54,060 nucleotides of DNA from a virus. Its lineage: Duplodnaviria > Heunggongvirae > Uroviricota > Caudoviricetes. A program made the translations under genes and the position numbers. Every line of letters begins with the position of its first letter. Positions within the stretch are counted from its first letter, which is position 1. This document shows, in pieces, positions 1 to 54,060 of the stretch. The notes below the pieces were generated by a model. That model was not told the DNA's origin. It saw only the letters and a list, made by a program, of their open reading frames with translations, and made no database searches. The stretch is from positions 1 through 54,060 of IMG/VR virus record IMGVR_UViG_3300037280_000066. One strand, written 5' to 3'.

Positions 1-18
1 ATTGAAATTCAGTAAACA

Positions 19-154
19 AGGGATAGTGCAGAATAGAAGTTCTTCACTTTTAATGACGAGGTTGTGGGTTCGAGTCCCATCATGACAGGCTTTACGCTTG
101 TTGTGTAACTCAATTGGCAGAGTACGATAAAACGTCTGTTCGCTTTCCTTCCCC
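19..154 (+). ncRNA. Y-RNA-like unit 1 (YrlA-type permuted tRNA domain with Lys-like CUUUUAA loop)
   Basis: GGGA/TCCC outer stem and GAATAGA/TCTGTTC inner stem. Cargo: TCA-CTTTTAA-TGA, T arm GTGGG-TTCGAGT-CCCAT, closed acceptor CATGACAGGC/GCTTGTTGTG, D arm ACTC-AATTGGCA-GAGT. Confidence 0.85.
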
Positions 155-163
155 TATAAATAT

Positions 164-294
164 TTACTTGGCAGTACAGTTTAGAGTTACTTCTTGCTGA
201 AAAAGATACTAGCTCAATTGGTTAGAGCATCAACAGTGATATGTTGAAGATGGGGTTCGAGTCCTTTTTACTCTCAACGTTTTTCTCCAAGTAA
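164..294 (+). ncRNA. Y-RNA-like unit 2 (D-anticodon-T arms in canonical order, no acceptor stem)
   Basis: TTACTTGG/CCAAGTAA outer stem. D arm GCTC-AATTGGTTA-GAGC, hairpin TCAACA-GTGATA-TGTTGA, T arm GGGG-TTCGAGT-CCTT. Confidence 0.8.
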
Positions 295-301
295 GCAATT
301 T

Positions 302-372
302 TCCGTAATAGTTTAGTGGAAAAACCTGTGCATATGCATACACAGTCTCTAGTTCAAATCTAGATTACGGAG
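302..372 (+). tRNA. tRNA-like gene A with abnormal 10-nt anticodon loop
   Basis: Acceptor TCCGTAA/TTACGGA, D arm GTTT/AAAC, CTGTG-CATATGCATA-CACAG, T arm TCTAG-TTCAAAT-CTAGA; no encoded CCA. Confidence 0.7.
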
Positions 373-374
373 TC

Positions 375-511
375 ATTGGAAAGTGTAGTTAAGGCATACT
401 TCAAAGGGGACTGTGGGTTGTCAGTTCGAATCTGACCCTTCCGATTATCGGCAGGTAGCTCAATGGTAGAGCAATAGTATAAAAAAGAAGCCTTTACGTT
501 TTTCTTCCAAT
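375..511 (+). ncRNA. Y-RNA-like unit 3 (YrlA-type permuted tRNA domain)
   Basis: ATTGGAA/TTCCAAT outer stem. T arm GTCAG-TTCGAAT-CTGAC, closed acceptor CCTTCCGA-TTA-TCGGCAGG, D arm GCTC-AATGGTA-GAGC, residual anticodon stem ACTGT/ATAGT. Confidence 0.85.
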
Positions 512-532
512 ATTAAGTTTAAAGATTAAAAA

Positions 533-670
533 GCATTAGATAGTGTAGATATCAGTTACTTCCATTCAAAGGAAGAGACAGGGGTTCGAATCCCCTCGTC
601 AGGTCTTATCCTGATGTGGACAAGTGGTTAAGTCGCTTAAAATATACTGAAATCGTTTTTCTTCTAATGT
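533..670 (+). ncRNA. Y-RNA-like unit 4 (YrlA-type permuted tRNA domain)
   Basis: GCATTAGA/TCTAATGT outer stem, GATATCAGT/ACTGAAATC inner stem. T arm AGGGG-TTCGAAT-CCCCT, closed acceptor CGTCAGG/CCTGATG, D arm GAC-AAGTGGTTAA-GTC. Confidence 0.85.
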
Positions 671-677
671 TAGATAT

Positions 678-775
678 CCAGAGGTAATTCAATGGCAGAT
701 GCTTGGCACTATGTCAACTTATGTTGATAGCAACAACGCTAGGTGTATGGAGGGTTCGATTCCTTTCCCTTTGGT
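678..775 (+). tRNA. tRNA-like gene B with greatly extended anticodon arm
   Basis: Acceptor CCAGAGG/CCTTTGG, D-like arm, CTTGGC/GCTAGG enclosing a ~30-nt insert with inner hairpin GTCAAC/GTTGAT, T arm GAGGG-TTCGATT-CCTTT. Confidence 0.65.
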
Positions 776-776
776 T

Positions 777-843
777 TTAGAGATAATTCAGTCTGGTAGA
801 ATGCTTGACGGAGTGGTCGTGGGTTCGAATCCCACTCTCTAAT
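777..843 (+). tRNA. tRNA-like gene C with truncated anticodon arm
   Basis: Acceptor TTAGAGA/TCTCTAA, D arm ATTC-AGTCTGGTA-GAAT, mini-arm CTT-GACG-GAG, T arm GTGGG-TTCGAAT-CCCAC. Confidence 0.7.
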
Positions 844-850
844 TGTAAGT

Positions 851-920
851 TCCAGAATAGCCTAATGGTAGGACACCCTCATTACGGAGGGAAACGTAGG
901 TTCGATTCCTGCTTCTGGTG
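851..920 (+). tRNA. tRNA-like gene D with 6-nt anticodon loop
   Basis: Acceptor CCAGAA/TTCTGG (1:72 mismatch), D arm CCT/AGG, CCCTC-ATTACG-GAGGG, T arm GTAGG-TTCGATT-CCTGC. Confidence 0.7.
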
Positions 921-926
921 TGTAAA

Positions 927-1063
927 GAACATTTAGTAGTGTAGATATCAGTTACTTCCATTATCAGGACGAGAAGGTGGTTTAATTCCATCATCTGGCA
1001 TATACCAGATTAGTTTATTGATAAAACACGTAAAATACTGAAATTGATTTTCTCTAAATGTTC
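927..1063 (+). ncRNA. Y-RNA-like unit 5 (permuted tRNA domain, degenerate T and D loops)
   Basis: GAACATTTAG/CTAAATGTTC outer stem; 5' arm identical to unit 4. T arm GGTGG-TTTAATT-CCATC, acceptor ATCTGG/CCAGAT, D arm GTTT/AAAC. Confidence 0.8.
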
Positions 1064-1075
1064 AAAAAGTTTTCA

Positions 1076-1205
1076 ATTGTATAGGACAGTGCAGACTGTG
1101 GTTACTTCGGTTAAATAAAATTCTTATAAAATTTTTAAAGGTGGTTCAAATCCATCGAATCCCTTAAATGGGAACAAACCATAGCCGTTTTACTTCCTGT
1201 ACAAT
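1076..1205 (+). ncRNA. Y-RNA-like unit 6 (anticodon-like arm + T arm + small hairpin)
   Basis: ATTGTATAGGA/TCCTGTACAAT outer stem, GACTGTGGT/ACCATAGCC inner stem. AAAATT-CTTATAA-AATTTT, GGTGG-TTCAAAT-CCATC, TCCC/GGGA. Confidence 0.8.
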
Positions 1206-1220
1206 GATATAAGTTTAAAT

Positions 1221-1287
1221 TTTGGGTAGTGTTAGGTAAAGGGTTACTTCATTGGCGAAAAAACACCCTTCCTGCTTTTCTCCCAAA
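1221..1287 (+). ncRNA. Y-RNA-like unit 7 (minimal, scaffold only)
   Basis: TTTGGG/CCCAAA outer stem; TAGTGTTA..GTTACTTC and GCTTTTCT motifs; ~14-nt cargo. Confidence 0.75.
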
Positions 1288-1303
1288 TAAAGTTTCAAAT
1301 CTT

Positions 1304-1372
1304 GTTTGGTAGTGTATTTGAGAGTTACTTCAACTTTAAATGATAAAATACTCTCAAAGTTTTTCTCCAAAC
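1304..1372 (+). ncRNA. Y-RNA-like unit 8 (minimal, scaffold only)
   Basis: GTTTGG/CCAAAC outer stem; perfect inner stem TTTGAGAGT/ACTCTCAAA; short AT-rich cargo. Confidence 0.78.
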
Positions 1373-1391
1373 TAAAAATTACATAAAACAC

Positions 1392-1538
1392 TTGGGAAGT
1401 GTAGAAGTCGGTTACTTCAAATAAATAATTATAAGAATATGGGTAGCCAATGAGCTACGATTGAATCAAAAGTTACATAAAACAAATTGTAATAAAAGCA
1501 GGGCATAAGCCCAATAGCCGAATTCGATTTTCTCCCAA
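1392..1538 (+). ncRNA. Y-RNA-like unit 9 (non-tRNA, multi-hairpin cargo)
   Basis: TTGGG/CCCAA outer stem, GAAGTCGGT/GCCGAATTC inner stem. Hairpins GTAGC/GCTAC, TTACA/TGTAA, GGGC-ATAA-GCCC. Confidence 0.75.
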
Positions 1539-1554
1539 TAAAATTTATAAACCT

Positions 1555-1640
1555 TTAGGTAGTGTAAGAGTGGGTTACTTCAAAAATTTATTTATAATAT
1601 GAATCTGTGAAAACTTATACCCATTCTGCTTTTCTCCTAA
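1555..1640 (+). ncRNA. Y-RNA-like unit 10 (short AT-rich cargo)
   Basis: TTAGG/CCTAA outer stem; inner stem AGAGTGGGT/ACCCATTCT; both conserved motifs present. Confidence 0.75.
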
Positions 1641-1641
1641 T

Positions 1642-1740
1642 AAAAATTATAATATCATTTTAATAATTGAACAAAAATTGGAAATCTGCAAGTATTTTCA
1701 AGGCTTCTCTAGAGATTATTAAAATGATATTGTAATTTTT
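1642..1740. repeat. 26-bp inverted repeat enclosing 47 nt
   Basis: AAAAATTATAATATCATTTTAATAAT (1642-1667) vs ATTATTAAAATGATATTGTAATTTTT (1715-1740); the one difference is a U-G pair on the + strand. Confidence 0.85.
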
Positions 1741-1750
1741 TAAGTTTAAT

Positions 1751-1896
1751 AAGTCATTTAGTAGTGTAGATTAGAGTTATATCTTTCCCCGTTATATGTG
1801 GGGAAATAGCTTAATTGGTAGAGCGTTGAGTGTGAAAACTCAAAGGTGAGGTTCGAGTCCTTATTTAGTCTCTTATTGATTTTCTCTAAATGATTT
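1751..1896 (+). ncRNA. Y-RNA-like unit 11 (tRNA domain opened at the T-arm/acceptor junction)
   Basis: AAGTCATTTAG/CTAAATGATTT outer stem. Closed acceptor TTTCCCC/GGGGAAA, D arm GCTT-AATTGGTA-GAGC, TTGAGT-GTGAAA-ACTCAA, T arm GTGAGG-TTCGAGT-CCTTAT. Confidence 0.8.
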
Positions 1897-1916
1897 AAAA
1901 ATATGCAAAAAAAGTA

Positions 1917-1946
1917 TTGACAATACATATCCGTATAGGTTATACT
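1917..1946 (+). promoter_or_regulatory. SigA-type promoter of the Ro60 gene
   Basis: TTGACA-N18-TATACT with an upstream A-tract. Confidence 0.7.
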
Positions 1947-2016
1947 AAGAAGGTAAGATATTGAGGAAGTTTTCCTCCCAATAAAAAATTTAATAGTCGA
2001 AAGCGAGGTAATAATA

Positions 2017-3498
2017 ATGTCAAAGTTTAATCAAACAGCAAGAGAAGAAAAGTTACAAACCACTAATAAGTCAGGTGTTCCTGCTTATGCAATGGCTGAG
2101 AAAGACAAGTTAGTAACACAAGTACTTACATCTTTATTCAATGAAAAGAAATACTATGGTGATAACTCAAAAGAGATTATCCAAACAGTAAAATCAATTC
2201 TTGAACATGATGCAAAGTTCATTGCTAACCTAGCCCTATTTGCAAGAAATGAAATGCATTTGAGAACTATTTCACATGTATTAACATCAGAACTTGCAAA
2301 TCATCCAAATGGTAAGCAGTATGCTAGAGCAACAATCAACAAGGTTGTTGAAAGAGTTGATGATATGTCAGAAATCTTGGCTTATTCATTAGACAAATAC
2401 TCAAAGCCTATCGCAAATTCCATGAAGAAAGGTTTAGTAGATGCTTTCTTAAGATTTGATGAATACTCTCTTGCAAAGTACAACAAAGACAGTAAGGAAA
2501 TCAAACTTAAAGATATCCTTTGCTTAACTCACCCAAGACCTACTACTACAGCACAAAGCGATATGTTCAAGAGATTGATGGAAGGTAACCTTGAAGTACC
2601 AAAGACTTGGGAAACTGAGTTGTCTGCTAAGGGTAATACTAAGGCAGTATGGGAAAACTTGATTACTGAAAAGAAACTTGGCTACATGGCTATGATGCGT
2701 AACCTTCGTAACATAATCAAATCAGGAGCTTCGAATATGAATGAAGTTTATTCTTTCTTAGCAAATGAGGAAAGAGTATTAAAGAATAAGCAGTTACCTT
2801 TCAGATATTACTCAGCATACAAAGTGTTGACAAATGAAGGTCTTGCTACTTCAAAGATACTTGATACATTAGAAACTGCTTTAAAGTTAAGTTGTAAAAA
2901 CGTTCAGCCTTTAAGTGGTAAAACACTTATTGCAGTTGATACTTCTGGCTCAATGTCAAGTCCTGTTAGTGCTAAAAGTGATATGACTTGCGTAGAAATT
3001 GGTATACTTATGATGGCAATGGCAAATTACATCTGTGATGATTCAATCTCTGTTGCTTTTGACACTTCATTAAGAGATATCACATTACCTACAAGCAATG
3101 GTATCATATCTAATGCGAAGAGCGTTAGAAACACTGGTGGTGGTACAGATATTACTCTTCCAATACAACACTTGATTAATAAAAACATCAAAGTTGATAG
3201 AATCATTATGTTATCTGATAATGAAATCAACTGTGGTTGGGACTCAGGTAGAAGTGGTGGATGGGGTAGACAATCACAAACAAGCTGTCAGAACTTGGTT
3301 GACCAGTACAGAAAAACAATCAATCCTGATGTATGGGTTCATGCTATTGACTTACAGGGCTACGGCACTCAACAGTTCAAAGGTAAGAATACTAACATCA
3401 TCGCAGGTTGGTCTGAGAAGACTCTGGAATTCATCTCAATGGCTGAAAAAGGCTTTGGCAACATCGTTTCAACTGTAGAAAGTTACTACTTTAAGTAG
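2017..3498 (+). CDS. rsr: Ro60/TROVE-domain RNA-binding protein with C-terminal vWA domain
   Basis: TROVE motifs (FDEYSLAKYN, L.HP.P, TWETELS, LGYMAMMRNLRN, QLPFRYYSAY) followed by vWA MIDAS DTSGSM; 493 aa. Confidence 0.95.
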   Translation: MSKFNQTAREEKLQTTNKSGVPAYAMAEKDKLVTQVLTSLFNEKKYYGDNSKEIIQTVKSILEHDAKFIANLALFARNEMHLRTISHVLTSELANHPNGKQYARATINKVVERVDDMSEILAYSLDKYSKPIANSMKKGLVDAFLRFDEYSLAKYNKDSKEIKLKDILCLTHPRPTTTAQSDMFKRLMEGNLEVPKTWETELSAKGNTKAVWENLITEKKLGYMAMMRNLRNIIKSGASNMNEVYSFLANEERVLKNKQLPFRYYSAYKVLTNEGLATSKILDTLETALKLSCKNVQPLSGKTLIAVDTSGSMSSPVSAKSDMTCVEIGILMMAMANYICDDSISVAFDTSLRDITLPTSNGIISNAKSVRNTGGGTDITLPIQHLINKNIKVDRIIMLSDNEINCGWDSGRSGGWGRQSQTSCQNLVDQYRKTINPDVWVHAIDLQGYGTQQFKGKNTNIIAGWSEKTLEFISMAEKGFGNIVSTVESYYFK

Positions 3499-3520
3499 TA
3501 GTAACTCTACATACAATATA

Positions 3521-3549
3521 AAGAGAACTCGAAAGGGTTCTCTTTTTTA
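3521..3549 (+). terminator. Rho-independent terminator after rsr
   Basis: AAGAGAACTC-GAAA-GGGTTCTCTT followed by a T-run. Confidence 0.85.
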
Positions 3550-3567
3550 TTTTTTCTTAAGAATATA

Positions 3568-3596
3568 TTGACAGTATTAAGGTTATCATATATAAT
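3568..3596 (+). promoter_or_regulatory. SigA-type promoter
   Basis: TTGACA-N17-TATAAT. Confidence 0.85.
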
Positions 3597-3614
3597 AATA
3601 AGTGAGGTGAGATT

Positions 3615-3938
3615 ATGGCATATGAAGATTTAACAAATGAGATTGAACAAGTAGAAAAGGAATTGTTGAGTTTGAAAACTCATGTTATGGCAAAAGAAGC
3701 AAGACTAAAAAGGTTAAAATCAAATTGCCCTCATGATTGGACAAAACCAATATTTGACCAAGAATCATATCAGAAAGAATATCTTACAGGTGAATATGAG
3801 ACTCAAGGTATTCACATGTATCCTAAATCAGAGTTTAGGACTGAATACAGGGACAGATGGAGTAGAACTTGTAAGATATGCACAGTAAAAGAATATACCT
3901 ATGAGAGAGTAGCTACACAATATGAACCTAAATTTTAA
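3615..3938 (+). CDS. Hypothetical protein (coiled coil plus Cys/His motif)
   Basis: GAGGTG RBS; CPHDW...CKIC. Confidence 0.7.
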   Translation: MAYEDLTNEIEQVEKELLSLKTHVMAKEARLKRLKSNCPHDWTKPIFDQESYQKEYLTGEYETQGIHMYPKSEFRTEYRDRWSRTCKICTVKEYTYERVATQYEPKF

Positions 3939-3947
3939 GGAGGTCTT

Positions 3948-4217
3948 ATGCTAAACAAACTCAAGAAATTGGTTAAGGAAACAATTCTTATTCACCAGTT
4001 GATAAGATTCAAGGATAAGGCTTGGTGTACTTACACAGAGGAACAGGCACAGACTATCTGGAAGAAGATAGGTAGTCAAATACCTAATCCTTACTACACT
4101 AGGATATCAACAGAGTGGGGACATGTAAAATGTAACCATGGAAAGTCTCAGGCAAGAATGGCATTGTTACATGAAATAGAATCATATATTAAATTTATAG
4201 GAGGTTATCATGAGTAA
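3948..4217 (+). CDS. Hypothetical protein
   Basis: AAGGAGG RBS; operon packing. Confidence 0.65.
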   Translation: MLNKLKKLVKETILIHQLIRFKDKAWCTYTEEQAQTIWKKIGSQIPNPYYTRISTEWGHVKCNHGKSQARMALLHEIESYIKFIGGYHE

Positions 4218-4605
4218 AGATTTAGTAAGCTATAACAGTAATGGATTATCAGAGCAAAAGCCAGAGATAGTGTATGAAACTACCAGAGTTATAAAAAATA
4301 CTGACAATGATATTGAAGTACATAACTTTGTATTTTTTACTATCAGAACTGCTGTGGTAGCTGATAATACAGCAGATGCAGTTTGCAGGGTTGCTAATGC
4401 ATTCAATCTTAGACATGGTGGTGCTTTTTGTCTTGATGTTAATTGTAATAATGGTAGAAGGTGTAAATGGCATATAGTTGTTACTGGAACTAAATATGCT
4501 ATTCAAAAGTTTGTAGCAGAAGCATCAAAGCTTTCTAGTGATTTGGTTTACAATTATCTTGAAGTTGGGGGCAAATGGATACCAGTGTTATCAGGAGATT
4601 GTTAA
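4210..4605 (+). CDS. Hypothetical protein
   Basis: AGGAGG RBS; overlaps previous stop. Confidence 0.65.
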   Translation: MSKDLVSYNSNGLSEQKPEIVYETTRVIKNTDNDIEVHNFVFFTIRTAVVADNTADAVCRVANAFNLRHGGAFCLDVNCNNGRRCKWHIVVTGTKYAIQKFVAEASKLSSDLVYNYLEVGGKWIPVLSGDC

Positions 4606-4813
4606 AAAGTTTTTCAAAAAGTATTGACAATATCATTCTTATTTGGTAAGATATAAGAGTAGTCAATACGAATTGAAAGGAGTGTATAATGAGAAGAGTT
4701 GATTGGTTTAAAGTTACAATATGGACTGTTGGATTGGCTTTATCAATTGGTATGTGGTCAGGTGCTATATATTTTGTTTATCATTTATTCACTAAATCTA
4801 GGTAGAAGAAGGG

Positions 4814-5389
4814 TTGTGTATTATGCAAACAACAGGATTAGGATTATTGTTTTTAATTGGTTTAATCATAGCAGGGGTTATTTCAGGATTTTGTTTATAT
4901 TGTACAATAGGGAAAGTAATAATTAAGGATTTCACTACAAATAAAGGAGAATATTCATCTTGTAGCAAATCAGAAATTTTGTTAGGTTGGAGTGTTTCTA
5001 TTGTAATATTTGCAATTTTTGCTTGGATATGTTATAATACATTTGTTACTGGTTACCATTTAGAGTATTCATGGAAATTCAATATTTATGCTCTGGAAGA
5101 TGGTAGTACAATAAAGGGTAGCAGATATTACATTGAAGAACAAAACAGATATTTTTATATGTCAGATTACAAAGAAGGTAAGAAAAAATATTCAGTAGAA
5201 ACCAATAAATCTTATATTGTGGAAGATGCAGATGAAAAACCTGAAATAATAGTATTTGAACCTGTAGCAGATAAGAAAACATGGTTTGCATCATGGGTAT
5301 TGCAGTCAAATGATTCATTAAGAGAATACAGAATAGTTGTTCCTAAGAAAACAGTTACTACAAATTTCAATGTTGATTTAAAAAACTAG
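4814..5389 (+). CDS. Membrane protein with two N-terminal TM segments
   Basis: Two hydrophobic stretches followed by a soluble domain. Confidence 0.7.
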   Translation: MCIMQTTGLGLLFLIGLIIAGVISGFCLYCTIGKVIIKDFTTNKGEYSSCSKSEILLGWSVSIVIFAIFAWICYNTFVTGYHLEYSWKFNIYALEDGSTIKGSRYYIEEQNRYFYMSDYKEGKKKYSVETNKSYIVEDADEKPEIIVFEPVADKKTWFASWVLQSNDSLREYRIVVPKKTVTTNFNVDLKN

Positions 5390-5399
5390 GAGGTTAAGT

Positions 5400-5756
5400 A
5401 TGGGAAAAGAATTAAACACAAGTGAGTTTTATGATTTATGTAATAAGAATTTTCCTAAGTGGAATAAGGTTGGTGATGATGTTTGTTTCGTAATGTTGGA
5501 ACTTACAAAAGGAAAATTTGCTTCTTCTTATTTAGCTTCTGAGTTTGAGAATATGGCTACTGGTGATTTTTATTACAGAGATTGGACAAAAAGCACTTTA
5601 CCTTTTGTAGATGAAGGAGAAGTATATTGGTCAGGTTTTAGTTTTCAATATCTAGCTGATGGCAAGAAATTCTTAGATACATTTCCAGTAAAAGGTAAGG
5701 GTAATTGGATGGATGATTATCTGGAATTCAACAGACAATGTAATGCAAAAAGATAA
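5400..5756 (+). CDS. Hypothetical protein
   Basis: AGGAGG RBS. Confidence 0.65.
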   Translation: MGKELNTSEFYDLCNKNFPKWNKVGDDVCFVMLELTKGKFASSYLASEFENMATGDFYYRDWTKSTLPFVDEGEVYWSGFSFQYLADGKKFLDTFPVKGKGNWMDDYLEFNRQCNAKR

Positions 5757-5771
5757 ACTAGGAGGAACAAA

Positions 5772-6305
5772 ATGAAAAAAGTAACCCATATAGTAAATTT
5801 GTTAGCAGGAGCAGGATGTGGGAAGTCAACTATGGCTTCTAGGATATTTGCAGAATTGAAAGACCTGAATATAAATTGTGAATTAGTAAGTGAATTTGCA
5901 AAAGATTTAGTTTGGGAAGAAAGAACTGCAACATTCAGTAATGAGCTTTATATATTTGCAAAACAACAACACAGGATACACAGATTAATTGGTAAAGTTG
6001 ATGTTATTGTTACTGATGCACCATTGTTGTTGAAGTTGATGTATATGCCTAAAGATTTAGATTTTAGTAATCTTGTTTTAGATATTCATAACAAATACAA
6101 TAATATGAATTTTGTTTTGAATAGGGTAAAACCTTACAATCCAATTGGAAAAAATCAAGATGAAGATGAAGCTAGGGTATATGATTCAAAAATCAAGTCT
6201 TTATTAGACCTTCATGATATTAAATATAATATTGTAAATGGTAATAAAGAAGGAGCTATGGAAGTTGTAACAAAAGTTTGCAATTATTTACAAATACAAA
6301 GATAG
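5772..6305 (+). CDS. P-loop kinase/ATPase (AAA_28, NadR-kinase-like)
   Basis: Walker A GAGCGKST, EFAK, VIVTD. Confidence 0.75.
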   Translation: MKKVTHIVNLLAGAGCGKSTMASRIFAELKDLNINCELVSEFAKDLVWEERTATFSNELYIFAKQQHRIHRLIGKVDVIVTDAPLLLKLMYMPKDLDFSNLVLDIHNKYNNMNFVLNRVKPYNPIGKNQDEDEARVYDSKIKSLLDLHDIKYNIVNGNKEGAMEVVTKVCNYLQIQR

Positions 6306-6318
6306 GGAGGTTTGAGAA

Positions 6319-6897
6319 ATGAGTAGTGGATATTTAGCAATAAGCAATACAGATTTTAAGAATTCAGGTTGTGTAGCATGTGGTTGTGAGTACTGTTATG
6401 GTACTGGTATAAGTGGAGGTGGAAGTTTTCCTGCCATATGTGGTGAATGTAAGAGTAGGTTTGTAATACTAGCAGATGGCATGACACAATCAAGTATAGG
6501 ATTTGGTGATATATATCCTACACTTTCAGTTCATCCAAGATTAGGAATTCCTAAACATGCATTTGTAACACCTGATATAAGACCTGACAATGGCATTGGT
6601 GAATTTTGGAGGTCAAGAGGTGTTGGATATGGCAGATTTGGTGATGATTGTTCAGGATTTATCAAAAGTAAACAAGCAGGAGAAAGAATTGTGGCAATGT
6701 TTAAAGAAGTTGTAGGGGAAGATGCCAAAACTTATTTAGATTATAGACCAAATGAACCAACATGGATACAGTTAAAGGTTCAGGGAGTAGATGTTGATTT
6801 AAAGGAATTGAATAGATTAACTGCTGATGATGGAATTATTACCATTGATAGAGTTAAGAAAGCCTATGAAATGAAAATTTCAGGAGGTTGTGAATAA
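6319..6897 (+). CDS. Hypothetical protein with N-terminal zinc ribbon
   Basis: CVACGC...CGEC; GGGAGG RBS. Confidence 0.65.
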   Translation: MSSGYLAISNTDFKNSGCVACGCEYCYGTGISGGGSFPAICGECKSRFVILADGMTQSSIGFGDIYPTLSVHPRLGIPKHAFVTPDIRPDNGIGEFWRSRGVGYGRFGDDCSGFIKSKQAGERIVAMFKEVVGEDAKTYLDYRPNEPTWIQLKVQGVDVDLKELNRLTADDGIITIDRVKKAYEMKISGGCE

Positions 6898-7114
6898 AAG
6901 GAATGGCGAACTTGCATATGAAAAACAAGGTAAGAAGGTCACAAACAAGAGGTCACTACATAGGAATTTGTCACAAAAATGTTGGTAGCAGTGGACAGCA
7001 GGAACTTTTAACAAAATTGAAGGATGATGCTAAAGCGTATATCAAGTATTTAAAAGACAATAACGTAATTAAGTAGTCCCATGAAACTTATCTTTTATGA
7101 GAAAGGAGAACCCT

Positions 7115-7483
7115 ATGAAATGGATTAATATAAACAAGGAAATGCCCAATACTTACAATTTTGTCTTGATATTTAGTGAACATGGTAATATTGATATTGG
7201 TGCTTATGGTGAAGATGGATGGCAATATAGTAATGGACAGCCTATCTCAAAGGTAACACATTGGATGCCCCTACCAGAAAAACCAGTACAAAAAAAGGAT
7301 TTACTTGTATCAAAACATGAAGCTGTAATAATTGAAGTTGTTGATTCCTTTAAGAAGCTTTGTGACTTTGTAGAACAAAAAGAAGGTTTAGGATGTGGAA
7401 AATGTCCTATATATAACTGTTGTTTTCATGATGAAAAACACAAAGGTATTAAAGCATTAATGGAGGATATTAGCCATGGTTAG
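7115..7483 (+). CDS. DUF551-like phage protein
   Basis: MKWI..EMP ... VTHWMPLPEKP signature; RBS AAGGAG favours a start at 7115. Confidence 0.7.
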   Translation: MKWININKEMPNTYNFVLIFSEHGNIDIGAYGEDGWQYSNGQPISKVTHWMPLPEKPVQKKDLLVSKHEAVIIEVVDSFKKLCDFVEQKEGLGCGKCPIYNCCFHDEKHKGIKALMEDISHG

Positions 7484-8191
7484 TATAACATCCATTGGTA
7501 AACTCATAGAGGGTGCTTTAGAAGGTGATATTGATAAAGTAATAACATATGCTCAATTCATTATCACCAAACTAGAAGCACAGGGAGAATTTGATAAAGC
7601 AAAAATTATTAGAAGTAAATTAGATGGCAGTTATAAAACTCAATCTACTGTTACTCTAGATTAAGGAAGGAGAGGATTTTTTATGTATAGTAATTGCCTA
7701 TTAGAAGCCCTGAAAGAAAAAGTGAAACATCCATTTTCTATTGTTATTCGTAAACGTAGAGGAACAGGACACTTCTATTGGTATGATAAACATAAAAAAT
7801 CCTTCTTTCATTTTACTAATTTCTGTGGCACAGATTGCTACATATGGCATGAAGGAGAAATAAGAAAGATAGTTTGCTTAAAACAGGAGATGAAATTATG
7901 AAACAAGATAAAAAGGATATAACCAGAGAAGATATGGTTAAAATTATCAAAGAAAACAGCATAACAACAGTAACAGAGTTCCTTGAATATTGGGATTATG
8001 AAGAGTTTACTGATTTGGTTTATGCAAAAGAAAAGGATTTAGAAAATGGTATATTCAGGTTTAGATATAAAGATAGAGAAAATATGATAAAAAGATACAA
8101 GGAAGACCTATTTAAAGAAATGGTGGAAAAGGGATATCTCTTAAACAGAGAAAAATGTTTCCCTAAACAATGGTTCTAAGGAGGAATAAAA

Positions 8192-8743
8192 ATGAAAATG
8201 TTCAAGTTTGTAACGATAATTGCTTTAATATTAGGATTATTGGCAGGATGTTCTAAACCTCCAATGCCTATAACTCAAGGTGCTATGACACCTGTTACTT
8301 CCACTTCTACTATATCCCCTGATATTCAGGCATATTTAGATGATGTAGAATTTCAGACACATAGGCAGATAACTAGTGAACAGAAACAGTTAATGCTTGC
8401 GTGGATTGCTAAGACTCCTATCAAAAAACTAGATAAGGCAGTAACTAACCAACACAGACATGAATTTGATGGAGTTAAAAAGAGATTACTTTCAGAGTGG
8501 GAACAGCATACAGGGCAAAAATGGCCCAAGTATACAGAAAATGTTTACAATAAAAAAAGTGGCAATATAGATAGAAAAATTGGTAGTAATTATGATGCCC
8601 ATCATTTAGTAGAATTGAGTTATGGTGGTGCTAATGAATGGTGGAATATGCACCCTGCCAAGTTCCCTGACGAACATCAAGGAGGTATCCATAGAAAGGG
8701 TTCTCCTGCATCAATACTGTTTAGTGAGGATTTAGATAATTAA
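8192..8743 (+). CDS. Lipoprotein with HNH-type nuclease domain
   Basis: Signal peptide with lipobox LLAG-C; YDAHHLVELSYGG..EWWNMHP...EHQGGIH. Confidence 0.75.
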   Translation: MKMFKFVTIIALILGLLAGCSKPPMPITQGAMTPVTSTSTISPDIQAYLDDVEFQTHRQITSEQKQLMLAWIAKTPIKKLDKAVTNQHRHEFDGVKKRLLSEWEQHTGQKWPKYTENVYNKKSGNIDRKIGSNYDAHHLVELSYGGANEWWNMHPAKFPDEHQGGIHRKGSPASILFSEDLDN

Positions 8744-9017
8744 TTAAAAATAACTCTTTACAATTAATTCCGAGTATGATAAGATTAAAAGGTAGAAAGG
8801 AGTTAATTGAGATGCCAACATGGTTAACAGTTGTATTGATAGTATTATCATTATCTGTTTTTGGTGGTTACATAGCTTATAAGAGTGATGATAATACTGG
8901 ATATTTTGGAAATGTGTTTGGAGTTTTAGCGTTTGTATTGTTTGTGGCAATTGGAATTATTATATCAATAGTAATTGCTTTAACAAAATTCTTATTATAA
9001 TTAGGAGGTTGAGGAAC

Positions 9018-9476
9018 ATGAGTGGTTTTAATTTTGGAAAAGTATTTGGTTCAAATTCATCTAGTATAATTTCAAGCAGTAATGGTAATGTAGTGGTTAT
9101 AAATGGTGTAAGACATAATCTTCCAAGAGGTAATATTTCCATTAATGGAAGTAAAATTTATGTAGATGGAACTTTATGGGATGGTTCTGATGAACTCAAT
9201 GAAAATCTTAAACCTCTTGAAATCACTATTGAAGGAAACTGTGGAGATATAAAAAATATTAAAGGTAATGTTACTGTTAAAGGTGATGTTACAGGTGATA
9301 TAGAAGCAGGAGATTCTTTTACTGGTGGAAATATCACAGGAGATATTCAGGCAGGAGATTCAGTTAGATGTGGTAGTGTTGGTGGCAATGTTCAAGCAGG
9401 AGATTCAGTTAGATGTGGAGATGTAAAAGGTAAGGTTAATGCAGGAGATTCAGTACATTGTTCAAGTAGAGGATAG
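9018..9476 (+). CDS. Beta-helix/bactofilin-like repeat protein
   Basis: Repeats of G(D/N)(I/V)xAGDSVxCG. Confidence 0.6.
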   Translation: MSGFNFGKVFGSNSSSIISSSNGNVVVINGVRHNLPRGNISINGSKIYVDGTLWDGSDELNENLKPLEITIEGNCGDIKNIKGNVTVKGDVTGDIEAGDSFTGGNITGDIQAGDSVRCGSVGGNVQAGDSVRCGDVKGKVNAGDSVHCSSRG

Positions 9477-9486
9477 GAGGTTTATT

Positions 9487-10023
9487 ATGATTGATTCTAA
9501 AGGTATTGAGCTAGATAAAAAGCATATTTACAAGTTGATAAGAAACTTTGAATATGAAGCAGGAGAAGATTTTGTAGACCAGAATGAGTCCATAGTTAAT
9601 GAAAGATGTATGTTGTTCTGGATGTTAGGTAAAGGCTACATAAGTGGAGAACAAATCAGTATGTATGCAAAAGATTCTAGAAAATTGATTGATTTGAATG
9701 ATATTTTAAGTGCCTATGAAGTGCCATTTGCTTTACTTCCTATGGGAAGTCAAGAAGAGGATGCTCATTCTAAATCAATGGAAGTTTTGGCAGAACTCAT
9801 TTCAGAAGTTCCTCATTATCAAGAAAGATTATTGAAAATTGTTAATAAACATGAGGAATTTACTTCTTATGAGAAATACGATGAAAAATTTGAAAAAGAA
9901 TACAACATATCAATGGCAACAAGCCTGAAAGATTTGCAAGTGAAATATGCATATATTGAAGAAGTAGAAGAGTTAGAACCAAAACAGCCAGAATCAAAAC
10001 AGGAGGATTCCGATAATGGATGA
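9487..10023 (+). CDS. Hypothetical protein
   Basis: AGGAGG RBS favours a start at 9487. Confidence 0.6.
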   Translation: MIDSKGIELDKKHIYKLIRNFEYEAGEDFVDQNESIVNERCMLFWMLGKGYISGEQISMYAKDSRKLIDLNDILSAYEVPFALLPMGSQEEDAHSKSMEVLAELISEVPHYQERLLKIVNKHEEFTSYEKYDEKFEKEYNISMATSLKDLQVKYAYIEEVEELEPKQPESKQEDSDNG

Positions 10024-10279
10024 TTTAAAAGCTAAACTGGAAAAACTCAGAAAACAAAAAATCATTCTTGAAACTATGATAAAGAGAACCATGGATTCCT
10101 GCAAACATGAAGACATTGAAGAAAGTGGTTATGGTTCAGCAATATGTAAAACCTGTGGTAAACGTTTTAGTTGGTATTGTCCAACATCACCGACTTTAGA
10201 ATGTGATTATGAACATGAAGATGGGCATTATAACGAGGATGATTGTAGGTATTGTGGAGAGCCAGAAGAAAGAAAATAA
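10016..10279 (+). CDS. Cys-rich hypothetical protein
   Basis: AGGAGG RBS; CKTC and CRYC pairs. Confidence 0.6.
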   Translation: MDDLKAKLEKLRKQKIILETMIKRTMDSCKHEDIEESGYGSAICKTCGKRFSWYCPTSPTLECDYEHEDGHYNEDDCRYCGEPEERK

Positions 10280-10287
10280 AAAAAGTA

Positions 10288-10316
10288 TTGACAGTATAAA
10301 TGTAAGGTGCTATACT
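10288..10316 (+). promoter_or_regulatory. SigA-type promoter, extended -10
   Basis: TTGACA-N17-TATACT with TG motif. Confidence 0.8.
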
Positions 10317-10652
10317 AAGAGAGTAGTCAAAATAATCTTTTAGGAGGAAAGGAAACTATGTCTGAACAAAAAAGGTCTAAGATTACCCTTGAAAATATGC
10401 CAGAAAATATGTCAGGTAGAGAATGTATTTATCATGCAATAGGCTATTATAAAACAACACATCCAAAACTTTATAGGTCGCAAGAAGAGTGTTTGGCAAA
10501 AGTAATAGGTTGTTTAAGGGTAAATGGTCAAGATAGTGAAAGCAATATAGATTTGGCAGAAAAAGAAGTAAAAGAAAGACTTGATTGTTAGTATAGTAGT
10601 TTGCAAGTGAAAGGTTACATAAAACTATAAATTATTCTAGGAGGAAAAGAAA

Positions 10653-11123
10653 ATGAGTAAAAATGTAAAGTTTGGATTAATGATTGGTGCTTTAGGTTTA
10701 ATGTTGCTATTTGTTAGTTTGTTTGCATCATGTGGTTATACTACATATCATGCTCAACAGCCAGTTATAGTACAGCCAGTTCAACCTGCTGTAGGATATG
10801 GTGTTGGTGTGATACATCAGCCATCAACAATCATAATTCCATCAACTCAACAGCGTTCATCAACACAAACAACAACTACAACTACAACACAGACTGTGCC
10901 TAAAACTGGTACTGTTGTATCAAATACACCTGTACCTAAAACAAACAGTCCTGTAGTAGCTAACCCACCAGTAGCCAAAGCTCCTGTGGCAAATGCACCA
11001 GTTGTAAAAGCTCCAGTAGCTAACGCTCCTGTAGTGAAAGCCCCTGTATCTAATGCACCTGTATCAAAAGCACCAGTTGCAAAAGCTCCTGTAGCGAAAG
11101 CTCCAATAAATCTTAAAAAATAA
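10653..11123 (+). CDS. Low-complexity lipoprotein with Thr run and VxxAP repeats
   Basis: Lipobox LFAS-C; about 10 tandem V(A/V/S)(K/N)AP pentapeptides. Confidence 0.7.
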   Translation: MSKNVKFGLMIGALGLMLLFVSLFASCGYTTYHAQQPVIVQPVQPAVGYGVGVIHQPSTIIIPSTQQRSSTQTTTTTTTQTVPKTGTVVSNTPVPKTNSPVVANPPVAKAPVANAPVVKAPVANAPVVKAPVSNAPVSKAPVAKAPVAKAPINLKK

Positions 11124-11162
11124 GATAAACTAAACTAAAATAAAAAGTGGAGGTAATGAGAG

Positions 11163-11537
11163 ATGGCAAAATTGTTAGCGTTTGATTGTGTAGAATGTGG
11201 TGAGGAAAATCCAGAAGGTAATACTGAATGTTGGTCATGCCATGGTTTAAGACCTGTTTATTGCAAAGGTTGTGGAAGCCCAAATTCAACAGGAAATGAT
11301 GAATGTTGGAAATGTCATACAGCTATTGAAAAAGTAGCTCCTGTAGAGGAAGAAATTGTTACAACAACTACCACTACAACAACTACAACCTATGAAGAAG
11401 AAATACTTGTTCCAGTAGCTCCAATAATTGTAGGACATGGACACCTTGGGTATCATGGTTATGGACATAGCGTAGTTGGTGTTGATACAGATGGTGATGG
11501 TTACACAGATACTAGTCTTATCATCCATCATGACTAA
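11163..11537 (+). CDS. Double zinc-ribbon protein with Thr/Gly/His-rich tail
   Basis: Two CxxC-x-CWxC units. Confidence 0.65.
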   Translation: MAKLLAFDCVECGEENPEGNTECWSCHGLRPVYCKGCGSPNSTGNDECWKCHTAIEKVAPVEEEIVTTTTTTTTTTYEEEILVPVAPIIVGHGHLGYHGYGHSVVGVDTDGDGYTDTSLIIHHD

Positions 11538-11551
11538 TAAACAATAATATA

Positions 11552-11586
11552 AAGAAAACTGCCCTTAAATGGGCTTTTCTTATTTT
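11552..11586 (+). terminator. Rho-independent terminator
   Basis: GCCC-TTAAAT-GGGC with flanking A- and T-runs. Confidence 0.65.
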
Positions 11587-11600
11587 AAGGAGGTAGAATT

Positions 11601-12080
11601 ATGGGAGTTATTGTTGAACAGGAAGTGCATAATTGTGATGTATGCCCATTTGGTTTATCAGAAAGAGTTTATACATCTGATTCTTGGGATAATGTAAGAA
11701 AAATTAATTGTTCTAAATTAAAAAGAGAAGTTCATTCTTATTTAGATTGGAATGATAAAGCAGATGTTCCTAATGATTGTCCTTTCAAAGTGAAAGAAGA
11801 AATTCAAGAGAAACCAATAAAAAAAGCTATGCCAGTACATTGCAAAACATCAATACATAACTTTATGAAAAGCAGAAAAAGTTATGATATGGCTGATTTG
11901 ATAGTTATTAAAATATCATCTGGTGGATATTATGTTCATAAAAATAGAGAAGGTGACACCAGTATGATTATTGATGAAGTAACATTTGTCAAGTTACTAA
12001 AAGATTCAATCATACCTATAGTCTTAAGCGATAAATTCATTGATTTGAAGTATGAACTAAAAAAATTAACAGGAGGTTGA
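11601..12080 (+). CDS. Hypothetical protein
   Basis: AAGGAGG RBS; CxxC motif. Confidence 0.6.
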   Translation: MGVIVEQEVHNCDVCPFGLSERVYTSDSWDNVRKINCSKLKREVHSYLDWNDKADVPNDCPFKVKEEIQEKPIKKAMPVHCKTSIHNFMKSRKSYDMADLIVIKISSGGYYVHKNREGDTSMIIDEVTFVKLLKDSIIPIVLSDKFIDLKYELKKLTGG

Positions 12081-12084
12081 TATT

Positions 12085-12849
12085 ATGAAATTTGATTTTC
12101 CAGATGATGTAAAATGGTTAGACCATAGAACTATTTTATTAGCAGTAACAGGAAGCACAGCCTATGGTACAAATACACCAACATCTGATAAGGATTATAA
12201 AGGGGTTTGTATTCCACCAGAAGATTACTATTATGGCTTACATACATTTAATGATTACAACACAACAGGCAGTAAAAATTGGAAGAATACGAAAGATGAT
12301 GTTGATGTTTCTATCATGCATGTTAATAAATTTGTAATGGATTGCATGGCAGGAGTTCCAAACAACATTGAAATCTTATTCACTAATCCTGAACATATTT
12401 TAAAATGTAACTATTTTGGTAAAATCTTAATCAAAAATAGGAGAGATTTTTTATCAAAAGCATTAAAGAAAAAGTTTGGTGGATATGCTAATGGTCAAGT
12501 TGCTTTATTAAAAACCAAAAAAAGCAATGGTACAGGCAGAGTTGACCTTATTGAGAAATATGGTTATGATACAAAATTTGGTAGCCATGCAGTAAGACTT
12601 TTGACTTCTGCAATTGATATATTAGAGACAGGTAATTTTACTACTTACAGACCTAATAGACAAGAGCTTTTAAATATTCGCAATGGTAAATTTACCTTAG
12701 ATGAATTACTCTTGTATATTGAGAAGCTAGATAGGGAAATGCAAGAAGCTTGTGAAAAATGCAAGGTACTACCTGAACTTCCAGACTATGATAAGATTAA
12801 TAAATGGTTGATTGAATTAAATAAAGAAGCTATGGAAAAAATGTGGTAA
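12085..12849 (+). CDS. Pol-beta-family nucleotidyltransferase (RlaP/YcgL-like)
   Basis: GSTAYGTNTPTSDKDYKG; PNNIEIL; YDTK..HAVRLL; LLNIRNG. Confidence 0.85.
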   Translation: MKFDFPDDVKWLDHRTILLAVTGSTAYGTNTPTSDKDYKGVCIPPEDYYYGLHTFNDYNTTGSKNWKNTKDDVDVSIMHVNKFVMDCMAGVPNNIEILFTNPEHILKCNYFGKILIKNRRDFLSKALKKKFGGYANGQVALLKTKKSNGTGRVDLIEKYGYDTKFGSHAVRLLTSAIDILETGNFTTYRPNRQELLNIRNGKFTLDELLLYIEKLDREMQEACEKCKVLPELPDYDKINKWLIELNKEAMEKMW

Positions 12850-12912
12850 AATGTATTGACTATATCATTTCTTTATGTTATGATATAGTCATACTAATTT
12901 AGGAGGTAGATT

Positions 12913-14313
12913 ATGAATTTTGAAACTAAAAGTATAGATATTAAAATACCAACACCTGTAAGTTATGTGCTAAATGTACTATTTAATAATAATCATAAAG
13001 CATATGTTGTAGGTGGATGTGTCAGAGATAGTATATTAAGAAAGAGTCCTAAAGATTGGGATGTTTGTACATCTGCAACACCAGAAGAAGTTATTGCTAT
13101 GTTCAGGTCTAAAGACTATGCTGTTATTGAAACTGGTCTTAAACATGGTACAGTTACAGCTATGGTTGGTGATATGCCTATAGAAATAACTACTTTTAGA
13201 GTTGATGGTGAATATTCAAATGGTAGATGCCCTGATGATGTAAAATTTGTATCAGACCTTAAGGAAGATTTGAGCAGGAGAGATTTTACAATTAACGCTA
13301 TGGCATATAACTACGCAGAAGGATTAATTGATTTGTTTGATGGTGTTAGTGACTTAGGACAAGGTATTATTCGTTGTGTAGGAAATGCAAATGAACGCTT
13401 TCAGGAAGATGGTTTAAGAATGCTTAGAGCTATACGTTTTTCTGCTAGATTTGGATTTAAGATAGAAGATAACACTTACACAGCAATACAATACAATAAT
13501 GAATTGATTAACAAATGTAGTGCTGAAAGAATTAGGGATGAACTTAGCCAGATTATTATATGTTCTCCTAGTGGACTAAAACAAATGTTTGTAACAGGAT
13601 TATTACAACATATACTGCCAGAACTTGTTAAGACAATGCCCTGCAAACAAAACAATGAATATCATAAATATACTGTAGGAAACCATATTCTTAAGACTAT
13701 GGAATGCATTGATAATGATTTAGCTCTTAGATTAACTATGATGCTTCATGACATTGCTAAACCACCATGTAAGACAAAAGATATACATGGTGTTGACCAT
13801 TTCTATGGTCATAATCAAATGGGAGCAGATATGGCAGTAGAAATTCTAGGTAGATTAAGATATGAAAATCTTATCATTATGAAAGTTAGAGATTTAATAC
13901 TATATCATGATGCAGAGATTCATGACAACATAAAGTCTGTAAGAAGATGGTTAAACAGAATAGGTGAAGAGCGTTTTAGAGAGTTGATTAAGGTTAAGGT
14001 TGCAGATATTTTTGGTCAAAATGAAGACTTCTTCTTTGAAAGAATGAATAAGTTTTTAGAAATTGGTGTATTGATTGATGAAGTTATTGAAAAGAATCAA
14101 TGTTTTAGTAAGAGAGACTTGGCTATCAATGGTAGAGACTTGATGGATGCAGGATATCCACAGGGAAAAATGATTGGTTTTATAATTGATGCTTTGGTTG
14201 ATAAAGTAATTGAAAATCCAGAGTATAATACAAAAGAAAAACTCTTGGAGATTGTGCCAACTATAAGAGGATTTCGTAGATTAACTGGTGTTATAGAGGA
14301 AGGAATGAAATAA
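12913..14313 (+). CDS. cca: tRNA nucleotidyltransferase (CCA-adding class II) with HD domain
   Basis: VGGCVRD, DWD, EITTFR, RRDFTINAMA, EDGLRMLRAIRF, LHDIAK. Confidence 0.9.
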   Translation: MNFETKSIDIKIPTPVSYVLNVLFNNNHKAYVVGGCVRDSILRKSPKDWDVCTSATPEEVIAMFRSKDYAVIETGLKHGTVTAMVGDMPIEITTFRVDGEYSNGRCPDDVKFVSDLKEDLSRRDFTINAMAYNYAEGLIDLFDGVSDLGQGIIRCVGNANERFQEDGLRMLRAIRFSARFGFKIEDNTYTAIQYNNELINKCSAERIRDELSQIIICSPSGLKQMFVTGLLQHILPELVKTMPCKQNNEYHKYTVGNHILKTMECIDNDLALRLTMMLHDIAKPPCKTKDIHGVDHFYGHNQMGADMAVEILGRLRYENLIIMKVRDLILYHDAEIHDNIKSVRRWLNRIGEERFRELIKVKVADIFGQNEDFFFERMNKFLEIGVLIDEVIEKNQCFSKRDLAINGRDLMDAGYPQGKMIGFIIDALVDKVIENPEYNTKEKLLEIVPTIRGFRRLTGVIEEGMK

Positions 14314-14314
14314 G

Positions 14315-14992
14315 ATGATTTATATTACAGGGGATACCCACATTCCTATTGATATCCATAAACTTAGCATGAAGGAATTTCCAGAACAAAAGGAAATGAC
14401 AAAGAATGATTATGTTATAATTTGTGGTGATTGTGGAATTTGTTGGAATAATTCAGAAGAAGAGATGTTTTGGAGAAAATGGTTAAATGAAAGAAATTTT
14501 ACCACATTATTTGTAGATGGAAATCATGAAAATTTTTCTATGTTAAATGCTTATCATGTAGAACAATGGCAGGGTGGTAATGTACATATGATTGGTGAAT
14601 CAATTATTCATCTCATGAGAGGACAAGTATTTAATATTGATGGATTAAAGTTCTTTACTATGGGTGGTGCTTCTTCTGTTGATAAGCAATTCAGGAAGGT
14701 CAATGTATCTTGGTGGGCAGAAGAAGAACCTTCTAAACAAGAGCTACAGACAGCTTTAGATAACTTAGAGAAACATAATTGGGAAGTAGACTATGTTATT
14801 ACACATACTTGTTCCAGAGAAATGATGTTGGCATTATGTTATGTAAAGGAAGATAATTGCTTAAATGGTTTTTTCAGCAATATGATTGAGCCAGACCTGA
14901 AATATAAGCATTGGTATTTTGGACATTTTCATTGGGATAAACAATTGGATGAAAAACATACATTGCTTTATAATACGGTTGTAAAACTATAA
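14315..14992 (+). CDS. Calcineurin-like metallophosphoesterase
   Basis: GDTH, GD, GNHE, THT, GHFH. Confidence 0.9.
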   Translation: MIYITGDTHIPIDIHKLSMKEFPEQKEMTKNDYVIICGDCGICWNNSEEEMFWRKWLNERNFTTLFVDGNHENFSMLNAYHVEQWQGGNVHMIGESIIHLMRGQVFNIDGLKFFTMGGASSVDKQFRKVNVSWWAEEEPSKQELQTALDNLEKHNWEVDYVITHTCSREMMLALCYVKEDNCLNGFFSNMIEPDLKYKHWYFGHFHWDKQLDEKHTLLYNTVVKL

Positions 14993-15055
14993 AAGACTAC
15001 TAATAATAGTCTTTTTCTTTTTTGTATTGACAAATGTTTAAGTAGGAAGTATAAT
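14991..15055 (+). promoter_or_regulatory. Terminator hairpin followed by a SigA-type promoter
   Basis: AAAAGACTA/TAGTCTTTT plus T-run, then TTGACA(15027)-N17-TATAAT. Confidence 0.75.
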
Positions 15056-15089
15056 TAAAGAGTGATATAATAAAAATAGGAGGTTAAGC

Positions 15090-16043
15090 ATGAGAATAAA
15101 ACTATTTACCCACACTGATTTAGATGGTATTGGCTGTGCAGTCTTAGCAAAATATGTGTTTGGTGCTGAGAATGTTGATGTTGTGTACTGTAATTATGAT
15201 GATGTGAATGAAAAGGTAACATCTTTCCTTGAAGCAAAAGAATTCAAGAATATTGGTGATTATGAAAAGATTTTCATCACAGATATTTCAGTAAATGACA
15301 CAGTTGCTAAGTACATTGATGCAACTTATGAAGTATGTGGTTCTGATTTCATACAGTTATTAGACCATCATAAAACAGCAGAGTTACTTAATCAATATGT
15401 ATGGGCAGATGTAAGGGAATATGCAGGAATCAATAAGAAGAACTGTGGAACATTTGCATTTTATGAATACCTGACAAAGAATGACTGTTTTGAATGTTGG
15501 GATTTACATATGGAGAATGCAGAAGAATTTGCAGAAATTGTAAGACAATATGATACATGGGAATGGAAGACTGTCTTCAATAATGAAATACCAAAAAAAT
15601 ATGAAGGATTGCTTCGTATTATTGGAAGAGATGAATTTGTAGACACAATGGTAGAGAGACTTACTAATTTTGAAACTCCTTTGGTTCTTACAGCTTTTGA
15701 TGAAAAACTTTTGTATTACAGACAAAAAGAAATTGATGTTCATATTTGGTCAAAAAAGAAACATATGATAAGAAAACAGTTTAAAGGTTATGATGTAGGT
15801 ATTGTATTTTCAGATAGATATACTTCTGAAATTGGAGATGTTATTCTTTCATCAATGCCAGAACTTGACATAATCATGATTATCAATCCTTCATATGCAG
15901 TAAGTTATAGAACAGCAAGAGAAGGTATTGATGTAAGTGCTATAGCTAAAGAACTTGGTGGTGGTGGTCATGCTAAAGCTAGTGCTTCACCAGTTACAGA
16001 GGATATGAAGTTGGAAATAATTAAACTACTTTTAGGAGTATAA
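15090..16043 (+). CDS. DHH/DHHA1 phosphoesterase (nano-RNase NrnB-like)
   Basis: HTDLDG, ITD, LDHH, GGGGHAKAS. Confidence 0.9.
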   Translation: MRIKLFTHTDLDGIGCAVLAKYVFGAENVDVVYCNYDDVNEKVTSFLEAKEFKNIGDYEKIFITDISVNDTVAKYIDATYEVCGSDFIQLLDHHKTAELLNQYVWADVREYAGINKKNCGTFAFYEYLTKNDCFECWDLHMENAEEFAEIVRQYDTWEWKTVFNNEIPKKYEGLLRIIGRDEFVDTMVERLTNFETPLVLTAFDEKLLYYRQKEIDVHIWSKKKHMIRKQFKGYDVGIVFSDRYTSEIGDVILSSMPELDIIMIINPSYAVSYRTAREGIDVSAIAKELGGGGHAKASASPVTEDMKLEIIKLLLGV

Positions 16044-16053
16044 GGAGAATAAT

Positions 16054-16350
16054 ATGATTGATGAAAGAGATGCAGAAGTAATAGTAAAAAGAGAGCCACA
16101 ACCAACTACAAGAACAGCAAAACTCTTAACAGTAATAGATGGTGTTGAAACTTTAGAAGATATTGCTGTGACTGATTTAAAAGCAGGAATGACTTTTAAA
16201 TTGTATGAGGAAGATGGCACTCCTATAATGGGATTGTATTGTGATTTATTCCTAGCAACAACTGATGTAGGTTACAATGATGATGGTATCTTACAAATGA
16301 ATATAGAAATGTTAGGAGAACCAAAAAATCTAGAAGAAAAGGAGGACTAA
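16054..16350 (+). CDS. Hypothetical protein
   Basis: AAGGAG RBS. Confidence 0.55.
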   Translation: MIDERDAEVIVKREPQPTTRTAKLLTVIDGVETLEDIAVTDLKAGMTFKLYEEDGTPIMGLYCDLFLATTDVGYNDDGILQMNIEMLGEPKNLEEKED

Positions 16351-16539
16351 TCAATGTTAAGTGGAATATTTGGTGGTTTAATACTTGCGTGGATTTTATC
16401 ATGGTTTGGTGTAGATTACATGGCTTTAGAATTTATTGATGAAATGTGTGGCACAGATGCACAGCCTGTAATTTTCTACATAATATTTGCAGTTATTGGA
16501 TGCTTGGTAGGTCTAGGTGTACGTTAAAACATAGGAGGA

Positions 16540-17280
16540 ATGACAATGAGAAAATATGTATTAAAAAGAGATGCACAGGATGAAAGAGACTTGCAGTTTA
16601 TGCATAGTATTAATCCTCATGCAAGTGTTAAATTGCCCTCAAAGGTAGATTTAAGGTCTAATTGCCCACCTATATTTGACCAAGGACAATTAGGTTCATG
16701 TACTGCTAATGCAGGGGTAGCCTGTAGACAAATGTTATCAGGTAAACCATTTACTAATCTTTCAAGACTTTTCTTATATTATGAAGAAAGAGTAATTGAG
16801 GGAAGTGTAAAACAGGATGCAGGTGCTAGTATGAGAGATATATGTAAGGCACTTGCTACTTATGGAGTTTGTCAAGAGATATTGATGCCTTATGACATTG
16901 CTAAATTTGCAATAGCTCCAAGTGTAAAAGCTGTTCAAGATGCTTTAACTTATAAAATTAGAGCATATAAGAATTTAGGCACATTAACAGAGATACAGCA
17001 AGCATTAGCAATTACTCAGAAGCCAGTATTAATTGGTATGGCAGTATATGAGTCTTTTGAATCAGATGTAGTTGCTAAGACAGGTAAAATGCCAATGCCT
17101 AAAACAAGAGAACAAAATCTTGGTGGACATGCTGTATTAGTTGTTGGTTATGATAATGTAAAGAAAGTATTAATTGTTAGGAACTCATGGGGTGCTACAT
17201 GGGGAGATGCAGGATATTTCTACATGCCTTATGCTTATATTACTAAAGAATTAGCCTATGACTTCTGGACAATAGAGTAG
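16540..17280 (+). CDS. Papain-family (C1A) cysteine peptidase
   Basis: DQGQLGSCTA, GGHAVLVVGY, RNSWG..WGDAGYF. Confidence 0.92.
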   Translation: MTMRKYVLKRDAQDERDLQFMHSINPHASVKLPSKVDLRSNCPPIFDQGQLGSCTANAGVACRQMLSGKPFTNLSRLFLYYEERVIEGSVKQDAGASMRDICKALATYGVCQEILMPYDIAKFAIAPSVKAVQDALTYKIRAYKNLGTLTEIQQALAITQKPVLIGMAVYESFESDVVAKTGKMPMPKTREQNLGGHAVLVVGYDNVKKVLIVRNSWGATWGDAGYFYMPYAYITKELAYDFWTIE

Positions 17281-17439
17281 TCTGTATGGAATGTCCAAAA
17301 TGTGGTAAGAAACAAATATTTAGAACAAAGTTCAAATTAGCACTTAGAAATAAATATAATCAAATCATTGGAACAAAGCCACAATATAGTTGTTTATGTT
17401 GTGGTTTCCAATGGGATATAATAGAGAGGAAGGGAATTT

Positions 17440-18213
17440 ATGGGTGAAATAAATAGTTTTGATAAGGAATACGCATTTTTAAGCAATTTCTTTGAAGCCC
17501 CTGTTGTATATGAAGGTCTTACATATAAAAGCAATGAATCTGCTTTTCAATCTGCTAAAGTGTTGGATATGGAAGAAAGAGAATGCTTTTGTGCATTGAA
17601 TCCTTCTACGGCAAAAAGATTAGGTAGACAAATTGCTTTGCGTAAGGATTGGGAACAAGTCAAAGATAAGGTAATGGAAGATATTGTGAGAGACAAGTTC
17701 ACTAGGCATGGTTACTTAAAAGATAGTTTGTTGAGAACTGGAACAGATAATCTTGTTGAAGGGAATCATTGGAATGACATTTATTGGGGAATTTGTAATG
17801 GTGTTGGTAAAAACATGTTAGGTAAAATTCTTATGAAAATAAGACAGGAATTACTAGATATAGTTGTGAATGAAACCAATACTGACAAACTTATTCAATA
17901 CTATGTTGTAAATGCTGATTTAGGAATGAGTATTGGTAAAACATCAGCACAAGTTGCTCATGCATGTATGATTGATTGTGAAAAATACAGAGGTACAGAG
18001 TTATATGAACAATGGAGAAGAACAGCAATAACTAAGGTAATTTTAAGAGGTACAGAGGAATTATTAATAAAACTACATAATGACTTTGGTTACACTTTGA
18101 TTATTGATAAGGGATGGACTGAGATAGCCCCTGATAGTAAAACTGTTGTTGTTGCTCCTGTAATGTGGAAATCTCAAGCACCAGAAATCATTCAAAAATT
18201 ACGTTTACTATAA
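17440..18213 (+). CDS. NADAR (YbiA-like) domain fused to peptidyl-tRNA hydrolase Pth2
   Basis: FLSNF..E..FQ..K, WEQVK..VM, KF, LVEGN.W.D.YWG, GKNMLGKILM; then VVNADLGMSIGKTSAQVAHA...DKGWTEIAPDSKTV. Confidence 0.85.
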   Translation: MGEINSFDKEYAFLSNFFEAPVVYEGLTYKSNESAFQSAKVLDMEERECFCALNPSTAKRLGRQIALRKDWEQVKDKVMEDIVRDKFTRHGYLKDSLLRTGTDNLVEGNHWNDIYWGICNGVGKNMLGKILMKIRQELLDIVVNETNTDKLIQYYVVNADLGMSIGKTSAQVAHACMIDCEKYRGTELYEQWRRTAITKVILRGTEELLIKLHNDFGYTLIIDKGWTEIAPDSKTVVVAPVMWKSQAPEIIQKLRLL

Positions 18214-18302
18214 ATAATAAAAAATGAGAAAAGGGTATTGACAATACCTTTTTTTTGTTATACAATGGTATAGAAGATAAATATGAATTGGAGGAAATTT
18301 TA

Positions 18303-19010
18303 ATGAGCAAAATAACCATTATTGACGATGAAAGAATCAGAGAAGAACATGAAAGTTTTGGAATGTTGCAGATAGCTAGAATCAATGGTGGCAGAGGTCA
18401 TTTGTTTGGAAGTTCTATTGAACATGGTTCTACTATTAGATTAAGTATACATAATGCATCTGTTGACCGTATGCTTAATAAAGATTGGTATCATCCTAAG
18501 AGTCTAGCCATTATTGAAATTGAAATGTCTAATACACAGTTTGCAGAAGCAATTACAAACTTCAATTGTGGTTCAGGAACACCTGTTACTATTAAACATA
18601 TTAATGGGATAAGAACTGAGGAATGTCCTCATACTAATAAAAGACAACAGTTCCAAGATGAATTTGAAAAAGATATGAGACAATTAGAACAGAGATTAAG
18701 AAAAATGACAGAGACAACAGAAGAAATGCTTAAAAACAAACCAAATATAACCAAGGCTGATAGAACAGCAATACTTAATGAGTTAGCAATGCTTAGACAG
18801 GAAATTAGAAGTAATATTCCTTTCGTAGCATCATCATTTAATGAGCAAATGAGTAAGACCATTTCAGAAGCTAAAGGTGAAGTAGAAGGTTTCATGCAGA
18901 ATAAAATAGTATCACTTGGTTTACAGGAGCTTAAGAAAGAATATCAGCTTAAACCAGTTGATAGAGAAGATGAAAGTGGAGTTATACAATTAGACTCAAT
19001 TAAGGAGTGA
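18303..19010 (+). CDS. Hypothetical phage protein
   Basis: GGAGG RBS before ATG 18303; promoter at 18238-18266. Confidence 0.7.
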   Translation: MSKITIIDDERIREEHESFGMLQIARINGGRGHLFGSSIEHGSTIRLSIHNASVDRMLNKDWYHPKSLAIIEIEMSNTQFAEAITNFNCGSGTPVTIKHINGIRTEECPHTNKRQQFQDEFEKDMRQLEQRLRKMTETTEEMLKNKPNITKADRTAILNELAMLRQEIRSNIPFVASSFNEQMSKTISEAKGEVEGFMQNKIVSLGLQELKKEYQLKPVDREDESGVIQLDSIKE

Positions 19011-19014
19011 TAAA

Positions 19015-19719
19015 ATGTCAGTATTTTTTATAGCAGATACACACTTTGGTCATGCTAATATTATAAAATATGAGAACAGACCATTTACAGATGTTAGCCA
19101 TATGACAGAAAGCATAATAAAAAACTGGAATCAAGCAGTCAAGAAAGATGATAAAGTCTTTCATTTGGGTGATTTTGCCTTTGGAGATAAAGAAATGATT
19201 ACAAATATTGTAAGCAGACTTCATGGACATAAACACTTAATTATGGGAAACCATGATTGTAGAAATACTAAATGGTATAGAGATACAGGGTTCAATGAAG
19301 TTAGTGAATTTCCTATTATCTATAAAGAATTTTTTATGTTGTCCCATGCACCATTATACATAAATGAGAATATGCCTTATGCTAATATTTTTGGTCATGT
19401 ACATTCAAGTCCTGAGTACAAAACAGTAACACCTCAAAGTTATTGTGTGAGTATTGAAAGATTAGGATATGTGCCTATTGAATTTGAAGCCATGACATTA
19501 GCAATGAAAAATTCATATCCACCATCACCAGTATGTGACCTATGGGATGCTCTTAGATGTAAAAGAATGGTACAGTCTAAGGCAGAGTATAAAAGATTGA
19601 TTACGCAGGGTGCTATCACAGTTAATGGCGAAGTCAAGACAGAGATGTTTGGTGAGTTAGTTAATGTTGGTGATGTAATAACTATTGGAAAAAATAGAAC
19701 AATGACAGTAGGTAAATAA
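19015..19719 (+). CDS. Metallophosphoesterase with C-terminal S4-like RNA-binding domain
   Basis: DTHFGH, LGD, GNHD, GHVH; then SKAEYKRLITQGAITVNGE...ITIGK. Confidence 0.8.
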   Translation: MSVFFIADTHFGHANIIKYENRPFTDVSHMTESIIKNWNQAVKKDDKVFHLGDFAFGDKEMITNIVSRLHGHKHLIMGNHDCRNTKWYRDTGFNEVSEFPIIYKEFFMLSHAPLYINENMPYANIFGHVHSSPEYKTVTPQSYCVSIERLGYVPIEFEAMTLAMKNSYPPSPVCDLWDALRCKRMVQSKAEYKRLITQGAITVNGEVKTEMFGELVNVGDVITIGKNRTMTVGK

Positions 19720-19720
19720 T

Positions 19721-19909
19721 ATGAGGAATCCAGAGAGAATTGACATATTGTTGGAAAAGGTCAGGGAGTTATGGAAATTAAGCCCTGACCTAAGATTTGG
19801 GCAATTAGTATATATTTTAGCTAATCAATCTAAGATTGACCAATTTAATATTGAGGATGATGAATGGCTCAAGATACTTGATACTGTTATAGAGAGGTAT
19901 AAAAAATGA
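19721..19909 (+). CDS. Small YihD/DUF1040-like protein
   Basis: MRNPERI...W...PDLRFGQL. Confidence 0.55.
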   Translation: MRNPERIDILLEKVRELWKLSPDLRFGQLVYILANQSKIDQFNIEDDEWLKILDTVIERYKK

Positions 19910-20415
19910 TATATGAAATGAATAAGACACTAGAAGTGACTAATAAAGCCACTGCTGAGATTGTTGCTTATTTTAGTAAACTTCCATCTGTATTACGAAT
20001 TGAAAACGTAGAAGAATATCGTGCTTATCAAGTTAAAGATATTGATTTACTTATGAAAATTAAAGTAAAAGATGGAAGTGAAATTACTAAATCTATCGAA
20101 ATAAAGGCTGATAGATGGTATAGCACAGGTAATTACTTTTTTGAAACTATTAGTAATTATGAAAAGAAAACTTTAGGATGTTTTATGTACACAGAAGCAG
20201 ACTTATTGTTTTATTATTTTACTGACCCTAAAGAACTTCATATATTACCAATGCCACAAACGAGAGATTGGTTCTTGGAAAATCAAAAAAGGTTTGAAAT
20301 CAAAGTAGTTAATACGGCAGTCATGGGAGATTCTTATTCATCACAGGGTAGAATAGTCCCAAGACATATAGTACAAAGGGAAGTTGATAATGTTAAGATA
20401 ATCAAAATTACATAA
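19906..20415 (+). CDS. Putative PD-(D/E)xK nuclease-fold protein
   Basis: DIDLL...IEIKAD..TGNYFFE. Confidence 0.55.
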   Translation: MIYEMNKTLEVTNKATAEIVAYFSKLPSVLRIENVEEYRAYQVKDIDLLMKIKVKDGSEITKSIEIKADRWYSTGNYFFETISNYEKKTLGCFMYTEADLLFYYFTDPKELHILPMPQTRDWFLENQKRFEIKVVNTAVMGDSYSSQGRIVPRHIVQREVDNVKIIKIT

Positions 20416-20455
20416 CATTACCATTGTAAATTAAACTGTATATGATAAAATGTAC

Positions 20456-20558
20456 TTAAGGCAGATGTGTTACAATAACATTTTCCGTCTTAATCCTTCT
20501 TGTAAAAATAGAATCAGTTTTCCTTATTTTAACACCCCTCTCAGGTGTTATTTTTTTT
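20456..20558 (+). ncRNA. Candidate ~100-nt small RNA
   Basis: TTGTAA-N16-TAAAAT with TG, 5' hairpin TTAAGGC/GTCTTAA, terminator TAACACC/GGTGTTA-T8. Confidence 0.5.
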
Positions 20559-20567
20559 GTTTATATG

Positions 20568-20596
20568 TTGACAAGCCAACACCTATCCTGTATAAT
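20568..20596 (+). promoter_or_regulatory. SigA-type promoter
   Basis: TTGACA-N17-TATAAT. Confidence 0.85.
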
Positions 20597-20629
20597 GAAA
20601 GTATACTAATTAAGGGAGATGATTTGTTT

Positions 20630-21208
20630 ATGAACGATACAAACAAAATGTTTTGGGAGAATGTACATAGAAATAATGATAGAAAGAATATCTTTTTTGC
20701 TAAGAGTAGGGTTATTGAAGTTAATGTCTCAGAAATTCAATTGAGTGAAAAATGTCATATCAGAGATAATAAGAACTACAATAAAAGGGCTATGCCTAAC
20801 ACTCCAATAGTGGTTAGATATTCTCAAGGGAAATTCTATCTTGTAAGTGGAATAACTGCTTATAAAAAAGCTTTAGATGGTAACATTGAAACTTTAAATG
20901 CTGTTTTATTTCATGGTGGCAGATTGAAATTCTTGAAAACAGTTGGTTTTGAATCATTTAAGGCAATGCCTAAGTATCACACAATGAATATAGATGGTAT
21001 TAATATCACTAATAATTTTATTGAACATCCACCAAAACAACATAAGTTAGATGCTGTTGAAAAGTTTTTTCTACAACATGGCAGATTAGATAAGCCTGTT
21101 ACAGTAACCTATACAAATTTTTTAGTAGATGGTTATGCAAGATATTTAATAGCAAAGAAACATGGATTACAAGATGTTAATGTTGAAATAGTAACTTTTG
21201 GAAAGTAG
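20630..21208 (+). CDS. Protein with tandem ParB/Srx-like domains
   Basis: PIVV...YLVSG and PVTV...LVDGYARY motifs; RBS and promoter place the start at 20630. Confidence 0.6.
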   Translation: MNDTNKMFWENVHRNNDRKNIFFAKSRVIEVNVSEIQLSEKCHIRDNKNYNKRAMPNTPIVVRYSQGKFYLVSGITAYKKALDGNIETLNAVLFHGGRLKFLKTVGFESFKAMPKYHTMNIDGINITNNFIEHPPKQHKLDAVEKFFLQHGRLDKPVTVTYTNFLVDGYARYLIAKKHGLQDVNVEIVTFGK

Positions 21209-22427
21209 GAGGTGAAATATGAAAAAGCAAAAATATAAAGAACATGAAAGTAGGGAAAAGGGCAGAGTTACTGCTGAAAAAATAGGTAGGTATGATAAGA
21301 AATTAGATACAGTAATTGATATCTACTTAGCACAATTTGAAATTGTTACATATAATGATGCTACAGGAAATGTGACTAATTCAAGCTTTGTGTGTATATC
21401 AGATAAAGATACAGAGAGTGGTTTAGCAGAATTTAAGTGTGAGATGGAAGCAATTAAATTTGCTATGAATTACAGGGATAACCTGAATTTAGGATAAGAG
21501 GTGTAGCATGAGGGATTTTGATTTTGAGATATTACAATTGGAAACACAATTAAAAAAGGTGAGAAAAGAAAAAGAAGATGCTAAAAAGGTTACAGCAGAA
21601 GATTTAATGCTTAAATTAAAAACAATATCAGATAATATGTTTTTAAATTTGGTTGAAAATTCTTTAAAAGAGAGAAAAGTCGAAAACCCATCAACTCCAA
21701 ACAAAATGGAGATTGAAAAAATTTATAAGGTAATGACAGGTGCTTTATAATAGGCAGTAAGGGGAGCAGTTTAGAATAGGTGAGTTCATGGAAGAAGAAT
21801 CAATTAAAGAATTAGCCAATACATATAATCTAAAAGCAAAAGTATGGAATGATTTAATTATAGTCACAAGTAAATTTGATGAATGGATAATAGAGGTAAA
21901 GGCTAATTCTTTTGTATTAAAACACCAAAATGTTAAGAGAAATAAAACAGGCAAACATAAAGAACATTTACAAAAAGTATTTACTGATAAGCAATTGAGA
22001 GATGTTCTTAAATTTATTAAAGGTCATGATAAAGATACTATTAAAAAGAAACATACTGAACATGACAGGCTATTTAAGAAATTAGAAGAACATAACAAGA
22101 TGTGTGCTGAACGAAGTAAACAAATAAGGGCTTGACATTGTGGCGAAATATGGTACAATGGGTATAGCAAAGGAGAGATATAATTTTGATTACTTTTATA
22201 GAAGTAATAGAAAAAATTGAAGAACCTATTATAAAAATAAGGGGAATCAATAATAAAGGGGAGTACGTTGAAGTGAGGTTGAAAGGTATAAGTTTAGATG
22301 TGCGAGTATCAAAGAGTGAAGGTGAGCAGATGCGAATGATATATCAGCAAAATTTGATTAAGCCACTAAATTTGAAAGAAATTATTAAGTTTTTAGGTTT
22401 AATGTTACCAGAAAAGGAGGATACTGA

Positions 22428-22955
22428 GTGCAGTCAAGAGAAATTGTAGTAATTAATGGTAGTGGAGGTGTTGGTAAAGACACATTTGTAGACCAATGCA
22501 AGAAATACTGTTATGTAAAGAATATTTCGTCTGTAGATGAAATTAAAGAGGTAGCTAGGATTCTTGGTTGGGATGGTGTCACCAAGGATGAAAAGACAAG
22601 AAAGTTCTTATCAGATTTAAAGTTACTGGCAACAGAGTATAGCAATAGTCCTTTTGAATACATGAAATCTGAAATAGATAAGTTTATGAATGATGATTGT
22701 TTTAACTTCAATTATGGACAAATAAAAGGAATTATTGTATGCCATGTAAGAGAGCCAGAAGAGATTCAAAAAATGAAAGATTACTTCAAATGTAGTACAT
22801 TGCTCATTACAAATAACAGGATTGAGCAAGTAAAAAGTAACATGGCTGATGCAGGAGTTTACAATTTTACATATGATTATACTGTTGATAATAATGGTAC
22901 AATCAATGACTTGCAAGCAAAAGCATTGTTTTTCTTAGATAAAATATTTAAATAA
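22428..22955 (+). CDS. P-loop nucleoside-monophosphate-kinase-like protein
   Basis: INGSGGVGKDT; HVREPEE; YDYTVDNNG. Confidence 0.75.
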   Translation: MQSREIVVINGSGGVGKDTFVDQCKKYCYVKNISSVDEIKEVARILGWDGVTKDEKTRKFLSDLKLLATEYSNSPFEYMKSEIDKFMNDDCFNFNYGQIKGIIVCHVREPEEIQKMKDYFKCSTLLITNNRIEQVKSNMADAGVYNFTYDYTVDNNGTINDLQAKALFFLDKIFK

Positions 22956-22970
22956 CAGGAGGATTGTAAT

Positions 22971-23789
22971 ATGATATTTATTAATGGTGAGGAACTTAAG
23001 TTTACTCTATTCCCAAATGGTGAAACAAATGTTGACCATAAACAATTAGTAGAAGTTGTTGATAGTTTACACCTGAATAAGGTTAAATTCATTTATCAAA
23101 ATGATTTAGATTTGATAAGATTGATGTTTGTTAAACGTTATATGGACAGAATCAAAGTAAAATCAGAGTTGTTAATAACCTATATGCCTTATAGTAGAAT
23201 GGACAGGATAGAGGGAGGTTCAGTATTCACATTAAAATATGTTGCTGACTTTATTAATTCTTTGAATTTTGATAGAGTTGAGATTGTTGAACCACATTCA
23301 GATGTAACCCCTGCATTGATTAATAACGCTATTGAAGTTTATCCTACTGTAAATATATTGTATGATGTAAAAACAAGAGTAGGGTTTAATATCAATACAG
23401 ATTATATTTATTTTCCTGATGCAGGAGCAGAAAAGAGATATAGTAAGAAGATTGGTGGCTTTAATCAATTAGTAGGCTTTAAAAAGAGAGATTTTGAGAC
23501 AGGCAGAATAACTAGTCTACAGGTTTTAGGTGAAATGAAAGGTACTCCAAAAATTATTATGATTGATGATTTGTGTAGTTATGGTGGAACTTTCATGTTA
23601 GGAGCAACAGAATTAAGAAAAATGGGTGCTTCTGAAATTTATTTAGTAGTTGGTCATTGTGAAGATTCTATTTACAAAGGTGATATTTTTAAGACAGATT
23701 TAATTAAGAAGGTATACACTACAAATAGTATCTTGACTAACCTAGAACAGGCTACTTATGAAGGAAAACTTGTAGTATATAACACTTAA
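22971..23789 (+). CDS. Ribose-phosphate pyrophosphokinase-like protein (candidate NARP1 ADPR-PP synthetase)
   Basis: FPNGE, YMPYSRMDR, EPHS, FPDAGA, IDDLCSYGGTF. Confidence 0.85.
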   Translation: MIFINGEELKFTLFPNGETNVDHKQLVEVVDSLHLNKVKFIYQNDLDLIRLMFVKRYMDRIKVKSELLITYMPYSRMDRIEGGSVFTLKYVADFINSLNFDRVEIVEPHSDVTPALINNAIEVYPTVNILYDVKTRVGFNINTDYIYFPDAGAEKRYSKKIGGFNQLVGFKKRDFETGRITSLQVLGEMKGTPKIIMIDDLCSYGGTFMLGATELRKMGASEIYLVVGHCEDSIYKGDIFKTDLIKKVYTTNSILTNLEQATYEGKLVVYNT

Positions 23790-23799
23790 GGAGGTTCGG

Positions 23800-24228
23800 A
23801 TGGATTTTTATCTAGATGAAGAAAATAATGTAAAAAGATTGTTGACAGAGTGGAAGAGGTATGGTAAGATAATAATAGCTTATGACTTTGATTTAACAGT
23901 TTTTGATTTTTTAAACATTGGCATGAAGTTTGATGATGTGATTAATTTACTAAAGCGTTGTGAAAAAGTGGGAGCATACTTCTTAGTTTTTACTTGCAGA
24001 CAAGAAAAGGATTATCCTATTGTCTGCAAATATCTAGAAGATATAAATCTTCCATATAATAAAATCAATGAAAATGTAGATTTTTTAAAAGGTCAAATGA
24101 CAAGCAGAAAGCTTTACTACAATATTTTTCTAGATGATAGGGCAGGATTAACTTCTGCCTATAACATCCTCTTGAAAGCAGTAGAGCATATGGAATATGA
24201 AAGAGGTTATGAAAGACATTGTGTATAA
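23800..24228 (+). CDS. HAD-superfamily hydrolase, capless
   Basis: IAYDFDLTV, FTCR, K..YNIFLDDRAG. Confidence 0.75.
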   Translation: MDFYLDEENNVKRLLTEWKRYGKIIIAYDFDLTVFDFLNIGMKFDDVINLLKRCEKVGAYFLVFTCRQEKDYPIVCKYLEDINLPYNKINENVDFLKGQMTSRKLYYNIFLDDRAGLTSAYNILLKAVEHMEYERGYERHCV

Positions 24229-24265
24229 GTAATAAAAAATATAAGATAAGAAGGAGAGAGACAAA

Positions 24266-26002
24266 ATGAGTAAAGAATTTATTTATCCTGCAACATTACT
24301 CTGTGATTTTTACAAAATTTCACACAAAGACCAGTATCCACAGGGAACAGAGATTATCTATTCAACTTGGACACCTAGAATGAGCAGAATTGAGGGAGCT
24401 GATAAGAAATTAGTTGACCTTGTAATTGCTTTTGGATTCCAAGCATTCATTAAAGAATACTTAATGGATTACTTCACTAAGAACTTCTTTTCAAGACCAA
24501 CAGAAGATGTTGTAGCTGAATACAAGAGGGTTATTCAATATACTCTTGGTATCACTAATCCAGATGCTTCACACATCCAAGCATTACATGAACTTGGTTA
24601 TCTTCCATTAAGAATTAAGGCTGTTAAAGAAGGTACTCATATACCTCTTAGATGCCCAATGCTTACAGTTGAAAACACAAAGCCTGAATTTTTTTGGTTA
24701 ACAAACTACATTGAAACTCTTATGTCATGTGTTATGTGGCAACCAACAACAAGTGCTACAATTGCAAATGAATACAGAAAAATGCTTGATTCATATGCAG
24801 AGAAAACTGGTGGAGATTTAGGTGGAGTTCAATTCCAAGGTCATGATTTTAGTATGCGTGGTATGAGTTCACTTGATTCAGCCAAAGCATCAGGAGCAGG
24901 ACATTTGCTATCATTCTCTGGAACAGATACTATTCCTGCTATATTGTACTTAGAAGAGTTTTACAATGCAGATATCACTAAGGAACTTGTAGGAACATCA
25001 ATCCCTGCTACAGAGCATTCAGTAATGTGTGCCTATGGTCAGGATGAATTGGAATCTTATAGGAGAATTATTACAGAGGTTTATCCATCAGGATTTGCTT
25101 CAATCGTATCTGATACATGGGATTTATGGAGTGTATTATATGATGTAATTGGCAAATTGAAGCCTGAAATCATGGCTAGAGATGGTAAAATAGTAGTAAG
25201 ACCAGACTCTGGTGACCCTGTTGATATCATCTGTGGTTCTATCCAACCAATAGAAGACAAACAATTAACATTAGATAATATAGTAGAATGGTTTAACGAT
25301 GAATCATCAACTTATTTCAATGAAAATTGTGATGGTGATGGTTATGTTGATGAAAAAAGTTATACCTGTAAAATTGATGGCAAATACTATAGAGTTGATT
25401 GTCATGCTAATTTTATATCAGAACGTGGTGGTTATTCAGATTCTAAATATTATACCTTAGATGATGTAGAAATTTCATATATTGAGATTGAACGCACATC
25501 TGAACAGAAGGGTGTAATTGAAATCCTTTGGGAAATATTTGGTGGAACTATCACTGCAAAAGGCTTCAAGCAACTTGATTCACACATTGGATGTATTTAT
25601 GGTGATGCCATAACTATTGATAGATGTAGACAAATCAATGAAAGATTGATGGCTAAAGGCTTTGCTTCTACTAATATGGTATATGGTATTGGTTCATTCA
25701 CATACCAATATAACACAAGGGATACCTTTGGATTTGCTTTAAAGAGTACATTTGCTCAGATTAATGGAGTAACTAAGAACTTATTTAAAGACCCTGTAAC
25801 AGACAAAGCAAACTTTAAGAAGTCTCAAACTGGCTTAGTTGTAGTTACGGAGCAGGAAGGTAAAATTACTTATGTTGATGGTTTAACTCTTGAACAAAGA
25901 GATGCTATGAGACTTGTGGACTTACTTGAAGATGTATTCATTGACGGACAGCTATTAAGAAATGAAACATTGGCTGAAATCAGAGCAAAGGTTAATGAAT
26001 AA
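24266..26002 (+). CDS. nadV: Nicotinamide phosphoribosyltransferase-like protein (candidate NARP1 second enzyme)
   Basis: DFYKISH, HDFSMRG, GTDT, ATEHSVM, VSDTWD, RPDSGDP, IYGDAIT, GIGS. Confidence 0.88.
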   Translation: MSKEFIYPATLLCDFYKISHKDQYPQGTEIIYSTWTPRMSRIEGADKKLVDLVIAFGFQAFIKEYLMDYFTKNFFSRPTEDVVAEYKRVIQYTLGITNPDASHIQALHELGYLPLRIKAVKEGTHIPLRCPMLTVENTKPEFFWLTNYIETLMSCVMWQPTTSATIANEYRKMLDSYAEKTGGDLGGVQFQGHDFSMRGMSSLDSAKASGAGHLLSFSGTDTIPAILYLEEFYNADITKELVGTSIPATEHSVMCAYGQDELESYRRIITEVYPSGFASIVSDTWDLWSVLYDVIGKLKPEIMARDGKIVVRPDSGDPVDIICGSIQPIEDKQLTLDNIVEWFNDESSTYFNENCDGDGYVDEKSYTCKIDGKYYRVDCHANFISERGGYSDSKYYTLDDVEISYIEIERTSEQKGVIEILWEIFGGTITAKGFKQLDSHIGCIYGDAITIDRCRQINERLMAKGFASTNMVYGIGSFTYQYNTRDTFGFALKSTFAQINGVTKNLFKDPVTDKANFKKSQTGLVVVTEQEGKITYVDGLTLEQRDAMRLVDLLEDVFIDGQLLRNETLAEIRAKVNE

Positions 26003-26085
26003 ATAAAAAATAATTATATTGACAATGAATCAACTCTATGATAATCTATTCGTAGAGTTGATTTTATTTTAAGGAGGATTACATA

Positions 26086-28272
26086 ATGAGAATATTGGTA
26101 TTAACTCGTGGAGCAATGGGTAGTGGAAAATCAACATTTATCAAGGAGAATTTTCTTGAACAATACACCTTAAGTGCAGACACAATCAGGTTGCTATGCC
26201 AAAGTCCTATATTAAAACCAGATGGTGGTTTAGGTATTAGCCAAAACAATGACAGAAAGGTTTGGACTTTACTATTTGAAATGTTAGAAGAAAGAATGAT
26301 TAGAGGTGAATTTACAGTAATTGATGCCACTAATACAAAAACTTCTGAAATGAACAAATATAAAGCTTTAGCAGAAAAATACAGATTTAAAATTATCTGT
26401 GTGGATTTTACAGATGTAACAATGGAACTTGCTCTTTATAGGAATAAATGTAGAGAAGGTTATAAATTTGTGCCAGAGGATGCTATCAAGAATGCATATT
26501 CAAGATTTGCTACACAGAATGTGCCATCTGGTATCCAAGTAATTAAGCCTGAACAGTTTGAAAACACAATACAATTAAAACCTATCAATCTTTCAGCATA
26601 CACAAAAATTCATCACATTGGAGATATTCATGGATGTTATACTGTCTTGAATGATTACCTTCAAGGAAATTTACATAGTGATGAAATGTACATATTTTTA
26701 GGTGACTTTATTGATAGAGGTATTGAGAATGCAGAGGTTATAAAATTTATGTGTTCTATCATGGATGAACCTAATGTGATAATGTTAGAAGGAAATCATG
26801 AAAGATGGCTATGGTGTTGGGCTAATGATATACCATCTAAGAGTCCTGAATTTGAACATAATACCAAGAAGGAATTGATGGATAAGGGTATTAATAAGAA
26901 ACAAGTGAGAATGTTTTATCGCAAATTAAGGCAGTTAGCATACTATACATACAATGAAAAAATAGTATTAGTAACACATGGAGGACTAAGCACCATACCA
27001 AGTAATCTTACATACATAGCAACAGAGCAATTAATAAAGGGTACTGGTGATTACAAAGACATGGAAGTAACAAATGAGTCATTCTTACATAACACAACTG
27101 AAAATTGCTATCAAATCCATGGTCACAGAAATGTATCTGGCTCTGATATTCAAATTAATGAAAGGTGTTATAATTTAGAAGGTAAGATTGAGTTTGGTGG
27201 ATATTTAAGAGTTGTGACACTTGATGTTAATGGATTCGTAACAATTGAAAAGAAAAATACAATTTTCAATCCTTCTGTACATCAAGTTCAAGAAACAAGA
27301 GCAAATATCACTAAGCAAGTTATGTCAAATAATGATTTTTTGCAAATGTTGAGAAGAAATAAAAACATCAAAGAAAAGCAATTTGGAAATATTTCTTCAT
27401 TTAACTTTACCAGAGAAGTGTTTTATGACAAGATTTGGAATGAGCAAACTATTAAGGCAAGAGGATTATTTTTAAACACAAGCACAGGTGAAATTGTTAT
27501 CAGGTCATATAATAAGTTCTTCAATATAGATGAAAGACCTGAAACAAAGTTGGATAAATTACAGACCACTTTAAACTTCCCTGTTGATGCTTACATAAAG
27601 GAAAATGGTTATCTTGGATTAGTAGGCTATGATTCAGAATCAGACCAGTTAGTAATTGCTTCAAAGAGTTCATTGACAGGTGATTTTAAGGAATGGTTTC
27701 AGCATATTTTCTTTAATACAGTAAGTGCAGAAGATAGGGAAACTCTTAAATTCTTTCTAAAGGAAAATAACTGTTGCTTTGTATTTGAGGTTATAGACCC
27801 TGAGAATGACCCCCACATGATAGAATATGAAAATGCTCATTTAGTATTGTTAGATGTTATATACAGAGAGGTAGAGTTTAGAAAAATGCCTTTCACAGAT
27901 TTAGCCACTATTGCTATGCAGTTTGGTTTAAAATACAAGTTGATATCAAAAACAATAAAGGATTGGGCAGACTTCTACAAGTGGTATAATGACAATGAGC
28001 AAGGTTGGGATGAAACTCTGGAAGGTTATGTAATAGAAGATAAAAATGGATTCATGACAAAAGTAAAGTTGCCTTTCTACCATTTTTGGAAAAGAATGCG
28101 TACCTTAAAGGATGAAGTTGGTAAGAAGGGTTACATAAAGAATACAAGTAGTCTTACAACTCCATTAGCCAATGAGTTTTATGGTTGGGCAAGAGATAAA
28201 TTTAAAGAGACACCCGAACTATTGAATTCAGGCATTATAGCATTAAGAAAAATGTTCTACAATTTCAAATAA
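26086..28272 (+). CDS. Pnkp-type RNA repair enzyme: 5' kinase + metallophosphoesterase + RNA ligase
   Basis: GAMGSGKST/DATN; GDIHG, GDFIDRG, GNHE; ARGLF, KFFN, ligase motif I KENG, EGYVI, KVK. Confidence 0.9.
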   Translation: MRILVLTRGAMGSGKSTFIKENFLEQYTLSADTIRLLCQSPILKPDGGLGISQNNDRKVWTLLFEMLEERMIRGEFTVIDATNTKTSEMNKYKALAEKYRFKIICVDFTDVTMELALYRNKCREGYKFVPEDAIKNAYSRFATQNVPSGIQVIKPEQFENTIQLKPINLSAYTKIHHIGDIHGCYTVLNDYLQGNLHSDEMYIFLGDFIDRGIENAEVIKFMCSIMDEPNVIMLEGNHERWLWCWANDIPSKSPEFEHNTKKELMDKGINKKQVRMFYRKLRQLAYYTYNEKIVLVTHGGLSTIPSNLTYIATEQLIKGTGDYKDMEVTNESFLHNTTENCYQIHGHRNVSGSDIQINERCYNLEGKIEFGGYLRVVTLDVNGFVTIEKKNTIFNPSVHQVQETRANITKQVMSNNDFLQMLRRNKNIKEKQFGNISSFNFTREVFYDKIWNEQTIKARGLFLNTSTGEIVIRSYNKFFNIDERPETKLDKLQTTLNFPVDAYIKENGYLGLVGYDSESDQLVIASKSSLTGDFKEWFQHIFFNTVSAEDRETLKFFLKENNCCFVFEVIDPENDPHMIEYENAHLVLLDVIYREVEFRKMPFTDLATIAMQFGLKYKLISKTIKDWADFYKWYNDNEQGWDETLEGYVIEDKNGFMTKVKLPFYHFWKRMRTLKDEVGKKGYIKNTSSLTTPLANEFYGWARDKFKETPELLNSGIIALRKMFYNFK

Positions 28273-28276
28273 AAGT

Positions 28277-28305
28277 TTGACAAATTTTCTTTCTCATAGT
28301 ATAAT
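28277..28305 (+). promoter_or_regulatory. SigA-type promoter
   Basis: TTGACA-N17-TATAAT. Confidence 0.85.
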
Positions 28306-28344
28306 TAAGGAGTAGTTAAAATTCAAAAAAGGAGAGATTATACT

Positions 28345-28974
28345 ATGAGAGAAAGTTTGACAGAAATCGTTTATGTACTGGATGAATCAGGCTCAATGAG
28401 TACTATTGCAACAGATGCAGTAGGAGGTTTAAATGCATTTATTGAAGACCAAAAAAAGGTTGAAGGTGATGCAAATCTAACATTAGTATTTTTCAGTAAT
28501 GATTACAATGAATTCCTGAAATCAAAGAGTATCAAAGAAGTTCAGCCTATTGTTTTAGGCACAGATTATCAACCAAGAGGTATGACTGCTTTGTATGATG
28601 CTATTGGAAAAACCATTGTTGATTTAGGTAAGAGGTTGAGTGAAACACCAGAAGACCAAAGACCTAGCAAAGTATTATTTGTTATTATGACAGATGGTGA
28701 TGAAAATTCCAGTAAGGAATACACAGATACCATGATTAAAGAAATGATTGAACATCAATCATCAGTTTATAATTGGGAATTTATTTTCTCAGGAGCAAAC
28801 CAAGACACCTCATTAAATGCTAGGTCAATAGGGGTTAATAATTGGACAGCATTTAGTTGTGAAGTAGTAGATGGTGTGGCTAAAAGTGCATTAAATAACT
28901 ATGCTACATTGTCAAAATGTGCAACTTCATATAGAGGTACTGGAAATATTGGTGACTTGCCAGATAACACATAA
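28345..28974 (+). CDS. Stand-alone vWA domain protein
   Basis: LDESGSM, TALYDAIG, MTDGDENSS. Confidence 0.88.
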   Translation: MRESLTEIVYVLDESGSMSTIATDAVGGLNAFIEDQKKVEGDANLTLVFFSNDYNEFLKSKSIKEVQPIVLGTDYQPRGMTALYDAIGKTIVDLGKRLSETPEDQRPSKVLFVIMTDGDENSSKEYTDTMIKEMIEHQSSVYNWEFIFSGANQDTSLNARSIGVNNWTAFSCEVVDGVAKSALNNYATLSKCATSYRGTGNIGDLPDNT

Positions 28975-29230
28975 TAAATGAAGGAGGTATAAGAATATGG
29001 AGTGGAATATAGATAAGCTTAGAATGAGTAAAAACGCAGTAGGACATGACAAAGTATTCTTATACTTTCCAAAATACATAGATGGCTACCTAGTATGGTG
29101 GCAGTATGCTTGGAAAAGATATAAGATTGAATGGAATGGTAATGCTTTATTTGAAAGATATATGAAGCATACTATTGGTTATATGAGGTTTCAGCCAGAG
29201 AAGAAAAAAATAGAATAGGAGGTTTTACAT

Positions 29231-30340
29231 ATGGAAAGGCAGTTAGCATCTGTACAAAAGGTGCTAAACATTAGACCTATTCCTAATGCAGATAACATAG
29301 AAGTTGCAGAAGTATTAGGATGGGAATGTATAGTACTAAAAGCAGAAAATGTTCAAGTAGGTGACCTTGTAGTATACATAGAAATTGATTCAATTGTTCC
29401 AGATAGGGCAGAGTTTGAATTTCTAAGAGACAGAAAATTCAGGGTTAGAACAATCAAGTTAAGAAAACAAATAAGTCAAGGATTAGTTTTACCTATTGGA
29501 ACTTTACCAAAAGGTAAGTACAGTGAAGGGCAGGATGTAACAGAAATCTTAGGAATAAGAAAGTATGACCCACAAGCAGACAAAGAAAGAGATATGTGGG
29601 AAGACAAGATAAGAGCAAGCAAGAACCCAATACATAAGTTTTTACTAAGATATCCATGGTACAGGCAGTTTGTAATGAAGCCAAAGAAAGGCAAATTCCC
29701 TTCATTCATTAAGAAGACTGATGAAGATAGAATTCAACTTTTTCCAAGACTTCCTGAGACACAGAAAGATACAATCTTTACTGCAACAGAGAAGCTTGAT
29801 GGGCAATCAGTTACATACTTCTTACAAAGAAATAAAGGTAAACTGAAATGGTTTGAATTTTACAAGAAACCAAGTGATTTTATATTTGGAGTATGCAGTA
29901 GAAATGTTTACCTTGAAAAAGCAGATACCAGTTCATATTGGACAATTGCTAATAACTACAAGATAGAAGATGTATTACATAATCTGTTAGGTAATCAAGA
30001 CTTAATTGTACTGCAAGGTGAAATTATAGGAGAAGGTATTCAGGGGAATAAATACAAGGTTACTGGATATGATTTCTATGCATTTAATCTTATCTTTGGC
30101 ACAGAGTTACAAGGTAGCGTTGAAGCTAAAGATATCCTAGCATATCAAGGTGTGAAGTTTGTTCCTATATTAGATACTAACTTTACTTTAAAGCCAACCA
30201 TTCAAGAGAATGTTGACTATGCACTAGGCAAATCTGTTCTCCTTCCTGTACTTAGAGAAGGTGTTGTAATCAGGAATGAAGCAAAGGGATTAAGTTACAA
30301 GATAATCAATCCTGAATTTCTCCTAAAGAATGATGAATAA
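29231..30340 (+). CDS. ATP-dependent RNA ligase, DRB0094 family
   Basis: N-terminal PIPNADNIE...ISQGL domain; TDEDRIQ, TEKLDG, QGE, REGVV, YKIIN. Confidence 0.88.
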   Translation: MERQLASVQKVLNIRPIPNADNIEVAEVLGWECIVLKAENVQVGDLVVYIEIDSIVPDRAEFEFLRDRKFRVRTIKLRKQISQGLVLPIGTLPKGKYSEGQDVTEILGIRKYDPQADKERDMWEDKIRASKNPIHKFLLRYPWYRQFVMKPKKGKFPSFIKKTDEDRIQLFPRLPETQKDTIFTATEKLDGQSVTYFLQRNKGKLKWFEFYKKPSDFIFGVCSRNVYLEKADTSSYWTIANNYKIEDVLHNLLGNQDLIVLQGEIIGEGIQGNKYKVTGYDFYAFNLIFGTELQGSVEAKDILAYQGVKFVPILDTNFTLKPTIQENVDYALGKSVLLPVLREGVVIRNEAKGLSYKIINPEFLLKNDE

Positions 30341-30385
30341 ACAAGATTCATAAAATAATATTGACAAGCTTATACCTTTCATGAT

Positions 30386-30697
30386 ATGATATATATGTCG
30401 GAACAAGTTATAAGCTTGTCAAATAAAAGGAGGAATGCTTTTGTGGGAAAAGGAACAATAAGTTTTGGTATTAATACTGGTGGATTTTGTGGTTCACTAA
30501 CACTTCTGTTTATAGCTTTGAAATTAATAGGCTGTATTACTTGGGGTTGGGGATGGGTGTTAAGTCCTTTGTGGATACCTGTTGCTTTATTAGTTGCAGG
30601 AATTATTGTGTTCTTTGGAATTGCTCTACTTGTAATATTTATTAGGGCAATATACGAAGATTGGAGCATGAAAAAGAGTAAGGGGTTAAGAAAATGA
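30386..30697 (+). CDS. Small membrane protein
   Basis: LFIALKLIGCITWGWGWVLSPLWIP; true start is probably downstream, after the AAGGAGG near 30427. Confidence 0.65.
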   Translation: MIYMSEQVISLSNKRRNAFVGKGTISFGINTGGFCGSLTLLFIALKLIGCITWGWGWVLSPLWIPVALLVAGIIVFFGIALLVIFIRAIYEDWSMKKSKGLRK

Positions 30698-31507
30698 GTA
30701 ATAAAGATTTCTGGTGGAAAATCTATATATGGTGGTTACGAAAAGTTAAACGCTTTCCTATCTACACTTAAAAGGAGTTTAAGATGAAAAAATTCTTAAA
30801 AATACTTGCATTTATCGCCATTAATGGTATTATTTTAGGACAGTTTGGAGTCAGCCCATTAGCAGATTTTACTATTGGTGCTATTGCAGGATGGGTACTA
30901 CATTACATACTAAAAGATTAGGAGGGGAATATTATGGAATTTAAGCCAAACTATATGTTGATATACAAAAATGATATAGTGCTATTCAAATTTTTAACAT
31001 CTACACCTTTTTATCAAGAATCTGTTAAAGTAACATATGAAAACCATCATTTAAAAGTAGAAGGAAAACATTTTATTGTTAGATGTTTCAGAATGGATAG
31101 ACCTATTCCTTATACTGTAGGTTATAGAACAATGACAGTATTCATTGAGAGAGAATTATATGATATGATGGATAATAATTTTCTAGAAGATGCTGTAAAG
31201 CCCTGTATGAGTGTGTATTCATTATTTGGTGAGGTTATTTCCATAATTGAACCATAGTCAGAATGGGAGGTGCTAATATGGAATGGTTTTATTCCATAGT
31301 GTCAATATCGTTTCTAGTTAGCACCTTATCCGTCTGCTCATGGACTGTTAGCAAAGATAAAGGTAATAAGCCGATAGTAATTTTAATAATTTGTTGGATT
31401 TTTATTTATTTAGTATTGACAATGTTACATATCGCAGGTTTCATAAACATGAAGCAGATGATTGTTGCTTTCGAATACATATTTGATAATCAAAGGAGTT
31501 GAATTGA

Positions 31508-32731
31508 TTGGAAACAAAGAATGCGTTATATCTGGTAAAGGTTGAGCCTAATGCGAATAATAATAAGTATTATCGCATGATAGATAATGGCAATGGAACT
31601 TTTACTGCTCAGTATGGTAGAATTGGTGTTGAGAAGTTTCAGACAGCTACATATTCTATTTCTCAATGGAATAGTAAACTAAATGAAAAACTCAGTAGCA
31701 AAAAAGGTTACATTGACCAAACTAGGTTAGTGGCAGAAACAACTGTAAAGGCAAAGAAGAATAAGGATTACATTGATATTGAATCTGTATCCATTTCTCA
31801 AATTGTTGCTAGATTACAGGCAATGGCTAAACAAGCAATTCAAGATAACTACACAATCTCTTCAAACAAAGTTACACAGGCAATGATTGATGAAGCTCAA
31901 ATTACTCTGAATAACCTCATTCAAACATCAACATTAAAAGATTTCAATAAAGTTTTGGTTGATTTATTCCAAATAATTCCTAGAAAAATGAAGAAGGTTG
32001 CAGATTGTTTAGCAGATAGTGATAAGGATTATGCAAACATTCTTCAAAGAGAGCAAGACTTACTTGATGTTATGAGAGGTCAAGTTATCCAACAGGCAAT
32101 TGTTGAAGAGGAAGTTGAAGAAGATAAGCCATTATCAAATCAGACAATACTTGATGCTATGGGTTTAAGGTTTGAAGAACTTGTCCCTGCTGATGTAGTG
32201 TTAATTAAACAGAACTTGGGTTCAGCTAGTAATAAGTATCATCAAGGTTGGAGAGTTACCAATTTGCGTTCTCAGGAGAGATTTGATAAGTTTATTGCAG
32301 AGAATAAAATTCAAAATAAGAAACTGCTGTGGCATGGTTCAAGGAATGAGAATTGGTGGTCAATTGTTAATACAAGTTTGGTGTTAAGACCAAATGCAGT
32401 CATTAGTGGTAAGATGTTTGGATATGGTATTTACTTTGCACCAAAGGCTGAAAAGTCTCTAGGATACACTTCTTTAAGTGGTTCATATTGGGCAGGTGGC
32501 AATTCCAATTCAGCATTCATGAGTTTGTATGATGTTGCTTATGGCAAAGCATATGATGTACACTCATTTGACAGCAAGTATTATGACTTCAATTATGAGA
32601 AATTACAACAGAATTGCACAGGAGCTAATTGTTTACATGCTCATAGTGGCAATGGAATGTTAAGGAATGATGAAATTATTGTCTACAAGGAAGACCAGTT
32701 GACAATAAAGTACTTAGTAGAATTAAGATAA
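31508..32731 (+). CDS. PARP-family ADP-ribosyltransferase with WGR and helical domains
   Basis: NNNKYY...YGRIG (WGR), helical region with IIPR, catalytic LWHGS, GKMFGYGIYFA..KS.GY, NDEIIVY. Confidence 0.88.
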   Translation: METKNALYLVKVEPNANNNKYYRMIDNGNGTFTAQYGRIGVEKFQTATYSISQWNSKLNEKLSSKKGYIDQTRLVAETTVKAKKNKDYIDIESVSISQIVARLQAMAKQAIQDNYTISSNKVTQAMIDEAQITLNNLIQTSTLKDFNKVLVDLFQIIPRKMKKVADCLADSDKDYANILQREQDLLDVMRGQVIQQAIVEEEVEEDKPLSNQTILDAMGLRFEELVPADVVLIKQNLGSASNKYHQGWRVTNLRSQERFDKFIAENKIQNKKLLWHGSRNENWWSIVNTSLVLRPNAVISGKMFGYGIYFAPKAEKSLGYTSLSGSYWAGGNSNSAFMSLYDVAYGKAYDVHSFDSKYYDFNYEKLQQNCTGANCLHAHSGNGMLRNDEIIVYKEDQLTIKYLVELR

Positions 32732-32753
32732 AAAATATAAATTAAAAGGAGAA

Positions 32754-33167
32754 ATGAATATTATGAATAATCTATGTGATTGTAGGTATTGTACAGAAAA
32801 AAGAAAGTTAAGAGAAGCTATGCAAGCAAATACAGTAGTTGATACTGTAGAAGAGTTGGCAATACCAGAAGTAAAGAAACCAAGGGTAATAATCAAAGAG
32901 TTCACTTATGCTCAAACAAGACAGCATTTTGTAGAAACAAATGTTACAGATGGTACAATGAAGGAAGATTATTTCAGAATTCCTGAAAGAAACGAAAGAG
33001 TAATACACAGTGATAATGCAACAATTGTTATCCTGCATGATGGCACAAAGGGTGTTGCTAAGTGTAATCCAACAGATGAACTTAACTACACTAAGGGTAT
33101 CAAAATAGCTTATACCAGAGCCAAGATTAAGTTACTGCAAAAGGAATTAAAGAAATTAACTAAATAA
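32754..33167 (+). CDS. Hypothetical phage protein
   Basis: AAGGAG RBS; ATIV...KGVAKCNPTD motif. Confidence 0.6.
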   Translation: MNIMNNLCDCRYCTEKRKLREAMQANTVVDTVEELAIPEVKKPRVIIKEFTYAQTRQHFVETNVTDGTMKEDYFRIPERNERVIHSDNATIVILHDGTKGVAKCNPTDELNYTKGIKIAYTRAKIKLLQKELKKLTK

Positions 33168-33169
33168 TG

Positions 33170-33198
33170 TTGACAATATATTAGCCGTAGTGTATAAT
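33170..33198 (+). promoter_or_regulatory. SigA-type promoter
   Basis: TTGACA-N17-TATAAT. Confidence 0.85.
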
Positions 33199-33229
33199 TA
33201 ACTTATCAGATTAAGGGAGGTTATGCATT

Positions 33230-33697
33230 ATGGCTAATATTCAATTGTCAATAGATTTGCCAGTATCTAAGGAAATTACTGTTCAAGAAATGATTGAATG
33301 GTTACAGCAACATCCAATGACTAATAAATTGGTTCTTGGAGAATTACAGGGAGGATATCTACATAAAGAACATAAAATGTTTTATACTCCTGCAAATGGT
33401 TATAGTAAGGATACGACAATTATAGGAGTTGAAATGTCTGAGAAAAAGATTCAGGCAGACCTAAATCCTATTACAGCATCTCAAAAGAAAATCATCAAAT
33501 TCATAGGAGATATTATAGGTGAAAGATTTGATGGTAACACTTATGAGGAAGCTTATGCCTTTATTGGAAAATGGAAGTCAGTAGCAGAAAGAAATTATCA
33601 ATGTTATAATTATCCAAATGCTCCAAAAAGAAAAAGTTATTCAAAAGGAAATGACCCTTATGTAACAGATGATTGGGCAGGGAATGAGCATTTTTAA
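33230..33697 (+). CDS. Hypothetical protein
   Basis: GGGAGG RBS. Confidence 0.6.
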   Translation: MANIQLSIDLPVSKEITVQEMIEWLQQHPMTNKLVLGELQGGYLHKEHKMFYTPANGYSKDTTIIGVEMSEKKIQADLNPITASQKKIIKFIGDIIGERFDGNTYEEAYAFIGKWKSVAERNYQCYNYPNAPKRKSYSKGNDPYVTDDWAGNEHF

Positions 33698-33986
33698 GGT
33701 GGTGAAATAATGTTATTGTCTATATGGGTATTAAATTTGATGATATCTATAATAATGTATAGTATTTTTATTAAAAGAACTAACAAAATAGAATCTATCT
33801 TATGTTCTATAGTAGTTTTCACTCCATCAATTGCTTCATTTGCAGTTGTGGTGATTTATGGAAAGCTAAGTAATATAATGAATTATTGATGTGAAAATGC
33901 CCCTAAAATTTAGATTTCATAGGAAAATGTTTAGGGTAATATTGACAGTATATTGTTCCGAAATTATCATATAATAATAGTAAATA

Positions 33987-34484
33987 TTGTATGATAAGGA
34001 GAAAAACATTATGTGGTTAGAGTTTTTTAAGAATTATTCGTATGTCATTTATTCTATTGTTGGTTGGAGTTACATCCTATTATTTATAGGATGGAAAGAT
34101 TTAAAAAGATTATATCCTATGGCAATACTTGGTGGTTTAATTCTTTTTGGAGCATCATATTGGCTAATAGAAAACAACTTATATAAGTTCAATATTTCTT
34201 TCCTACCAATATTAACAATACCATTTGCTTTTATACTATGGGGTGCAAGTAGTGGAATAATATTTGTTTATTATTTCAAACCAAATCCTATAAGAAGATT
34301 TCTTATGATTATTGGATTTTCAGCATTGGTTGTATTATTAGAATACTTTGCTGAATCTGTAAAAATTGTAGAACATATTGGAGAGTTTAATGATTGGGAT
34401 GAATTTATTTTTGACACATTTATGTTATCAACACTGGCATTCTTAATAACAAACTTTTTTAAAAAAAGAATAGAACAAGCATAA
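33987..34484 (+). CDS. Multi-pass membrane protein
   Basis: About 5 hydrophobic helices; own promoter at 33942-33970. Confidence 0.65.
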   Translation: MYDKEKNIMWLEFFKNYSYVIYSIVGWSYILLFIGWKDLKRLYPMAILGGLILFGASYWLIENNLYKFNISFLPILTIPFAFILWGASSGIIFVYYFKPNPIRRFLMIIGFSALVVLLEYFAESVKIVEHIGEFNDWDEFIFDTFMLSTLAFLITNFFKKRIEQA

Positions 34485-34856
34485 AATTATTCATTGTTAG
34501 GGGAAGAACATTTTCCCCTGATAATGAAGCAAAGGGAGGTGTTAAAATGAAAGGTATCTTATCTCAAGGAATTATTACAGTAGGGATTTTAGTTTTCTCA
34601 GTATGGCTTTGTGTATATATTTTCGTTTATTCTGATAAATGGAATAAAGAAGCAATTACCAATAAAGTTGTTGAAATGCATGGTACTGTAGTAGAAATTA
34701 AAGAAAAAACATTTTTTGAATCATCACCTTTTTACCTATATTCAGAAGATGCCAGAATTTATAAGTTTACATACATTGTAGATGGTATTGAAAAAATAGG
34801 TTGGGTATGTTTTGATGGTTTTACAAAATGGGACATAAAATAAATAATAAAAGGAG

Positions 34857-35756
34857 TTGTACATAATGTTTAATGATATGAAAAGATTTGATAGTTCAGA
34901 TTCAAATGTCTGCAAGTATGTTTTTACAAATGAAGATGCTGTGGCAGAAGCAGTTTTGTATAAGTATGAGAGTTATGAGAAAAGAACAGTAATATGTTGT
35001 TCAACTATGTCAGGTTGTCCTGTTGGTTGTAAGTTTTGTGGCACAGGCAATAAATTCATAAGGAATTTGAGTGCCATGGAAATAGTATTTCAGATAGTGG
35101 CAATTCTTACTGATAAAGATATCAATAATATCAATTCTTCATGTGAACGCTTTCAGATAATGTTCATGAGCATGGGTGAACCTATGTTGAATTGGGATAA
35201 TGTGGAAATAGCTATTAAGGTACTTCATAGCATGTATCCTAACGCTGAACTCCTTATCTCTACAATTGGTGTAGATGATAGACAAGTATTCTCAAGAATG
35301 ATTGCTCTATCAAAAGAAATTGATAAAGTAGGATTACAGTTTTCAATACATAAATCAAATGATTGGGATAGAAACAAACTCATACCATATGAGAAGAAAA
35401 TGAGCCTATTTACAATTAGAGACTTGGCTTCTATTTGGTGGAAAGAAACAGGAAGAAAAGTCTTCTTGAATTACTGTGTGGATGGAACTAATAACAAACA
35501 TGCAGACTTTCTTAAATTACATTTTACATTTAGTCCTGCCATATTCAATTTTACATTTAGTGTTGTTTGTAGCTCTAATGAAACAATGAAGGATGCAGGG
35601 TTTAAGAACCTAGATGCAATAAAAACTTTCACAGAATACTTCTTAAATGAAGGTCACAATGTCAGAATATTTGACCCATCAGGTCAAGATGATATTGGTG
35701 GTGGCTGTGGACAGCTTTGGTACACTCAAGAATGGATGAAGAAAGGAGGAAAATAA
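34857..35756 (+). CDS. RlmN/Cfr-like radical SAM RNA methyltransferase lacking the N-terminal domain
   Basis: CCSTMSGCPVGCKFC, MSMGEP, SIH, C-terminal GGCGQL. Confidence 0.8.
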   Translation: MYIMFNDMKRFDSSDSNVCKYVFTNEDAVAEAVLYKYESYEKRTVICCSTMSGCPVGCKFCGTGNKFIRNLSAMEIVFQIVAILTDKDINNINSSCERFQIMFMSMGEPMLNWDNVEIAIKVLHSMYPNAELLISTIGVDDRQVFSRMIALSKEIDKVGLQFSIHKSNDWDRNKLIPYEKKMSLFTIRDLASIWWKETGRKVFLNYCVDGTNNKHADFLKLHFTFSPAIFNFTFSVVCSSNETMKDAGFKNLDAIKTFTEYFLNEGHNVRIFDPSGQDDIGGGCGQLWYTQEWMKKGGK

Positions 35757-35757
35757 C

Positions 35758-36138
35758 ATGAGTAATGAAGTAGAACAAACTCAGGAGCAAGAAGATGGCT
35801 ACAAAGAAATAAGGTTAAAGGTAAGAGTTGACTCTTACAAAGCTATCAGCAATTGCATACATAATGAACTTAAACTCACCAAACAAGATGTGGAAGATAT
35901 GATTGCTAAATTACTATCAAAAGTAATTGAAAATCAATTAACTACAGGACAGTTAAAGTACACTTTGGAAAAATGTGTTGCTGAAACAGTAAGAGATAGT
36001 GTTGCTAGATTAGGAAATAGCTCAAGATGGAATCTAAATGACCAAATTGACAATGCTATTGACAAAGCAATTGGCGAGAAGATAAGAGAAGTAGTTAATG
36101 AAAAACTAAAAAATGTGAACGTAAAGGAGTTATTGTAA
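35758..36138 (+). CDS. Hypothetical protein
   Basis: AGGAGG RBS; operon packing. Confidence 0.55.
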   Translation: MSNEVEQTQEQEDGYKEIRLKVRVDSYKAISNCIHNELKLTKQDVEDMIAKLLSKVIENQLTTGQLKYTLEKCVAETVRDSVARLGNSSRWNLNDQIDNAIDKAIGEKIREVVNEKLKNVNVKELL

Positions 36139-37236
36139 TGATGAATTTTCAAACCATAAAAACAAAAGATGGTAAAACATCTTATCATGGTACTGTTGTT
36201 GCTTGGCATACACATGATGAATTCCTTTTCGTTCCTGTTGGAATGAGTATTATGAACCCTTGGTGGTGTAAATTAGATTATTGGGATTTATTCCAAGGTG
36301 GTGTGCAAGTAGGCAAAATTAACGTAGCATCTTAAGGAGGTCAACTATGTATGTATTAATAGCGTTATTAATAGGATTTGTGTTTGGAGTGTATTTTACA
36401 AGAAAGTTAAATTTAAATAGTATCAAGTATTACTTTATGTGTGATGGAAGAACTATGAGAGCCAGTGCAGATTTTGCTAGAGTTATATTAAATGGTACAT
36501 ATGTTCAAAAATTTCACGTTGAATCATTAAATAGTAAGAATAAAGGAGATATCAAATGACAATAGAAGAAGCCAGACAAGTAAAACAATATGATAAAGTA
36601 AGATTAGTAAATTCACATTGGAATGAATTGAATGGCTCTATTGGTTATATTCCTTGGGTAGATAGAATTTTTGACCAAGAACCTCATGCTGTAATTTTTC
36701 CTTGGACAGGTGGATTTAAAGGTTGTTACAATCTAATAAAGATTGAGAATCTAGAACTTATTAAAGAAGGAGAAAAAGGTTATGGATATCCCTAGAGATG
36801 ATAATTCTTCTAAACGTACTATTGATTGGAATAAAAGTAAAGAGCAGAAATTAACTCACCTTGCCGAGTTTGCAGTAAGACGAAGACCTATTGCAATAGG
36901 CATGGAAGAAATAATGCATAAGCCTGAACCTGAGAAGGAAGCAACACCAACAGAAGAATTACCTTCTTTAACAAGAACATATACTAGAGGTCAAATGATA
37001 GATTTACTTATGGAATTTCCTCAAATGACAGCAAAATATAAACATTATATTGTAAAATATAATCCGTCAGGACATTTCTACAGCGTTAATGAATATTTTG
37101 ATTTTAGTGTATGTAATAAGAATGAAGAATGGACAATTTGGGAACACTAAAAAGTTTTTTATAAAAAGTATTGACATTTCCTTCGGTATGTTGTAAGATA
37201 TAAATATACCGAGGGAACACAAAAAGGAGAGTCAAT

Positions 37237-38394
37237 ATGTTAAAAGTTTTCGAAGGATTTAGTGGTGGTGGGGCTTGGTCTAAAGCATTGAAAAGATTAC
37301 ATATTCCATTTGAATTAGTAGGATTTTCAGAAATAGACCCATATGCCATTAAAGCATATTGTGCCTTACATAATGAATCAGAATCAAAAAATATAGGAGA
37401 TATAACAAAATTTCAAGGTGAAATTGAACCAACAGATATATTCTTCTATAGTCCACCATGTCAAAGTTATTCACTGGCAGGAAAGCAAGAAGGATTTGAA
37501 GACCCAAGAGGTGTACTATTTTTTGATGCTTTAAGACTTATCAAACAAAGCAAACCTAAATATTGTATCATGGAAAATGTTAAAGGGCTAACAACTAAAA
37601 AGTTTACATATGAGTTTAAAACAATGTTGGAATCCTTAGAAAAAGCAGGATACAACAATTATCATAAAATACTTAACGCAAAGGATTATGGAATTCCACA
37701 AAATAGGGAAAGAATTTTTATTGTAAGTATTCGTAAAGATGTTGATGATGGAAAGTTTGAATTCCCTACTCCTATTGCGTTAATTAAAACACTAACAGAC
37801 ATAATAGAACCTGATGCAGAATTACCTATTCTACACAACATTTACGGTGGCTTTAATGAAACAGAGCCTAGAATATTTAATGAGTATTCTCCCACAATCC
37901 GTACTTCATCAGGGGGAGGGCATATACCTTCCATATGTCTTAAAAATAGAGGTAAGATTGTTGAAAAGACTGATGGCGTAACTAGTTGCATAGATGCCAA
38001 TTATTGGAAAGGACTAGATAATCACGCTCAACGTACTGGTGTACTTGTGAAGGGCTGTAGTCTTAGAACTCGCAATTACAGAGGACAATCCCAAAAACTT
38101 GAAGTAAGGAAAGATGATTTATCTAACACACTAACCACAGTACAAAAAGACAGCATGTTAGCATTTTCAGATATTGAAATTAAACCATCTGAGAAGAAAT
38201 ACAAGGAAATAGATGGATATGTGGTTAGGACATTAACTACTCTTGAAACATTACGTTTAATGGATTATGATGATGAAGATTGGATTAAACTTAAAAAAAT
38301 CAAACTTTCAGACACCAGAATCTATAGACTATGTGGCAATAGTATTGTTATAAATGTAATATGTGAAATACTAAAAAAACTATTAAATTATTAG
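37237..38394 (+). CDS. DNA (cytosine-5) methyltransferase
   Basis: FSGGG, SEID, PPCQ, ENV, PQNRERIF, GNSI. Confidence 0.93.
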   Translation: MLKVFEGFSGGGAWSKALKRLHIPFELVGFSEIDPYAIKAYCALHNESESKNIGDITKFQGEIEPTDIFFYSPPCQSYSLAGKQEGFEDPRGVLFFDALRLIKQSKPKYCIMENVKGLTTKKFTYEFKTMLESLEKAGYNNYHKILNAKDYGIPQNRERIFIVSIRKDVDDGKFEFPTPIALIKTLTDIIEPDAELPILHNIYGGFNETEPRIFNEYSPTIRTSSGGGHIPSICLKNRGKIVEKTDGVTSCIDANYWKGLDNHAQRTGVLVKGCSLRTRNYRGQSQKLEVRKDDLSNTLTTVQKDSMLAFSDIEIKPSEKKYKEIDGYVVRTLTTLETLRLMDYDDEDWIKLKKIKLSDTRIYRLCGNSIVINVICEILKKLLNY

Positions 38395-38407
38395 GAGGAT
38401 GAAGAGA

Positions 38408-38998
38408 ATGAGTATTAATTTATCAAAAGGACAAAAGATTGACTTAACAAAAACTAACCCAACACTAAACAAAATGTTTGTAGGGTTAGGATGGGACACA
38501 AATAAGTATTGTGGTGGTGGAGACTTTGACCTAGATGCATCCATATTTATGGCTGATGAAAATGGCAAAGTAACAAAGGATAGTAATTTTATATTCTATA
38601 ATAACCCAACTGATGAAGCAGGTTCAGTAAAACATAGTGGTGACAATAAAACAGGTAATGATAGTGCTTCTGGTAGTAAAGATGATGAAGTTATTCAAAT
38701 TACATTATCAAAAGTTCCTGCTGATGTTGCTAAAATTGCGTTTGTAGTAACAATTCATGAAGCACATGCAAGAAATCAAAACTTTGGTATGGTATCTAAT
38801 GCTTTCATTCGTTTAGTTGATGAAGCTACAGGCACAGAGTTAATGAGATTTGACCTTGGCGAAGACTTCTCAATTGAAACTGCTATTGTTGCAGGAGAGC
38901 TTTACAGAAATGGTGTAGAATGGAAATTCCATGCAATTGGAGCAGGACACCATGGTGGTTTAGATGTATTTTGCAAAGAATATGGCTTAATGGTTTAA
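38408..38998 (+). CDS. terD: TerD-family protein
   Basis: INLSKGQKIDL, GLGWD, FDLDAS, FYNN, GDN.TG, QNFG.V, WKF.AIG. Confidence 0.92.
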   Translation: MSINLSKGQKIDLTKTNPTLNKMFVGLGWDTNKYCGGGDFDLDASIFMADENGKVTKDSNFIFYNNPTDEAGSVKHSGDNKTGNDSASGSKDDEVIQITLSKVPADVAKIAFVVTIHEAHARNQNFGMVSNAFIRLVDEATGTELMRFDLGEDFSIETAIVAGELYRNGVEWKFHAIGAGHHGGLDVFCKEYGLMV

Positions 38999-39036
38999 TG
39001 ACCAAGTAACAAGACCAAGTAACATGACCAAGTAAG
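38998..39036 (+). repeat. Three tandem 13-bp repeats AWGACCAAGTAAS
   Basis: ATGACCAAGTAAC AAGACCAAGTAAC ATGACCAAGTAAG. Confidence 0.9.
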
Positions 39037-39076
39037 AACAAAATATAAAATAATTTTACAAGGAGATTAAAATAAG

Positions 39077-39796
39077 ATGGATTTCTTAAGTGGTTTTAGT
39101 GGTTTTTCATGGGCATCATTAGTTGAAATTCTTACAAGTGCTACAGGTTGGGGAATGATATTTTCCCTAGTAATTCTTGAAGGTCTATTATCAACAGACA
39201 ATGCAATGGTATTGGCAGTAATGGTTGAACATTTGCCAGAAAAACAAAGAAAGAGAGCCTTGATATATGGATTATGGGGAGCATATGGATTTAGATTCCT
39301 TGCAATAGGATTCTTAACAATACTTGTTAAACTATCATTCATCAAAATTCTTGGAGCAGGATACTTAGCATACTTAACAATCATGCACTTTGTAAAAGAT
39401 GAAGATGAACAAGCTAAAAAGTTAAATTATGGCTTCTGGAAAACAGTTATGATGGTAGAAGTAATGGATGTAGTGTTTAGTGCAGATTCAATTTTAGCAT
39501 CTCTGGCTGTTTCAGATAAAGTTTGGATATTATTAATTGGTGGAATGTTAGGAATACTTATGATGCGTGGTGTTGCACAACTATTTATAAAGATTATGGA
39601 AAAAGTACCTGAGTTTAAAGATACAGCATATGTCATAATTGGTTTCATAGCATTTAAAATGGGATTAGCAATTTTTGAAATCCACATGCCAGAATCAGTA
39701 TTTATAGGTGTTATGGCAGTATTGTTGGGTGGAACAGTTGCATTAAATAAATATAAAGCAAACAAGCAATCTAAAATAGTCAAAACTGCTGTTTAA
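39077..39796 (+). CDS. terC: TerC-family membrane protein
   Basis: LEGLLSTDNAMVLA, GAYGFR, DVVFSADSILA, GILMMR. Confidence 0.9.
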   Translation: MDFLSGFSGFSWASLVEILTSATGWGMIFSLVILEGLLSTDNAMVLAVMVEHLPEKQRKRALIYGLWGAYGFRFLAIGFLTILVKLSFIKILGAGYLAYLTIMHFVKDEDEQAKKLNYGFWKTVMMVEVMDVVFSADSILASLAVSDKVWILLIGGMLGILMMRGVAQLFIKIMEKVPEFKDTAYVIIGFIAFKMGLAIFEIHMPESVFIGVMAVLLGGTVALNKYKANKQSKIVKTAV

Positions 39797-39847
39797 TCAG
39801 CAGTTTTACATAAAAAAATATAATTTAAAGAGAGAAGGTATTACACA

Positions 39848-40702
39848 ATGTCAAAGCAAAATATGATTACACCACAGGATATTATGGAAATGGTAGTTGA
39901 CACTCAATATGTAAAACTTGGGGAAAAGACTACAGTATGTTGCCTGATTTTAGAAAATGGATTTGAAATTGTAGGAACAAGTTTCTGTATTGACCCTAAA
40001 GATTTTAATGAACTTATGGGACAAGAAATGGCTTTTGGTAAAGCAATAGATGAAGCTAGAAGGTTAGAAGCTTATTTCATCACTTGCTTAAATGCAGAAA
40101 TTGATGCAATGGAAGACAAAATTGCAGGTGGCTGTGATTGTGGTTGTGAATGTATGGATGAACAAGAACATGATTGTGACTGTGATTGTGAAGACTGCGA
40201 AGATATGAATGGTGACCCTTGGTTAGAAGAATATGATGGCGATGATTTGTTTGATTGTGGTTGCGATGAAAATTGTGATTGTGATGAACATGATGATTGC
40301 GATGGAGATGAAATTAGCCAAACAGGAGATATTGAAGATTGTCTTTGCTATGGTTGTTCTAATCCTTGTGAAGATAGTGAGTGCAAAAATGGCTGTCCTA
40401 ACGTAGACTGTGACCAAAATGAAGAACATGACTTCCAAGGTTATGAAGATGATGGTACAGAGGATTACTCAGAAGACACAGCAGAACAGGCTCAAGAAGA
40501 AGTAACATTGGAAAGCATTGTTGCTAAGAAGCAAGCACAAACATTATCACGCTTAAAGATGCTTCATGATAATTACACACCAGAGCAAATCTCAGAGATG
40601 AAAGAAATGGCATTGGATAAATTAATATTTGTTTTTGCTAGTATTAATCCAGTAATGTCTTTCGAACAATTGAAAGCTCTGGCAAAATCTATCATAGGTT
40701 AA
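39848..40702 (+). CDS. Gp49-like N-terminal domain fused to a Cys/Asp/Glu-rich tract
   Basis: TTVCCLILENGFEIVG.S.C.DP..F...G..A; then many CxC/CxxC motifs in an acidic context. Confidence 0.7.
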   Translation: MSKQNMITPQDIMEMVVDTQYVKLGEKTTVCCLILENGFEIVGTSFCIDPKDFNELMGQEMAFGKAIDEARRLEAYFITCLNAEIDAMEDKIAGGCDCGCECMDEQEHDCDCDCEDCEDMNGDPWLEEYDGDDLFDCGCDENCDCDEHDDCDGDEISQTGDIEDCLCYGCSNPCEDSECKNGCPNVDCDQNEEHDFQGYEDDGTEDYSEDTAEQAQEEVTLESIVAKKQAQTLSRLKMLHDNYTPEQISEMKEMALDKLIFVFASINPVMSFEQLKALAKSIIG

Positions 40703-41191
40703 TAATTGCTATATGTCGTACATATAATGCAAAAAAGACCTTGACAAAAATTTCATATGTGATACAATTTATAGGGATGCTAATAAAAAGTATCCCTATA
40801 AATTTTAAGGAGGTTGCAACATGAGAACTAAAGACGAGTTTGCACCAATCCCAAAATGCATGACCTGCACCGAATCATGCAAAAAATACATAAATGTTAT
40901 TATACTCCATGCTTTTGAAACAGGTGATGCTTATCTAATATGTCCTAGATTCAATAAAATTAAAGAGCCTAAGACAGGGAAGAAAGGAGTCAAGTCATGA
41001 AATATGGTAAATTGATATTTAAGGAGATGGAACTGAAACAAAAGTCTGGAAAACAACAAGTAGTTTTTAGTAAAGATGAATGGGAAAAGTTCTTGACAGA
41101 AACAGGTGTAGGTGTTATACTGGTTGTATTGATAGTATCAGTTATAGCATTTTTTGCAGGAATGGGTTTAGAATACCTTATATTAAAATAA

Positions 41192-43174
<1,983 letters not shown>

Positions 43175-43216
43175 AAGGTATTTATATATGAAATAAAATA
43201 AATTACCATAAAACAC

Positions 43217-43282
43217 TTGACATTTTCACCCCTTTAGTTTATACTAAAAAGGTAGCCAATCTTAAATATAAAGGGGTGAAAA
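43217..43282 (+). promoter_or_regulatory. Promoter with a 14-bp inverted repeat pairing the spacer with the downstream RBS
   Basis: TTGACA-N17-TATACT; TTTTCACCCCTTTA (43223-43236) / TAAAGGGGTGAAAA (43269-43282). Confidence 0.8.
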
Positions 43283-43283
43283 A

Positions 43284-44246
43284 TTGATTAGTAAAAAAGT
43301 TAATAAGATTACAGCGAAGGGGGTAACAGTTAATCAAAGCAATGCGAAAAAGAAAACAAAAATGTTTCACATTTGCACTTGGTCATTCATACTACTAGTA
43401 GCGTTTTGTCAAATCAAATTATCTTTATACCAAGTCAAGAACGATTTTGGAAACATGACAGAAGTGCAGAAAGGTATCGCTAAAAACATTTTAGGTGAAG
43501 AGGATTATGCTAAATTTGCATGTGCTGAAAGTGATGCATTGGAGTCAAAAGTTCTTAATAAACCAGAAGTTTCTAGAGGGGATGCCAGACCAACACAAGC
43601 ACCAATTCAAGTTTCTACAACTCCTGCTAATGTGGTTGAATTACCAGATGCAGGTGTCAGTAACACAGAAGTAATGTCAACAGGAAAACTTAAAGTTCCT
43701 AATAAAATAGTAGATGCTATAGTAAAAACATCTAATATTGTTGGGTTAGACCCAAAGTTAGGAAAGACACTAGTACATACAGAAAGTGGTTATGACCCAA
43801 AATGTACTTGTGTAAACAAAGGTTACAAGGATAGAAAAGGTGTTTGGCATGATGGTTCTACAGATTATGGCTTAACTCAAGTTAATAACAGAGGTGGAGT
43901 AATTGGAGATTATTTAGGTAAAAAAGTAGACTTAGCAGATGGTAGAAAACAAGTTGAGGTTACTGAATCTAATTACAAAACAGACATGTATGTTAACTTA
44001 GCAATTGGACTAGCAAGTTATAAACATTACTTAACAGATTATTCTGATGGTAACCCATTTATATCTTACGCTTGTTACAATGCAGGAGAAGGTACAGCAT
44101 CAGTATTCAACAGTAATGACAAATCTGAATTATCTTTAAACAGTACTTGCAATATACTTGCAGACACTGGAAAACTTGCGTTTATACAAGCGAGTAGAAA
44201 TACTAGAAATAATTTTGGAGAAAAGTATAAACTTTACTTCAACTAA
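43284..44246 (+). CDS. Membrane-anchored SLT-type lytic transglycosylase
   Basis: N-terminal hydrophobic segment; TESG, GLTQ, YNAG motifs. Confidence 0.75.
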   Translation: MISKKVNKITAKGVTVNQSNAKKKTKMFHICTWSFILLVAFCQIKLSLYQVKNDFGNMTEVQKGIAKNILGEEDYAKFACAESDALESKVLNKPEVSRGDARPTQAPIQVSTTPANVVELPDAGVSNTEVMSTGKLKVPNKIVDAIVKTSNIVGLDPKLGKTLVHTESGYDPKCTCVNKGYKDRKGVWHDGSTDYGLTQVNNRGGVIGDYLGKKVDLADGRKQVEVTESNYKTDMYVNLAIGLASYKHYLTDYSDGNPFISYACYNAGEGTASVFNSNDKSELSLNSTCNILADTGKLAFIQASRNTRNNFGEKYKLYFN

Positions 44247-44541
44247 GAACAAAGGAGATGCTATGTTAATATTAATAGGTACTATTGCAGACTTAGCACT
44301 CCTTTACTTCTTAGTAAAGGGTTGGATGGCTAAGTGGAAACAAGAAAAAATTAAATGGGAACAATTAAAAACAAAATAAATCAATGGAGGTAAATGGTTA
44401 TGGCAAAGAAAGGTGGAACTTTCTCAAAATTCAATTGCATCCAATGCGAGGTTTGTGGTGAAAACACTAACTCAAAGGCTACAACTACAGTGGGAGAAAC
44501 TAAATGTTGCAGTAATTGCACAAATCTATTAAAGAAGGAGG

Positions 44542-45027
44542 TTGCAAGAAATGAGAGAAATAGTTCAACAGTTAATAAAAGTGATTCAAAATGGTGAAAT
44601 AGCAATTCGTAATCTAGTGGATATTGATTCTGAAATGAGTTCTATTTTTAAAATGTTTCCACTAATGAGCATTAACGAGAAAAAAGAAGCTATCAAACGC
44701 TATGAAGAGCTAGGAAGAGCTAAACCAACATGGCATGGTCAAATCGACCTAGTTAAGGAATTTTTGGGTAATACCATGAGTGACTTAGCAAAACTTAAAA
44801 ATGGTTGGTTTGAAAACAAGTCAGAAGCCCATAAACTCAAGAAGTTATACAAAATGATGGAAAATGAGTTTGAAGCTGATGATGAAGTGCAAGGAGAAGA
44901 ACCTGTATTTGGTAGGGTTGAACCTTCCATGACTGAGGATGCCAAGGCAACATTGAAAAATGACATTCAAGCAATTCAAGAAGAAAAGAAAGAAGCAAAC
45001 AAAATACAAAATACAAATAAAAAGTGA
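44542..45027 (+). CDS. Hypothetical protein
   Basis: AAGGAGG RBS; helical composition. Confidence 0.55.
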   Translation: MQEMREIVQQLIKVIQNGEIAIRNLVDIDSEMSSIFKMFPLMSINEKKEAIKRYEELGRAKPTWHGQIDLVKEFLGNTMSDLAKLKNGWFENKSEAHKLKKLYKMMENEFEADDEVQGEEPVFGRVEPSMTEDAKATLKNDIQAIQEEKKEANKIQNTNKK

Positions 45028-45541
45028 GGTTACATACTATGAGTTTAAAAAGCAAACTGAAAGGCAAAGTAAAAGTTATTTTGTACAAGATTTTAAAGAA
45101 AGAAATGCCAGTAATTGAATTAACATCTGCAATGATGATTGTGAAAGCAAATGCTATTGTAGATGGTGCATTATCAATGTTCACAACAGCAATTAAAGAA
45201 GTTGAAAATGCAAATGCAATATTGGCAGAAACAGATGTAAAGAATGATGTTAAGAAAAAGTCTTTACAGGATGAAATGGACAGAGTATTGGCAGAGCAAG
45301 AAAAATCTGCTGTAGCACAAAAAGCAAACTTAGCACTAAAAGAAAAACTATCCCAATTCGCTATTAAATAAGGAGGAAACACAATGAAACTTTTATTAGA
45401 CTTAGTTATTCTATTCATATTATTCATGCTTTTAACAGATGGTAGTATGACAATCAAGACCAGATTCTTCACTTGGGAATGGTCAGTTGAGAAATTGAAA
45501 TTAGCAGTATCAAATTTATTCAAAAAGGGGACTAGATAATC

Positions 45542-46432
45542 ATGGGATTATTAGATTTTTTCAAGAGCAAACCTGCACAGGGAACAGCACAAGCAGTATC
45601 ACAATCAGTGCCAGTACCACAGCCACAGTTTGAAATGACTACAACTAATACACCTCCACAAAAGATTAATCTTTCAAAGATTAATCTTGTGAAATCAAGA
45701 GAAGTTAAAGTTGGTATCAATCTAAGCAAGAAATCAAATGAACCAATAACAGCTAATGTAGTATTTGTTCTTGATGTATCTGGTAGTATGCAGGGTGAAT
45801 TTAGTAATAGCAGACAAAATCCAGATTCTAGAGTTCAAGAAATACTTGAAAGAATTTACCCAATTGCAATGCATATGACTAAGAATTTGCCAGTCAGAGA
45901 AGAATTAGATTGTTATCTATTCTCAAGCAAAGTTAGTGATAAATTGCCAAAAGTAAACATGAATAACTTTGGAACTTATGTTGTAGATGTTATCCTAGCC
46001 CCAAAAGCAGACCATAGAACAGTATTGTGGGGAGGTACAAGTTACGCTCCTGCAATGAGTGCAATATACAAGGCTTATAAGAATTCATCTGTGCCAACAT
46101 ATGTTATATTCATTACTGATGGAGATAACAGTGACCATGGACAGTCTGAAAGAGTAGTAATTGATTCTTCAAGCACTAACATCTTCTGGCAGTTTGTAGG
46201 AATTGGCAATAGTTCATTCTCCTTCCTAGAAGGACTTGACAATATGCCAGTAGTACAAGACCAAAGGATGATTCAAAACTTAGATACAAGCAAAGGTAGA
46301 GTTGTAGATAACGCAAACTTCTTCCAATTAAATGATATCATGTCTGTTTCAGATGATGAATTATACAAGAGAATTCTTAATGAGTTCCCTGATTGGATAA
46401 AGAAAGCAAAAGCCATCGGAATTGTAAAGTAA
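45542..46432 (+). CDS. vWA protein of the TerF-associated type
   Basis: LDVSGSM, GGTSYAPAM, FITDG, IFWQFVGIG, DNANFF, EFP.W. Confidence 0.82.
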   Translation: MGLLDFFKSKPAQGTAQAVSQSVPVPQPQFEMTTTNTPPQKINLSKINLVKSREVKVGINLSKKSNEPITANVVFVLDVSGSMQGEFSNSRQNPDSRVQEILERIYPIAMHMTKNLPVREELDCYLFSSKVSDKLPKVNMNNFGTYVVDVILAPKADHRTVLWGGTSYAPAMSAIYKAYKNSSVPTYVIFITDGDNSDHGQSERVVIDSSSTNIFWQFVGIGNSSFSFLEGLDNMPVVQDQRMIQNLDTSKGRVVDNANFFQLNDIMSVSDDELYKRILNEFPDWIKKAKAIGIVK

Positions 46433-46445
46433 TAAATAAGAATAT

Positions 46446-46478
46446 GGAGGGGTTAGATAATAGCCCTTCCTTATTTTT
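46446..46478 (+). terminator. Rho-independent terminator
   Basis: GGAGGGGTTA/TAGCCCTTCC followed by TTATTTTT. Confidence 0.7.
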
Positions 46479-46554
46479 ACCATTTGTCAAGAGTTTATAA
46501 AATAAGTTCTTGACAAAGTGTAAAAATAATATATAATAGAATTAGGAGGTTTAT

Positions 46555-47649
46555 ATGAAAACATATGTTGACAAAAAAAACAAATTCATCGAAATGTTTG
46601 ATGAAAAAACTGGATTCTACATAAGGTCAGGAATAATTGAAAATGGTAAAGATACTGGTGTTGACCCTTTTATGAGAAATTTCCCACAACTAATAGATAT
46701 TGGTATCATGGGAAGTTGTGTTCATGGCTCAAAAGGGCTGTGTATTAAAGGTGGAGTTGAATGTTATCAGAATGGCTTTGGCATGAAAAGACCTAATATG
46801 TCATTGGATAATTTCAAGTCTATTGTGGAAGAATGTAAAGATAAGACTTTTCAATTTGCTCTTGGTGGCAGGGGTGATGTAGACCAACATGAAAACTTTG
46901 AAGAAATTCTAAGTTATTGTAGAGAAAAGGAGATTGTTCCTAACTTCACATCATCTGGTTTAGGATTCACACCAGAGATAGTTGATATCTGTAAGAAGTA
47001 TTGTGGAGCTGTTGCTATTAGTTGGTATAGGCAATCACATACATATGGAGCAATTAGCATGTTGCTAAATGCAGGAATCAAAACAAACATACATTATGTT
47101 CTTGGTAATAATAGTATTGATGAAGCAATTGAAAGATTGACTAATAATCATGAGAAGAAGGATAATTCTTTTCCAGAAGGAGTCAATGCTGTAATTTTTC
47201 TTTTACATAAGCCAGTTGGTCTAGGTACTGAGGATAATGTACTTACAGCAAATGATGAAAAAGTCAAGAGGTTTTTTGAATTGGTGGATAATGGCAAGTT
47301 CAGTTTTAAAATTGGATTTGACAGTTGTAATATCCCTGCTATTCTAAACTTCAATAAAAATATTGTTAAAGAAAGCATTGACACTTGTGAAGCAGGAAGA
47401 CATTCTATGTACATAACATCTGAAATGATTGCTATCCCTTGTAGTTTTGATAATCAAGACCTTAGATGGGGATATGACCTCAAAACAGGTTCTATTCAAG
47501 AATGTTGGAATAGTCCACAATTCAATGACTTTAGAAGTCACTTTAAAACCTCATGTCTATCTTGTAAGGATAGATTAGAATGTCTTGGGGGATGCCCAAT
47601 TAGAAGACAAATTGTTCTCTGTGAAAGACCTGAAAAGGATTTAAAATAG
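46555..47649 (+). CDS. Radical SAM/SPASM domain protein
   Basis: Atypical Cx7Cx6CY, ALGGRG; C-terminal CEAG, PCSF, CxxCx5CxGGC. Confidence 0.82.
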   Translation: MKTYVDKKNKFIEMFDEKTGFYIRSGIIENGKDTGVDPFMRNFPQLIDIGIMGSCVHGSKGLCIKGGVECYQNGFGMKRPNMSLDNFKSIVEECKDKTFQFALGGRGDVDQHENFEEILSYCREKEIVPNFTSSGLGFTPEIVDICKKYCGAVAISWYRQSHTYGAISMLLNAGIKTNIHYVLGNNSIDEAIERLTNNHEKKDNSFPEGVNAVIFLLHKPVGLGTEDNVLTANDEKVKRFFELVDNGKFSFKIGFDSCNIPAILNFNKNIVKESIDTCEAGRHSMYITSEMIAIPCSFDNQDLRWGYDLKTGSIQECWNSPQFNDFRSHFKTSCLSCKDRLECLGGCPIRRQIVLCERPEKDLK

Positions 47650-47661
47650 AAGGAGGTATGT

Positions 47662-48021
47662 ATGGATAAAGTTAACTTTATAGCAAAATGCAGATATCTT
47701 GCATGGCAATGTTATCAAAGGGGAGCAGGGATAGACTCTAATGAGTTAACAACAGACCAATTAGAAAGTCTATGTGATGGAGTAGAATTTATATTAAAAC
47801 ATCCTAATGCAACAGCAGAAGAAAATCACATTAATTGGATGAATTGTAAACTATCACAAGGTTGGGTTTATGGAGAAGAAAAAGATTTAATAAAGAAAAC
47901 ACATCCAAGTTTAATCCCATTCAATGAATTGTCAAAATTTGAAGCTGATAAAGATATTATGGATGCTCAAATGACATTAGGATTTGAAAAAATTTGGAAT
48001 GAATTGCAAGGAGGTAAGTAA
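47662..48021 (+). CDS. RyR-domain protein
   Basis: EENH.NW...K...GWVYG...K.HP.L.PF.EL...E..KD. Confidence 0.8.
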   Translation: MDKVNFIAKCRYLAWQCYQRGAGIDSNELTTDQLESLCDGVEFILKHPNATAEENHINWMNCKLSQGWVYGEEKDLIKKTHPSLIPFNELSKFEADKDIMDAQMTLGFEKIWNELQGGK

Positions 48022-48377
48022 TGCAACACATGTTTTATTGTCCCAACTGCAAAACTCTAGAAACCAAAGATATTTCTTATACAGAAAGGGAATATATTTT
48101 CACCAATTGCAGGGATGGCTATGGGAGTTTTATTCACAATGTTATTTGTAAGACTTGTAATTACCCTTTAGCAGGAATTGTATATGTTAGAAATAAAATT
48201 GATGAAGGTGATATTGATTATTACAAATCAGTTATGACTGCATATCAAAATGGTGAATTTGCAGAAAAAAATGATATGTTACAAGCAATTGAAGACAGAT
48301 ATCAAGAAAGAGTTGATTCAGCATTAAAAATTGTAAACTTCTGCAAACAATTTAAGGAGAAAGGAGAGCCTACATAA
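48021..48377 (+). CDS. Hypothetical zinc-ribbon protein
   Basis: CPNC...CKTC. Confidence 0.55.
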   Translation: MQHMFYCPNCKTLETKDISYTEREYIFTNCRDGYGSFIHNVICKTCNYPLAGIVYVRNKIDEGDIDYYKSVMTAYQNGEFAEKNDMLQAIEDRYQERVDSALKIVNFCKQFKEKGEPT

Positions 48378-48958
48378 TGAAAATGAGAAAAGACTTTGTA
48401 ACAAATTCATCAAGCTCAAGTTATGTGTGTGATATCTGTAGCAGTAGTGAATCTGGTTGGGATATGGGATTAAGCGAAGCAGAAATGTTTCAATGTGTTA
48501 ATGGTCATACATTCCATGAGAGTTGTGGTAATGATTTACCAAATGGAAAAACAATGTTGATAGCATGTATCACCAATAAAATTGCTGACATTACTGAAAG
48601 CACATATTACACATCAGAACAAATAGCAGAAAGACTTCTTGAGGAAACTACATTATTAGCGAAAGTTAATGATAACAATGATGAAGATAATGATGATTAC
48701 ATGGATGATGATGATATGTTGAGCATGGCTTATGATGATTATGAATTAAGATATTCAATGCCATCATCAGTATGTCCTATCTGTTCATTTGGTGTGGCTC
48801 AAGATTCAGACATTGCAAGTTACTTGTTGACTATTACAGGTCAAACTAAAGAAACAGTAGTGGCTGAAATGAAGGAGAAGTTTGGTTCATATGAAGCTTT
48901 CTCACAATTCATTGCAGGTAAGATGGCAGAGGTTGAATCAGAAGAGGTTAAAGAATAG
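48377..48958 (+). CDS. Protein with N-terminal MKxRxDFVTNSSSSS motif and Cys clusters
   Basis: MKMRKDFVTNSSSSSYVCDIC. Confidence 0.7.
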   Translation: MKMRKDFVTNSSSSSYVCDICSSSESGWDMGLSEAEMFQCVNGHTFHESCGNDLPNGKTMLIACITNKIADITESTYYTSEQIAERLLEETTLLAKVNDNNDEDNDDYMDDDDMLSMAYDDYELRYSMPSSVCPICSFGVAQDSDIASYLLTITGQTKETVVAEMKEKFGSYEAFSQFIAGKMAEVESEEVKE

Positions 48959-49017
48959 GATAAATAATATAATATTGGCAGGTAATATTACTATATATTA
49001 TCTGCCAATATAACTCC

Positions 49018-49046
49018 TTGACATAACCGAGTTGGTGTGTTATAAT
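49018..49046 (+). promoter_or_regulatory. SigA-type promoter following a hairpin at 48972-49011
   Basis: TTGACA-N17-TATAAT. Confidence 0.8.
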
Positions 49047-49347
49047 GAGATAAGTGAGGTATTAAATTATGAGAAAGAAGGATGGAGTTTTTAAGAGATT
49101 ATTAAAGTTTTTATTAGTATCTACTGTATACATATTTGGTATCTGCTATATCTCATTCACATATAATACATCTACAATTTTCAATATGTTATGGTATAAA
49201 TTTTTCAAATCAGTCGGTTTTTAACTATCTAGTATAACCAATAATAAAAAAGATATTCATAAAACTTGTTGACAAAGAAAAAATGATATGATAGAATAAA
49301 TCTTGTTGGTAAACAAAATAAAATTAAAAAATGGAGGAAAACAATCT

Positions 49348-50541
49348 ATGGCTAAACAAGTAGAAAAGGTAGCACTTTCAAAGGGTAAAGCTTTCTTCAA
49401 TCTTACTGGTACTGCAAAAGTTAATGATTACACATTCAAGTTGAATGAAGTGTCAGAAAAAACAGGATACAAGTATTCTAGGTTGAATCTTGGTGTAGAA
49501 ACTTCGGCAGGAAATGTAGTTTACACTGAATTAATGGGTGGATTCTTCCCATCAAAAGAAAATGTAATTTATGTAGCTTCTAAGGAAGACATAAAGAATT
49601 CATACACTATTGATTGGGCAGATAGAAATGATGCCAAAGTTCTCGAAACAATTCATGCTTCAAAGTTTATCAGAGTAGGTATTGAAAAAATGGTTGACCC
49701 TGATAACAAAGACAAAGAAAAGACTTTTGTAAAAAGGTTCTTGAGTGCGTATGATGCAATTGCTTATATCTCTGAACACATCACAGAAGGTATGACAATA
49801 AGTGTAAGAGGTACTTTAAAGTATGCTACATATAATGACAAAGTACAAATTAAGAAAGAAATCACAAGCATTTTCCTTGCAAAAGAAGATGAACCATTCA
49901 AAGCAAACTTTGTGCAAACCATCTTGTTAGATAAAGATAGTGTTGAAAAGTTAGACCCTGAAACACAGGAATTCCCAATCTCTGCTAGAGTTGTTGATTA
50001 TGTAAAAATGTGGGGAACAAAAGAAGTAAAAACAAATGTTCCATACTACATGAACTACACAATCAAGCAAGAGAACTCTACAATGAGTGCTGACCAAGTT
50101 AAGAAATTCTTAACAAAGTACTTCAAGGTTAAAAAAGGTATCACTGAATTTGCTGTTGAAGGTGATATAATTGAAGGAACTCAAATGGGTGAAGTGACAG
50201 AAGATGATATTCCAGATGATATGCAGGAATTGATTGACCTTGGCTTGTATACTAAAGAAGAAATTCTTGGTAAAATGGTTGTTAGAGGTGATAAAGTTTC
50301 TAAGTTTGTTATTACAAAGCCTTACGTTCAACAGATTGATAACAATGGCGAGAAAAGAATCCAAATTTTCTTCTCAGAAGCAAAGTACACTGATGCTGAT
50401 TTAGTATTTGACTTCATGTATGAAACTGATGCTGAAACTGAGGTAGAAAAACCAAAGGCTGATACTAAATCATCTGAGGATGATAGTGATGCATGGCTTA
50501 AAGAACTAGGTGGCAGTGATTCAGTTGATGATGAAGGTTAA
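49348..50541 (+). CDS. Probable single-stranded DNA-binding/replication protein
   Basis: Beta-rich body, acidic C-terminal tail, first gene of the replication operon; RBS GGAGG places the start at 49348. Confidence 0.5.
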   Translation: MAKQVEKVALSKGKAFFNLTGTAKVNDYTFKLNEVSEKTGYKYSRLNLGVETSAGNVVYTELMGGFFPSKENVIYVASKEDIKNSYTIDWADRNDAKVLETIHASKFIRVGIEKMVDPDNKDKEKTFVKRFLSAYDAIAYISEHITEGMTISVRGTLKYATYNDKVQIKKEITSIFLAKEDEPFKANFVQTILLDKDSVEKLDPETQEFPISARVVDYVKMWGTKEVKTNVPYYMNYTIKQENSTMSADQVKKFLTKYFKVKKGITEFAVEGDIIEGTQMGEVTEDDIPDDMQELIDLGLYTKEEILGKMVVRGDKVSKFVITKPYVQQIDNNGEKRIQIFFSEAKYTDADLVFDFMYETDAETEVEKPKADTKSSEDDSDAWLKELGGSDSVDDEG

Positions 50542-50637
50542 GATTTAGGTTAATGTGGGGGAATGCACCTTCCCCCTTAAAACTAAAGCACATATAATTA
50601 ACATAGAATAAAAAAATTATACTAGGAGGAATACATA

Positions 50638-51579
50638 ATGAGTATTTTTAGAAAGCCATCAATAGCAAAAATTGGATTAAAGGTTCTAGGATATGGTGGG
50701 TTTGGAGTAGGTAAATCAACTTTTGGACTTAGTTTCCCAAAGATTGTAGCTATTGATAGTGAAGCAGGTCTTTCAATGTATGAAGGTAACCCAAATATCT
50801 TGCTTATCGTAAACACTTCATCTGTATCTGATGTAGAAGAAGGTATTTCAGAAATTGAAGATATGGAAGGTGTTGGAACTTTCCTTATTGACTCAGAAAC
50901 AAAAGTATATGATTCAATGCAGGTTTCAGCCATGGAAGTAGAAGAAAAAAGAGCAAAGAAAAAAGGTGGAGATGTTCAAGATGCCACTGTTTCTGTAAAA
51001 GGTTGGGGTAAAATCAAGTTGCTTAATAAGAAGATTCAAAATCTTAAGATTGACTTATCTTCAAAAGGCACACACATTGTAAGCATCAGCCAGATGGAAG
51101 ATGTTAAAGAAAAGCGTGGAGAAAACTTTGTTAAAATTGGTGATAAACCTTCAATGGCAAAGGGTATTGAATATGACTATGACATTGTTGTTAAACTCTT
51201 TACAGAAACCAACACAAAAGGTGTGGAAGTTTACAAAGGCTTAGTTGAAAAGGACAGAACTGGTGTATTCAAAAAAGGTGATATAATTGATAATCCATCT
51301 TATGATTACTGGAAATCTTACTGTGAAAAGAATGCAGACCTTCAAGAGAGAACTGTAAGCTATTCAAAAGATGTTGAAAAAGACATTGAGAAAATGCAGG
51401 AAGATAGTGATAAGATTGATGATTTAATCACTGAATTCAAATCAGTTATGAAGGGCTTAACAAAGGATAACCAAGTTAAAGTTCAGAAGAAACTGAAAGA
51501 TTTGGGTATTGAAAATCCATTAAAAACAGATAATCATGAGGGTATGACTAACTTGTTAGAATACATGAAAGCTCTGTAA
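50638..51579 (+). CDS. AAA_24/Sak4-like ATPase
   Basis: YGGFGVGKST, IDSE, FLIDS, EKDRTG. Confidence 0.75.
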   Translation: MSIFRKPSIAKIGLKVLGYGGFGVGKSTFGLSFPKIVAIDSEAGLSMYEGNPNILLIVNTSSVSDVEEGISEIEDMEGVGTFLIDSETKVYDSMQVSAMEVEEKRAKKKGGDVQDATVSVKGWGKIKLLNKKIQNLKIDLSSKGTHIVSISQMEDVKEKRGENFVKIGDKPSMAKGIEYDYDIVVKLFTETNTKGVEVYKGLVEKDRTGVFKKGDIIDNPSYDYWKSYCEKNADLQERTVSYSKDVEKDIEKMQEDSDKIDDLITEFKSVMKGLTKDNQVKVQKKLKDLGIENPLKTDNHEGMTNLLEYMKAL

Positions 51580-51648
51580 GATGATTTTACATCAGGGAGT
51601 TGTACATTATAGGTGTGCAACTCCTAATTTGTTAAGGAGGAATACATA

Positions 51649-52275
51649 ATGCCTAAAGCTAAAAGAGTCAAAAGTGATGTTGTAAAAGTGCCTAAACCAC
51701 CACAGGAAGTTAAATGCAATCTATGTGGCAAAAAAGTATTAGTGTCTGATGTTATAAGATATAAAGACAAAAACTATCATGCAGAATGTGTTGAACAAAA
51801 AAAAATAAATGAAGCAGTACATGCAGAGTGGGAAGATTTATGTGCTTATGTTCACAAACATATTATGGGATGGTCAGAAGATATGAAATTCCCTAATAAA
51901 ATAATTCTTAGGTTAAGAGGTTTACATGAGGGGCAGTTTATAGCAAATAAGAGAAATCCACCTAATGCACACTATTCATTTAAAGCTATAAAATATACTT
52001 TCATGACAAAAAGACTTGACATTATTGCTAGTTGTGCAGGTAAAAGTTTTAAAGATGATGTTTTTAAATTTAACTATATCATGGCAATTATTGAAAATAG
52101 TATAAATGAAGTAGTTTTGAAAATGAAAAATAACGCTGAAACTAATAGGAAATTAGACAATCTTGAGATAAGTGATTTACAAACAACTGATGAATCATAT
52201 ACTCCACCTTCTAAACCAATAGAAGAGAAAAAACCTGAAAGTAAAACAGTAGAGAAATTAAAAAACTTATGGTAA
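51649..52275 (+). CDS. Hypothetical replication-module protein with zinc motif
   Basis: CNLC...HAEC; lies directly before the helicase. Confidence 0.55.
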   Translation: MPKAKRVKSDVVKVPKPPQEVKCNLCGKKVLVSDVIRYKDKNYHAECVEQKKINEAVHAEWEDLCAYVHKHIMGWSEDMKFPNKIILRLRGLHEGQFIANKRNPPNAHYSFKAIKYTFMTKRLDIIASCAGKSFKDDVFKFNYIMAIIENSINEVVLKMKNNAETNRKLDNLEISDLQTTDESYTPPSKPIEEKKPESKTVEKLKNLW

Positions 52276-52287
52276 AGGAGAATACAT

Positions 52288-53742
52288 ATGGCAGGGATTG
52301 TCGCAGAAATAAAAGCATTAAAAAAACCTTGTGAAGCGAATATTGTTTCATGTTTTTATAAAAATCCAGAGTTACTATATGAACATGAAAAATTAACTGT
52401 GGATGATTTTGAGTTTAATGAATGGAAAGTATTCTTTTCAATAGCTCAAGACTTGATTGTAAGAGAGAAAAAACAAATTCTTGATGAAATAACTATTGGA
52501 TTTTACTTAGAAAAACATTCTAAATTAAGAGCCAAATATCATGAGTATGGTGGATATCAAATGTTGGAATCTGCCAAACAATACATAAAGATTGAGAACT
52601 TGGATGGTTATGTTACAGAACTTAATAAATGGAACACCATATTACAATTAATTGAAAGAGGTTTTCCTATCACAAAACATTTTGATGATTTTAAAGATAT
52701 GTCTTTAGAAGAAATACATCAATTTTATGAGGTTCAATTGAATGATACCTTCATTCATGTAGGTAATAGTGCTAAAATCAAGAGCCATAACCTATGTGAA
52801 GGTATTCATGATTTGATTGAGCAATGTGATAAAGGTCTTGACCATGGATTGGCTATAGAATCACCATTGATTAATGATGTTACTGGTGGAAACATGGCAG
52901 GTAATATAACATTACTAGGTGGTTCATCAGGTACAGGTAAGACTACTGTAACATTAGAAATAGTTTTAACAGCCATTATCAATCAAAATGAACAATGTGT
53001 AATGGTTATTAATGAGCAGGATGAAACTAAACTCAGAAAAGAAATGTTGGCTTGGACAGTTAATAACATATTGGGGAAAACTTTCAATAAGAAAAGATTG
53101 AGACAAGGTGGATTCACAGGGGATGAAAGAGCATGGCTAAAGGAAGCCGCGGATTGGTTAGAAGCTAAAAAGGATGATAAAAACATCACTATTATTCCTT
53201 TACAGAGTTATACTGTTAGCTTAATGAAAAAAATCATCAACAAATATGCAGGTTTAGGTGTAAAGTATTTCATTCTTGATACATTCAAAGCAAGTGATGA
53301 TGCTGACACAGATAAAATTTGGCTTGAAATGATGAATGACATGCGTAAATTATATGATACTGTTAAGCCATCAAATAAAAATGTTCACCTATGGTGTACA
53401 TTGCAGTTAAGAAAAGACAAAGTTTCCAGATACTTAACCAATGATAATATTGGTTTATCCAAGAACGTAGTTGATGTTTGTTCTACTGTATTGCTAATGA
53501 GGGCTGTCAGGGATGATGAAAAGGAAGATGGCAAGAATGAATTAAGAGTTTACAGATTAGAAGGCAAAAATGGAGCTACAAAGATTCCTGTAACACTACA
53601 TAAAGATAAACATTACATGGTAGTTTTTATTGATAAGAATAGAGAAGGAGAGTCTAATAGTTTCCAAGTTGTTGCAGAGGTAAACTTAGGTAGAAACACT
53701 TACAAAGAAATAGGTGTTGCTTATGTTCCACAAGACTATTAA
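52288..53742 (+). CDS. DnaB-like replicative helicase
   Basis: GSSGTGKT, NEQ, ILDT, LQL, DKNREG. Confidence 0.85.
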   Translation: MAGIVAEIKALKKPCEANIVSCFYKNPELLYEHEKLTVDDFEFNEWKVFFSIAQDLIVREKKQILDEITIGFYLEKHSKLRAKYHEYGGYQMLESAKQYIKIENLDGYVTELNKWNTILQLIERGFPITKHFDDFKDMSLEEIHQFYEVQLNDTFIHVGNSAKIKSHNLCEGIHDLIEQCDKGLDHGLAIESPLINDVTGGNMAGNITLLGGSSGTGKTTVTLEIVLTAIINQNEQCVMVINEQDETKLRKEMLAWTVNNILGKTFNKKRLRQGGFTGDERAWLKEAADWLEAKKDDKNITIIPLQSYTVSLMKKIINKYAGLGVKYFILDTFKASDDADTDKIWLEMMNDMRKLYDTVKPSNKNVHLWCTLQLRKDKVSRYLTNDNIGLSKNVVDVCSTVLLMRAVRDDEKEDGKNELRVYRLEGKNGATKIPVTLHKDKHYMVVFIDKNREGESNSFQVVAEVNLGRNTYKEIGVAYVPQDY

Positions 53743-53760
53743 CGTAAAGGATGAATTGAT

Positions 53761-54060
53761 ATGGATGCTTTGGATTTAAAAAAACACATTATTGAAAACA
53801 ATTTAATAATGACTGTATTAGAGAAATTACAGTGTCATTCAATAAAACCATATCCTCTTGAATATAGGGCAGGGTTACCAGACCATGGTAACCCTACTGG
53901 TATATCTGTTAAAAAAGACACACTAAAGACTACAGTATATTCAAGTGAAAAAGAAGTTGGTGGCGATATTTTTACGCTAATCATGAAAATAAAATCAATC
54001 TCTTTTCCTAAATCTGTTGTGTATATGCATAAACTTTTAGGGATTCCATATGAACTTTTC
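53761..54060 (+). CDS. Probable DNA primase, N-terminal part, truncated by the window edge
   Basis: Open frame from ATG 53761 to the end (MDALDLKKHIIENN...GGDIFTLIMKIKSISF..SV), following the helicase; GDIF.L motif typical of primase N-termini. Confidence 0.6.
   Translation, partial: MDALDLKKHIIENNLIMTVLEKLQCHSIKPYPLEYRAGLPDHGNPTGISVKKDTLKTTVYSSEKEVGGDIFTLIMKIKSISFPKSVVYMHKLLGIPYELF

What the first reader, a model, noticed from the sequence alone, without database searches (positions are those of the whole stretch)
19..3498. Modular Y-RNA array: 11 copies of one covarying scaffold with swappable cargo, next to a phage Ro60
Seen: 11 units (starts 19, 164, 375, 533, 927, 1076, 1221, 1304, 1392, 1555, 1751) share 5' NAGTGYA-N7-GTTACTTC and 3' GHTTTTCT. 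The outer and ~9-bp inner stems differ in sequence but stay paired (TTTGAGAGT/ACTCTCAAA, AGAGTGGGT/ACCCATTCT, GACTGTGGT/ACCATAGCC, GATATCAGT/ACTGAAATC), so structure is under selection while the internal-loop bases are conserved, as expected for a protein-binding site. Known: bacterial Ro60 (Rsr) binds Y RNAs through a bulged stem formed by the 5' and 3' ends; rsr loci usually have one or two (Yrn1, YrlA/YrlB), and the distal module tethers effectors such as PNPase. Inference: one Ro60 ring is loaded with about 11 different RNAs, a constant handle with variable cargo. The handle does not match the metazoan-type Ro site as I recall it, and I know of no described array this large.
Basis: partly seen in the sequence, partly recalled or inferred. 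Interest (0 to 1): 0.95.

Follow-up and report, generated by a model that had tools for sequence, protein, structure and literature searches.

The report
Twelve Y-RNA genes beside phage Ro60
A 182-kb uncultured phage carries twelve back-to-back small-RNA genes that share one conserved docking stem but have different heads (many imitate tRNA), directly upstream of its Ro60 gene. It is the largest example I found of a Ro60/Y-RNA arrangement that also occurs, with 1-8 RNAs, in many phages and in Clostridia RNA-repair operons.

Summary
All 11 units are real, and a 12th lies just upstream across the overlapping contig ends. They share a two-stem handle: RGYGNA on the 5' side, an invariant UUACUUC after the inner stem, and GNUUUUCU on the 3' side. 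Both stems covary strongly (89% of cells paired against about 45% in slid controls; 17 of 19 pairs compensatory). The adjacent ORF is a genuine Ro60 (TROVE + vWA, MIDAS motif).

A covariance model of the handle finds it almost only beside Ro60 genes:
- 26 of 27 positive loci from the pattern and protein scans have Ro60 within about 2 kb.
- None of about 214 model-negative pattern loci has Ro60.
- 5 of 6 sampled phage records, four of them cultured (crAss001, Xylella phage Usme, csAssE-Sib, phiLo), carry it.
- 19 of 20 Clostridia-order rsr loci carry it; in the four of these genomes checked, rtcB follows rsr.

The units are therefore a Clostridia/phage-type branch of YrlA/YrlB Y RNAs, below Rfam's YrlA cut-off. 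Arrays of 2-8 are common, so 12 is an extreme case, not a new principle. Ro60 binding, expression and function are inferred, not shown. This scan has reported similar arrays of 4-9 units in other genomes. I found no published description of such arrays. Verdict: new variant of a known kind, moderate interest.

The parts
15..158 (+). U1: handle plus YrlA-type permuted tRNA-like cargo (T arm, closed stem-loop, D arm)
   Evidence: R1 91.9 bits, R2 84.6 bits. Rfam YrlA 29.3 bits, below the cut-off. Fold.
163..295 (+). U2: handle plus tRNA-order cargo (D arm, anticodon-like arm, T arm) with an aberrant anticodon loop
   Evidence: R1 90.1 bits. ARAGORN calls tRNA-??? at 202-275. Fold.
301..374 (+). 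Free-standing tRNA-like gene between U2 and U3, with a non-canonical anticodon loop
   Evidence: ARAGORN tRNA-???. Rfam tRNA 42.3 bits.
372..514 (+). U3: handle plus YrlA-type permuted tRNA-like cargo
   Evidence: R1 84.7 bits. This is the best Rfam YrlA match in the window, 34.4 bits against a cut-off of 69.
532..671 (+). U4: handle plus YrlA-type cargo; same inner stem as U5 and as a unit in relative L104
   Evidence: R1 104 bits, R2 98.2 bits. Alignment.
677..920 (+). Three free-standing tRNA-like genes (~677-775, 777-843, 851-920) with abnormal anticodon arms
   Evidence: Rfam tRNA 46.5 and 40 bits. ARAGORN tRNA-??? at 850-921. The element at 677-775 rests on sequence reading only.
928..1062 (+). 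U5: handle plus YrlA-type cargo
   Evidence: R1 90.5 bits. Fold.
1078..1203 (+). U6: handle plus a T arm and one hairpin, no D arm
   Evidence: R1 80.4 bits. Rfam tRNA partial match, 24.4 bits.
1218..1290 (+). U7: near cargo-less handle with a 9-nt spacer variant
   Evidence: R1 53 bits. Fold.
1301..1375 (+). U8: cargo-less handle, the minimal unit
   Evidence: R1 70.9 bits. Fold.
1388..1542 (+). U9: handle plus three small hairpins, no tRNA-like motif
   Evidence: R1 91.3 bits. Fold; motif scan.
1551..1644 (+). U10: handle plus a short A/U-rich hairpin
   Evidence: R1 72.9 bits. Fold.
1642..1740 (+). 27-bp A/T-only hairpin followed by a T run, between U10 and U11; possibly a terminator, attenuator or RNase III site
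   Evidence: MFE -28.9 kcal/mol, z -5.2. Matches itself as an inverted repeat.
1753..1894 (+). U11: handle plus hairpin plus tRNA-order cargo with an 8-nt anticodon-like loop
   Evidence: R1 68.9 bits. Rfam tRNA 39.8 bits at 1800-1871.
1917..1946 (+). Sigma-70-like promoter of rsr (TTGACA-18-TATACT)
   Evidence: 11 of 12 consensus positions match.
1958..1983 (+). Collapsed handle-like hairpin in the rsr 5' leader; its 3' half resembles the unit 3' ends (GTTTTCCTCCCAAT)
   Evidence: 3' box match at 1969-1976. Fold. Function unknown.
2017..3498 (+). Ro60/Rsr gene, 493 aa (TROVE + vWA with MIDAS DTSGS)
   Evidence: Pfam. Translation. Nearest solved structure is phiLo Ro60, 9KOP/9L5Y, E 3.7e-33. 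51-60% identical to Clostridia-order Rsr.
3520..3545 (+). Intrinsic terminator after rsr
   Evidence: 11-bp stem followed by a T run.

Best explanation
The region is an operon-like array of twelve Y-RNA genes of the bacterial YrlA/YrlB kind, placed in front of the phage's own Ro60 gene. Shown: each RNA closes its 5' and 3' ends into the same irregular helix. That helix has an outer stem, conserved RGYGNA opposite GNUUUUCU, a ~9-bp inner stem, and an invariant single-stranded UUACUUC. The stems covary while the boxes stay fixed. This helix family occurs almost only next to Ro60 genes, in phages of several host phyla and in Clostridia-order rsr loci (rtcB follows rsr in the four genomes checked). 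Inferred: the handle is the docking site for the Ro60 ring, positionally equivalent to P1, internal loop, P2 and YUAY of YrlA. The array would be transcribed early by host RNA polymerase, from consensus-like promoters just upstream, as one precursor that may read on into rsr. The precursor would be cut in its A/U-rich linkers and at the tRNA-like elements, and the ends trimmed back to the Ro60-protected stems. This would give twelve distinct Ro60 RNPs. The variable heads are five YrlA-type permuted tRNA mimics, two tRNA-order mimics, one T-arm-only unit and four with little or no cargo. They would set what each RNP touches, such as tRNA-recognising enzymes, exoribonucleases or host tRNA-targeting nucleases, or simply gate the Ro60 cavity. 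They probably work with the phage's large RNA-repair gene set.
For: Anatomy and covariation. On 72 units from 24 loci, 89.6% of cells pair against 43-50% in slid controls, and all 19 pairs show compensatory change. UUACUUC is 90-100% conserved per position.

Specificity: R2 hits only the Ro60 locus in the whole 182-kb phage and in three bacterial MAGs of 1.4-5.4 Mb.

Linkage starting from the RNA: 23 handle-positive viral loci, of which 22 have Ro60 within about 2 kb; 4 of 4 positive genome loci have it; none of about 214 model-negative pattern loci do.

Linkage starting from the protein: 5 of 6 sampled phage records with Ro60 carry units within 1 kb of the gene, as do 19 of 20 Clostridia-order Ro60 loci.

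Ro60 is the only neighbour gene shared across loci. Loop boxes are more alike within a locus than between loci (0.78 against 0.68; 0 of 300 permutations), while inner stems are not (0.488 against 0.485). This fits tracking of a locus-specific protein partner rather than recent duplication.

Kinship with YrlA: sub-threshold but significant Rfam YrlA matches fall on the long units. In the four Clostridia-order genomes checked, the RNAs sit in rsr-rtcB loci like Salmonella rsr-yrlBA-rtcBA.

Co-transcription: there is no strong + strand promoter or credible terminator inside 1-1900, and TTGACA-17-TATACT lies 20 nt before U1. In relatives the units abut real tRNA genes by 0-6 nt. M. smegmatis YrlA and YrlB are processed from one precursor (PMC4201824).

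Context: RlaP, CCA enzyme with HD domain, a Pnkp-like kinase-phosphatase-ligase, a second RNA ligase and NADAR-Pth2.
Against: The published YrlA Ro motif GNCGAAN0-1G is absent. Rfam YrlA scores are 29-34 bits in the window against a cut-off of 69. It is not known which conserved box, RGYGNA/GNUUUUCU or UUACUUC, contacts Ro60. Rfam's own alignments place YrlA P1 on the inner stem, whereas I place it on the outer stem. The A/T hairpin with a T run at 1642-1740 may end transcription before U11. One handle-positive fragment (L094) shows no Ro60. Vibrio phage Va1 has Ro60 without this handle.
Confidence: 0.75

Rival explanations
1. The handles are Ro60-binding sites that act in cis on a long leader or operon RNA, for example to autoregulate rsr or to titrate Ro60, rather than being released as twelve separate small RNAs.
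For: There are no strong internal promoters or terminators in 1-1900. In several relatives the last unit ends 15-100 nt before the Ro60 start. A collapsed handle-like hairpin sits in the rsr 5' leader at 1958-1983.
Against: rsr has its own near-consensus promoter after the array. In five loci (L006/L007, L017, L054, L068, L125) the units lie downstream of rsr. Units abut real tRNA genes that must be excised. Characterised YrlA and YrlB are discrete processed RNAs (PMC4201824).
Confidence: 0.08
2. The handle is a processing or stability scaffold for tRNA-like RNAs that is recognised by a host factor (an RNase III-type or RNase P/Z-linked enzyme, or another RNA chaperone). Its position beside Ro60 would reflect shared RNA-repair operons, not direct binding.
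For: Units are interleaved with tRNA genes in relatives. In csAssE-Sib two annotated tRNAs lie inside handle units. The known Ro motif GNCGAAN0-1G is missing.
Against: Ro60 is the only gene shared by loci from phages of different host phyla. Cargo-less units keep every conserved box. About 40% of family units have no tRNA-like motif. Loop boxes vary by locus, as expected for a locus-encoded partner rather than a universal host factor.
Confidence: 0.1
3. The region is a decaying phage tRNA gene cluster whose repeats are remnants without function.
For: The tRNA-like elements have broken anticodon arms. The phage keeps a separate intact set of 26 tRNAs at 133.8-139.2 kb.
Against: Compensatory changes maintain both stems in 12 of 12 units. 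Conserved boxes are shared with 60 or more units in other genomes. Four units have no tRNA-like part at all.
Confidence: 0.02

Closest known systems
YrlA and YrlB Y RNAs with Rsr (Ro60) in Salmonella Typhimurium and Mycobacterium smegmatis; Rfam RF02553; Chen et al. 2014, PMC4201824
   Same: Both are encoded next to Ro60. In both, the 5' and 3' ends form a long stem interrupted by an asymmetric internal loop, and a YUAY (here UUAC) follows the stem. The long members carry a permuted tRNA-like domain (T arm, closed stem-loop, D arm), and shorter partners lack it. The known RNAs are processed from one precursor. Clostridia-order relatives with the same handle sit in rsr-rtcB loci.
   Different: The 5' box is RGYGNA rather than GNCGAAN0-1G. 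There is an invariant UUACUUC and a U-rich 3' loop strand. Rfam scores are 29-50 bits against a cut-off of 69. There are 12 genes rather than 1-2. Two units carry tRNA-order cargo. The phage has no RtcB.
Thermus phage phiLo Ro60 with Yrl1 and Yrl2 (PDB 9KOP, 9L5Y; PMC12135203)
   Same: Both are phage-encoded Ro60 proteins. phiLo Ro60 is the nearest solved relative of this protein (E 3.7e-33). Y-like RNAs lie beside the gene, and that paper proposes hijacking of host PNPase.
   Different: The published Yrl1 and Yrl2 were picked upstream of the gene by a CGAA motif. My model instead finds a cargo-less unit with UACUUC directly after the phiLo Ro60 stop codon (L260:6514-6583). phiLo has two RNAs, not twelve.
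Deinococcus radiodurans Yrn1/Yrn2 with Rsr and PNPase (the RYPER machine; as summarised in PMC4201824)
   Same: A Y RNA acts as a tether between Ro60 and an effector. Yrn1 has tRNA-like arms in D-then-T order, as in U2 and U11.
   Different: The stem sequence is different. No effector has been identified here, and I did not search the phage for a PNPase gene.
Metazoan Y RNA families and nematode stem-bulge RNAs (from my own knowledge)
   Same: Both have several paralogous RNAs that share a conserved Ro-binding bulged stem and differ in their loops.
   Different: The metazoan genes are separate Pol III genes with the GGUCCGA motif and no tRNA mimicry. They are not a tandem operon.

Membership tests
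Bacterial Y RNA, YrlA/YrlB type (Chen et al. 2014; Rfam RF02553) | Encoded within about 4 kb of a Ro60/TROVE gene | tested here: met
   The units end 125 nt to about 2.3 kb upstream of ORF 2017-3498, which is TROVE + vWA_Ro60. The same linkage holds in 26 of 27 loci from the scans and in 19 of 20 Clostridia-order loci.
Bacterial Y RNA, YrlA/YrlB type (Chen et al. 2014; Rfam RF02553) | 5' and 3' ends pair into a long stem interrupted by an internal loop or bulge | tested here: met
   MFE folds of all 12 units. Covariation.
Bacterial Y RNA, YrlA/YrlB type (Chen et al. 2014; Rfam RF02553) | tRNA-like domain with T arm, closed stem-loop and D arm (YrlA members) | tested here: met
   Met for U0, U1, U3, U4 and U5. 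U2 and U11 have tRNA order. U6 has only a T arm. U7-U10 have no such domain, like the shorter YrlB-type partners.
Bacterial Y RNA, YrlA/YrlB type (Chen et al. 2014; Rfam RF02553) | GNCGAAN0-1G motif in the 5' strand, the proposed Rsr contact | tested here: not met
   The consensus at the equivalent place is RGYGNA (A 85%, G 97%, U 88%, G 99%, N, A 92%).
Bacterial Y RNA, YrlA/YrlB type (Chen et al. 2014; Rfam RF02553) | Conserved YUAY directly after the stem | tested here: met
   UUAC within UUACUUC is 90-100% conserved per position in 72 units.
Bacterial Y RNA, YrlA/YrlB type (Chen et al. 2014; Rfam RF02553) | Reaches the Rfam RF02553 gathering score of 69 bits | tested here: not met
   No hit at gathering threshold. 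The best window scores are 34.4, 29.3 and 28.4 bits. Relatives score 33-50 bits.
Bacterial Y RNA, YrlA/YrlB type (Chen et al. 2014; Rfam RF02553) | Physically bound by Ro60 (co-immunoprecipitation or EMSA) | not testable with these tools
   No RNA-protein prediction tool was available, and no sequencing-run tool was offered for this window.
Ro60/Rsr protein | TROVE HEAT-repeat ring plus C-terminal vWA domain with a MIDAS motif | tested here: met
   PF05731 E 2.5e-32 and PF25045 E 2.6e-11. DTSGS in the translation. Full-length match to phiLo Ro60 structures.
rsr-yrlBA-rtcBA RNA-repair operon | RtcB ligase gene adjacent to rsr | tested here: not met
   There is no PF01139 match anywhere in the phage genome. 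RtcB lies directly downstream of rsr in four Clostridia-order relatives. The phage has Pnkp-like and Rnl-type ligases instead.
Functional tRNA genes | Canonical 7-nt anticodon loop and cloverleaf | tested here: not met
   ARAGORN calls the array's tRNA-like elements tRNA-??? with 2-nt 'anticodons'. The Rfam tRNA alignments show shortened or enlarged anticodon arms. The phage's 26 canonical tRNAs lie elsewhere.

The most novel reading that the evidence does not exclude
The phage has expanded the Y-RNA partner of Ro60 into a combinatorial adaptor library. In this reading, one ring protein is programmed by twelve interchangeable RNAs whose heads imitate different tRNAs or tRNA parts. The phage could then decoy, sense or repair damage from several host tRNA-targeting defence nucleases at once, or direct host exonucleases to chosen RNAs. 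Array size would track the defence repertoire of the host.
Probability: 0.15. Interest if true: 0.8.

Novelty: new variant of a known kind. Interest (0 to 1): 0.55.

Why it matters
What bacterial and phage Ro60 does is still poorly understood, and published Y-RNA partners number one or two per locus. This work defines a handle signature and a covariance model that Rfam's YrlA model misses at its cut-off. It shows that the handle marks Ro60 loci from Clostridia to crAss-like, Xanthomonas and Thermus phages, and that the RNA partner can be multiplied up to twelvefold with diversified heads. Because the same handle occurs in culturable systems (crAss001 on Bacteroides intestinalis, Xanthomonas phages, Clostridia with rsr-rtcB loci), Ro60-RNA recognition and the role of the heads become directly testable. 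It also flags likely mis-annotations in GenBank records: tRNA genes that are Y-RNA cargo, and ORFs called over Y-RNA genes.

Tried and rejected
- blastn of window 1-3500 against 50,697 phage records found no match, so no close cultured relative exists at the DNA level.
- Rfam at gathering threshold returned only two tRNA hits. At E up to 10 on positions 1-2100, nothing beyond tRNA, sub-threshold YrlA, short tmRNA T-arm fragments and chance-level hits appeared. In particular, no Dictyostelium Class I RNA match appeared, although earlier notes of this scan suggested a resemblance for other phage handles.
- My first loose regex scan of the whole genome was too permissive and uninformative, apart from revealing U0.
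- Three Wolin-lab reviews could not be read: PMC10870794 and PMC6047535 are not held, and no supplement text is held for Chen et al. 2014. Per-phage YrlA counts in that paper's Table S2 are therefore unchecked.
- The decayed tRNA cluster reading was rejected on covariation.
- A sarcin-ricin or kink-turn reading of the internal loop was considered from the sequence and dropped, because there are no tandem G-A pairs and no GAA strand.
- I made no attempt to predict a Ro60-RNA complex, because the complex tool takes proteins and small ligands only.

Full report
**1. Observation**

Window 1-1900 contains no + strand ORF of 50 aa or more. The stated 5' pattern occurs ten times on the + strand between 25 and 1783: six exact matches and four with 1-3 mismatches. 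U7 carries a 9-nt spacer variant. Every unit ends with the 3' box.

The window is the start of a 182,060-bp IMG/VR virus record, 92% complete by CheckV. The record's last 130 nt repeat window 1-129. Reading across that junction shows a 12th unit, U0, at genome 181720-181860. It is followed by a TTGACA-17-TATACT promoter about 20 nt before U1.

Independent MFE folds of the units all return the same scaffold:
- an outer stem of 5-10 bp;
- a bulged nucleotide;
- an invariant A-U/G-C step;
- an internal loop, UGYA opposite GNUUUU;
- a ~9-bp inner stem;
- the cargo.

On the 12-unit alignment A1, 88.8% of pair cells are standard pairs against 43-48% when partners are slid. Seventeen of 19 pairs show changes on both sides, and no shuffle out of 500 reaches the observed values.

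**2. The neighbouring gene**

ORF 2017-3498 is a Ro60. It matches TROVE (E 2.5e-32) and the Ro60 vWA domain (E 2.6e-11), and it carries the MIDAS motif DTSGS. Its nearest solved relative is Thermus phage phiLo Ro60 (9KOP/9L5Y, E 3.7e-33, residues 15-473), ahead of D. radiodurans Rsr and Xenopus Ro60. It has its own promoter at 1917-1946 and a terminator at 3520-3545.

**3. The handle is a Ro60-linked RNA family**

I built covariance model R1 from the 12 units using only the handle pairs.

Starting from the RNA:
- R1 was positive in 20 viral and 4 genome loci.
- tblastn and PF05731 searches found a Ro60 gene within about 2 kb in all of these except L094, a 14%-complete fragment.
- None of the roughly 214 model-negative pattern loci has Ro60.

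Starting from the protein:
- The three IMG/VR Ro60 relatives (L005, L006, L007) carry units beside the gene.
- Five of six sampled GenBank phage records with Ro60 also do: Xylella phage Usme has 4 units upstream; Bacteroides phage crAss001 has 4 or more in the unannotated gap after gp96; phage csAssE-Sib has 3; phiLo has 1; uncultured phage LR745206 has 1. Vibrio phage Va1 has none.

In bacteria:
- In the bacterial order of a Clostridiaceae MAG that carries the handle, 22 of 301 genomes have TROVE.
- Nineteen of the 20 fetched loci carry 1-5 units within 1.5 kb.
- The window's Ro60 is 51-60% identical to these proteins over its full length.
- In the four of these genomes checked, RtcB lies directly downstream of rsr. 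This is the arrangement of the Salmonella rsr-yrlBA-rtcBA operon (PMC4201824).

Further specificity tests:
- Whole-genome searches with the second-round model R2 hit only the Ro60 locus in the phage and in three bacterial MAGs.
- Of all ORFs flanking the array, only Ro60 has homologues across the handle-positive loci.

**4. Family-wide anatomy**

On 72 units from 24 loci, 89.6% of cells pair against 43-50% in slid controls, and all 19 pairs show compensatory change. The conserved single-stranded or non-canonically paired positions are:
- 5' box: A 85%, G 97%, U 88%, G 99%, N, A 92%;
- after the inner stem: U 100%, A 90%, C 99%, U 97%, U 99%, C 100%;
- 3' box: G 82%, N, U, U, U 100%, U, then C-U pairing with the 5' A-G.

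The A-U step changes to G-C in 10 units.

Loop boxes are more alike within a locus than between loci (0.78 against 0.68; 0 of 300 label permutations). Inner-stem sequences are not (0.488 against 0.485). So the units of one locus are not recent copies, yet their boxes track the locus, as expected if they co-evolve with the adjacent protein. This evidence is modest and indirect.

**5. Relation to YrlA**

The long units receive significant but sub-threshold Rfam YrlA matches: 34.4, 29.3 and 28.4 bits here, and 33-50 bits in relatives, against a cut-off of 69. The matches are driven by the T arm, stem-loop and D arm module.

I read the handle as positionally equivalent to YrlA in this way:
- outer stem = P1;
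- UGYA/GNUUUU = the YrlA internal loop;
- inner stem = P2;
- UUAC = the conserved YUAY that Chen et al. place after the stem.

The published Ro motif GNCGAAN0-1G is not present. Rfam's own alignments register the stems differently, so this mapping is my inference.

**6. Cargo**

In this phage:
- U0, U1, U3, U4 and U5 are YrlA-type (permuted).
- U2 and U11 have tRNA order, like D. radiodurans Yrn1, with abnormal anticodon-like loops.
- U6 has a T arm only.
- U9 has three unrelated hairpins.
- U7, U8 and U10 are nearly bare handles.

Across the family, roughly half of the units have an early T arm, a few have tRNA order, and 30 of 72 show no tRNA-like motif.

Units per locus by R2:

| Locus | Units |
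|---|---|
| This phage | 12 |
| L104 | 8 |
| L071 | 7 |
| L049, L118 | 6 |
| L009 | 5 |
| Several others | 4 |
| Many others | 2-3 |

Twelve is the largest count I saw.

**7. Transcription and processing (inferred)**

No strong + strand promoter or credible terminator lies inside 1-1900. Five consensus-like promoters lie in the 900 nt upstream of U1, three of them TTGACA-17-TAAGAT with a TG extension. Linkers between units are 8-20 nt and A/U-rich.

In relatives the units abut bona fide tRNA genes by 0-6 nt (for example L104: tRNA-Cys, unit, tRNA-Pro, three units, tRNA-Gln). Here the corresponding places hold four tRNA-like genes with broken anticodon arms, and the 26 canonical tRNAs lie at 133.8-139.2 kb.

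This points to an early polycistronic precursor resolved by tRNA-type and A/U-directed endonucleases. M. smegmatis YrlA and YrlB are likewise processed from a single precursor, and YrlA can be cut by RNase P (PMC4201824). In crAss001 the TROVE gene belongs to the earliest transcription module (PMC8375218).

**8. Function (inferred)**

The window also encodes:
- RlaP;
- a CCA-adding enzyme with an HD domain;
- a metallophosphoesterase;
- a Pnkp-like kinase-phosphatase-Rnl1 fusion;
- a second RNA ligase;
- a NADAR-Pth2 fusion;
- a PARP;
- a NAPRTase.

The most economical reading is a Ro60 RNP set working with RNA (tRNA) repair or protection during infection. The heads would act as tethers, gates or decoys. 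Which of these applies cannot be decided here.

**9. Prior knowledge**

Chen et al. 2014 report 355 YrlAs in 254 bacteria and 22 phages, about 1.3 per genome. The phiLo study describes two Yrl RNAs (PMC12135203). A jumbo-phage survey mentions TROVE with a tRNA-like partner only in passing (PMC7824862). Full-text searches found no description of arrays.

Earlier notes of this scan describe similar handle-and-cargo arrays of 4-9 units beside Ro60-like genes in other phages. The scan has therefore seen this kind before on other DNA.

**10. Verdict**

This is a real, well-supported Y-RNA array. It is a new variant, in handle signature and in size, of a known kind. Binding, expression and function are untested.

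Noticed in passing
genome G000 181720-181860 (L002:1290-1430), outside the window: A 12th unit (U0, YrlA-type) lies upstream of U1. The contig's last 130 nt repeat window 1-129, so the record is circularly permuted or has a short terminal repeat, although IMG/VR classes it as linear.
   Followed up: yes
L002:535-1481 (genome about 180,965-181,911): Five near-consensus sigma-70 promoters sit in about 900 nt of non-coding DNA just upstream of the array. Three are TTGACA-17-TAAGAT with a TG extension, spaced about 100-125 nt apart. This looks like an early-promoter bank, or possibly further small RNA genes.
   Followed up: partly
window 1642-1740: A 27-bp hairpin made only of A-U pairs (z -5.2), followed by a U run, separates U10 from U11. 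It could be a terminator, an attenuator or an RNase III site.
   Followed up: partly
window 1958-1983: The rsr 5' leader contains a collapsed handle-like hairpin whose 3' half resembles the units' 3' ends. It may be a relic of a 13th unit or a Ro60 autoregulatory site.
   Followed up: no
L260:6514-6583 (Thermus phage phiLo, MH673673): A cargo-less handle unit with UACUUC lies 11 nt after the phiLo Ro60 stop codon and overlaps the start of the annotated ORF phiLo_25. The published Yrl1 and Yrl2 were taken from upstream of the gene, so this candidate partner RNA appears not to have been tested.
   Followed up: partly
L261:5905-6627 (Bacteroides phage crAss001, MH675552): Four or more handle units lie in the 900-nt unannotated gap after the TROVE gene gp96. 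One element (6084-6227) looks like a tRNA with normal acceptor ends whose anticodon-arm position carries the handle's 5' box.
   Followed up: partly
L257:4636-4917 (phage csAssE-Sib, OR575929): The annotated tRNA-Tyr and tRNA-Lys genes lie inside two handle units directly upstream of the Ro60 gene. They may be Y-RNA cargo rather than free tRNAs.
   Followed up: partly
window 12085-32731: A large RNA-repair and NAD gene set is present: RlaP, a CCA enzyme with HD domain, a metallophosphoesterase, a DHHA1 protein, a NADAR-Pth2 fusion, NAPRTase, a Pnkp-like kinase-phosphatase-Rnl1 fusion, a second RNA ligase and a WGR-PARP. There is no RtcB anywhere in the phage.
   Followed up: partly
genome G000 133,789-139,160, minus strand: A separate cluster of 26 canonical tRNA genes lies far from the Y-RNA array, whereas relatives such as L104 interleave real tRNAs with the units.
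   Followed up: partly

What the first reader, a model, noticed from the sequence alone, without database searches (positions are those of the whole stretch)
44..1032. Permuted units rebuild a complete anticodon arm across the graft point; unit 1 shows a tRNA-Lys(UUU) loop
Seen: in units 1, 4 and 5 the 5-nt 3' strand of the anticodon stem pairs in two pieces, partly with the end of the conserved CTTC motif and partly with bases after the D arm. Unit 1: TGACG with TCA + CG. Unit 4: GGAAG with CC + CTT. Unit 5: GGACG with CC + CGT. Each closes a 7-nt loop (CTTTTAA, ATTCAAA, ATTATCA), so the scaffold is grafted into the 5' strand of the anticodon stem and a whole tRNA shape is kept. Known: in described YrlA RNAs the Rsr stem replaces the anticodon arm, and tRNA-Lys(UUU) is the target of the anticodon nucleases PrrC and PARIS AriB. 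Inference: Ro60-held, non-chargeable tRNA mimics acting as decoys or sensors for anti-phage anticodon nucleases. By geometry the unit 4 triplet is UCA, but it may be a slipped Glu loop.
Basis: partly seen in the sequence, partly recalled or inferred. Interest (0 to 1): 0.85.

Follow-up and report, generated by a model that had tools for sequence, protein, structure and literature searches.

The report
Phage Y RNAs with anticodon arms
Three small RNAs encoded beside a phage Ro60 gene are rearranged tRNA look-alikes that keep a complete, tRNA-style anticodon arm; the same design recurs in many phage and bacterial Ro60 loci, although published work describes these RNAs as lacking an anticodon loop.

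Summary
Window units 1, 4 and 5 are YrlA-type Y RNAs lying upstream of a phage Rsr/Ro60 gene. Each is a circularly permuted tRNA: T arm, then a closed acceptor hairpin, then the D arm. The two bases after the D arm (tRNA positions 27-28) pair with the two bases 5' of a true variable loop (42-43). A 3-bp hairpin with a 7-nt loop stacks directly on that pair, giving a 5-bp anticodon stem.

The scaffold enters between positions 28 and 29 in every case.

Among 147 distinct homologous units from phages and bacteria:
- 131 keep the 27-28:42-43 pairs, with all four Watson-Crick types.
- 74 have the perfect composite stem with a 7-nt loop, against 3.9 expected by chance.
- In those loops, U33 is present in 95%, a purine at 37 in 97%, and A38 in 84%.

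Chen et al. 2014 saw this hairpin but called it the variable ("V") arm. Wang et al. [quoted passage not shown] The decoy idea is plausible, and was already suggested for YrlA in 2020, but it is untested, and the design is not specific to phages.

The parts
20..153 (+). Unit 1: a whole Y-RNA-like unit, made of outer helix, conserved internal loop, inner helix, junction motif and permuted tRNA cargo
   Evidence: RNAfold; Rfam YrlA 29.3 bits, below the 69-bit cut-off; own model R1 65.3 bits
44..58 (+). Unit 1 anticodon-arm mimic: positions 29-31 (44-46), 7-nt loop (47-53, Lys-UUU type), 39-41 (54-56) and 42-43 (57-58)
   Evidence: Sequence; family covariation; loop identical to the phage tRNA-Lys loop
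59..126 (+). Unit 1 tRNA body: variable loop 59-63, T arm 64-80, closed acceptor hairpin 81-105, D arm 108-123, N26 at 124, and 27-28 at 125-126 pairing with 57-58
   Evidence: U8-A14 and 15:48 Levitt covariation across the family
533..670 (+). Unit 4: a whole Y-RNA-like unit
   Evidence: RNAfold; R1 74.3 bits
561..575 (+). Unit 4 anticodon-arm mimic: 29-31 (561-563), loop 564-570 (triplet UCA), 39-41 (571-573) and 42-43 (574-575). Positions 27-28 lie at 636-637.
   Evidence: A fully local 5-bp alternative also exists in this unit.
927..1063 (+). Unit 5: a whole Y-RNA-like unit
   Evidence: RNAfold; R1 62.7 bits; the constrained fold gives a clean cloverleaf
957..971 (+). Unit 5 anticodon-arm mimic: 29-31 (957-959), loop 960-966 (triplet UAU, with C at 37), 39-41 (967-969) and 42-43 (970-971). 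Positions 27-28 lie at 1029-1030.
   Evidence: Between paralogous units 4 and 5, position 42 changes A to C while position 28 changes T to G, a compensatory change. The local CTTCC strand does not change.
378..510 (+). Unit 3: a permuted tRNA-like unit without the hairpin. It keeps the 27-28:42-43 pairs and resembles the classical YrlA form.
   Evidence: Rfam YrlA 34.4 bits; in the R1 alignment the hairpin is absent
1117..1135 (+). Unit 6: a fully local 6-bp anticodon-like arm with a 7-nt loop (triplet UAU), followed by a T arm and with no D arm
   Evidence: Sequence; partial Rfam tRNA hit at 1099-1156
2017..3498 (+). Rsr/Ro60 gene, with its own promoter-like site at 1917-1946 and a terminator at 3520-3545
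   Evidence: Pfam TROVE 2.5e-32 and vWA_Ro60 2.6e-11
26086..28272 (+). Fusion of kinase, phosphoesterase and Rnl1-type RNA ligase (tRNA-repair type). This is context, not part of the RNA.
   Evidence: Pfam AAA_33, Metallophos and RNA_lig_T4_1

Best explanation
SHOWN: window 1-2000 holds 11 units of a 12-unit array; the twelfth, unit 0, lies at the other end of the contig. These are Y RNAs of the YrlA class, upstream of a phage Rsr/Ro60 gene. In units 1, 4 and 5, and in unit 0, the cargo is a circularly permuted tRNA.
- The acceptor stem is closed by a loop, so the RNA has no aminoacylatable end.
- The Rsr-binding scaffold enters between tRNA positions 28 and 29.
- Positions 27-28 (after the D arm) pair with 42-43, and a 3-bp hairpin (29-31/39-41) stacks on them with no linker. 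The result is a 5-bp anticodon stem capped by a 7-nt loop with U33, a purine at 37 and A38.
- A separate 4-5-nt variable loop with a covarying 15:48 Levitt pair shows that the hairpin sits in the anticodon position, not the variable-arm position.
- The design is shared by phage and bacterial Rsr loci.

INFERRED: the Rsr ring displays a stable, uncharged, complete tRNA look-alike to proteins that read the anticodon arm. The most likely roles are bait or competitive inhibitor for anticodon-loop nucleases, and/or a tether bringing tRNA repair or decay enzymes to Rsr. Different units offer different loops.
For: Structure:
- Rsr identity.
- Shared scaffold across 12 units.
- Covariation of 27-28:42-43 and 31:39 in 29 phage units: 100% paired with 3-4 Watson-Crick types, against 35-49% for the whole structure when slid.
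- 131 of 147 units pair in the exact register, against 30-51 when slid.
- 74 of 147 have a perfect stem with a 7-nt loop, against 3.9 expected.
- Loop signature: U33 in 70/74, purine 37 in 72/74, A38 in 62/74.
- Levitt 15:48 pair is G:C in 93 and A:U in 44 of 147.
- In an independent bacterial set, helix 27-28:42-43 is 94% paired with four pair types.
- Units 4 and 5 differ by a compensatory change at 42:28.
- Acceptor-closing loops are often stable tetraloops, while this hairpin keeps a 7-nt U-turn-type loop.

Function (indirect):
- The phage also encodes a kinase-phosphatase-Rnl1 fusion, a second RNA ligase and a CCA-adding enzyme.
- rtcB lies next to rsr/yrlA in two Clostridium relatives.
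- The commonest loop triplets are GUU, UUU, GCU and UGU. PARIS AriB cleaves Lys-UUU, Thr-UGU and Asn-GUU (PMC12409363).
- A phage Ro60 homologue counters a defence system (PMC11482910).
- YrlA was proposed as a competitive inhibitor of an anticodon nuclease (PMC7790460).
Against: - Single-sequence thermodynamic folding does not choose the split stem. It costs 2.9-5.9 kcal/mol more than the MFE fold, and units 1 and 4 have local alternatives.
- RNAalifold on the MAFFT alignment did not predict the 2-bp or the 3-bp helix.
- About half of the homologous units lack a perfect hairpin.
- No probing, expression or binding data could be obtained.
- For function: the design also occurs in bacterial chromosomes, so it is not a phage-specific counter-defence.
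- Positions 36-38 are almost always UAA or GGA. That could reflect a contact with Rsr or a tertiary contact rather than mimicry of particular tRNAs.
- The stems of unit 1 and of the phage tRNA-Lys differ; only the loop matches.
- The phage has no RtcB.
Confidence: 0.6

Rival explanations
1. The hairpin is only the 'V' element described in 2014. On this view it is a structural brace of the three-way junction, or a contact point for Rsr, and its resemblance to an anticodon loop has no functional meaning.
For: - Chen et al. 2014 (PMC4201824) named it V.
- Positions 36-38 are restricted to UAA or GGA, which is narrower than in real tRNAs of the same phage.
- The local stem is only 3 bp.
- The adjacent junction motif is highly conserved, as expected for a protein-binding or tertiary site.
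Against: - The hairpin lies 5' of 42-43, and a separate variable loop with the 15:48 Levitt pair is present, so it is not in the variable-arm position.
- Loop length is fixed at 7, with U33 and a purine at 37.
- Where mere closure is needed, in the acceptor hairpin, tetraloops are used.
- Triplets 34-35 differ between units of one locus.
Confidence: 0.22
2. Only a local hairpin forms. On this view the conserved CTTC motif pairs with the bases after the loop, the bases after the D arm stay single-stranded, and no composite anticodon stem exists.
For: - MFE folds of units 1 and 4 choose local pairing.
- In 19 of 32 phage units the two scaffold bases 5' of position 29 could pair with 42-43, mostly through T-A and T.G.
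Against: - The scaffold bases are invariant while 42-43 vary.
- The CG, TG, CA and AC types cannot pair locally, yet always match the bases after N26.
- Unit 5 would carry a mismatch in the local model and none in the split model.
Confidence: 0.05
3. The units are precursors of working split or permuted tRNAs. On this view RNase P and a 3' nuclease open the acceptor loop, CCA is added, and the two-piece molecule is charged and decodes.
For: [quoted passage not shown]
- The phage encodes a CCA-adding enzyme.
- The loops look like real anticodon loops.
Against: - Acceptor-like stems vary from 5 to 11 bp and are capped by tetraloops.
- The phage already has 26 ordinary tRNAs, including Lys-UUU, Ile-UAU and Thr-UGU.
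- Unit 4 would read UGA.
- A bulky Rsr-bound stem at 28/29 is hard to fit on a ribosome (inference).
Confidence: 0.04

Closest known systems
YrlA (Rfam RF02553), the Rsr-bound tRNA-like Y RNA of S. Typhimurium and M. smegmatis
   Same: It is encoded next to Rsr. It has the same permuted order (T arm, closed acceptor hairpin, D arm), the same tRNA tertiary pairs, and a conserved YUAY upstream of the T arm, which here lies within the junction motif.
   Different: The solved Salmonella RNA has a continuous stem in place of the anticodon arm and 'lacks the anticodon loop' (10.1101/312249). Here only 2 bp come from the long-range strand, and a 3-bp hairpin with a 7-nt loop completes an anticodon arm. 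Scores are below Rfam's cut-off (34 and 29 bits against 69). There are 12 units instead of 1-2.
'V' stem-loop of YrlA RNAs (Chen et al. 2014, PMC4201824)
   Same: It is probably the very same hairpin: a less-conserved stem-loop just upstream of the T arm, preceded by YUAY. A Bxz1-type mycobacteriophage, of the type aligned in that paper, has it.
   Different: There it is equated with the tRNA variable arm. Here the covarying 27-28:42-43 pairs and a separate variable loop place it at positions 29-41, which is the anticodon arm.
D. radiodurans Yrn1
   Same: It is a Y RNA that can be drawn with a potential 5-bp 'anticodon arm' (PMC4201824).
   Different: Its loop has 6 nt, its orientation is different, and it has no full D arm.
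Circularly permuted and split tRNA genes (Cyanidioschyzon merolae; Nanoarchaeum), cited from general knowledge
   Same: The tRNA sequence is rearranged so that the ends lie inside the cloverleaf.
   Different: Those are processed into working tRNAs. Here the acceptor end stays closed and the break carries a protein-binding stem.
Phage T5 tRNA variants that neutralise PARIS (PMC11464382, PMC12409363)
   Same: They are phage-encoded tRNA-shaped RNAs whose anticodon-arm sequence matters in a conflict with a tRNA nuclease, and the Lys/Thr/Asn loop types are involved.
   Different: Those are functional replacement tRNAs, not Ro60-bound non-chargeable mimics. No nuclease interaction is shown here.

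Membership tests
YrlA-class Y RNA | Encoded next to an Rsr/Ro60 (TROVE) gene | tested here: met
   The array ends about 120 nt upstream of rsr (2017-3498), which matches TROVE and vWA_Ro60. Homologous units lie at Rsr loci in 34 IMG/VR phage contigs and 80 bacterial contigs.
YrlA-class Y RNA | Permuted tRNA-like module (T arm, closed acceptor hairpin, D arm) with tRNA tertiary pairs | tested here: met
   The U8-A14 pair is possible in 147/147, though the parser required U8. The 15:48 pair covaries: G:C in 93 and A:U in 44.
YrlA-class Y RNA | Reaches the Rfam RF02553 gathering score (69 bits) | tested here: not met
   The best scores are 34.4 bits (unit 3) and 29.3 bits (unit 1). The model has no place for the hairpin, and the scaffold is divergent.
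YrlA-class Y RNA | 5' GNCGAAN0-1G motif thought to bind Rsr | tested here: inconclusive
   All units carry a conserved AGTGYAG-type motif opposite a T-rich 3' strand. Bacteroidota relatives have GYCGTAG. The motif is similar but not identical.
YrlA-class Y RNA | Physically bound and stabilised by Rsr | not testable with these tools
   This needs co-immunoprecipitation or EMSA.
Canonical tRNA | 5-bp anticodon stem with a 7-nt loop, U33 and a purine at 37 | tested here: met
   The composite stem and loop statistics meet this. Unit 5 has C at position 37.
Canonical tRNA | Free 5' end and 3' CCA-accepting end on a 7-bp acceptor stem | tested here: not met
   The acceptor-like stem is closed by a loop and is 5-11 bp long. 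ARAGORN does not call units 1, 4 or 5.
Decoy or inhibitor of anticodon nucleases | Binds or inhibits a tRNA-cleaving defence nuclease | not testable with these tools
   Only circumstantial evidence exists: loop types and repair genes (PMC12409363; PMC7790460).

The most novel reading that the evidence does not exclude
Y-RNA arrays at Ro60 genes may be panels of anticodon-arm baits. Each unit would present a different, correctly shaped but untranslatable anticodon loop on the Ro60 ring. This would soak up or report tRNA-directed nucleases and modifiers, giving phages, and the bacteria that carry the same RNAs, a programmable shield or alarm for the tRNA pool.
Probability: 0.2. Interest if true: 0.85.

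Novelty: new variant of a known kind. Interest (0 to 1): 0.65.

Why it matters
Bacterial and phage tRNA mimics such as YrlA, tmRNA and the newer tLRNA families are described as lacking an anticodon domain. These results indicate that most YrlA-type RNAs of Clostridia, Bacteroidota and many phages do carry a complete anticodon arm. This includes cultivable phages such as Bxz1-type mycobacteriophages, Bacillus phage G and Xanthomonas phage Usaquen. The arm was hidden by a strand break at position 28/29 and was previously labelled a variable arm.

This changes what the unknown effector of the Ro60-YrlA particle is likely to recognise, namely the anticodon arm. It also makes the long-open question of YrlA function directly testable with anticodon nucleases, tRNA-modifying enzymes and RNA-repair ligases. 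Finally, it links Ro60 to the current picture of tRNA-centred phage-host conflict.

Tried and rejected
- blastn of the array against 50,697 phage records found no match.
- My first regex for whole units was too strict: it found 3 of the 12 units in the phage's own array.
- Single-sequence MFE folding prefers local alternatives. The split stem costs 2.9-5.9 kcal/mol more.
- RNAalifold on the MAFFT alignment found the T, acceptor and D helices but not the short helices. The 29-30 columns are out of register between subtypes.
- The covariance model also mis-registers TCC/TCA-type stems, so its count for pair 29:41 is an underestimate.
- I asked whether unit 1 copies the phage tRNA-Lys arm. Only the loop and the variable loop match.
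- RtcB is absent from the phage.
- I considered a pseudoknot between loop positions 36-38 and the junction motif to explain the UAA/GGA classes. I set it aside as sterically unlikely and did not test it.
- A comparison of hairpin frequency in phages against bacteria was dropped, because the IMG/VR set was fetched with a spacing pattern that favours hairpin-bearing units.
- A 2026 preprint on three other families of bacterial tRNA mimics does not cover this RNA.

Full report
WHAT IS THERE

The window is the first 54 kb of a 182,060-bp IMG/VR phage contig whose two ends overlap by about 128 nt. All long ORFs are on the + strand and GC is about 32%. ORF 2017-3498 is an Rsr/Ro60 protein (TROVE 2.5e-32, vWA_Ro60 2.6e-11). 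It has its own promoter-like site and terminator.

Upstream lie eleven units, and a twelfth lies at the other contig end. All share one scaffold:
- a covarying outer helix;
- a conserved internal loop;
- a covarying inner helix;
- a conserved 8-nt junction motif ending in CTTC.

Rfam gives only sub-threshold YrlA hits, 34.4 and 29.3 bits against a 69-bit cut-off. The phage has 26 ordinary tRNA genes elsewhere in its genome.

THE OBSERVATION

Each has, in order:
- the junction motif;
- a 3-bp hairpin with a 7-nt loop;
- two further bases;
- a 4-5-nt variable loop;
- a T arm;
- an acceptor-like hairpin closed by a loop;
- two bases (positions 8-9);
- a D arm;
- one base (N26);
- two bases complementary to the two that follow the hairpin.

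Units 4 and 5 are close paralogues. Position 42 changes from A to C while the base after the D arm changes from T to G. The local CTTCC strand stays the same, so this is a compensatory change that only the split model explains.

IS IT MORE THAN CHANCE?

I retrieved relatives in two independent ways.
- A DNA pattern (junction motif, gap, T-loop) scanned over IMG/VR. Of the returned loci, 34 carried an Rsr gene by tblastn.
- An Rsr protein profile scanned over one genome per prokaryotic species. This returned 80 loci, mostly from Clostridia (up to 60% identity) and Bacteroidota.

Nine named phages were fetched through their Rsr genes.

In a MAFFT alignment of 29 phage units, the 42:28 pair is A-U 14, C-G 8, G-C 4 and U-A 3, with none unpaired. 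The 31:39 pair is A-U 15, C-G 9 and U-A 5. Sliding the partner columns drops pairing of the whole 12-pair structure to 35-49%. Five rows whose D arm was doubtful were left out of this alignment. In the unfiltered phage parse the figure was 28 of 32.

A broader parser required only the scaffold motif and the T-acceptor-D order. It found 147 distinct units:
- 131 pair 27-28 with 42-43 in the exact register, against 30-51 in slid registers and 52+-5 in shuffles.
- 74 have a perfect composite 5-bp stem with a 7-nt loop, against 3.9 expected. Loops of 4-6 or 8-10 nt occur only at background level.

A covariance model built from the phage alignment found 124 matches (123 distinct) in the bacterial loci. 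All are on the Rsr strand. Helix 27-28:42-43 is 94% paired there, with all four Watson-Crick types at both pairs. That alignment is fitted to the model, so its counts lean towards the structure.

ANTICODON ARM OR VARIABLE ARM?

The base directly 5' of the T stem covaries with D-loop position 15 as the Levitt pair: G:C in 93 and A:U in 44 of 147. The 4-5 nt before the T stem are therefore the true variable loop. The 42-43 bases and the hairpin lie beyond it, at tRNA positions 29-43.

The loops carry the anticodon-loop signature:
- U33 in 70 of 74;
- a purine at 37 in 72 of 74;
- A38 in 62 of 74;
- a pyrimidine at 32 in 58 of 74.

Positions 34-35 vary freely, and 33 different triplets were seen. 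In contrast, the loops closing the acceptor hairpin are often stable tetraloops. This argues that the 7-nt loop is selected for its shape.

The graft point is uniform, between 28 and 29. The third base after N26 does not covary with position 41.

LIMITS OF THE STRUCTURAL EVIDENCE

The evidence is comparative.
- Nearest-neighbour folding of single units prefers local alternatives by 2.9-5.9 kcal/mol.
- RNAalifold did not recover the short helices.
- About half of the homologous units, and unit 3 of this window, lack a perfect hairpin while keeping the 27-28:42-43 pairs.
- No expression or probing data were available.

WHAT WAS ALREADY KNOWN

Chen et al. 2014 (PMC4201824) found YrlA RNAs next to Rsr in more than 250 bacteria and phages. 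[quoted passage not shown] They also noted a conserved YUAY that 'begins the V loop'. Here that YUAY lies inside the junction motif.

Mycobacteriophage Catera (Bxz1 type), Bacillus phage G and Xanthomonas phage Usaquen all show the composite arm. The sequences were therefore public.

Wang et al. 2018 (10.1101/312249) solved the Salmonella tRNA-like domain and wrote that 'YrlA lacks the anticodon loop'.

In eight searches of the paper library I found no paper that reads the hairpin as an anticodon arm. The 2020 Annual Review by Sim et al. could not be read.

FUNCTION

Nothing is shown here. The points in favour of a role in conflicts over tRNA are these:
- The phage encodes a kinase-phosphoesterase-Rnl1 fusion, a second RNA ligase and a CCA-adding enzyme.
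- rtcB lies beside rsr in two Clostridium relatives, matching the known Rsr-YrlA-RtcB operons that are induced by cleaved tRNAs (PMC7790460).
- The commonest loops are of the Asn-GUU, Lys-UUU, Ser-GCU and Thr-UGU types. Lys-UUU, Thr-UGU and Asn-GUU are the targets of PARIS AriB, which reads U36-A-A-U (PMC12409363).
- A phage Ro60 homologue counters a defence system (PMC11482910).
- Hughes et al. 2020 had already suggested that YrlA could be a competitive inhibitor of an anticodon nuclease.

The points against a phage-specific decoy are these:
- The design is just as common in bacterial chromosomes.
- Positions 36-38 are nearly always UAA or GGA. This is narrower than in the phage's real tRNAs and could be a protein or tertiary contact.
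- Only the loop of unit 1 matches the phage tRNA-Lys.

VERDICT

It re-reads a known element of a known RNA family, so I class it as a new variant of a known kind.

My odds are roughly:
- structure: 0.9;
- bait, inhibitor or tether for anticodon-arm-reading proteins: 0.3-0.4;
- purely structural brace: 0.2;
- precursor of a working split tRNA: below 0.05.

Noticed in passing
window 1-128 and genome 181,932-182,060 (L003:1447-1573): The contig ends repeat each other over about 128 nt, with one A more or less in a short run. The record is therefore probably circular or terminally redundant. A twelfth unit (unit 0, L003:1240-1370, Thr-UGU-type loop, one mismatch in the stem) and a strong promoter-like site (L003:1394-1425) precede unit 1.
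   Followed up: partly
window 1117-1135 (unit 6): Unit 6 has a fully local 6-bp arm with a 7-nt loop of the Ile-UAU type, followed by a T arm but no D arm. This is a third way of mounting an anticodon-like arm on the same scaffold.
   Followed up: partly
window 1959-1983: The rsr 5' UTR holds a small hairpin whose 3' strand resembles the 3' scaffold motif of the units. It could be an Rsr operator or a relic unit.
   Followed up: no
window 301-374, 673-775, 777-843, 851-920: There are four free-standing tRNA-like genes with good acceptor and T arms but abnormal anticodon arms: a 10-nt loop, a 32-nt insertion, a truncated arm and a 6-nt loop. ARAGORN reports three 'tRNA-???' calls in the window, two of them among these four genes (301-374 and 850-921); the third (202-275) lies in unit 2. 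These genes might serve as RNase P/Z processing signals for the array.
   Followed up: partly
window 12913-14313, 24266-26002, 26086-28272, 29231-30340, 31508-32731: This stretch contains a CCA-adding enzyme with an HD domain, a NAMPT-like enzyme, a kinase-phosphoesterase-Rnl1 fusion, an Rnl2-like ligase with an OB domain, and a WGR-PARP-like protein. Together they form a dense block of RNA-repair and NAD-related counter-defence genes.
   Followed up: partly
family-wide: Loop positions 36-38 fall into two classes: U-A-A (about 60%) and G-G-A (about 20%). From general knowledge, these are the sequence contexts required for t6A37 and for TrmD m1G37. The skew towards U36 far exceeds that in real tRNA sets.
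   Followed up: partly
L256 (Clostridium intestinale), L260 (Clostridium lundense): rtcB lies directly beside rsr in both species. In C. lundense the Y RNA units sit between rtcB and rsr. The closest Rsr relatives of the phage protein are clostridial (up to 60% identity), which suggests a host among the Clostridia.
   Followed up: partly
L297 (Rapidithrix thailandica), L065, L300: Other Rsr loci also carry arrays of 4-8 scaffold units. The 12-unit array here is therefore at the large end of a continuum rather than unique.
   Followed up: partly

What the first reader, a model, noticed from the sequence alone, without database searches (positions are those of the whole stretch)
164..1896. The tRNA cargo is opened at different points in different units
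Seen: units 1, 3, 4 and 5 run T-acceptor(closed)-D. Unit 2 runs D-anticodon-T with no acceptor stem. Unit 11 runs acceptor(closed, TTTCCCC/GGGGAAA)-D-anticodon-T. Unit 6 runs GGTTA-anticodon arm (CTTATAA loop)-T-small hairpin, as if opened in the D arm; this one is the weakest because the stem is AT-only. Units 2 and 11 share a 6-bp stem with a GTGAWA hexaloop. Inference: independent captures of tRNA sequence into the scaffold, each exposing a different tRNA face. Capture through circularised tRNA intermediates is conceivable, given two RNA ligases in this window. I know only one topology for described YrlA.
Basis: partly seen in the sequence, partly recalled or inferred. Interest (0 to 1): 0.8.

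Follow-up and report, generated by a model that had tools for sequence, protein, structure and literature searches.

The report
Y-RNA array with three tRNA topologies
A large uncultured phage carries a row of small Ro60-binding RNAs whose tRNA-like parts are joined to one shared handle in three different ways; the same wirings recur in many other phages, so they look like inherited RNA classes rather than fresh captures.

Summary
Upstream of a phage Ro60 gene (2017-3498) lie 11 units, plus a twelfth across the contig join, that share one covarying scaffold. Units 1, 3, 4 and 5 have the YrlA order: T arm, closed acceptor, D arm. Units 2 and 11 run D, anticodon arm (6 bp, GUGAWA hexaloop), T; unit 11 adds a perfect closed acceptor hairpin. 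Unit 6 runs D-like hairpin, anticodon arm, T, small hairpin.

Re-permuted or acceptor-capped cargos of units 2, 6 and 11 score 110.9-113.2 in ARAGORN. That is inside the range of the phage's 26 true tRNAs, and 0 of 1000 shuffles reach it.

In 97 phage Ro60 loci I found 59 strong YrlA-type units and 18 confident D-anticodon-T units, none on the control strand; nine loci hold both. Unit 6's AT-only stem covaries across 11 phages. Relatives also carry open-acceptor tRNAs with the scaffold closed at position 26.

Units 2 and 11 are paralogues and the classes are old, so independent capture is unlikely. No reverse transcriptase or splicing endonuclease was found. Literature already describes a second orientation (Yrn1). 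The scan has noted YrlA-type phage arrays on other DNA; none of the eight notes shown mentions several graft points.

The parts
18..155 (+). Unit 1, class i: scaffold, anticodon-like hairpin, T arm, closed acceptor, D arm
   Evidence: Unit finder; Rfam YrlA 29.3 bits at 30-145; ARAGORN 116.8, above all own shuffles
163..295 (+). Unit 2, class ii/T3: scaffold, D arm, anticodon arm (230-235 / loop 236-241 GUGAUA / 242-247), T arm ending 267; no convincing acceptor
   Evidence: Rfam tRNA 8-63, 25.9 bits; ARAGORN 110.9 with stand-in acceptor, 0/1000 shuffles; acceptor 4/7 open, 5/7 closed
375..511 (+). Unit 3, class i
   Evidence: Rfam YrlA 34.4 bits at 389-500; ARAGORN 120.9
532..671 (+). Unit 4, class i, with clear 5-bp/7-nt anticodon-like hairpin CUUCC-AUUCAAA-GGAAG
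   Evidence: Minimum-energy fold; ARAGORN 125.1; table
928..1062 (+). Unit 5, class i (weakest of the class)
   Evidence: ARAGORN 112.6, above all own shuffles
1078..1203 (+). Unit 6, class ii/T2: constant-derived UUCG hairpin 1101-1117, anticodon arm 1118-1134 (loop CUUAUAA), T arm 1140-1156, small hairpin 1160-1173
   Evidence: Rfam tRNA 8-63, 24.4 bits; ARAGORN 113.2, 0/1000 shuffles; same layout with covarying stem in 10 other phage units
1221..1641 (+). Units 7, 8, 10 (scaffold with little cargo) and unit 9 (non-tRNA cargo)
   Evidence: Unit finder; folds
1753..1894 (+). Unit 11, class ii/T3-closed: closed acceptor 1784-1806, D arm, anticodon arm 1826-1843 (loop GUGAAA), T arm 1847-1863
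   Evidence: Minimum-energy fold shows exactly these helices, z -2.3; circularised ARAGORN 111.9, 0/1000 shuffles; Rfam tRNA 39.8 bits with 2 of 7 acceptor pairs broken
2017..3498 (+). Ro60/Rsr homologue, the presumed protein partner of all units
   Evidence: Pfam TROVE 2.5e-32 and Ro60 vWA 2.6e-11
1917..1946 (+). Strong sigma-70-like promoter of the Ro60 gene; the only strong one inside 1-2100
   Evidence: 11 of 12 consensus matches

Best explanation
The array encodes a family of Ro60-binding Y RNAs. All share one docking scaffold: an outer stem, an AGUGYAG / UUUUCU internal loop, an inner stem, and the constant GUUACUUC. Their effector ends are tRNA mimics joined to that scaffold at three different single-stranded connectors of the cloverleaf junction. 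Class i (units 0, 1, 3, 4, 5) is joined between the D and anticodon arms, with the acceptor closed; this is the YrlA layout. T2 (unit 6) is joined where the acceptor 5' strand meets the D arm; the D arm is replaced by a hairpin made from the constant motif, and a short closed hairpin follows the T arm. T3 (units 2, 11) is joined on the acceptor side, so D, anticodon and T arms run in native order, with a closed pseudo-acceptor (unit 11) or none (unit 2). Shown: the structures, their statistical support, and their recurrence in many Ro60-encoding phages. Inferred: the classes are old and inherited, and units 2 and 11 arose by duplication. Class i and the open-acceptor/closed-scaffold form seen in relatives can interconvert by tandem duplication at the DNA level, an elaboration of the dimeric-tRNA origin model. 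Inferred with less confidence: each mimic, unable to be charged, brings or holds a different tRNA-binding factor at Ro60. By analogy with phage phiLo this would include host PNPase. The setting would be tRNA damage and repair, since the phage also encodes a kinase-phosphatase-Rnl1 fusion, a second RNA ligase, a CCA-adding enzyme and Pth2.
For: Scaffold pairing in all 12 units. Rfam partial or full tRNA and YrlA matches in the expected order. ARAGORN: units 2, 6 and 11 score 110.9-113.2 against a true-tRNA range of 102.7-122.0; 0/1000 shuffles reach them, and 0/1000 with the T arm kept. Survey of 97 phage Ro60 loci: 59 strong class i units in 41 loci and 18 confident class ii units in 15 loci, none of either on the control strand, 9 loci with both. 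T2 anticodon stems are 5/5 paired in 10 of 11 units with all-different sequences. T3 alignment: 86.9% of cells paired against 67.7% in shuffles, 0/500, and 10 of 14 pairs with double changes. Closed acceptor 7/7 in unit 11 and L147, 6/7 in L145. G014 unit with D-anticodon-T and no acceptor: tRNA model 5-66, 53.9 bits. Open-acceptor, closed-scaffold forms score 109.9-127.3 after removal of the scaffold. Units 2 and 11 are mutual best hits. Repair genes. phiLo Ro60 binds two upstream Y-like RNAs and host PNPase (PMC12135203).
Against: Unit 2 does not fold better than shuffles (z +0.54). The ARAGORN margins with the T arm kept are small for units 2 and 11 (110.9 vs 109.6; 111.9 vs 111.4). Two relatives' class ii calls are weak (L145, L174: 3/40 shuffles reach them). 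Inheritance rather than capture rests on similarity and recurrence, not on a rooted tree. The functional part is analogy only.
Confidence: 0.6

Rival explanations
1. One reading: each topology is an independent capture of a tRNA into the scaffold, through circularised tRNA made by the phage RNA ligases and copied back into DNA.
For: Two RNA ligases are present. Some relatives hold a complete tRNA with a 7/7 open acceptor and encoded ACCA inside a scaffold (L148:852; a tRNA-Ile(UAU)+CCA in G017), which could be capture intermediates.
Against: Units 2 and 11 are mutual best hits with shared odd features. No cargo is unusually close to the phage's own tRNAs. All topologies recur in phages with 30-60% identical Ro60. 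No reverse transcriptase in the genome.
Confidence: 0.1
2. The units are precursors, not end products. They would be permuted or interrupted tRNA genes whose scaffold is removed, as with the permuted tRNA genes of red algae, to release tRNAs or tRNA halves. The free tRNA-like genes would serve as RNase P/Z punctuation of one long transcript.
For: Only one strong promoter lies inside 1-2100, with another just upstream of unit 1 at the contig end. Relatives have open acceptors and encoded CCA. M. smegmatis YrlA is cut by RNase P and receives CCA (Chen 2014, quoted in 10.1101/312249). The phage encodes a CCA-adding enzyme and ligases.
Against: In this window the acceptors are closed or absent, units 2 and 11 have 6-nt loops, and unit 6 lacks a true D arm, so none could give a decoding tRNA. 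No splicing endonuclease was found. The scaffold is the conserved part and sits beside Ro60.
Confidence: 0.12
3. Over-reading: units 2, 6 and 11 hold decayed tRNA genes, or unit 11 an ordinary tRNA gene, that merely lie between scaffold halves.
For: Rfam calls 1800-1871 a tRNA above its gathering score (39.8 bits). ARAGORN a tRNA with an odd loop. Eight of 26 automatic class ii calls in relatives were true tRNAs between false scaffold halves.
Against: Unit 11's downstream acceptor strand pairs only 5/7 and overlaps the inner scaffold stem, while the upstream strand pairs 7/7 and wins the fold. The same closed layout is kept in L147 and L145. Unit 6's layout is kept with covariation in 10 other units.
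Confidence: 0.04

Closest known systems
YrlA (Rfam RF02553), the tRNA-like Y RNA bound by bacterial and mycobacteriophage Ro60/Rsr (Chen et al. 2014, PMC4201824; structure in Wang et al. 2018, 10.1101/312249)
   Same: Encoded beside Ro60. The 5' and 3' ends pair into the protein-binding stem. T arm, closed acceptor and D arm run in that order in units 1, 3, 4 and 5. Described as resembling a circularly permuted tRNA.
   Different: Scores reach only 29-34 bits against a gathering score of 69. The phage units carry their own anticodon-like hairpin, whereas the solved YrlA lacks an anticodon loop. Units 2, 6 and 11 have another order altogether. There are twelve units in a row rather than one to a few.
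Yrn1 of Deinococcus radiodurans (Chen et al. 2014)
   Same: Modelled with a D-like loop, an 'anticodon arm' with a 6-nt loop, and a T arm in native tRNA order, opposite to YrlA. This is the layout of units 2 and 11, hexaloop included.
   Different: Yrn1's D arm is doubtful and it has no variable region. Units 2 and 11 have a canonical D arm and unit 11 a closed acceptor. Sequence relatedness was not tested here. The two orientations were reported from different organisms, not side by side on one scaffold.
Thermus phage phiLo Ro60 with Yrl1 and Yrl2 (PMC12135203)
   Same: Phage Ro60 with Y-like RNAs just upstream; binding and a complex with host PNPase were shown.
   Different: The text searched holds no mention of tRNA-like, YrlA or anticodon. 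There are two RNAs, not an array. Ro60 is 27.8% identical.
Circularly permuted tRNA genes of Cyanidioschyzon merolae and some archaea (cited in 10.1101/312249)
   Same: The tRNA parts are encoded in rotated order, with the acceptor initially closed.
   Different: Those are processed through a circular intermediate into working tRNAs by a splicing endonuclease. None was found here, and the mimics here could not decode.

Membership tests
YrlA (RF02553) | Encoded within a few kb of a Ro60/TROVE gene | tested here: met
   The array ends 120 nt before a TROVE + Ro60-vWA gene
YrlA (RF02553) | Reaches Rfam's gathering score (69 bits) | tested here: not met
   Best 34.4 bits (unit 3) and 29.3 bits (unit 1); other units have no hit
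YrlA (RF02553) | Order: T arm, closed acceptor, D arm inside a stem made by the RNA ends | tested here: met
   Met for units 0, 1, 3, 4, 5; not met for units 2, 6, 11
YrlA (RF02553) | Binds Ro60; carries tRNA modifications | not testable with these tools
tRNA (RF00005) | Cloverleaf with open 7-bp acceptor and free 3' end | tested here: not met
   Unit 11: 5/7 with the downstream strand against 7/7 closed upstream. Unit 2: 4/7. Unit 6: none.
tRNA (RF00005) | D, anticodon and T arms in order, scoring like tRNA | tested here: met
   Model positions 8-63 at 25.9 and 24.4 bits and 1-71 at 39.8 bits; ARAGORN 110.9-113.2 against 102.7-122.0 for true tRNAs
tRNA (RF00005) | 7-nt anticodon loop | tested here: not met
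   Units 2 and 11 have 6-nt loops (ARAGORN 'tRNA-???'). Unit 6 has a 7-nt loop, CUUAUAA.
Yrn1-type Y RNA | Native order D-like / anticodon-like (6-nt loop) / T inside a Ro-binding stem | tested here: met
   Units 2 and 11. The feature list is from Chen 2014 as read; homology to Yrn1 itself was not tested.
Permuted tRNA genes (processed to tRNA) | Splicing endonuclease and a product able to decode | tested here: not met
   No tRNA_int_endo match; loops and arms are non-canonical in units 2, 6 and 11

The most novel reading that the evidence does not exclude
Phage Ro60 particles use one RNA handle as a general display platform grafted onto three of the four connectors of the tRNA junction. The family also spans true, CCA-ended tRNAs carrying the handle at position 26 or nested inside it. 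Ro60 would then hold a graded set from working tRNA to dead mimic, for example to shield, deliver or sacrifice tRNA-shaped RNAs when host anticodon nucleases attack. The forms would be generated from one another by tandem duplication.
Probability: 0.25. Interest if true: 0.8.

Novelty: new variant of a known kind. Interest (0 to 1): 0.6.

Why it matters
Y RNAs are thought to work as tethers: one end holds Ro60, the other picks the partner. A single phage locus that offers the same handle with three differently wired tRNA mimics, each conserved across many phages, gives a natural panel for asking what the tRNA-like end recruits. It also extends the catalogue of tRNA mimicry beyond the one solved YrlA layout. 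The open-acceptor relatives bear directly on the open question of how YrlA arose from tRNA. Finally, it gives search rules (constant motif plus graft class) that find such RNAs where Rfam's YrlA model stays far below threshold.

Tried and rejected
- Megablast of 1-6000 against deposited phages found nothing. The best deposited Ro60 is under 32% identical.
- MAFFT plus RNAalifold on the unit 6 class recovered only the T stem, because the anticodon arms were misaligned. I parsed the arms by position instead.
- Re-permuting class i units with their own anticodon hairpin gave 56/64 ARAGORN calls, but 69% of controls with that part shuffled also passed. That test says nothing about the hairpin. Perfect 5/5 stems in 26 of 64 units, against about 5 expected, and covarying positions are the usable evidence.
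- The class i call at ARAGORN's default threshold is too lax: 37-39% of shuffles pass. I therefore count only scores of 112 or more (1.1% of shuffles).
- The unit finder's 'short' and 'other' classes are unreliable: 206 such units appear on the control strand. I do not count them.
- Eight of 26 automatic class ii calls were true tRNAs between false scaffold halves and were dropped.
- Several class iii calls are joins between neighbouring class i units. Only those with a complementary, tightly closed outer stem are kept.
- The 2020 review PMC10870794 is not held.
Full report
WHAT IS THERE. The window is the first 54 kb of a 182,060-nt virus record that is 92% complete and whose ends overlap by about 120 nt. 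All long reading frames are on the + strand. Position 2017-3498 encodes a Ro60 homologue (TROVE 2.5e-32, Ro60 vWA 2.6e-11).

Upstream lie repeated units with one plan. From 5' to 3' they have:
- an outer stem;
- AGUGYAG;
- a 7-bp inner stem with a mismatch at a fixed place;
- the constant GUUACUUC;
- a variable cargo;
- the inner-stem partner;
- a pyrimidine tract (UUUUCU);
- the outer-stem partner.

A finder that asks only for these pairings recovers 12 units, with 5-7 of 7 inner and 5-6 of 6 outer pairs from different sequences. They are:
- unit 0, across the contig join at G000:181726-181858;
- unit 1, 18-155;
- unit 2, 163-295;
- unit 3, 375-511;
- unit 4, 532-671;
- unit 5, 928-1062;
- unit 6, 1078-1203;
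- units 7 to 10, 1221-1641;
- unit 11, 1753-1894.

Four free tRNA-like genes lie between units (302-372, about 673-775, 777-843, 851-920).

CHECK OF THE OBSERVATION. Rfam in E-value mode gives:
- YrlA matches for units 3 and 1 (34.4 and 29.3 bits, gathering score 69);
- a full-length tRNA match for unit 11 (39.8 bits, two acceptor pairs broken);
- tRNA matches to model positions 8-63 only, that is D, anticodon and T arms without acceptor, for unit 2 (25.9 bits) and unit 6 (24.4 bits).

These are the inner stem, a closed hairpin UUUCCCC/GGGGAAA, the D arm, a 6-bp stem with loop GUGAAA, and the T arm. Unit 2 has the same D arm, a 6-bp stem with GUGAUA, and a T arm. Its best acceptor-like pairing is 4/7 open or 5/7 closed.

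- Unit 11, closed into a circle so that the T arm runs into UUUCCCC, is called a tRNA by ARAGORN at default settings with score 111.9. In its native order it is missed at default settings, and at a lowered threshold gets only a 93.0 call with a different parse.
- Units 2 and 6, capped with a stand-in acceptor, score 110.9 and 113.2.
- None of 1000 dinucleotide shuffles reaches these values (maxima 96.8, 85.7, 92.6).
- None does when the T arm is kept and only the D and anticodon parts are shuffled, though the margins for units 2 and 11 are then small.
- The phage's 26 true tRNAs score 102.7-122.0.

The stated refutation criterion is therefore not met.

TWO CORRECTIONS. First, in units 1, 3, 4 and 5 the constant motif runs into an anticodon-like hairpin that precedes the variable region and T arm (unit 4: CUUCC-AUUCAAA-GGAAG). 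Among 64 such units from many phages, 26 have a perfect 5-bp stem there, against about 5 expected from the 12 registers tried. The stem starts at a fixed offset, most loops read CU-NNU-AA, and the variable stem positions covary. These units are thus whole cloverleaves joined to the scaffold between the D and anticodon arms.

Second, unit 6 is not cut inside a D arm. The constant motif plus GGU(U)AA forms a UUAC-UUCG-GUAA-type hairpin that stands where the D arm would be. It is followed by anticodon arm, variable region, T arm and a small hairpin.

RELATIVES. The scaffold motif alone (AGUGYAG, a 6-9 nt gap, GUUACUUC) found 118 viral contigs, 14 of them with a Ro60 gene beside the match. A Ro60 profile found at least 548 viral contigs, of which 80 were fetched. 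I scanned 97 loci on both strands and classed the units by ARAGORN on re-joined constructs.

After controls:
- 59 units in 41 loci are strong class i (score 112 or more, reached by 1.1% of shuffles);
- 18 units in 15 loci are confident class ii (6.2% of shuffles are called at all; 16 of the 18 beat all 40 of their own shuffles);
- the opposite strand gave none of either class;
- nine loci, this one included, hold both classes.

Class ii splits in two. T2 is the unit 6 type and has 12 units. The anticodon stem is 5/5 paired in 10 of 11 tabulated units, each with a different sequence, for example AAAUU/AAUUU, UUAAA/UUUAA, CAGAA/UUCUG, UUGGU/ACCAA. In five of the 11 a hairpin of 4-7 bp follows the T arm, directly after it in three, like a closed acceptor. 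The graft then sits where the acceptor 5' strand meets the D arm.

T3 has a true D arm. It comprises units 2 and 11, plus units in G014/L142, L147, L145, L148 and probably L203. Details:
- The G014 unit, from a phage whose Ro60 is 30% identical, matches the tRNA model at positions 5-66 with 53.9 bits. It has no acceptor at all.
- L147 (Ro60 53% identical) has a closed acceptor, 7/7, and a short anticodon loop like unit 11.
- L145/G017 (about 60% over the part held) has a closed acceptor, 6/7, and a short anticodon loop. Its class ii call is one of the two weak ones.
- L148:852 has an open 7/7 acceptor followed by ACCA, that is a whole tRNA inside a scaffold.
- On the six-sequence T3 alignment, 86.9% of cells pair against 67.7% in shuffles (0 of 500), and against 30-57% when partners are slid. 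Ten of 14 pairs show double changes.

A FURTHER STATE IN RELATIVES. In G004/L133, G017/L145, L179 and L194 the scaffold's outer stem is closed by a tight loop and the acceptor is open; G017's is followed by CCA. Cutting the scaffold out between the D and anticodon arms leaves a sequence that ARAGORN scores 109.9-127.3. This is the circular permutation of class i. Two such genes in tandem contain a class i unit between them, so duplication at the DNA level can convert one into the other. That fits the published proposal that YrlA arose from dimeric tRNA transcripts (10.1101/312249). It does not explain T2 or T3, whose graft points differ.

ORIGIN. The cores of units 2 and 11 are each other's best match (43 of 57). 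They are better matched to each other than to any of the phage's tRNAs, and they share a 6-bp stem and GUGAWA loop. The similarity of any cargo to the phage's tRNAs lies within the spread among those tRNAs themselves. With the recurrence of each class in distant phages, this points to old classes spread by unit duplication.

The two RNA ligases are real. One is a kinase-phosphatase-Rnl1 fusion at 26086-28272; the other is at 29231-30340. However, the genome shows no reverse transcriptase, tRNA splicing endonuclease or RtcB.

HOW IT PROBABLY WORKS. Shown elsewhere: Y RNAs bind Ro60 through the stem made by their ends and use the other end to bring in a partner. A phage Ro60 binds two upstream Y-like RNAs and assembles with host PNPase (PMC12135203). 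YrlA's tRNA-like end is recognised by tRNA enzymes (PMC4201824).

Inferred here: all units dock on the phage Ro60 through the shared scaffold, and the three graft classes offer tRNA shapes that cannot be charged and differ in which parts are free. Only one strong promoter lies inside 1-2100, with another just before unit 1. The units are therefore probably cut from a long transcript, perhaps at the free tRNA-like genes.

The neighbourhood suggests tRNA damage and repair as the setting. It holds the two ligases, a CCA-adding enzyme at 12913-14313 and a NADAR-Pth2 fusion at 17440-18213. A decoy or recruiting role towards host tRNA-cutting enzymes is a guess I could not test.

NOVELTY. Published work describes YrlA's one layout, likens it to a circularly permuted tRNA, and notes that Yrn1 of D. 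radiodurans has the opposite order with a 6-nt loop. I found no paper describing several graft points on one scaffold, the unit 6 class, or the open-acceptor forms. Earlier notes of this scan report YrlA-type permuted modules beside Ro60-like genes in many other phage genomes, and several first-reader notes cover this same array. I rate it a new variant of a known kind.

Noticed in passing
G000:181726-181858 and G000:181880-181910 (end of the contig; window 1-120 repeats the last ~120 nt): The contig ends overlap, so the array continues across the join. There is a twelfth unit (class i), and a strong TTGACA-17-TATACT promoter lies just before unit 1.
   Followed up: partly
window 302-372, ~673-775, 777-843, 851-920: Four free tRNA-like genes sit between units. 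They have good acceptor and T arms but odd or missing anticodon arms (Rfam 42.3, 46.5 and 40.0 bits for three of them). They may be RNase P/Z cutting signals for a long array transcript.
   Followed up: partly
class i units of 41 phage loci; window units 1 and 4: The anticodon-like loops of class i units mostly read CU-NNU-AA (GUU, UGU, UCU, UAU, UUU). This is the pattern of tRNAs that read codons starting with A.
   Followed up: no
window 26086-28272, 29231-30340, 31508-32731, 12913-14313, 17440-18213: The window holds a kinase + phosphatase + Rnl1 ligase fusion, a second RNA ligase, a PARP-like protein with WGR domain, a CCA-adding enzyme and a NADAR-Pth2 fusion. Together these form a dense tRNA/RNA repair and NAD-related set.
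   Followed up: partly
L132:4555-4903 (-), G003: A related phage (Ro60 45% identical) encodes a full tmRNA (119.5 bits) about 1.6 kb upstream of its Ro60 gene, beyond the Y-RNA array.
   Followed up: no
L145 reverse strand ~870-1075 (G017); L148:869-974: Complete tRNAs with open acceptor and encoded CCA (Ile-UAU; Leu-CAG) lie inside scaffold units of related phages.
   Followed up: partly
all units; window e.g. 186-193, 555-562, 1101-1108: The constant GUUACUUC pairs differently in each class. In class i it is the 5' strand of the anticodon-like stem. In the unit 6 class it forms a UUCG-tetraloop hairpin. In units 2 and 11 it is unpaired or weakly paired. Even so it is the most conserved part, down to 22-30% Ro60 identity.
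   Followed up: partly
L146:1631-2230: The closest relative found (Ro60 62% identical) has three cargo-poor units, one class i unit with the variant constant GUUACUCC, and many interleaved tRNA genes, but no unit 11-type unit.
   Followed up: no

What the first reader, a model, noticed from the sequence alone, without database searches (positions are those of the whole stretch)
302..920. Four stand-alone tRNA-like genes, each with intact acceptor and T arms but a different broken anticodon arm
Seen: genes at 302-372, 678-775, 777-843 and 851-920 keep 6-7-bp acceptor stems, T8-A9, D loops with GG and TTCRA T loops. Their anticodon arms have a 10-nt loop, a ~30-nt structured insert, a 3-bp/4-nt stub and a 6-nt loop. 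None encodes CCA. Random decay would not be expected to hit mainly the anticodon arm four times. Inference: non-decoding tRNA mimics, either RNase P/RNase Z punctuation marks that release the Y units from a polycistronic transcript, or nuclease-proof elbow mimics matured by the phage CCA enzyme at 12913.
Basis: partly seen in the sequence, partly recalled or inferred. Interest (0 to 1): 0.75.

Follow-up and report, generated by a model that had tools for sequence, protein, structure and literature searches.

The report
Decoding-dead tRNA genes in phage Y-RNA array
Four genes inside a phage's long row of Ro60-partner (Y) RNA genes keep the whole body of a tRNA but have a ruined anticodon arm; they descend from ordinary tRNA genes and are probably still cut out by tRNA-processing enzymes, but it is not settled whether they are kept for a non-decoding job or are simply decaying.

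Summary
At 302-372, 678-775, 777-843 and 851-920 there are four tRNA-shaped genes with intact acceptor, D and T arms and elbow nucleotides. Their anticodon arms are aberrant in four different ways: a 10-nt loop, a 30-nt insert in the loop, a 10-nt stub and a 6-nt loop. Three pass the Rfam tRNA model (40-46.5 bits). The fourth, t2, is supported by homology to the phage's own tRNA-Pro(UGG).

They fill gaps in a roughly 12-unit Y-RNA array upstream of a phage Ro60/Rsr gene, 2-6 nt from the Y-RNA ends. In relatives (L132, L016) real CCA-ending tRNAs occupy such gaps. "No CCA" is not distinctive, because none of the phage's 26 real tRNAs encodes CCA.

Anticodon-less tRNA-likes with encoded CCA recur in other phages (L149/L150/L168, L193). 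This scan has also noted such RNAs in other phages. However, the closest Rsr relatives (L015, L013, L192) have Y arrays with no tRNA-like genes, so punctuation is not obligatory. No orthologues were found, so per-arm conservation could not be tested.

Best reading (about 0.45): retained, decoding-dead tRNA bodies matured by RNase P, RNase Z and the CCA enzyme. Main rival (about 0.33): young pseudogenes.

The parts
302..372 (+). t1: 71-nt tRNA-like gene. Acceptor 7/7, D stem 4/4, T stem 5/5 with loop UUCAAAU, discriminator G. The anticodon arm is the 5-bp stem CUGUG/CACAG with a 10-nt loop.
   Evidence: RF00005 42.3 bits; own model R1 39.1 bits; ARAGORN calls it tRNA-???; parse.
678..775 (+). 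t2: 98-nt tRNA-like gene derived from tRNA-Pro(UGG). Acceptor 7/7. The anticodon stem is kept, but its loop is replaced by about 30 nt that form a 7-bp hairpin with a UUAU loop. T stem is rich in G-U pairs.
   Evidence: Alignment to own tRNA-Pro 134596-134668; fold; only 14.5 bits with R1 and no RF00005 match.
777..843 (+). t3: 67-nt tRNA-like gene, also tRNA-Pro-like. Perfect acceptor, D and T arms. The anticodon arm is reduced to the 10 nt CUUGACGGAG (a 3-bp/4-nt stub at best). It starts 1 nt after t2's discriminator.
   Evidence: RF00005 46.5 bits; R1 43.8 bits with the anticodon arm skipped; alignment A1. An alternative extended hairpin spanning 786-814 is the minimum-free-energy fold.
851..920 (+). 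t4: 70-nt tRNA-like gene. It has a 5-bp anticodon stem with the 6-nt loop AUUACG, a U1-U72 mismatch and a C11-A24 mismatch.
   Evidence: RF00005 40.0 bits, above the gathering score in the whole-window scan; R1 40.1 bits; ARAGORN tRNA-???.
163..295 (+). Y unit 2, ending 6 nt before t1. It carries an unpermuted tRNA-like module (202-275) with an 8-nt anticodon-type loop.
   Evidence: Shared 5' and 3' handle motifs; fold; tRNA model match 210-266.
375..511 (+). Y unit 3 (YrlA-like, permuted tRNA module), starting 2 nt after t1.
   Evidence: RF02553 YrlA 34.4 bits, E 3e-5, below the gathering score; fold.
532..671 (+). Y unit 4, ending 6 nt before t2.
   Evidence: Handle motifs; fold.
927..1063 (+). 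Y unit 5, a paralogue of unit 4 with an identical 5' 26 nt, starting 6 nt after t4.
20..1897 (+). The Y-RNA array as a whole: 11 units in the window, plus one more across the contig ends at about genome 181.72-181.86 kb. Its strong promoter (TTGACA, 17 nt, TATACT, with TG) lies just outside the window at genome 181,883-181,911.
   Evidence: No strong promoter or convincing terminator lies inside 1-1916.
1917..1946 (+). Sigma-70-type promoter (11 of 12 matches) in front of rsr.
2017..3498 (+). rsr: a Ro60 orthologue with TROVE and Ro60-vWA domains. A terminator-like hairpin follows at 3520-3545.
   Evidence: Pfam PF05731 at 2.5e-32 and PF25045 at 2.6e-11; terminator.
12085..12849 (+). RlaP-family nucleotidyltransferase (RNA-repair associated).
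   Evidence: PF10127 at 4.3e-17.
12913..14313 (+). CCA-adding enzyme with an HD domain, the candidate for tailing the CCA-less tRNAs and tRNA-likes.
   Evidence: PF01743 at 6.5e-39, plus PF12627, PF13735 and PF01966.

Best explanation
The four elements are former tRNA genes; t2 and t3 are of tRNA-Pro(UGG) stock. They once belonged to a mixed tRNA/Y-RNA operon next to the phage rsr gene. They lost decoding after the phage came to rely on a separate, complete set of 26 tRNAs. Their tRNA body (acceptor/T minihelix and the D/T elbow) has been retained.

They are probably transcribed with the Y RNAs as one precursor of about 1.9 kb, from the promoter just upstream of the window. RNase P would cut at their 5' ends and RNase Z after the discriminator. 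Those cuts would also fix the 3' end of the upstream Y RNA and the 5' end of the downstream Y RNA, which lie 2-6 nt away. The released 67-98-nt tRNA bodies would be tailed by the host or phage CCA enzyme. With no usable anticodon loop they stay out of translation.

Shown: the anatomy, the context, the descent from tRNA, and the existence of analogues elsewhere. Inferred: co-transcription, cleavage, CCA addition, and any selective value.
For: 1. The bodies are as intact as those of working tRNAs. Acceptor stems are 7/7, 7/7, 7/7 and 6/7; T stems are 5/5; T loops are canonical; and U8, A14, G18, G19, G53-C56, A58 and C61 are invariant. Scores of 40-46 bits are reached even though the anticodon arm contributes nothing. 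GC content is 38-50% against 31.9% for the genome.

2. Every non-Y filler in the tightly packed array is such an element. No unrecognisable filler of about 70 nt is left over apart from 1646-1749, so the four-of-four pattern is not simply ascertainment.

3. The geometry matches relatives that have real tRNAs. In L132 (Rsr 62% identical), CCA-ending tRNAs alternate with Y units with spacers of 3-8 nt. L016 is similar. Here the spacers are 6, 2, 6 and 6 nt.

4. t2 and t3 differ from tRNA-Pro(UGG) and from each other by pair-preserving changes in the acceptor stem (pairs 1-72, 2-71 and 7-66) and in the T stem.

5. Independent phages keep anticodon-less tRNA-likes that do have an encoded CCA and perfect stems. 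L149/L150/L168 have two, interleaved with Y RNAs upstream of rsr (61 nt with no arm; 66 nt with a 4-bp/4-nt stub). The few differences among the three phages fall in unpaired positions. L193 has a 59-nt armless element with CCA, scoring 48.6 bits.

6. One strong promoter lies upstream, and there is no strong internal promoter or terminator.

7. Precedent: M. smegmatis YrlA is cleaved by RNase P and receives CCA in vivo (PMC4201824). The phage encodes a CCA enzyme, and all its tRNAs need CCA addition.
Against: - No orthologues were found in any collection, so selection on the body in the anticodon-less state is not demonstrated.
- The pair-preserving changes could all date from when these were working tRNAs.
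- The three closest Rsr relatives have Y arrays with no tRNA-like element. Most Y-Y junctions here also lack one. Y RNA release therefore does not need them.
- Three of the four are in tandem, which punctuation does not explain.
- Each has a different lesion, with no common design.
- t4 also has acceptor and D-stem mismatches. t2 has a weak T stem and fails both covariance models.
- Related arrays contain relics that look truly dead: L016 652-714 has no CCA, no GG in the D loop and a UUGGAUU T loop; L132 4337-4408 has a 6-nt loop and no CCA among neighbours that end in CCA.
- There are no expression or end-mapping data.
Confidence: 0.45

Rival explanations
1. They are young tRNA pseudogenes with no function. 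Redundant decoders were left behind in the Y-RNA operon after the phage consolidated its tRNA set at 133.8-139.2 kb. Each was killed by a different accidental lesion and has not yet been eroded or deleted.
For: - The phage has a complete separate tRNA set, including two tRNA-Pro(UGG) genes, so t2 and t3 are redundant.
- There are four unrelated lesions.
- t4 has extra mismatches at 1-72 and 11-24. t2 has a G-U-rich T stem and fails the covariance models.
- Scores are below those of all 26 real tRNAs: 40-46 against 51-72 bits.
- The closest relatives lack any tRNA-like in the array.
- Relics that look dead exist in L016 and L132.
Against: - All four lesions fall in the 17-nt anticodon arm. By position alone, four random hits would do so with a probability of about 0.003.
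- No element in the array shows body decay.
- Elbow nucleotides are invariant and GC content is well above the genome background.
- The genome is compact and leaves only 1-7-nt spacers around these elements.
- Analogues in other phages keep an encoded CCA and perfect stems.
Confidence: 0.33
2. They are free-standing tRNA mimics whose main job is in trans. Stable, CCA-tailed tRNA bodies would occupy or signal to a tRNA-binding factor. Candidates are a host toxin that attacks the tRNA body or its 3' end, the phage Ro60 particle, or the RlaP/CCA/ligase repair enzymes. Having no anticodon loop, they would be immune to anticodon nucleases and invisible to the ribosome.
For: - The three in tandem (t2-t4) fit raising the dose better than punctuation does.
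- The window carries a dense RNA-repair set: Rsr, RlaP, a CCA enzyme with an HD domain, and a Pnkp-like kinase/phosphatase/ligase.
- In the array, elements with an open acceptor end lack a normal anticodon loop, while at least one permuted Y unit (Y1) shows a 7-nt anticodon-type loop but has a closed acceptor.
- One analogue (L149 4196-4256) carries G3-U70, A73 and CCA, the alanine identity set.
- Other anticodon-less tRNA-likes with CCA occur away from rsr (L193). Unchecked notes from this scan report more of them in other phages.
Against: - No partner has been identified.
- None of the four here carries a recognisable anticodon-independent identity set; there is no G3-U70 and no long variable arm.
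- Four genes would have to compete with the whole cellular tRNA pool.
- The four anticodon-arm replacements share no motif, so there is no sign of a common ligand surface beyond the tRNA body.
- There are no conservation data.
Confidence: 0.15
3. One or more of them still decode, or look broken only because of assembly error. For example, t4 could be a normal tRNA with one base missing from the contig.
For: t4 lacks only one loop base. The contig's overlapping ends differ by a 1-nt indel in an A run, so single-base indels do occur in this assembly.
Against: - t4's loop is not a homopolymer. Adding a base at either end gives no standard U33/R37 loop for an isotype the phage lacks, and t4 also has the 1-72 and 11-24 mismatches.
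- The defects of t1, t2 and t3 are +3, +23 and -7 nt relative to a 17-nt arm, which no sequencing error explains.
Confidence: 0.04

Closest known systems
YrlA-type bacterial and phage Y RNAs (Rfam RF02553; Chen et al. 2014, PMC4201824)
   Same: Both are tRNA mimics encoded next to rsr that keep acceptor-like, D and T arms but cannot decode. M. smegmatis YrlA is cut by RNase P and gains CCA in vivo.
   Different: In YrlA the tRNA module is fused to the Ro60-binding stem, which takes the place of the anticodon stem, and the acceptor is usually closed. The four elements here have open acceptor ends, no Ro-binding handle motif, and lie between Y units rather than inside them.
mascRNA and menRNA, the tRNA-like elements at the 3' ends of MALAT1 and MEN-beta (PMC8457004, PMC11693755)
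   Same: Both are small tRNA-shaped RNAs with a reduced anticodon arm. In mascRNA, excision by RNase P and RNase Z matures the neighbouring non-coding RNA, and the released piece is CCA-tailed and is not used in translation.
   Different: mascRNA and menRNA are eukaryotic nuclear lncRNA elements, with one per transcript. No processing data exist for the phage elements.
tRNA-like parts of the murine gammaherpesvirus 68 TMERs (PMC4337559; the role of RNase Z is from my own knowledge)
   Same: Both are virus-encoded, non-decoding tRNA-like units placed directly upstream of other small RNAs in one transcript. In the TMERs they are separated from those RNAs by tRNA-processing enzymes.
   Different: TMERs belong to an animal virus, have polymerase III promoters inside the tRNA-like unit, and have miRNA hairpins as neighbours.
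Bacteriophage T4 RNAC and RNAD (species 1 and 2 RNAs) from the T4 tRNA region (PMC3014915)
   Same: Both are stable small phage RNAs transcribed from within a phage small-RNA gene cluster (the tRNA region in T4), with unknown function.
   Different: The T4 RNAs are larger, are not linked to rsr or Y RNAs, and I did not compare their sequences here.
Ordinary phage tRNA genes and tRNA pseudogenes (Rfam RF00005)
   Same: t1, t3 and t4 score above the family cut-off. t2 and t3 are paralogues of the phage's tRNA-Pro(UGG). The flanks resemble those of the phage's real tRNAs, with a U after the discriminator and a TGTAA trailer.
   Different: None has a 5-bp stem with a 7-nt anticodon loop, so none can decode. 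Unlike typical relics, their bodies show little or no decay.

Membership tests
Canonical tRNA (RF00005) | A 7-bp acceptor stem stacked on a 5-bp T stem, with a T-loop of the form UUCRANY. | tested here: met
   t1, t2 and t3 have 7/7 acceptor pairs and t4 has 6/7. All T stems are 5/5. The loops are UUCAAAU, UUCGAUU, UUCGAAU and UUCGAUU.
Canonical tRNA (RF00005) | A D arm with G18 and G19, plus U8 and A14 for the elbow and core. | tested here: met
   These positions are invariant in all four. D stems are 4/4 in t1 and t3 and 3/4 in t4. t2's D stem is as weak as that of the functional tRNA-Pro paralogue.
Canonical tRNA (RF00005) | A 5-bp anticodon stem with a 7-nt loop carrying U33 and a purine at 37. 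| tested here: not met
   The anticodon regions are a 10-nt loop, a 30-nt insert, a 10-nt stub and a 6-nt loop.
Canonical tRNA (RF00005) | A score at or above the curated gathering cut-off of 29 bits. | tested here: inconclusive
   t3 scores 46.5, t1 42.3 and t4 40.0 bits and pass. t2 gives no match.
YrlA / Y RNA (RF02553) | 5' and 3' ends that pair into the Ro60-binding handle. In this phage clade that means 5' AGUGUAG...GUUACUUC and 3' UUUUCUC. | tested here: not met
   The motif scan finds the handle in the Y units only. None of the four contains it.
YrlA / Y RNA (RF02553) | A match to the covariance model. | tested here: not met
   There are only 15.6- and 16.2-bit matches across the t2/t3 and t3/t4 junctions. 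This is the tandem-tRNA false-positive type described in PMC4201824.
YrlA / Y RNA (RF02553) | Encoded within a few kb of rsr. | tested here: met
   The elements lie 1.1-1.7 kb upstream of rsr (2017-3498), on the same strand.
tRNA-like processing module (mascRNA / TMER / t-element type) | Directly abuts another functional RNA in the same primary transcript. | tested here: inconclusive
   Spacers to the Y-unit ends are 2-6 nt. A single transcript is inferred only from promoter and terminator scans.
tRNA-like processing module (mascRNA / TMER / t-element type) | Cleaved by RNase P and RNase Z, then CCA-tailed. | not testable with these tools
   The substrate features are present: the acceptor/T minihelix, U at -1 and U after the discriminator. 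No cleavage data exist.
tRNA pseudogene | Homology to a functional tRNA plus an inactivating lesion. | tested here: met
   t2 and t3 align to tRNA-Pro(UGG) at 134596-134668. All four have lesions.
tRNA pseudogene | Neutral evolution, meaning body decay and no conservation in relatives. | tested here: inconclusive
   There is little body decay, but no orthologues were found for a rate test.
tRNA gene with a group I intron | An intron of 200 nt or more with a group I core in the anticodon loop. | tested here: not met
   The t2 insert is 30 nt. No intron family matched in 1-2100 at E up to 10.
tmRNA tRNA-like domain / alanine minihelix | G3-U70 with A73. | tested here: not met
   None of the four has G3-U70; t2 has G4-U69. 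The analogue at L149 4196-4256 does have G3-U70, A73 and CCA.

The most novel reading that the evidence does not exclude
These four genes belong to a wider, undescribed class of phage 'anticodon-less tRNAs'. Members would be tRNA bodies that tRNA enzymes mature and CCA-tail, and that are selected never to decode. They would work in trans with the Ro60/Y-RNA and RNA-repair machinery. For example, they could act as decoys or sensors for host defences that recognise the tRNA body or its 3' end, or as cofactors of the phage Ro60 particle.
Probability: 0.18. Interest if true: 0.8.

Novelty: new variant of a known kind. Interest (0 to 1): 0.55.

Why it matters
Y RNAs that mimic tRNA are known, and so are phage tRNA clusters. 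This locus shows the two as one evolving system. Rows of Y RNAs are interleaved with real tRNAs in some phages, with CCA-ending anticodon-less tRNA-likes in others, and here with four decoding-dead tRNA bodies.

If the bodies are maintained, phages would be using the tRNA processing pathway (RNase P, RNase Z, CCA enzyme) to manufacture non-translational RNAs. That is the same logic as mascRNA and the herpesvirus TMERs, in a bacterial virus with a large RNA-repair arsenal.

The locus also gives a simple test system. Fifteen small RNAs come from one roughly 1.9-kb operon, and the processing sites are predicted to the nucleotide.

If the four are only pseudogenes, the locus still documents how a mixed tRNA/Y-RNA operon is converted into a pure Y-RNA operon.

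Tried and rejected
- DNA search of the array against 50,697 phage records: no match.
- Rsr-based searches: the best relatives are only 59-70% identical in Rsr, and none has orthologues of t1-t4.
- The single metagenome scan, with an 18-mer shared by Y units 4 and 5 and by L132: 20 hits. None has a Y-handle context, and the tRNA model matched only once, far from the motif, so I read them as chance matches.
- Scans of viral contigs with the aberrant anticodon arms of t4 and t1: only chance hits with no tRNA-like context, none matching t4 or t1 beyond the searched motif.
Only L023, L038 and L096, which carry several matches each, were real arrays.
- The genome search 'relatives': not available for a virus record.
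- My own regex and pairing scanner for counting aberrant versus canonical tRNA shapes in rsr loci against random phage loci: too noisy for statistics because of many false positives and mis-registered D arms. I used it only to find examples.
- t2 as an intron-bearing tRNA, and the t2 insert as a repeat or mobile element: rejected. The insert is 30 nt and unique in the genome.
- Coding potential: only spurious ORFs of up to 51 aa.
- A Ro-binding handle hidden in t2's long arm: no motif found.
- Base-pairing between the aberrant loops and the conserved Y motif: none by inspection.
- Literature: I found no description of anticodon-less tRNA-like genes in phage Y-RNA arrays.
Full report
CONTEXT

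The window is the first 54 kb of a 182,060-bp IMG/VR phage record. Its two ends overlap by 127 of 128 nt, so the region of interest continues across the contig ends.

Positions 20-1897 are a tight array of Y-RNA-like units. All share a 5' handle (AGUGUAG...GUUACUUC) and a 3' handle (UUUUCUC) closed by covarying stems. A twelfth unit and a strong promoter lie just upstream, at genome 181.72-181.91 kb. The promoter reads TTGACA, 17 nt, TATACT, with TG.

Two units give sub-threshold YrlA matches of 34.4 and 29.3 bits. Downstream come a second promoter (1917-1946), rsr (2017-3498; TROVE and Ro60-vWA domains) and a terminator-like hairpin (3520-3545). No strong promoter or convincing terminator lies within 1-1916. 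A single precursor of about 1.9 kb is therefore the simplest reading, but it is an inference.

The window also encodes RlaP, a CCA-adding enzyme with an HD domain, and a Pnkp-like kinase/phosphatase/ligase. The nearest cellular Rsr proteins are from Acetivibrio and Clostridium, so the host is probably a member of the Clostridia (inference).

THE OBSERVATION

Three of the four elements match the Rfam tRNA model well above its cut-off of 29 bits:
- t3, 777-843: 46.5 bits
- t1, 302-372: 42.3 bits
- t4, 851-920: 40.0 bits

They also match a model I built from the phage's own tRNAs, at 43.8, 39.1 and 40.1 bits. In each alignment the anticodon arm is skipped or shortened.

t2 (678-775) fails both models (14.5 bits). 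It still has a 7-bp acceptor stem, a canonical T loop and GG in the D loop. Its 5' half closely matches the phage's tRNA-Pro(UGG) at 134596-134668, including an exact 14-nt run.

- t1: a 5-bp stem with a 10-nt loop.
- t2: the anticodon stem is kept, but its loop is replaced by 30 nt that fold into a 7-bp hairpin.
- t3: a 10-nt remnant.
- t4: a 5-bp stem with a 6-nt loop.

U8, A14, G18, G19, G53-C56, A58 and C61 are invariant in all four. There is no coding potential.

First, the absence of encoded CCA is shared by all 26 genuine tRNAs of this phage, so it says nothing. Second, the damage is not purely in the anticodon arm: t4 has U1-U72 and C11-A24 mismatches, and t2 has a G-U-rich T stem.

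WHERE THEY COME FROM

t2 and t3 are paralogues of tRNA-Pro(UGG). Their acceptor and T stems differ from it, and from each other, only by pair-preserving changes. Pairs 1-72, 2-71 and 7-66 are changed on both sides.

Relatives show the ancestral layout. In L132 (Rsr 62% identical), CCA-ending tRNAs (Met, Glu, Trp, Gln, Pro, Cys, Tyr) alternate with Y units, separated by 3-8 nt. L016 (63%) is similar. Here the spacers between the tRNA-likes and the Y-unit ends are 6, 2, 6 and 6 nt. t2, t3 and t4 are separated from each other by 1 and 7 nt.

The four are therefore descendants of decoders from a mixed tRNA/Y-RNA operon. This phage now keeps its working tRNAs in a separate cluster at 133.8-139.2 kb.

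ARE THEY MAINTAINED OR DECAYING?

For maintenance:
- All lesions fall in the anticodon arm.
- The array has no other unassigned filler of about 70 nt, so this is not merely ascertainment.
- The bodies are as good as those of low-scoring real tRNAs once the arm is discounted.
- GC content is 38-50% against 31.9% for the genome.
- Independent phages carry anticodon-less tRNA-likes that look plainly functional. L149, L150 and L168 have two, both with perfect stems and an encoded CCA, interleaved with Y RNAs and a real tRNA-Lys upstream of rsr. The few differences among the three phages lie in unpaired positions. L193 has a 59-nt armless element with CCA.
- Notes from this scan report further anticodon-less tRNA mimics in other phages. 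I treat these as leads, not evidence.

For decay:
- The four lesions share no design.
- t2 and t3 are redundant with two working tRNA-Pro genes.
- The pair-preserving changes may predate the loss of the anticodon.
- Related arrays contain relics that look dead: L016 652-714 and L132 4337-4408 both lack CCA among CCA-ending neighbours.
- No orthologue exists in any collection I could search, so the decisive per-arm conservation test could not be done.

WHAT THEY WOULD DO

The retained parts are exactly those read by RNase P, RNase Z and the CCA enzyme: the acceptor/T minihelix and the elbow (established knowledge). All four have U at -1 and U after the discriminator. t3 and t4 share the TGTAA trailer seen after several real tRNAs.

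M. smegmatis YrlA is cut by RNase P and CCA-tailed in vivo (PMC4201824), so the pathway has a precedent for Ro60-linked RNAs. Cleavage at the ends of the four elements would set the neighbouring Y RNA ends.

Punctuation cannot be the whole story, however:
- Only two of about eleven junctions between Y units carry these elements.
- Three of the four are in tandem.
- The closest relatives (L015 at 70%, L013 at 66%, L192 at 63% Rsr identity) have pure Y arrays.

A separate role in trans for the released tRNA bodies remains open. There is one suggestive pattern. In this array, elements with an open acceptor end lack a normal anticodon loop, while at least one permuted Y unit (Y1) shows a 7-nt anticodon-type loop but has a closed acceptor. 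The two unpermuted tRNA modules inside Y units have 8-nt loops. On this reading nothing in the operon looks able to enter translation.

VERDICT

I put about 0.45 on retained, decoding-dead tRNA bodies processed by the tRNA pathway. I put 0.33 on young pseudogenes, 0.15 on a primary role in trans, and 0.04 on residual decoding or assembly error.

Relative to published work (YrlA, mascRNA, TMERs, T4 RNAC/RNAD), this is a new variant of a known kind. I found no paper describing stand-alone anticodon-less tRNA-likes in phage Y-RNA arrays.

Noticed in passing
window 1-127 and L009 4873-5000 (genome 181,933-182,060): The two ends of the 182-kb record overlap by 127 of 128 nt, differing by one A in a homopolymer. 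The genome is therefore circular or terminally redundant, and the Y array runs across the junction. A further Y unit lies at about L009 4665-4800, and the array promoter at L009 4823-4851.
   Followed up: yes
L009 3887-4660 (genome about 180,947-181,720): A gene-free stretch of about 770 nt carries three near-identical strong promoters (TTGACA, 17 nt, TAAGAT, with TG) at 3905, 4032 and 4126, and another at 4445. They may be early promoters or may drive unannotated small RNAs.
   Followed up: no
window 202-275 and 1800-1871: Y units 2 and 11 enclose an unpermuted D arm, anticodon arm and T arm, with the Y handle taking the place of the acceptor stem. Both have 8-nt anticodon-type loops. Other units (1, 3, 4) have the permuted YrlA order.
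   Followed up: partly
L149 4196-4260 (also L150 and L168): A 61-nt tRNA-like with no anticodon arm carries G3-U70, A73 and an encoded CCA, the alanine identity set also used by tmRNA. It lies between two Y RNAs upstream of a phage rsr gene.
   Followed up: partly
L149 4480-4900: In this array the motif ACCAAA follows the terminal stem of two Y units as well as the tRNA-like at 4196-4256. It looks as if these Y RNAs also end in an acceptor-like stem plus NCCA.
   Followed up: no
L038 (- strand) / L167 577-700: A CCA-ending tRNA-shaped gene has its anticodon arm replaced by a complete Y handle closed by a short loop. This is a circular permutation of YrlA with an open acceptor end.
   Followed up: no
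L016 5395-5595: A tRNA-like gene with a normal 5' part and a CCA-ending T arm and acceptor stem is interrupted by an insert of about 130 nt after the anticodon-arm region. It lies just upstream of the last Y unit and rsr.
   Followed up: no
L015 9746-9966 and L016 3335-3466: A HEARO RNA (94 bits) lies next to an HNH/RRXRR gene in L015. A skipping-rope RNA (61 bits) lies in the tRNA/Y region of L016.
   Followed up: no
window 749-780: The T arm of t2, followed by CCUUUGGUUUU, scores as a weak intrinsic-terminator-like site. If it were active it would attenuate transcription into t3, t4 and the distal Y units.
   Followed up: no
window 1646-1749: This AT-rich stretch of about 100 nt is the only part of the array not assigned to a Y unit or a tRNA-like. 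No promoter was called on the + strand there.
   Followed up: no
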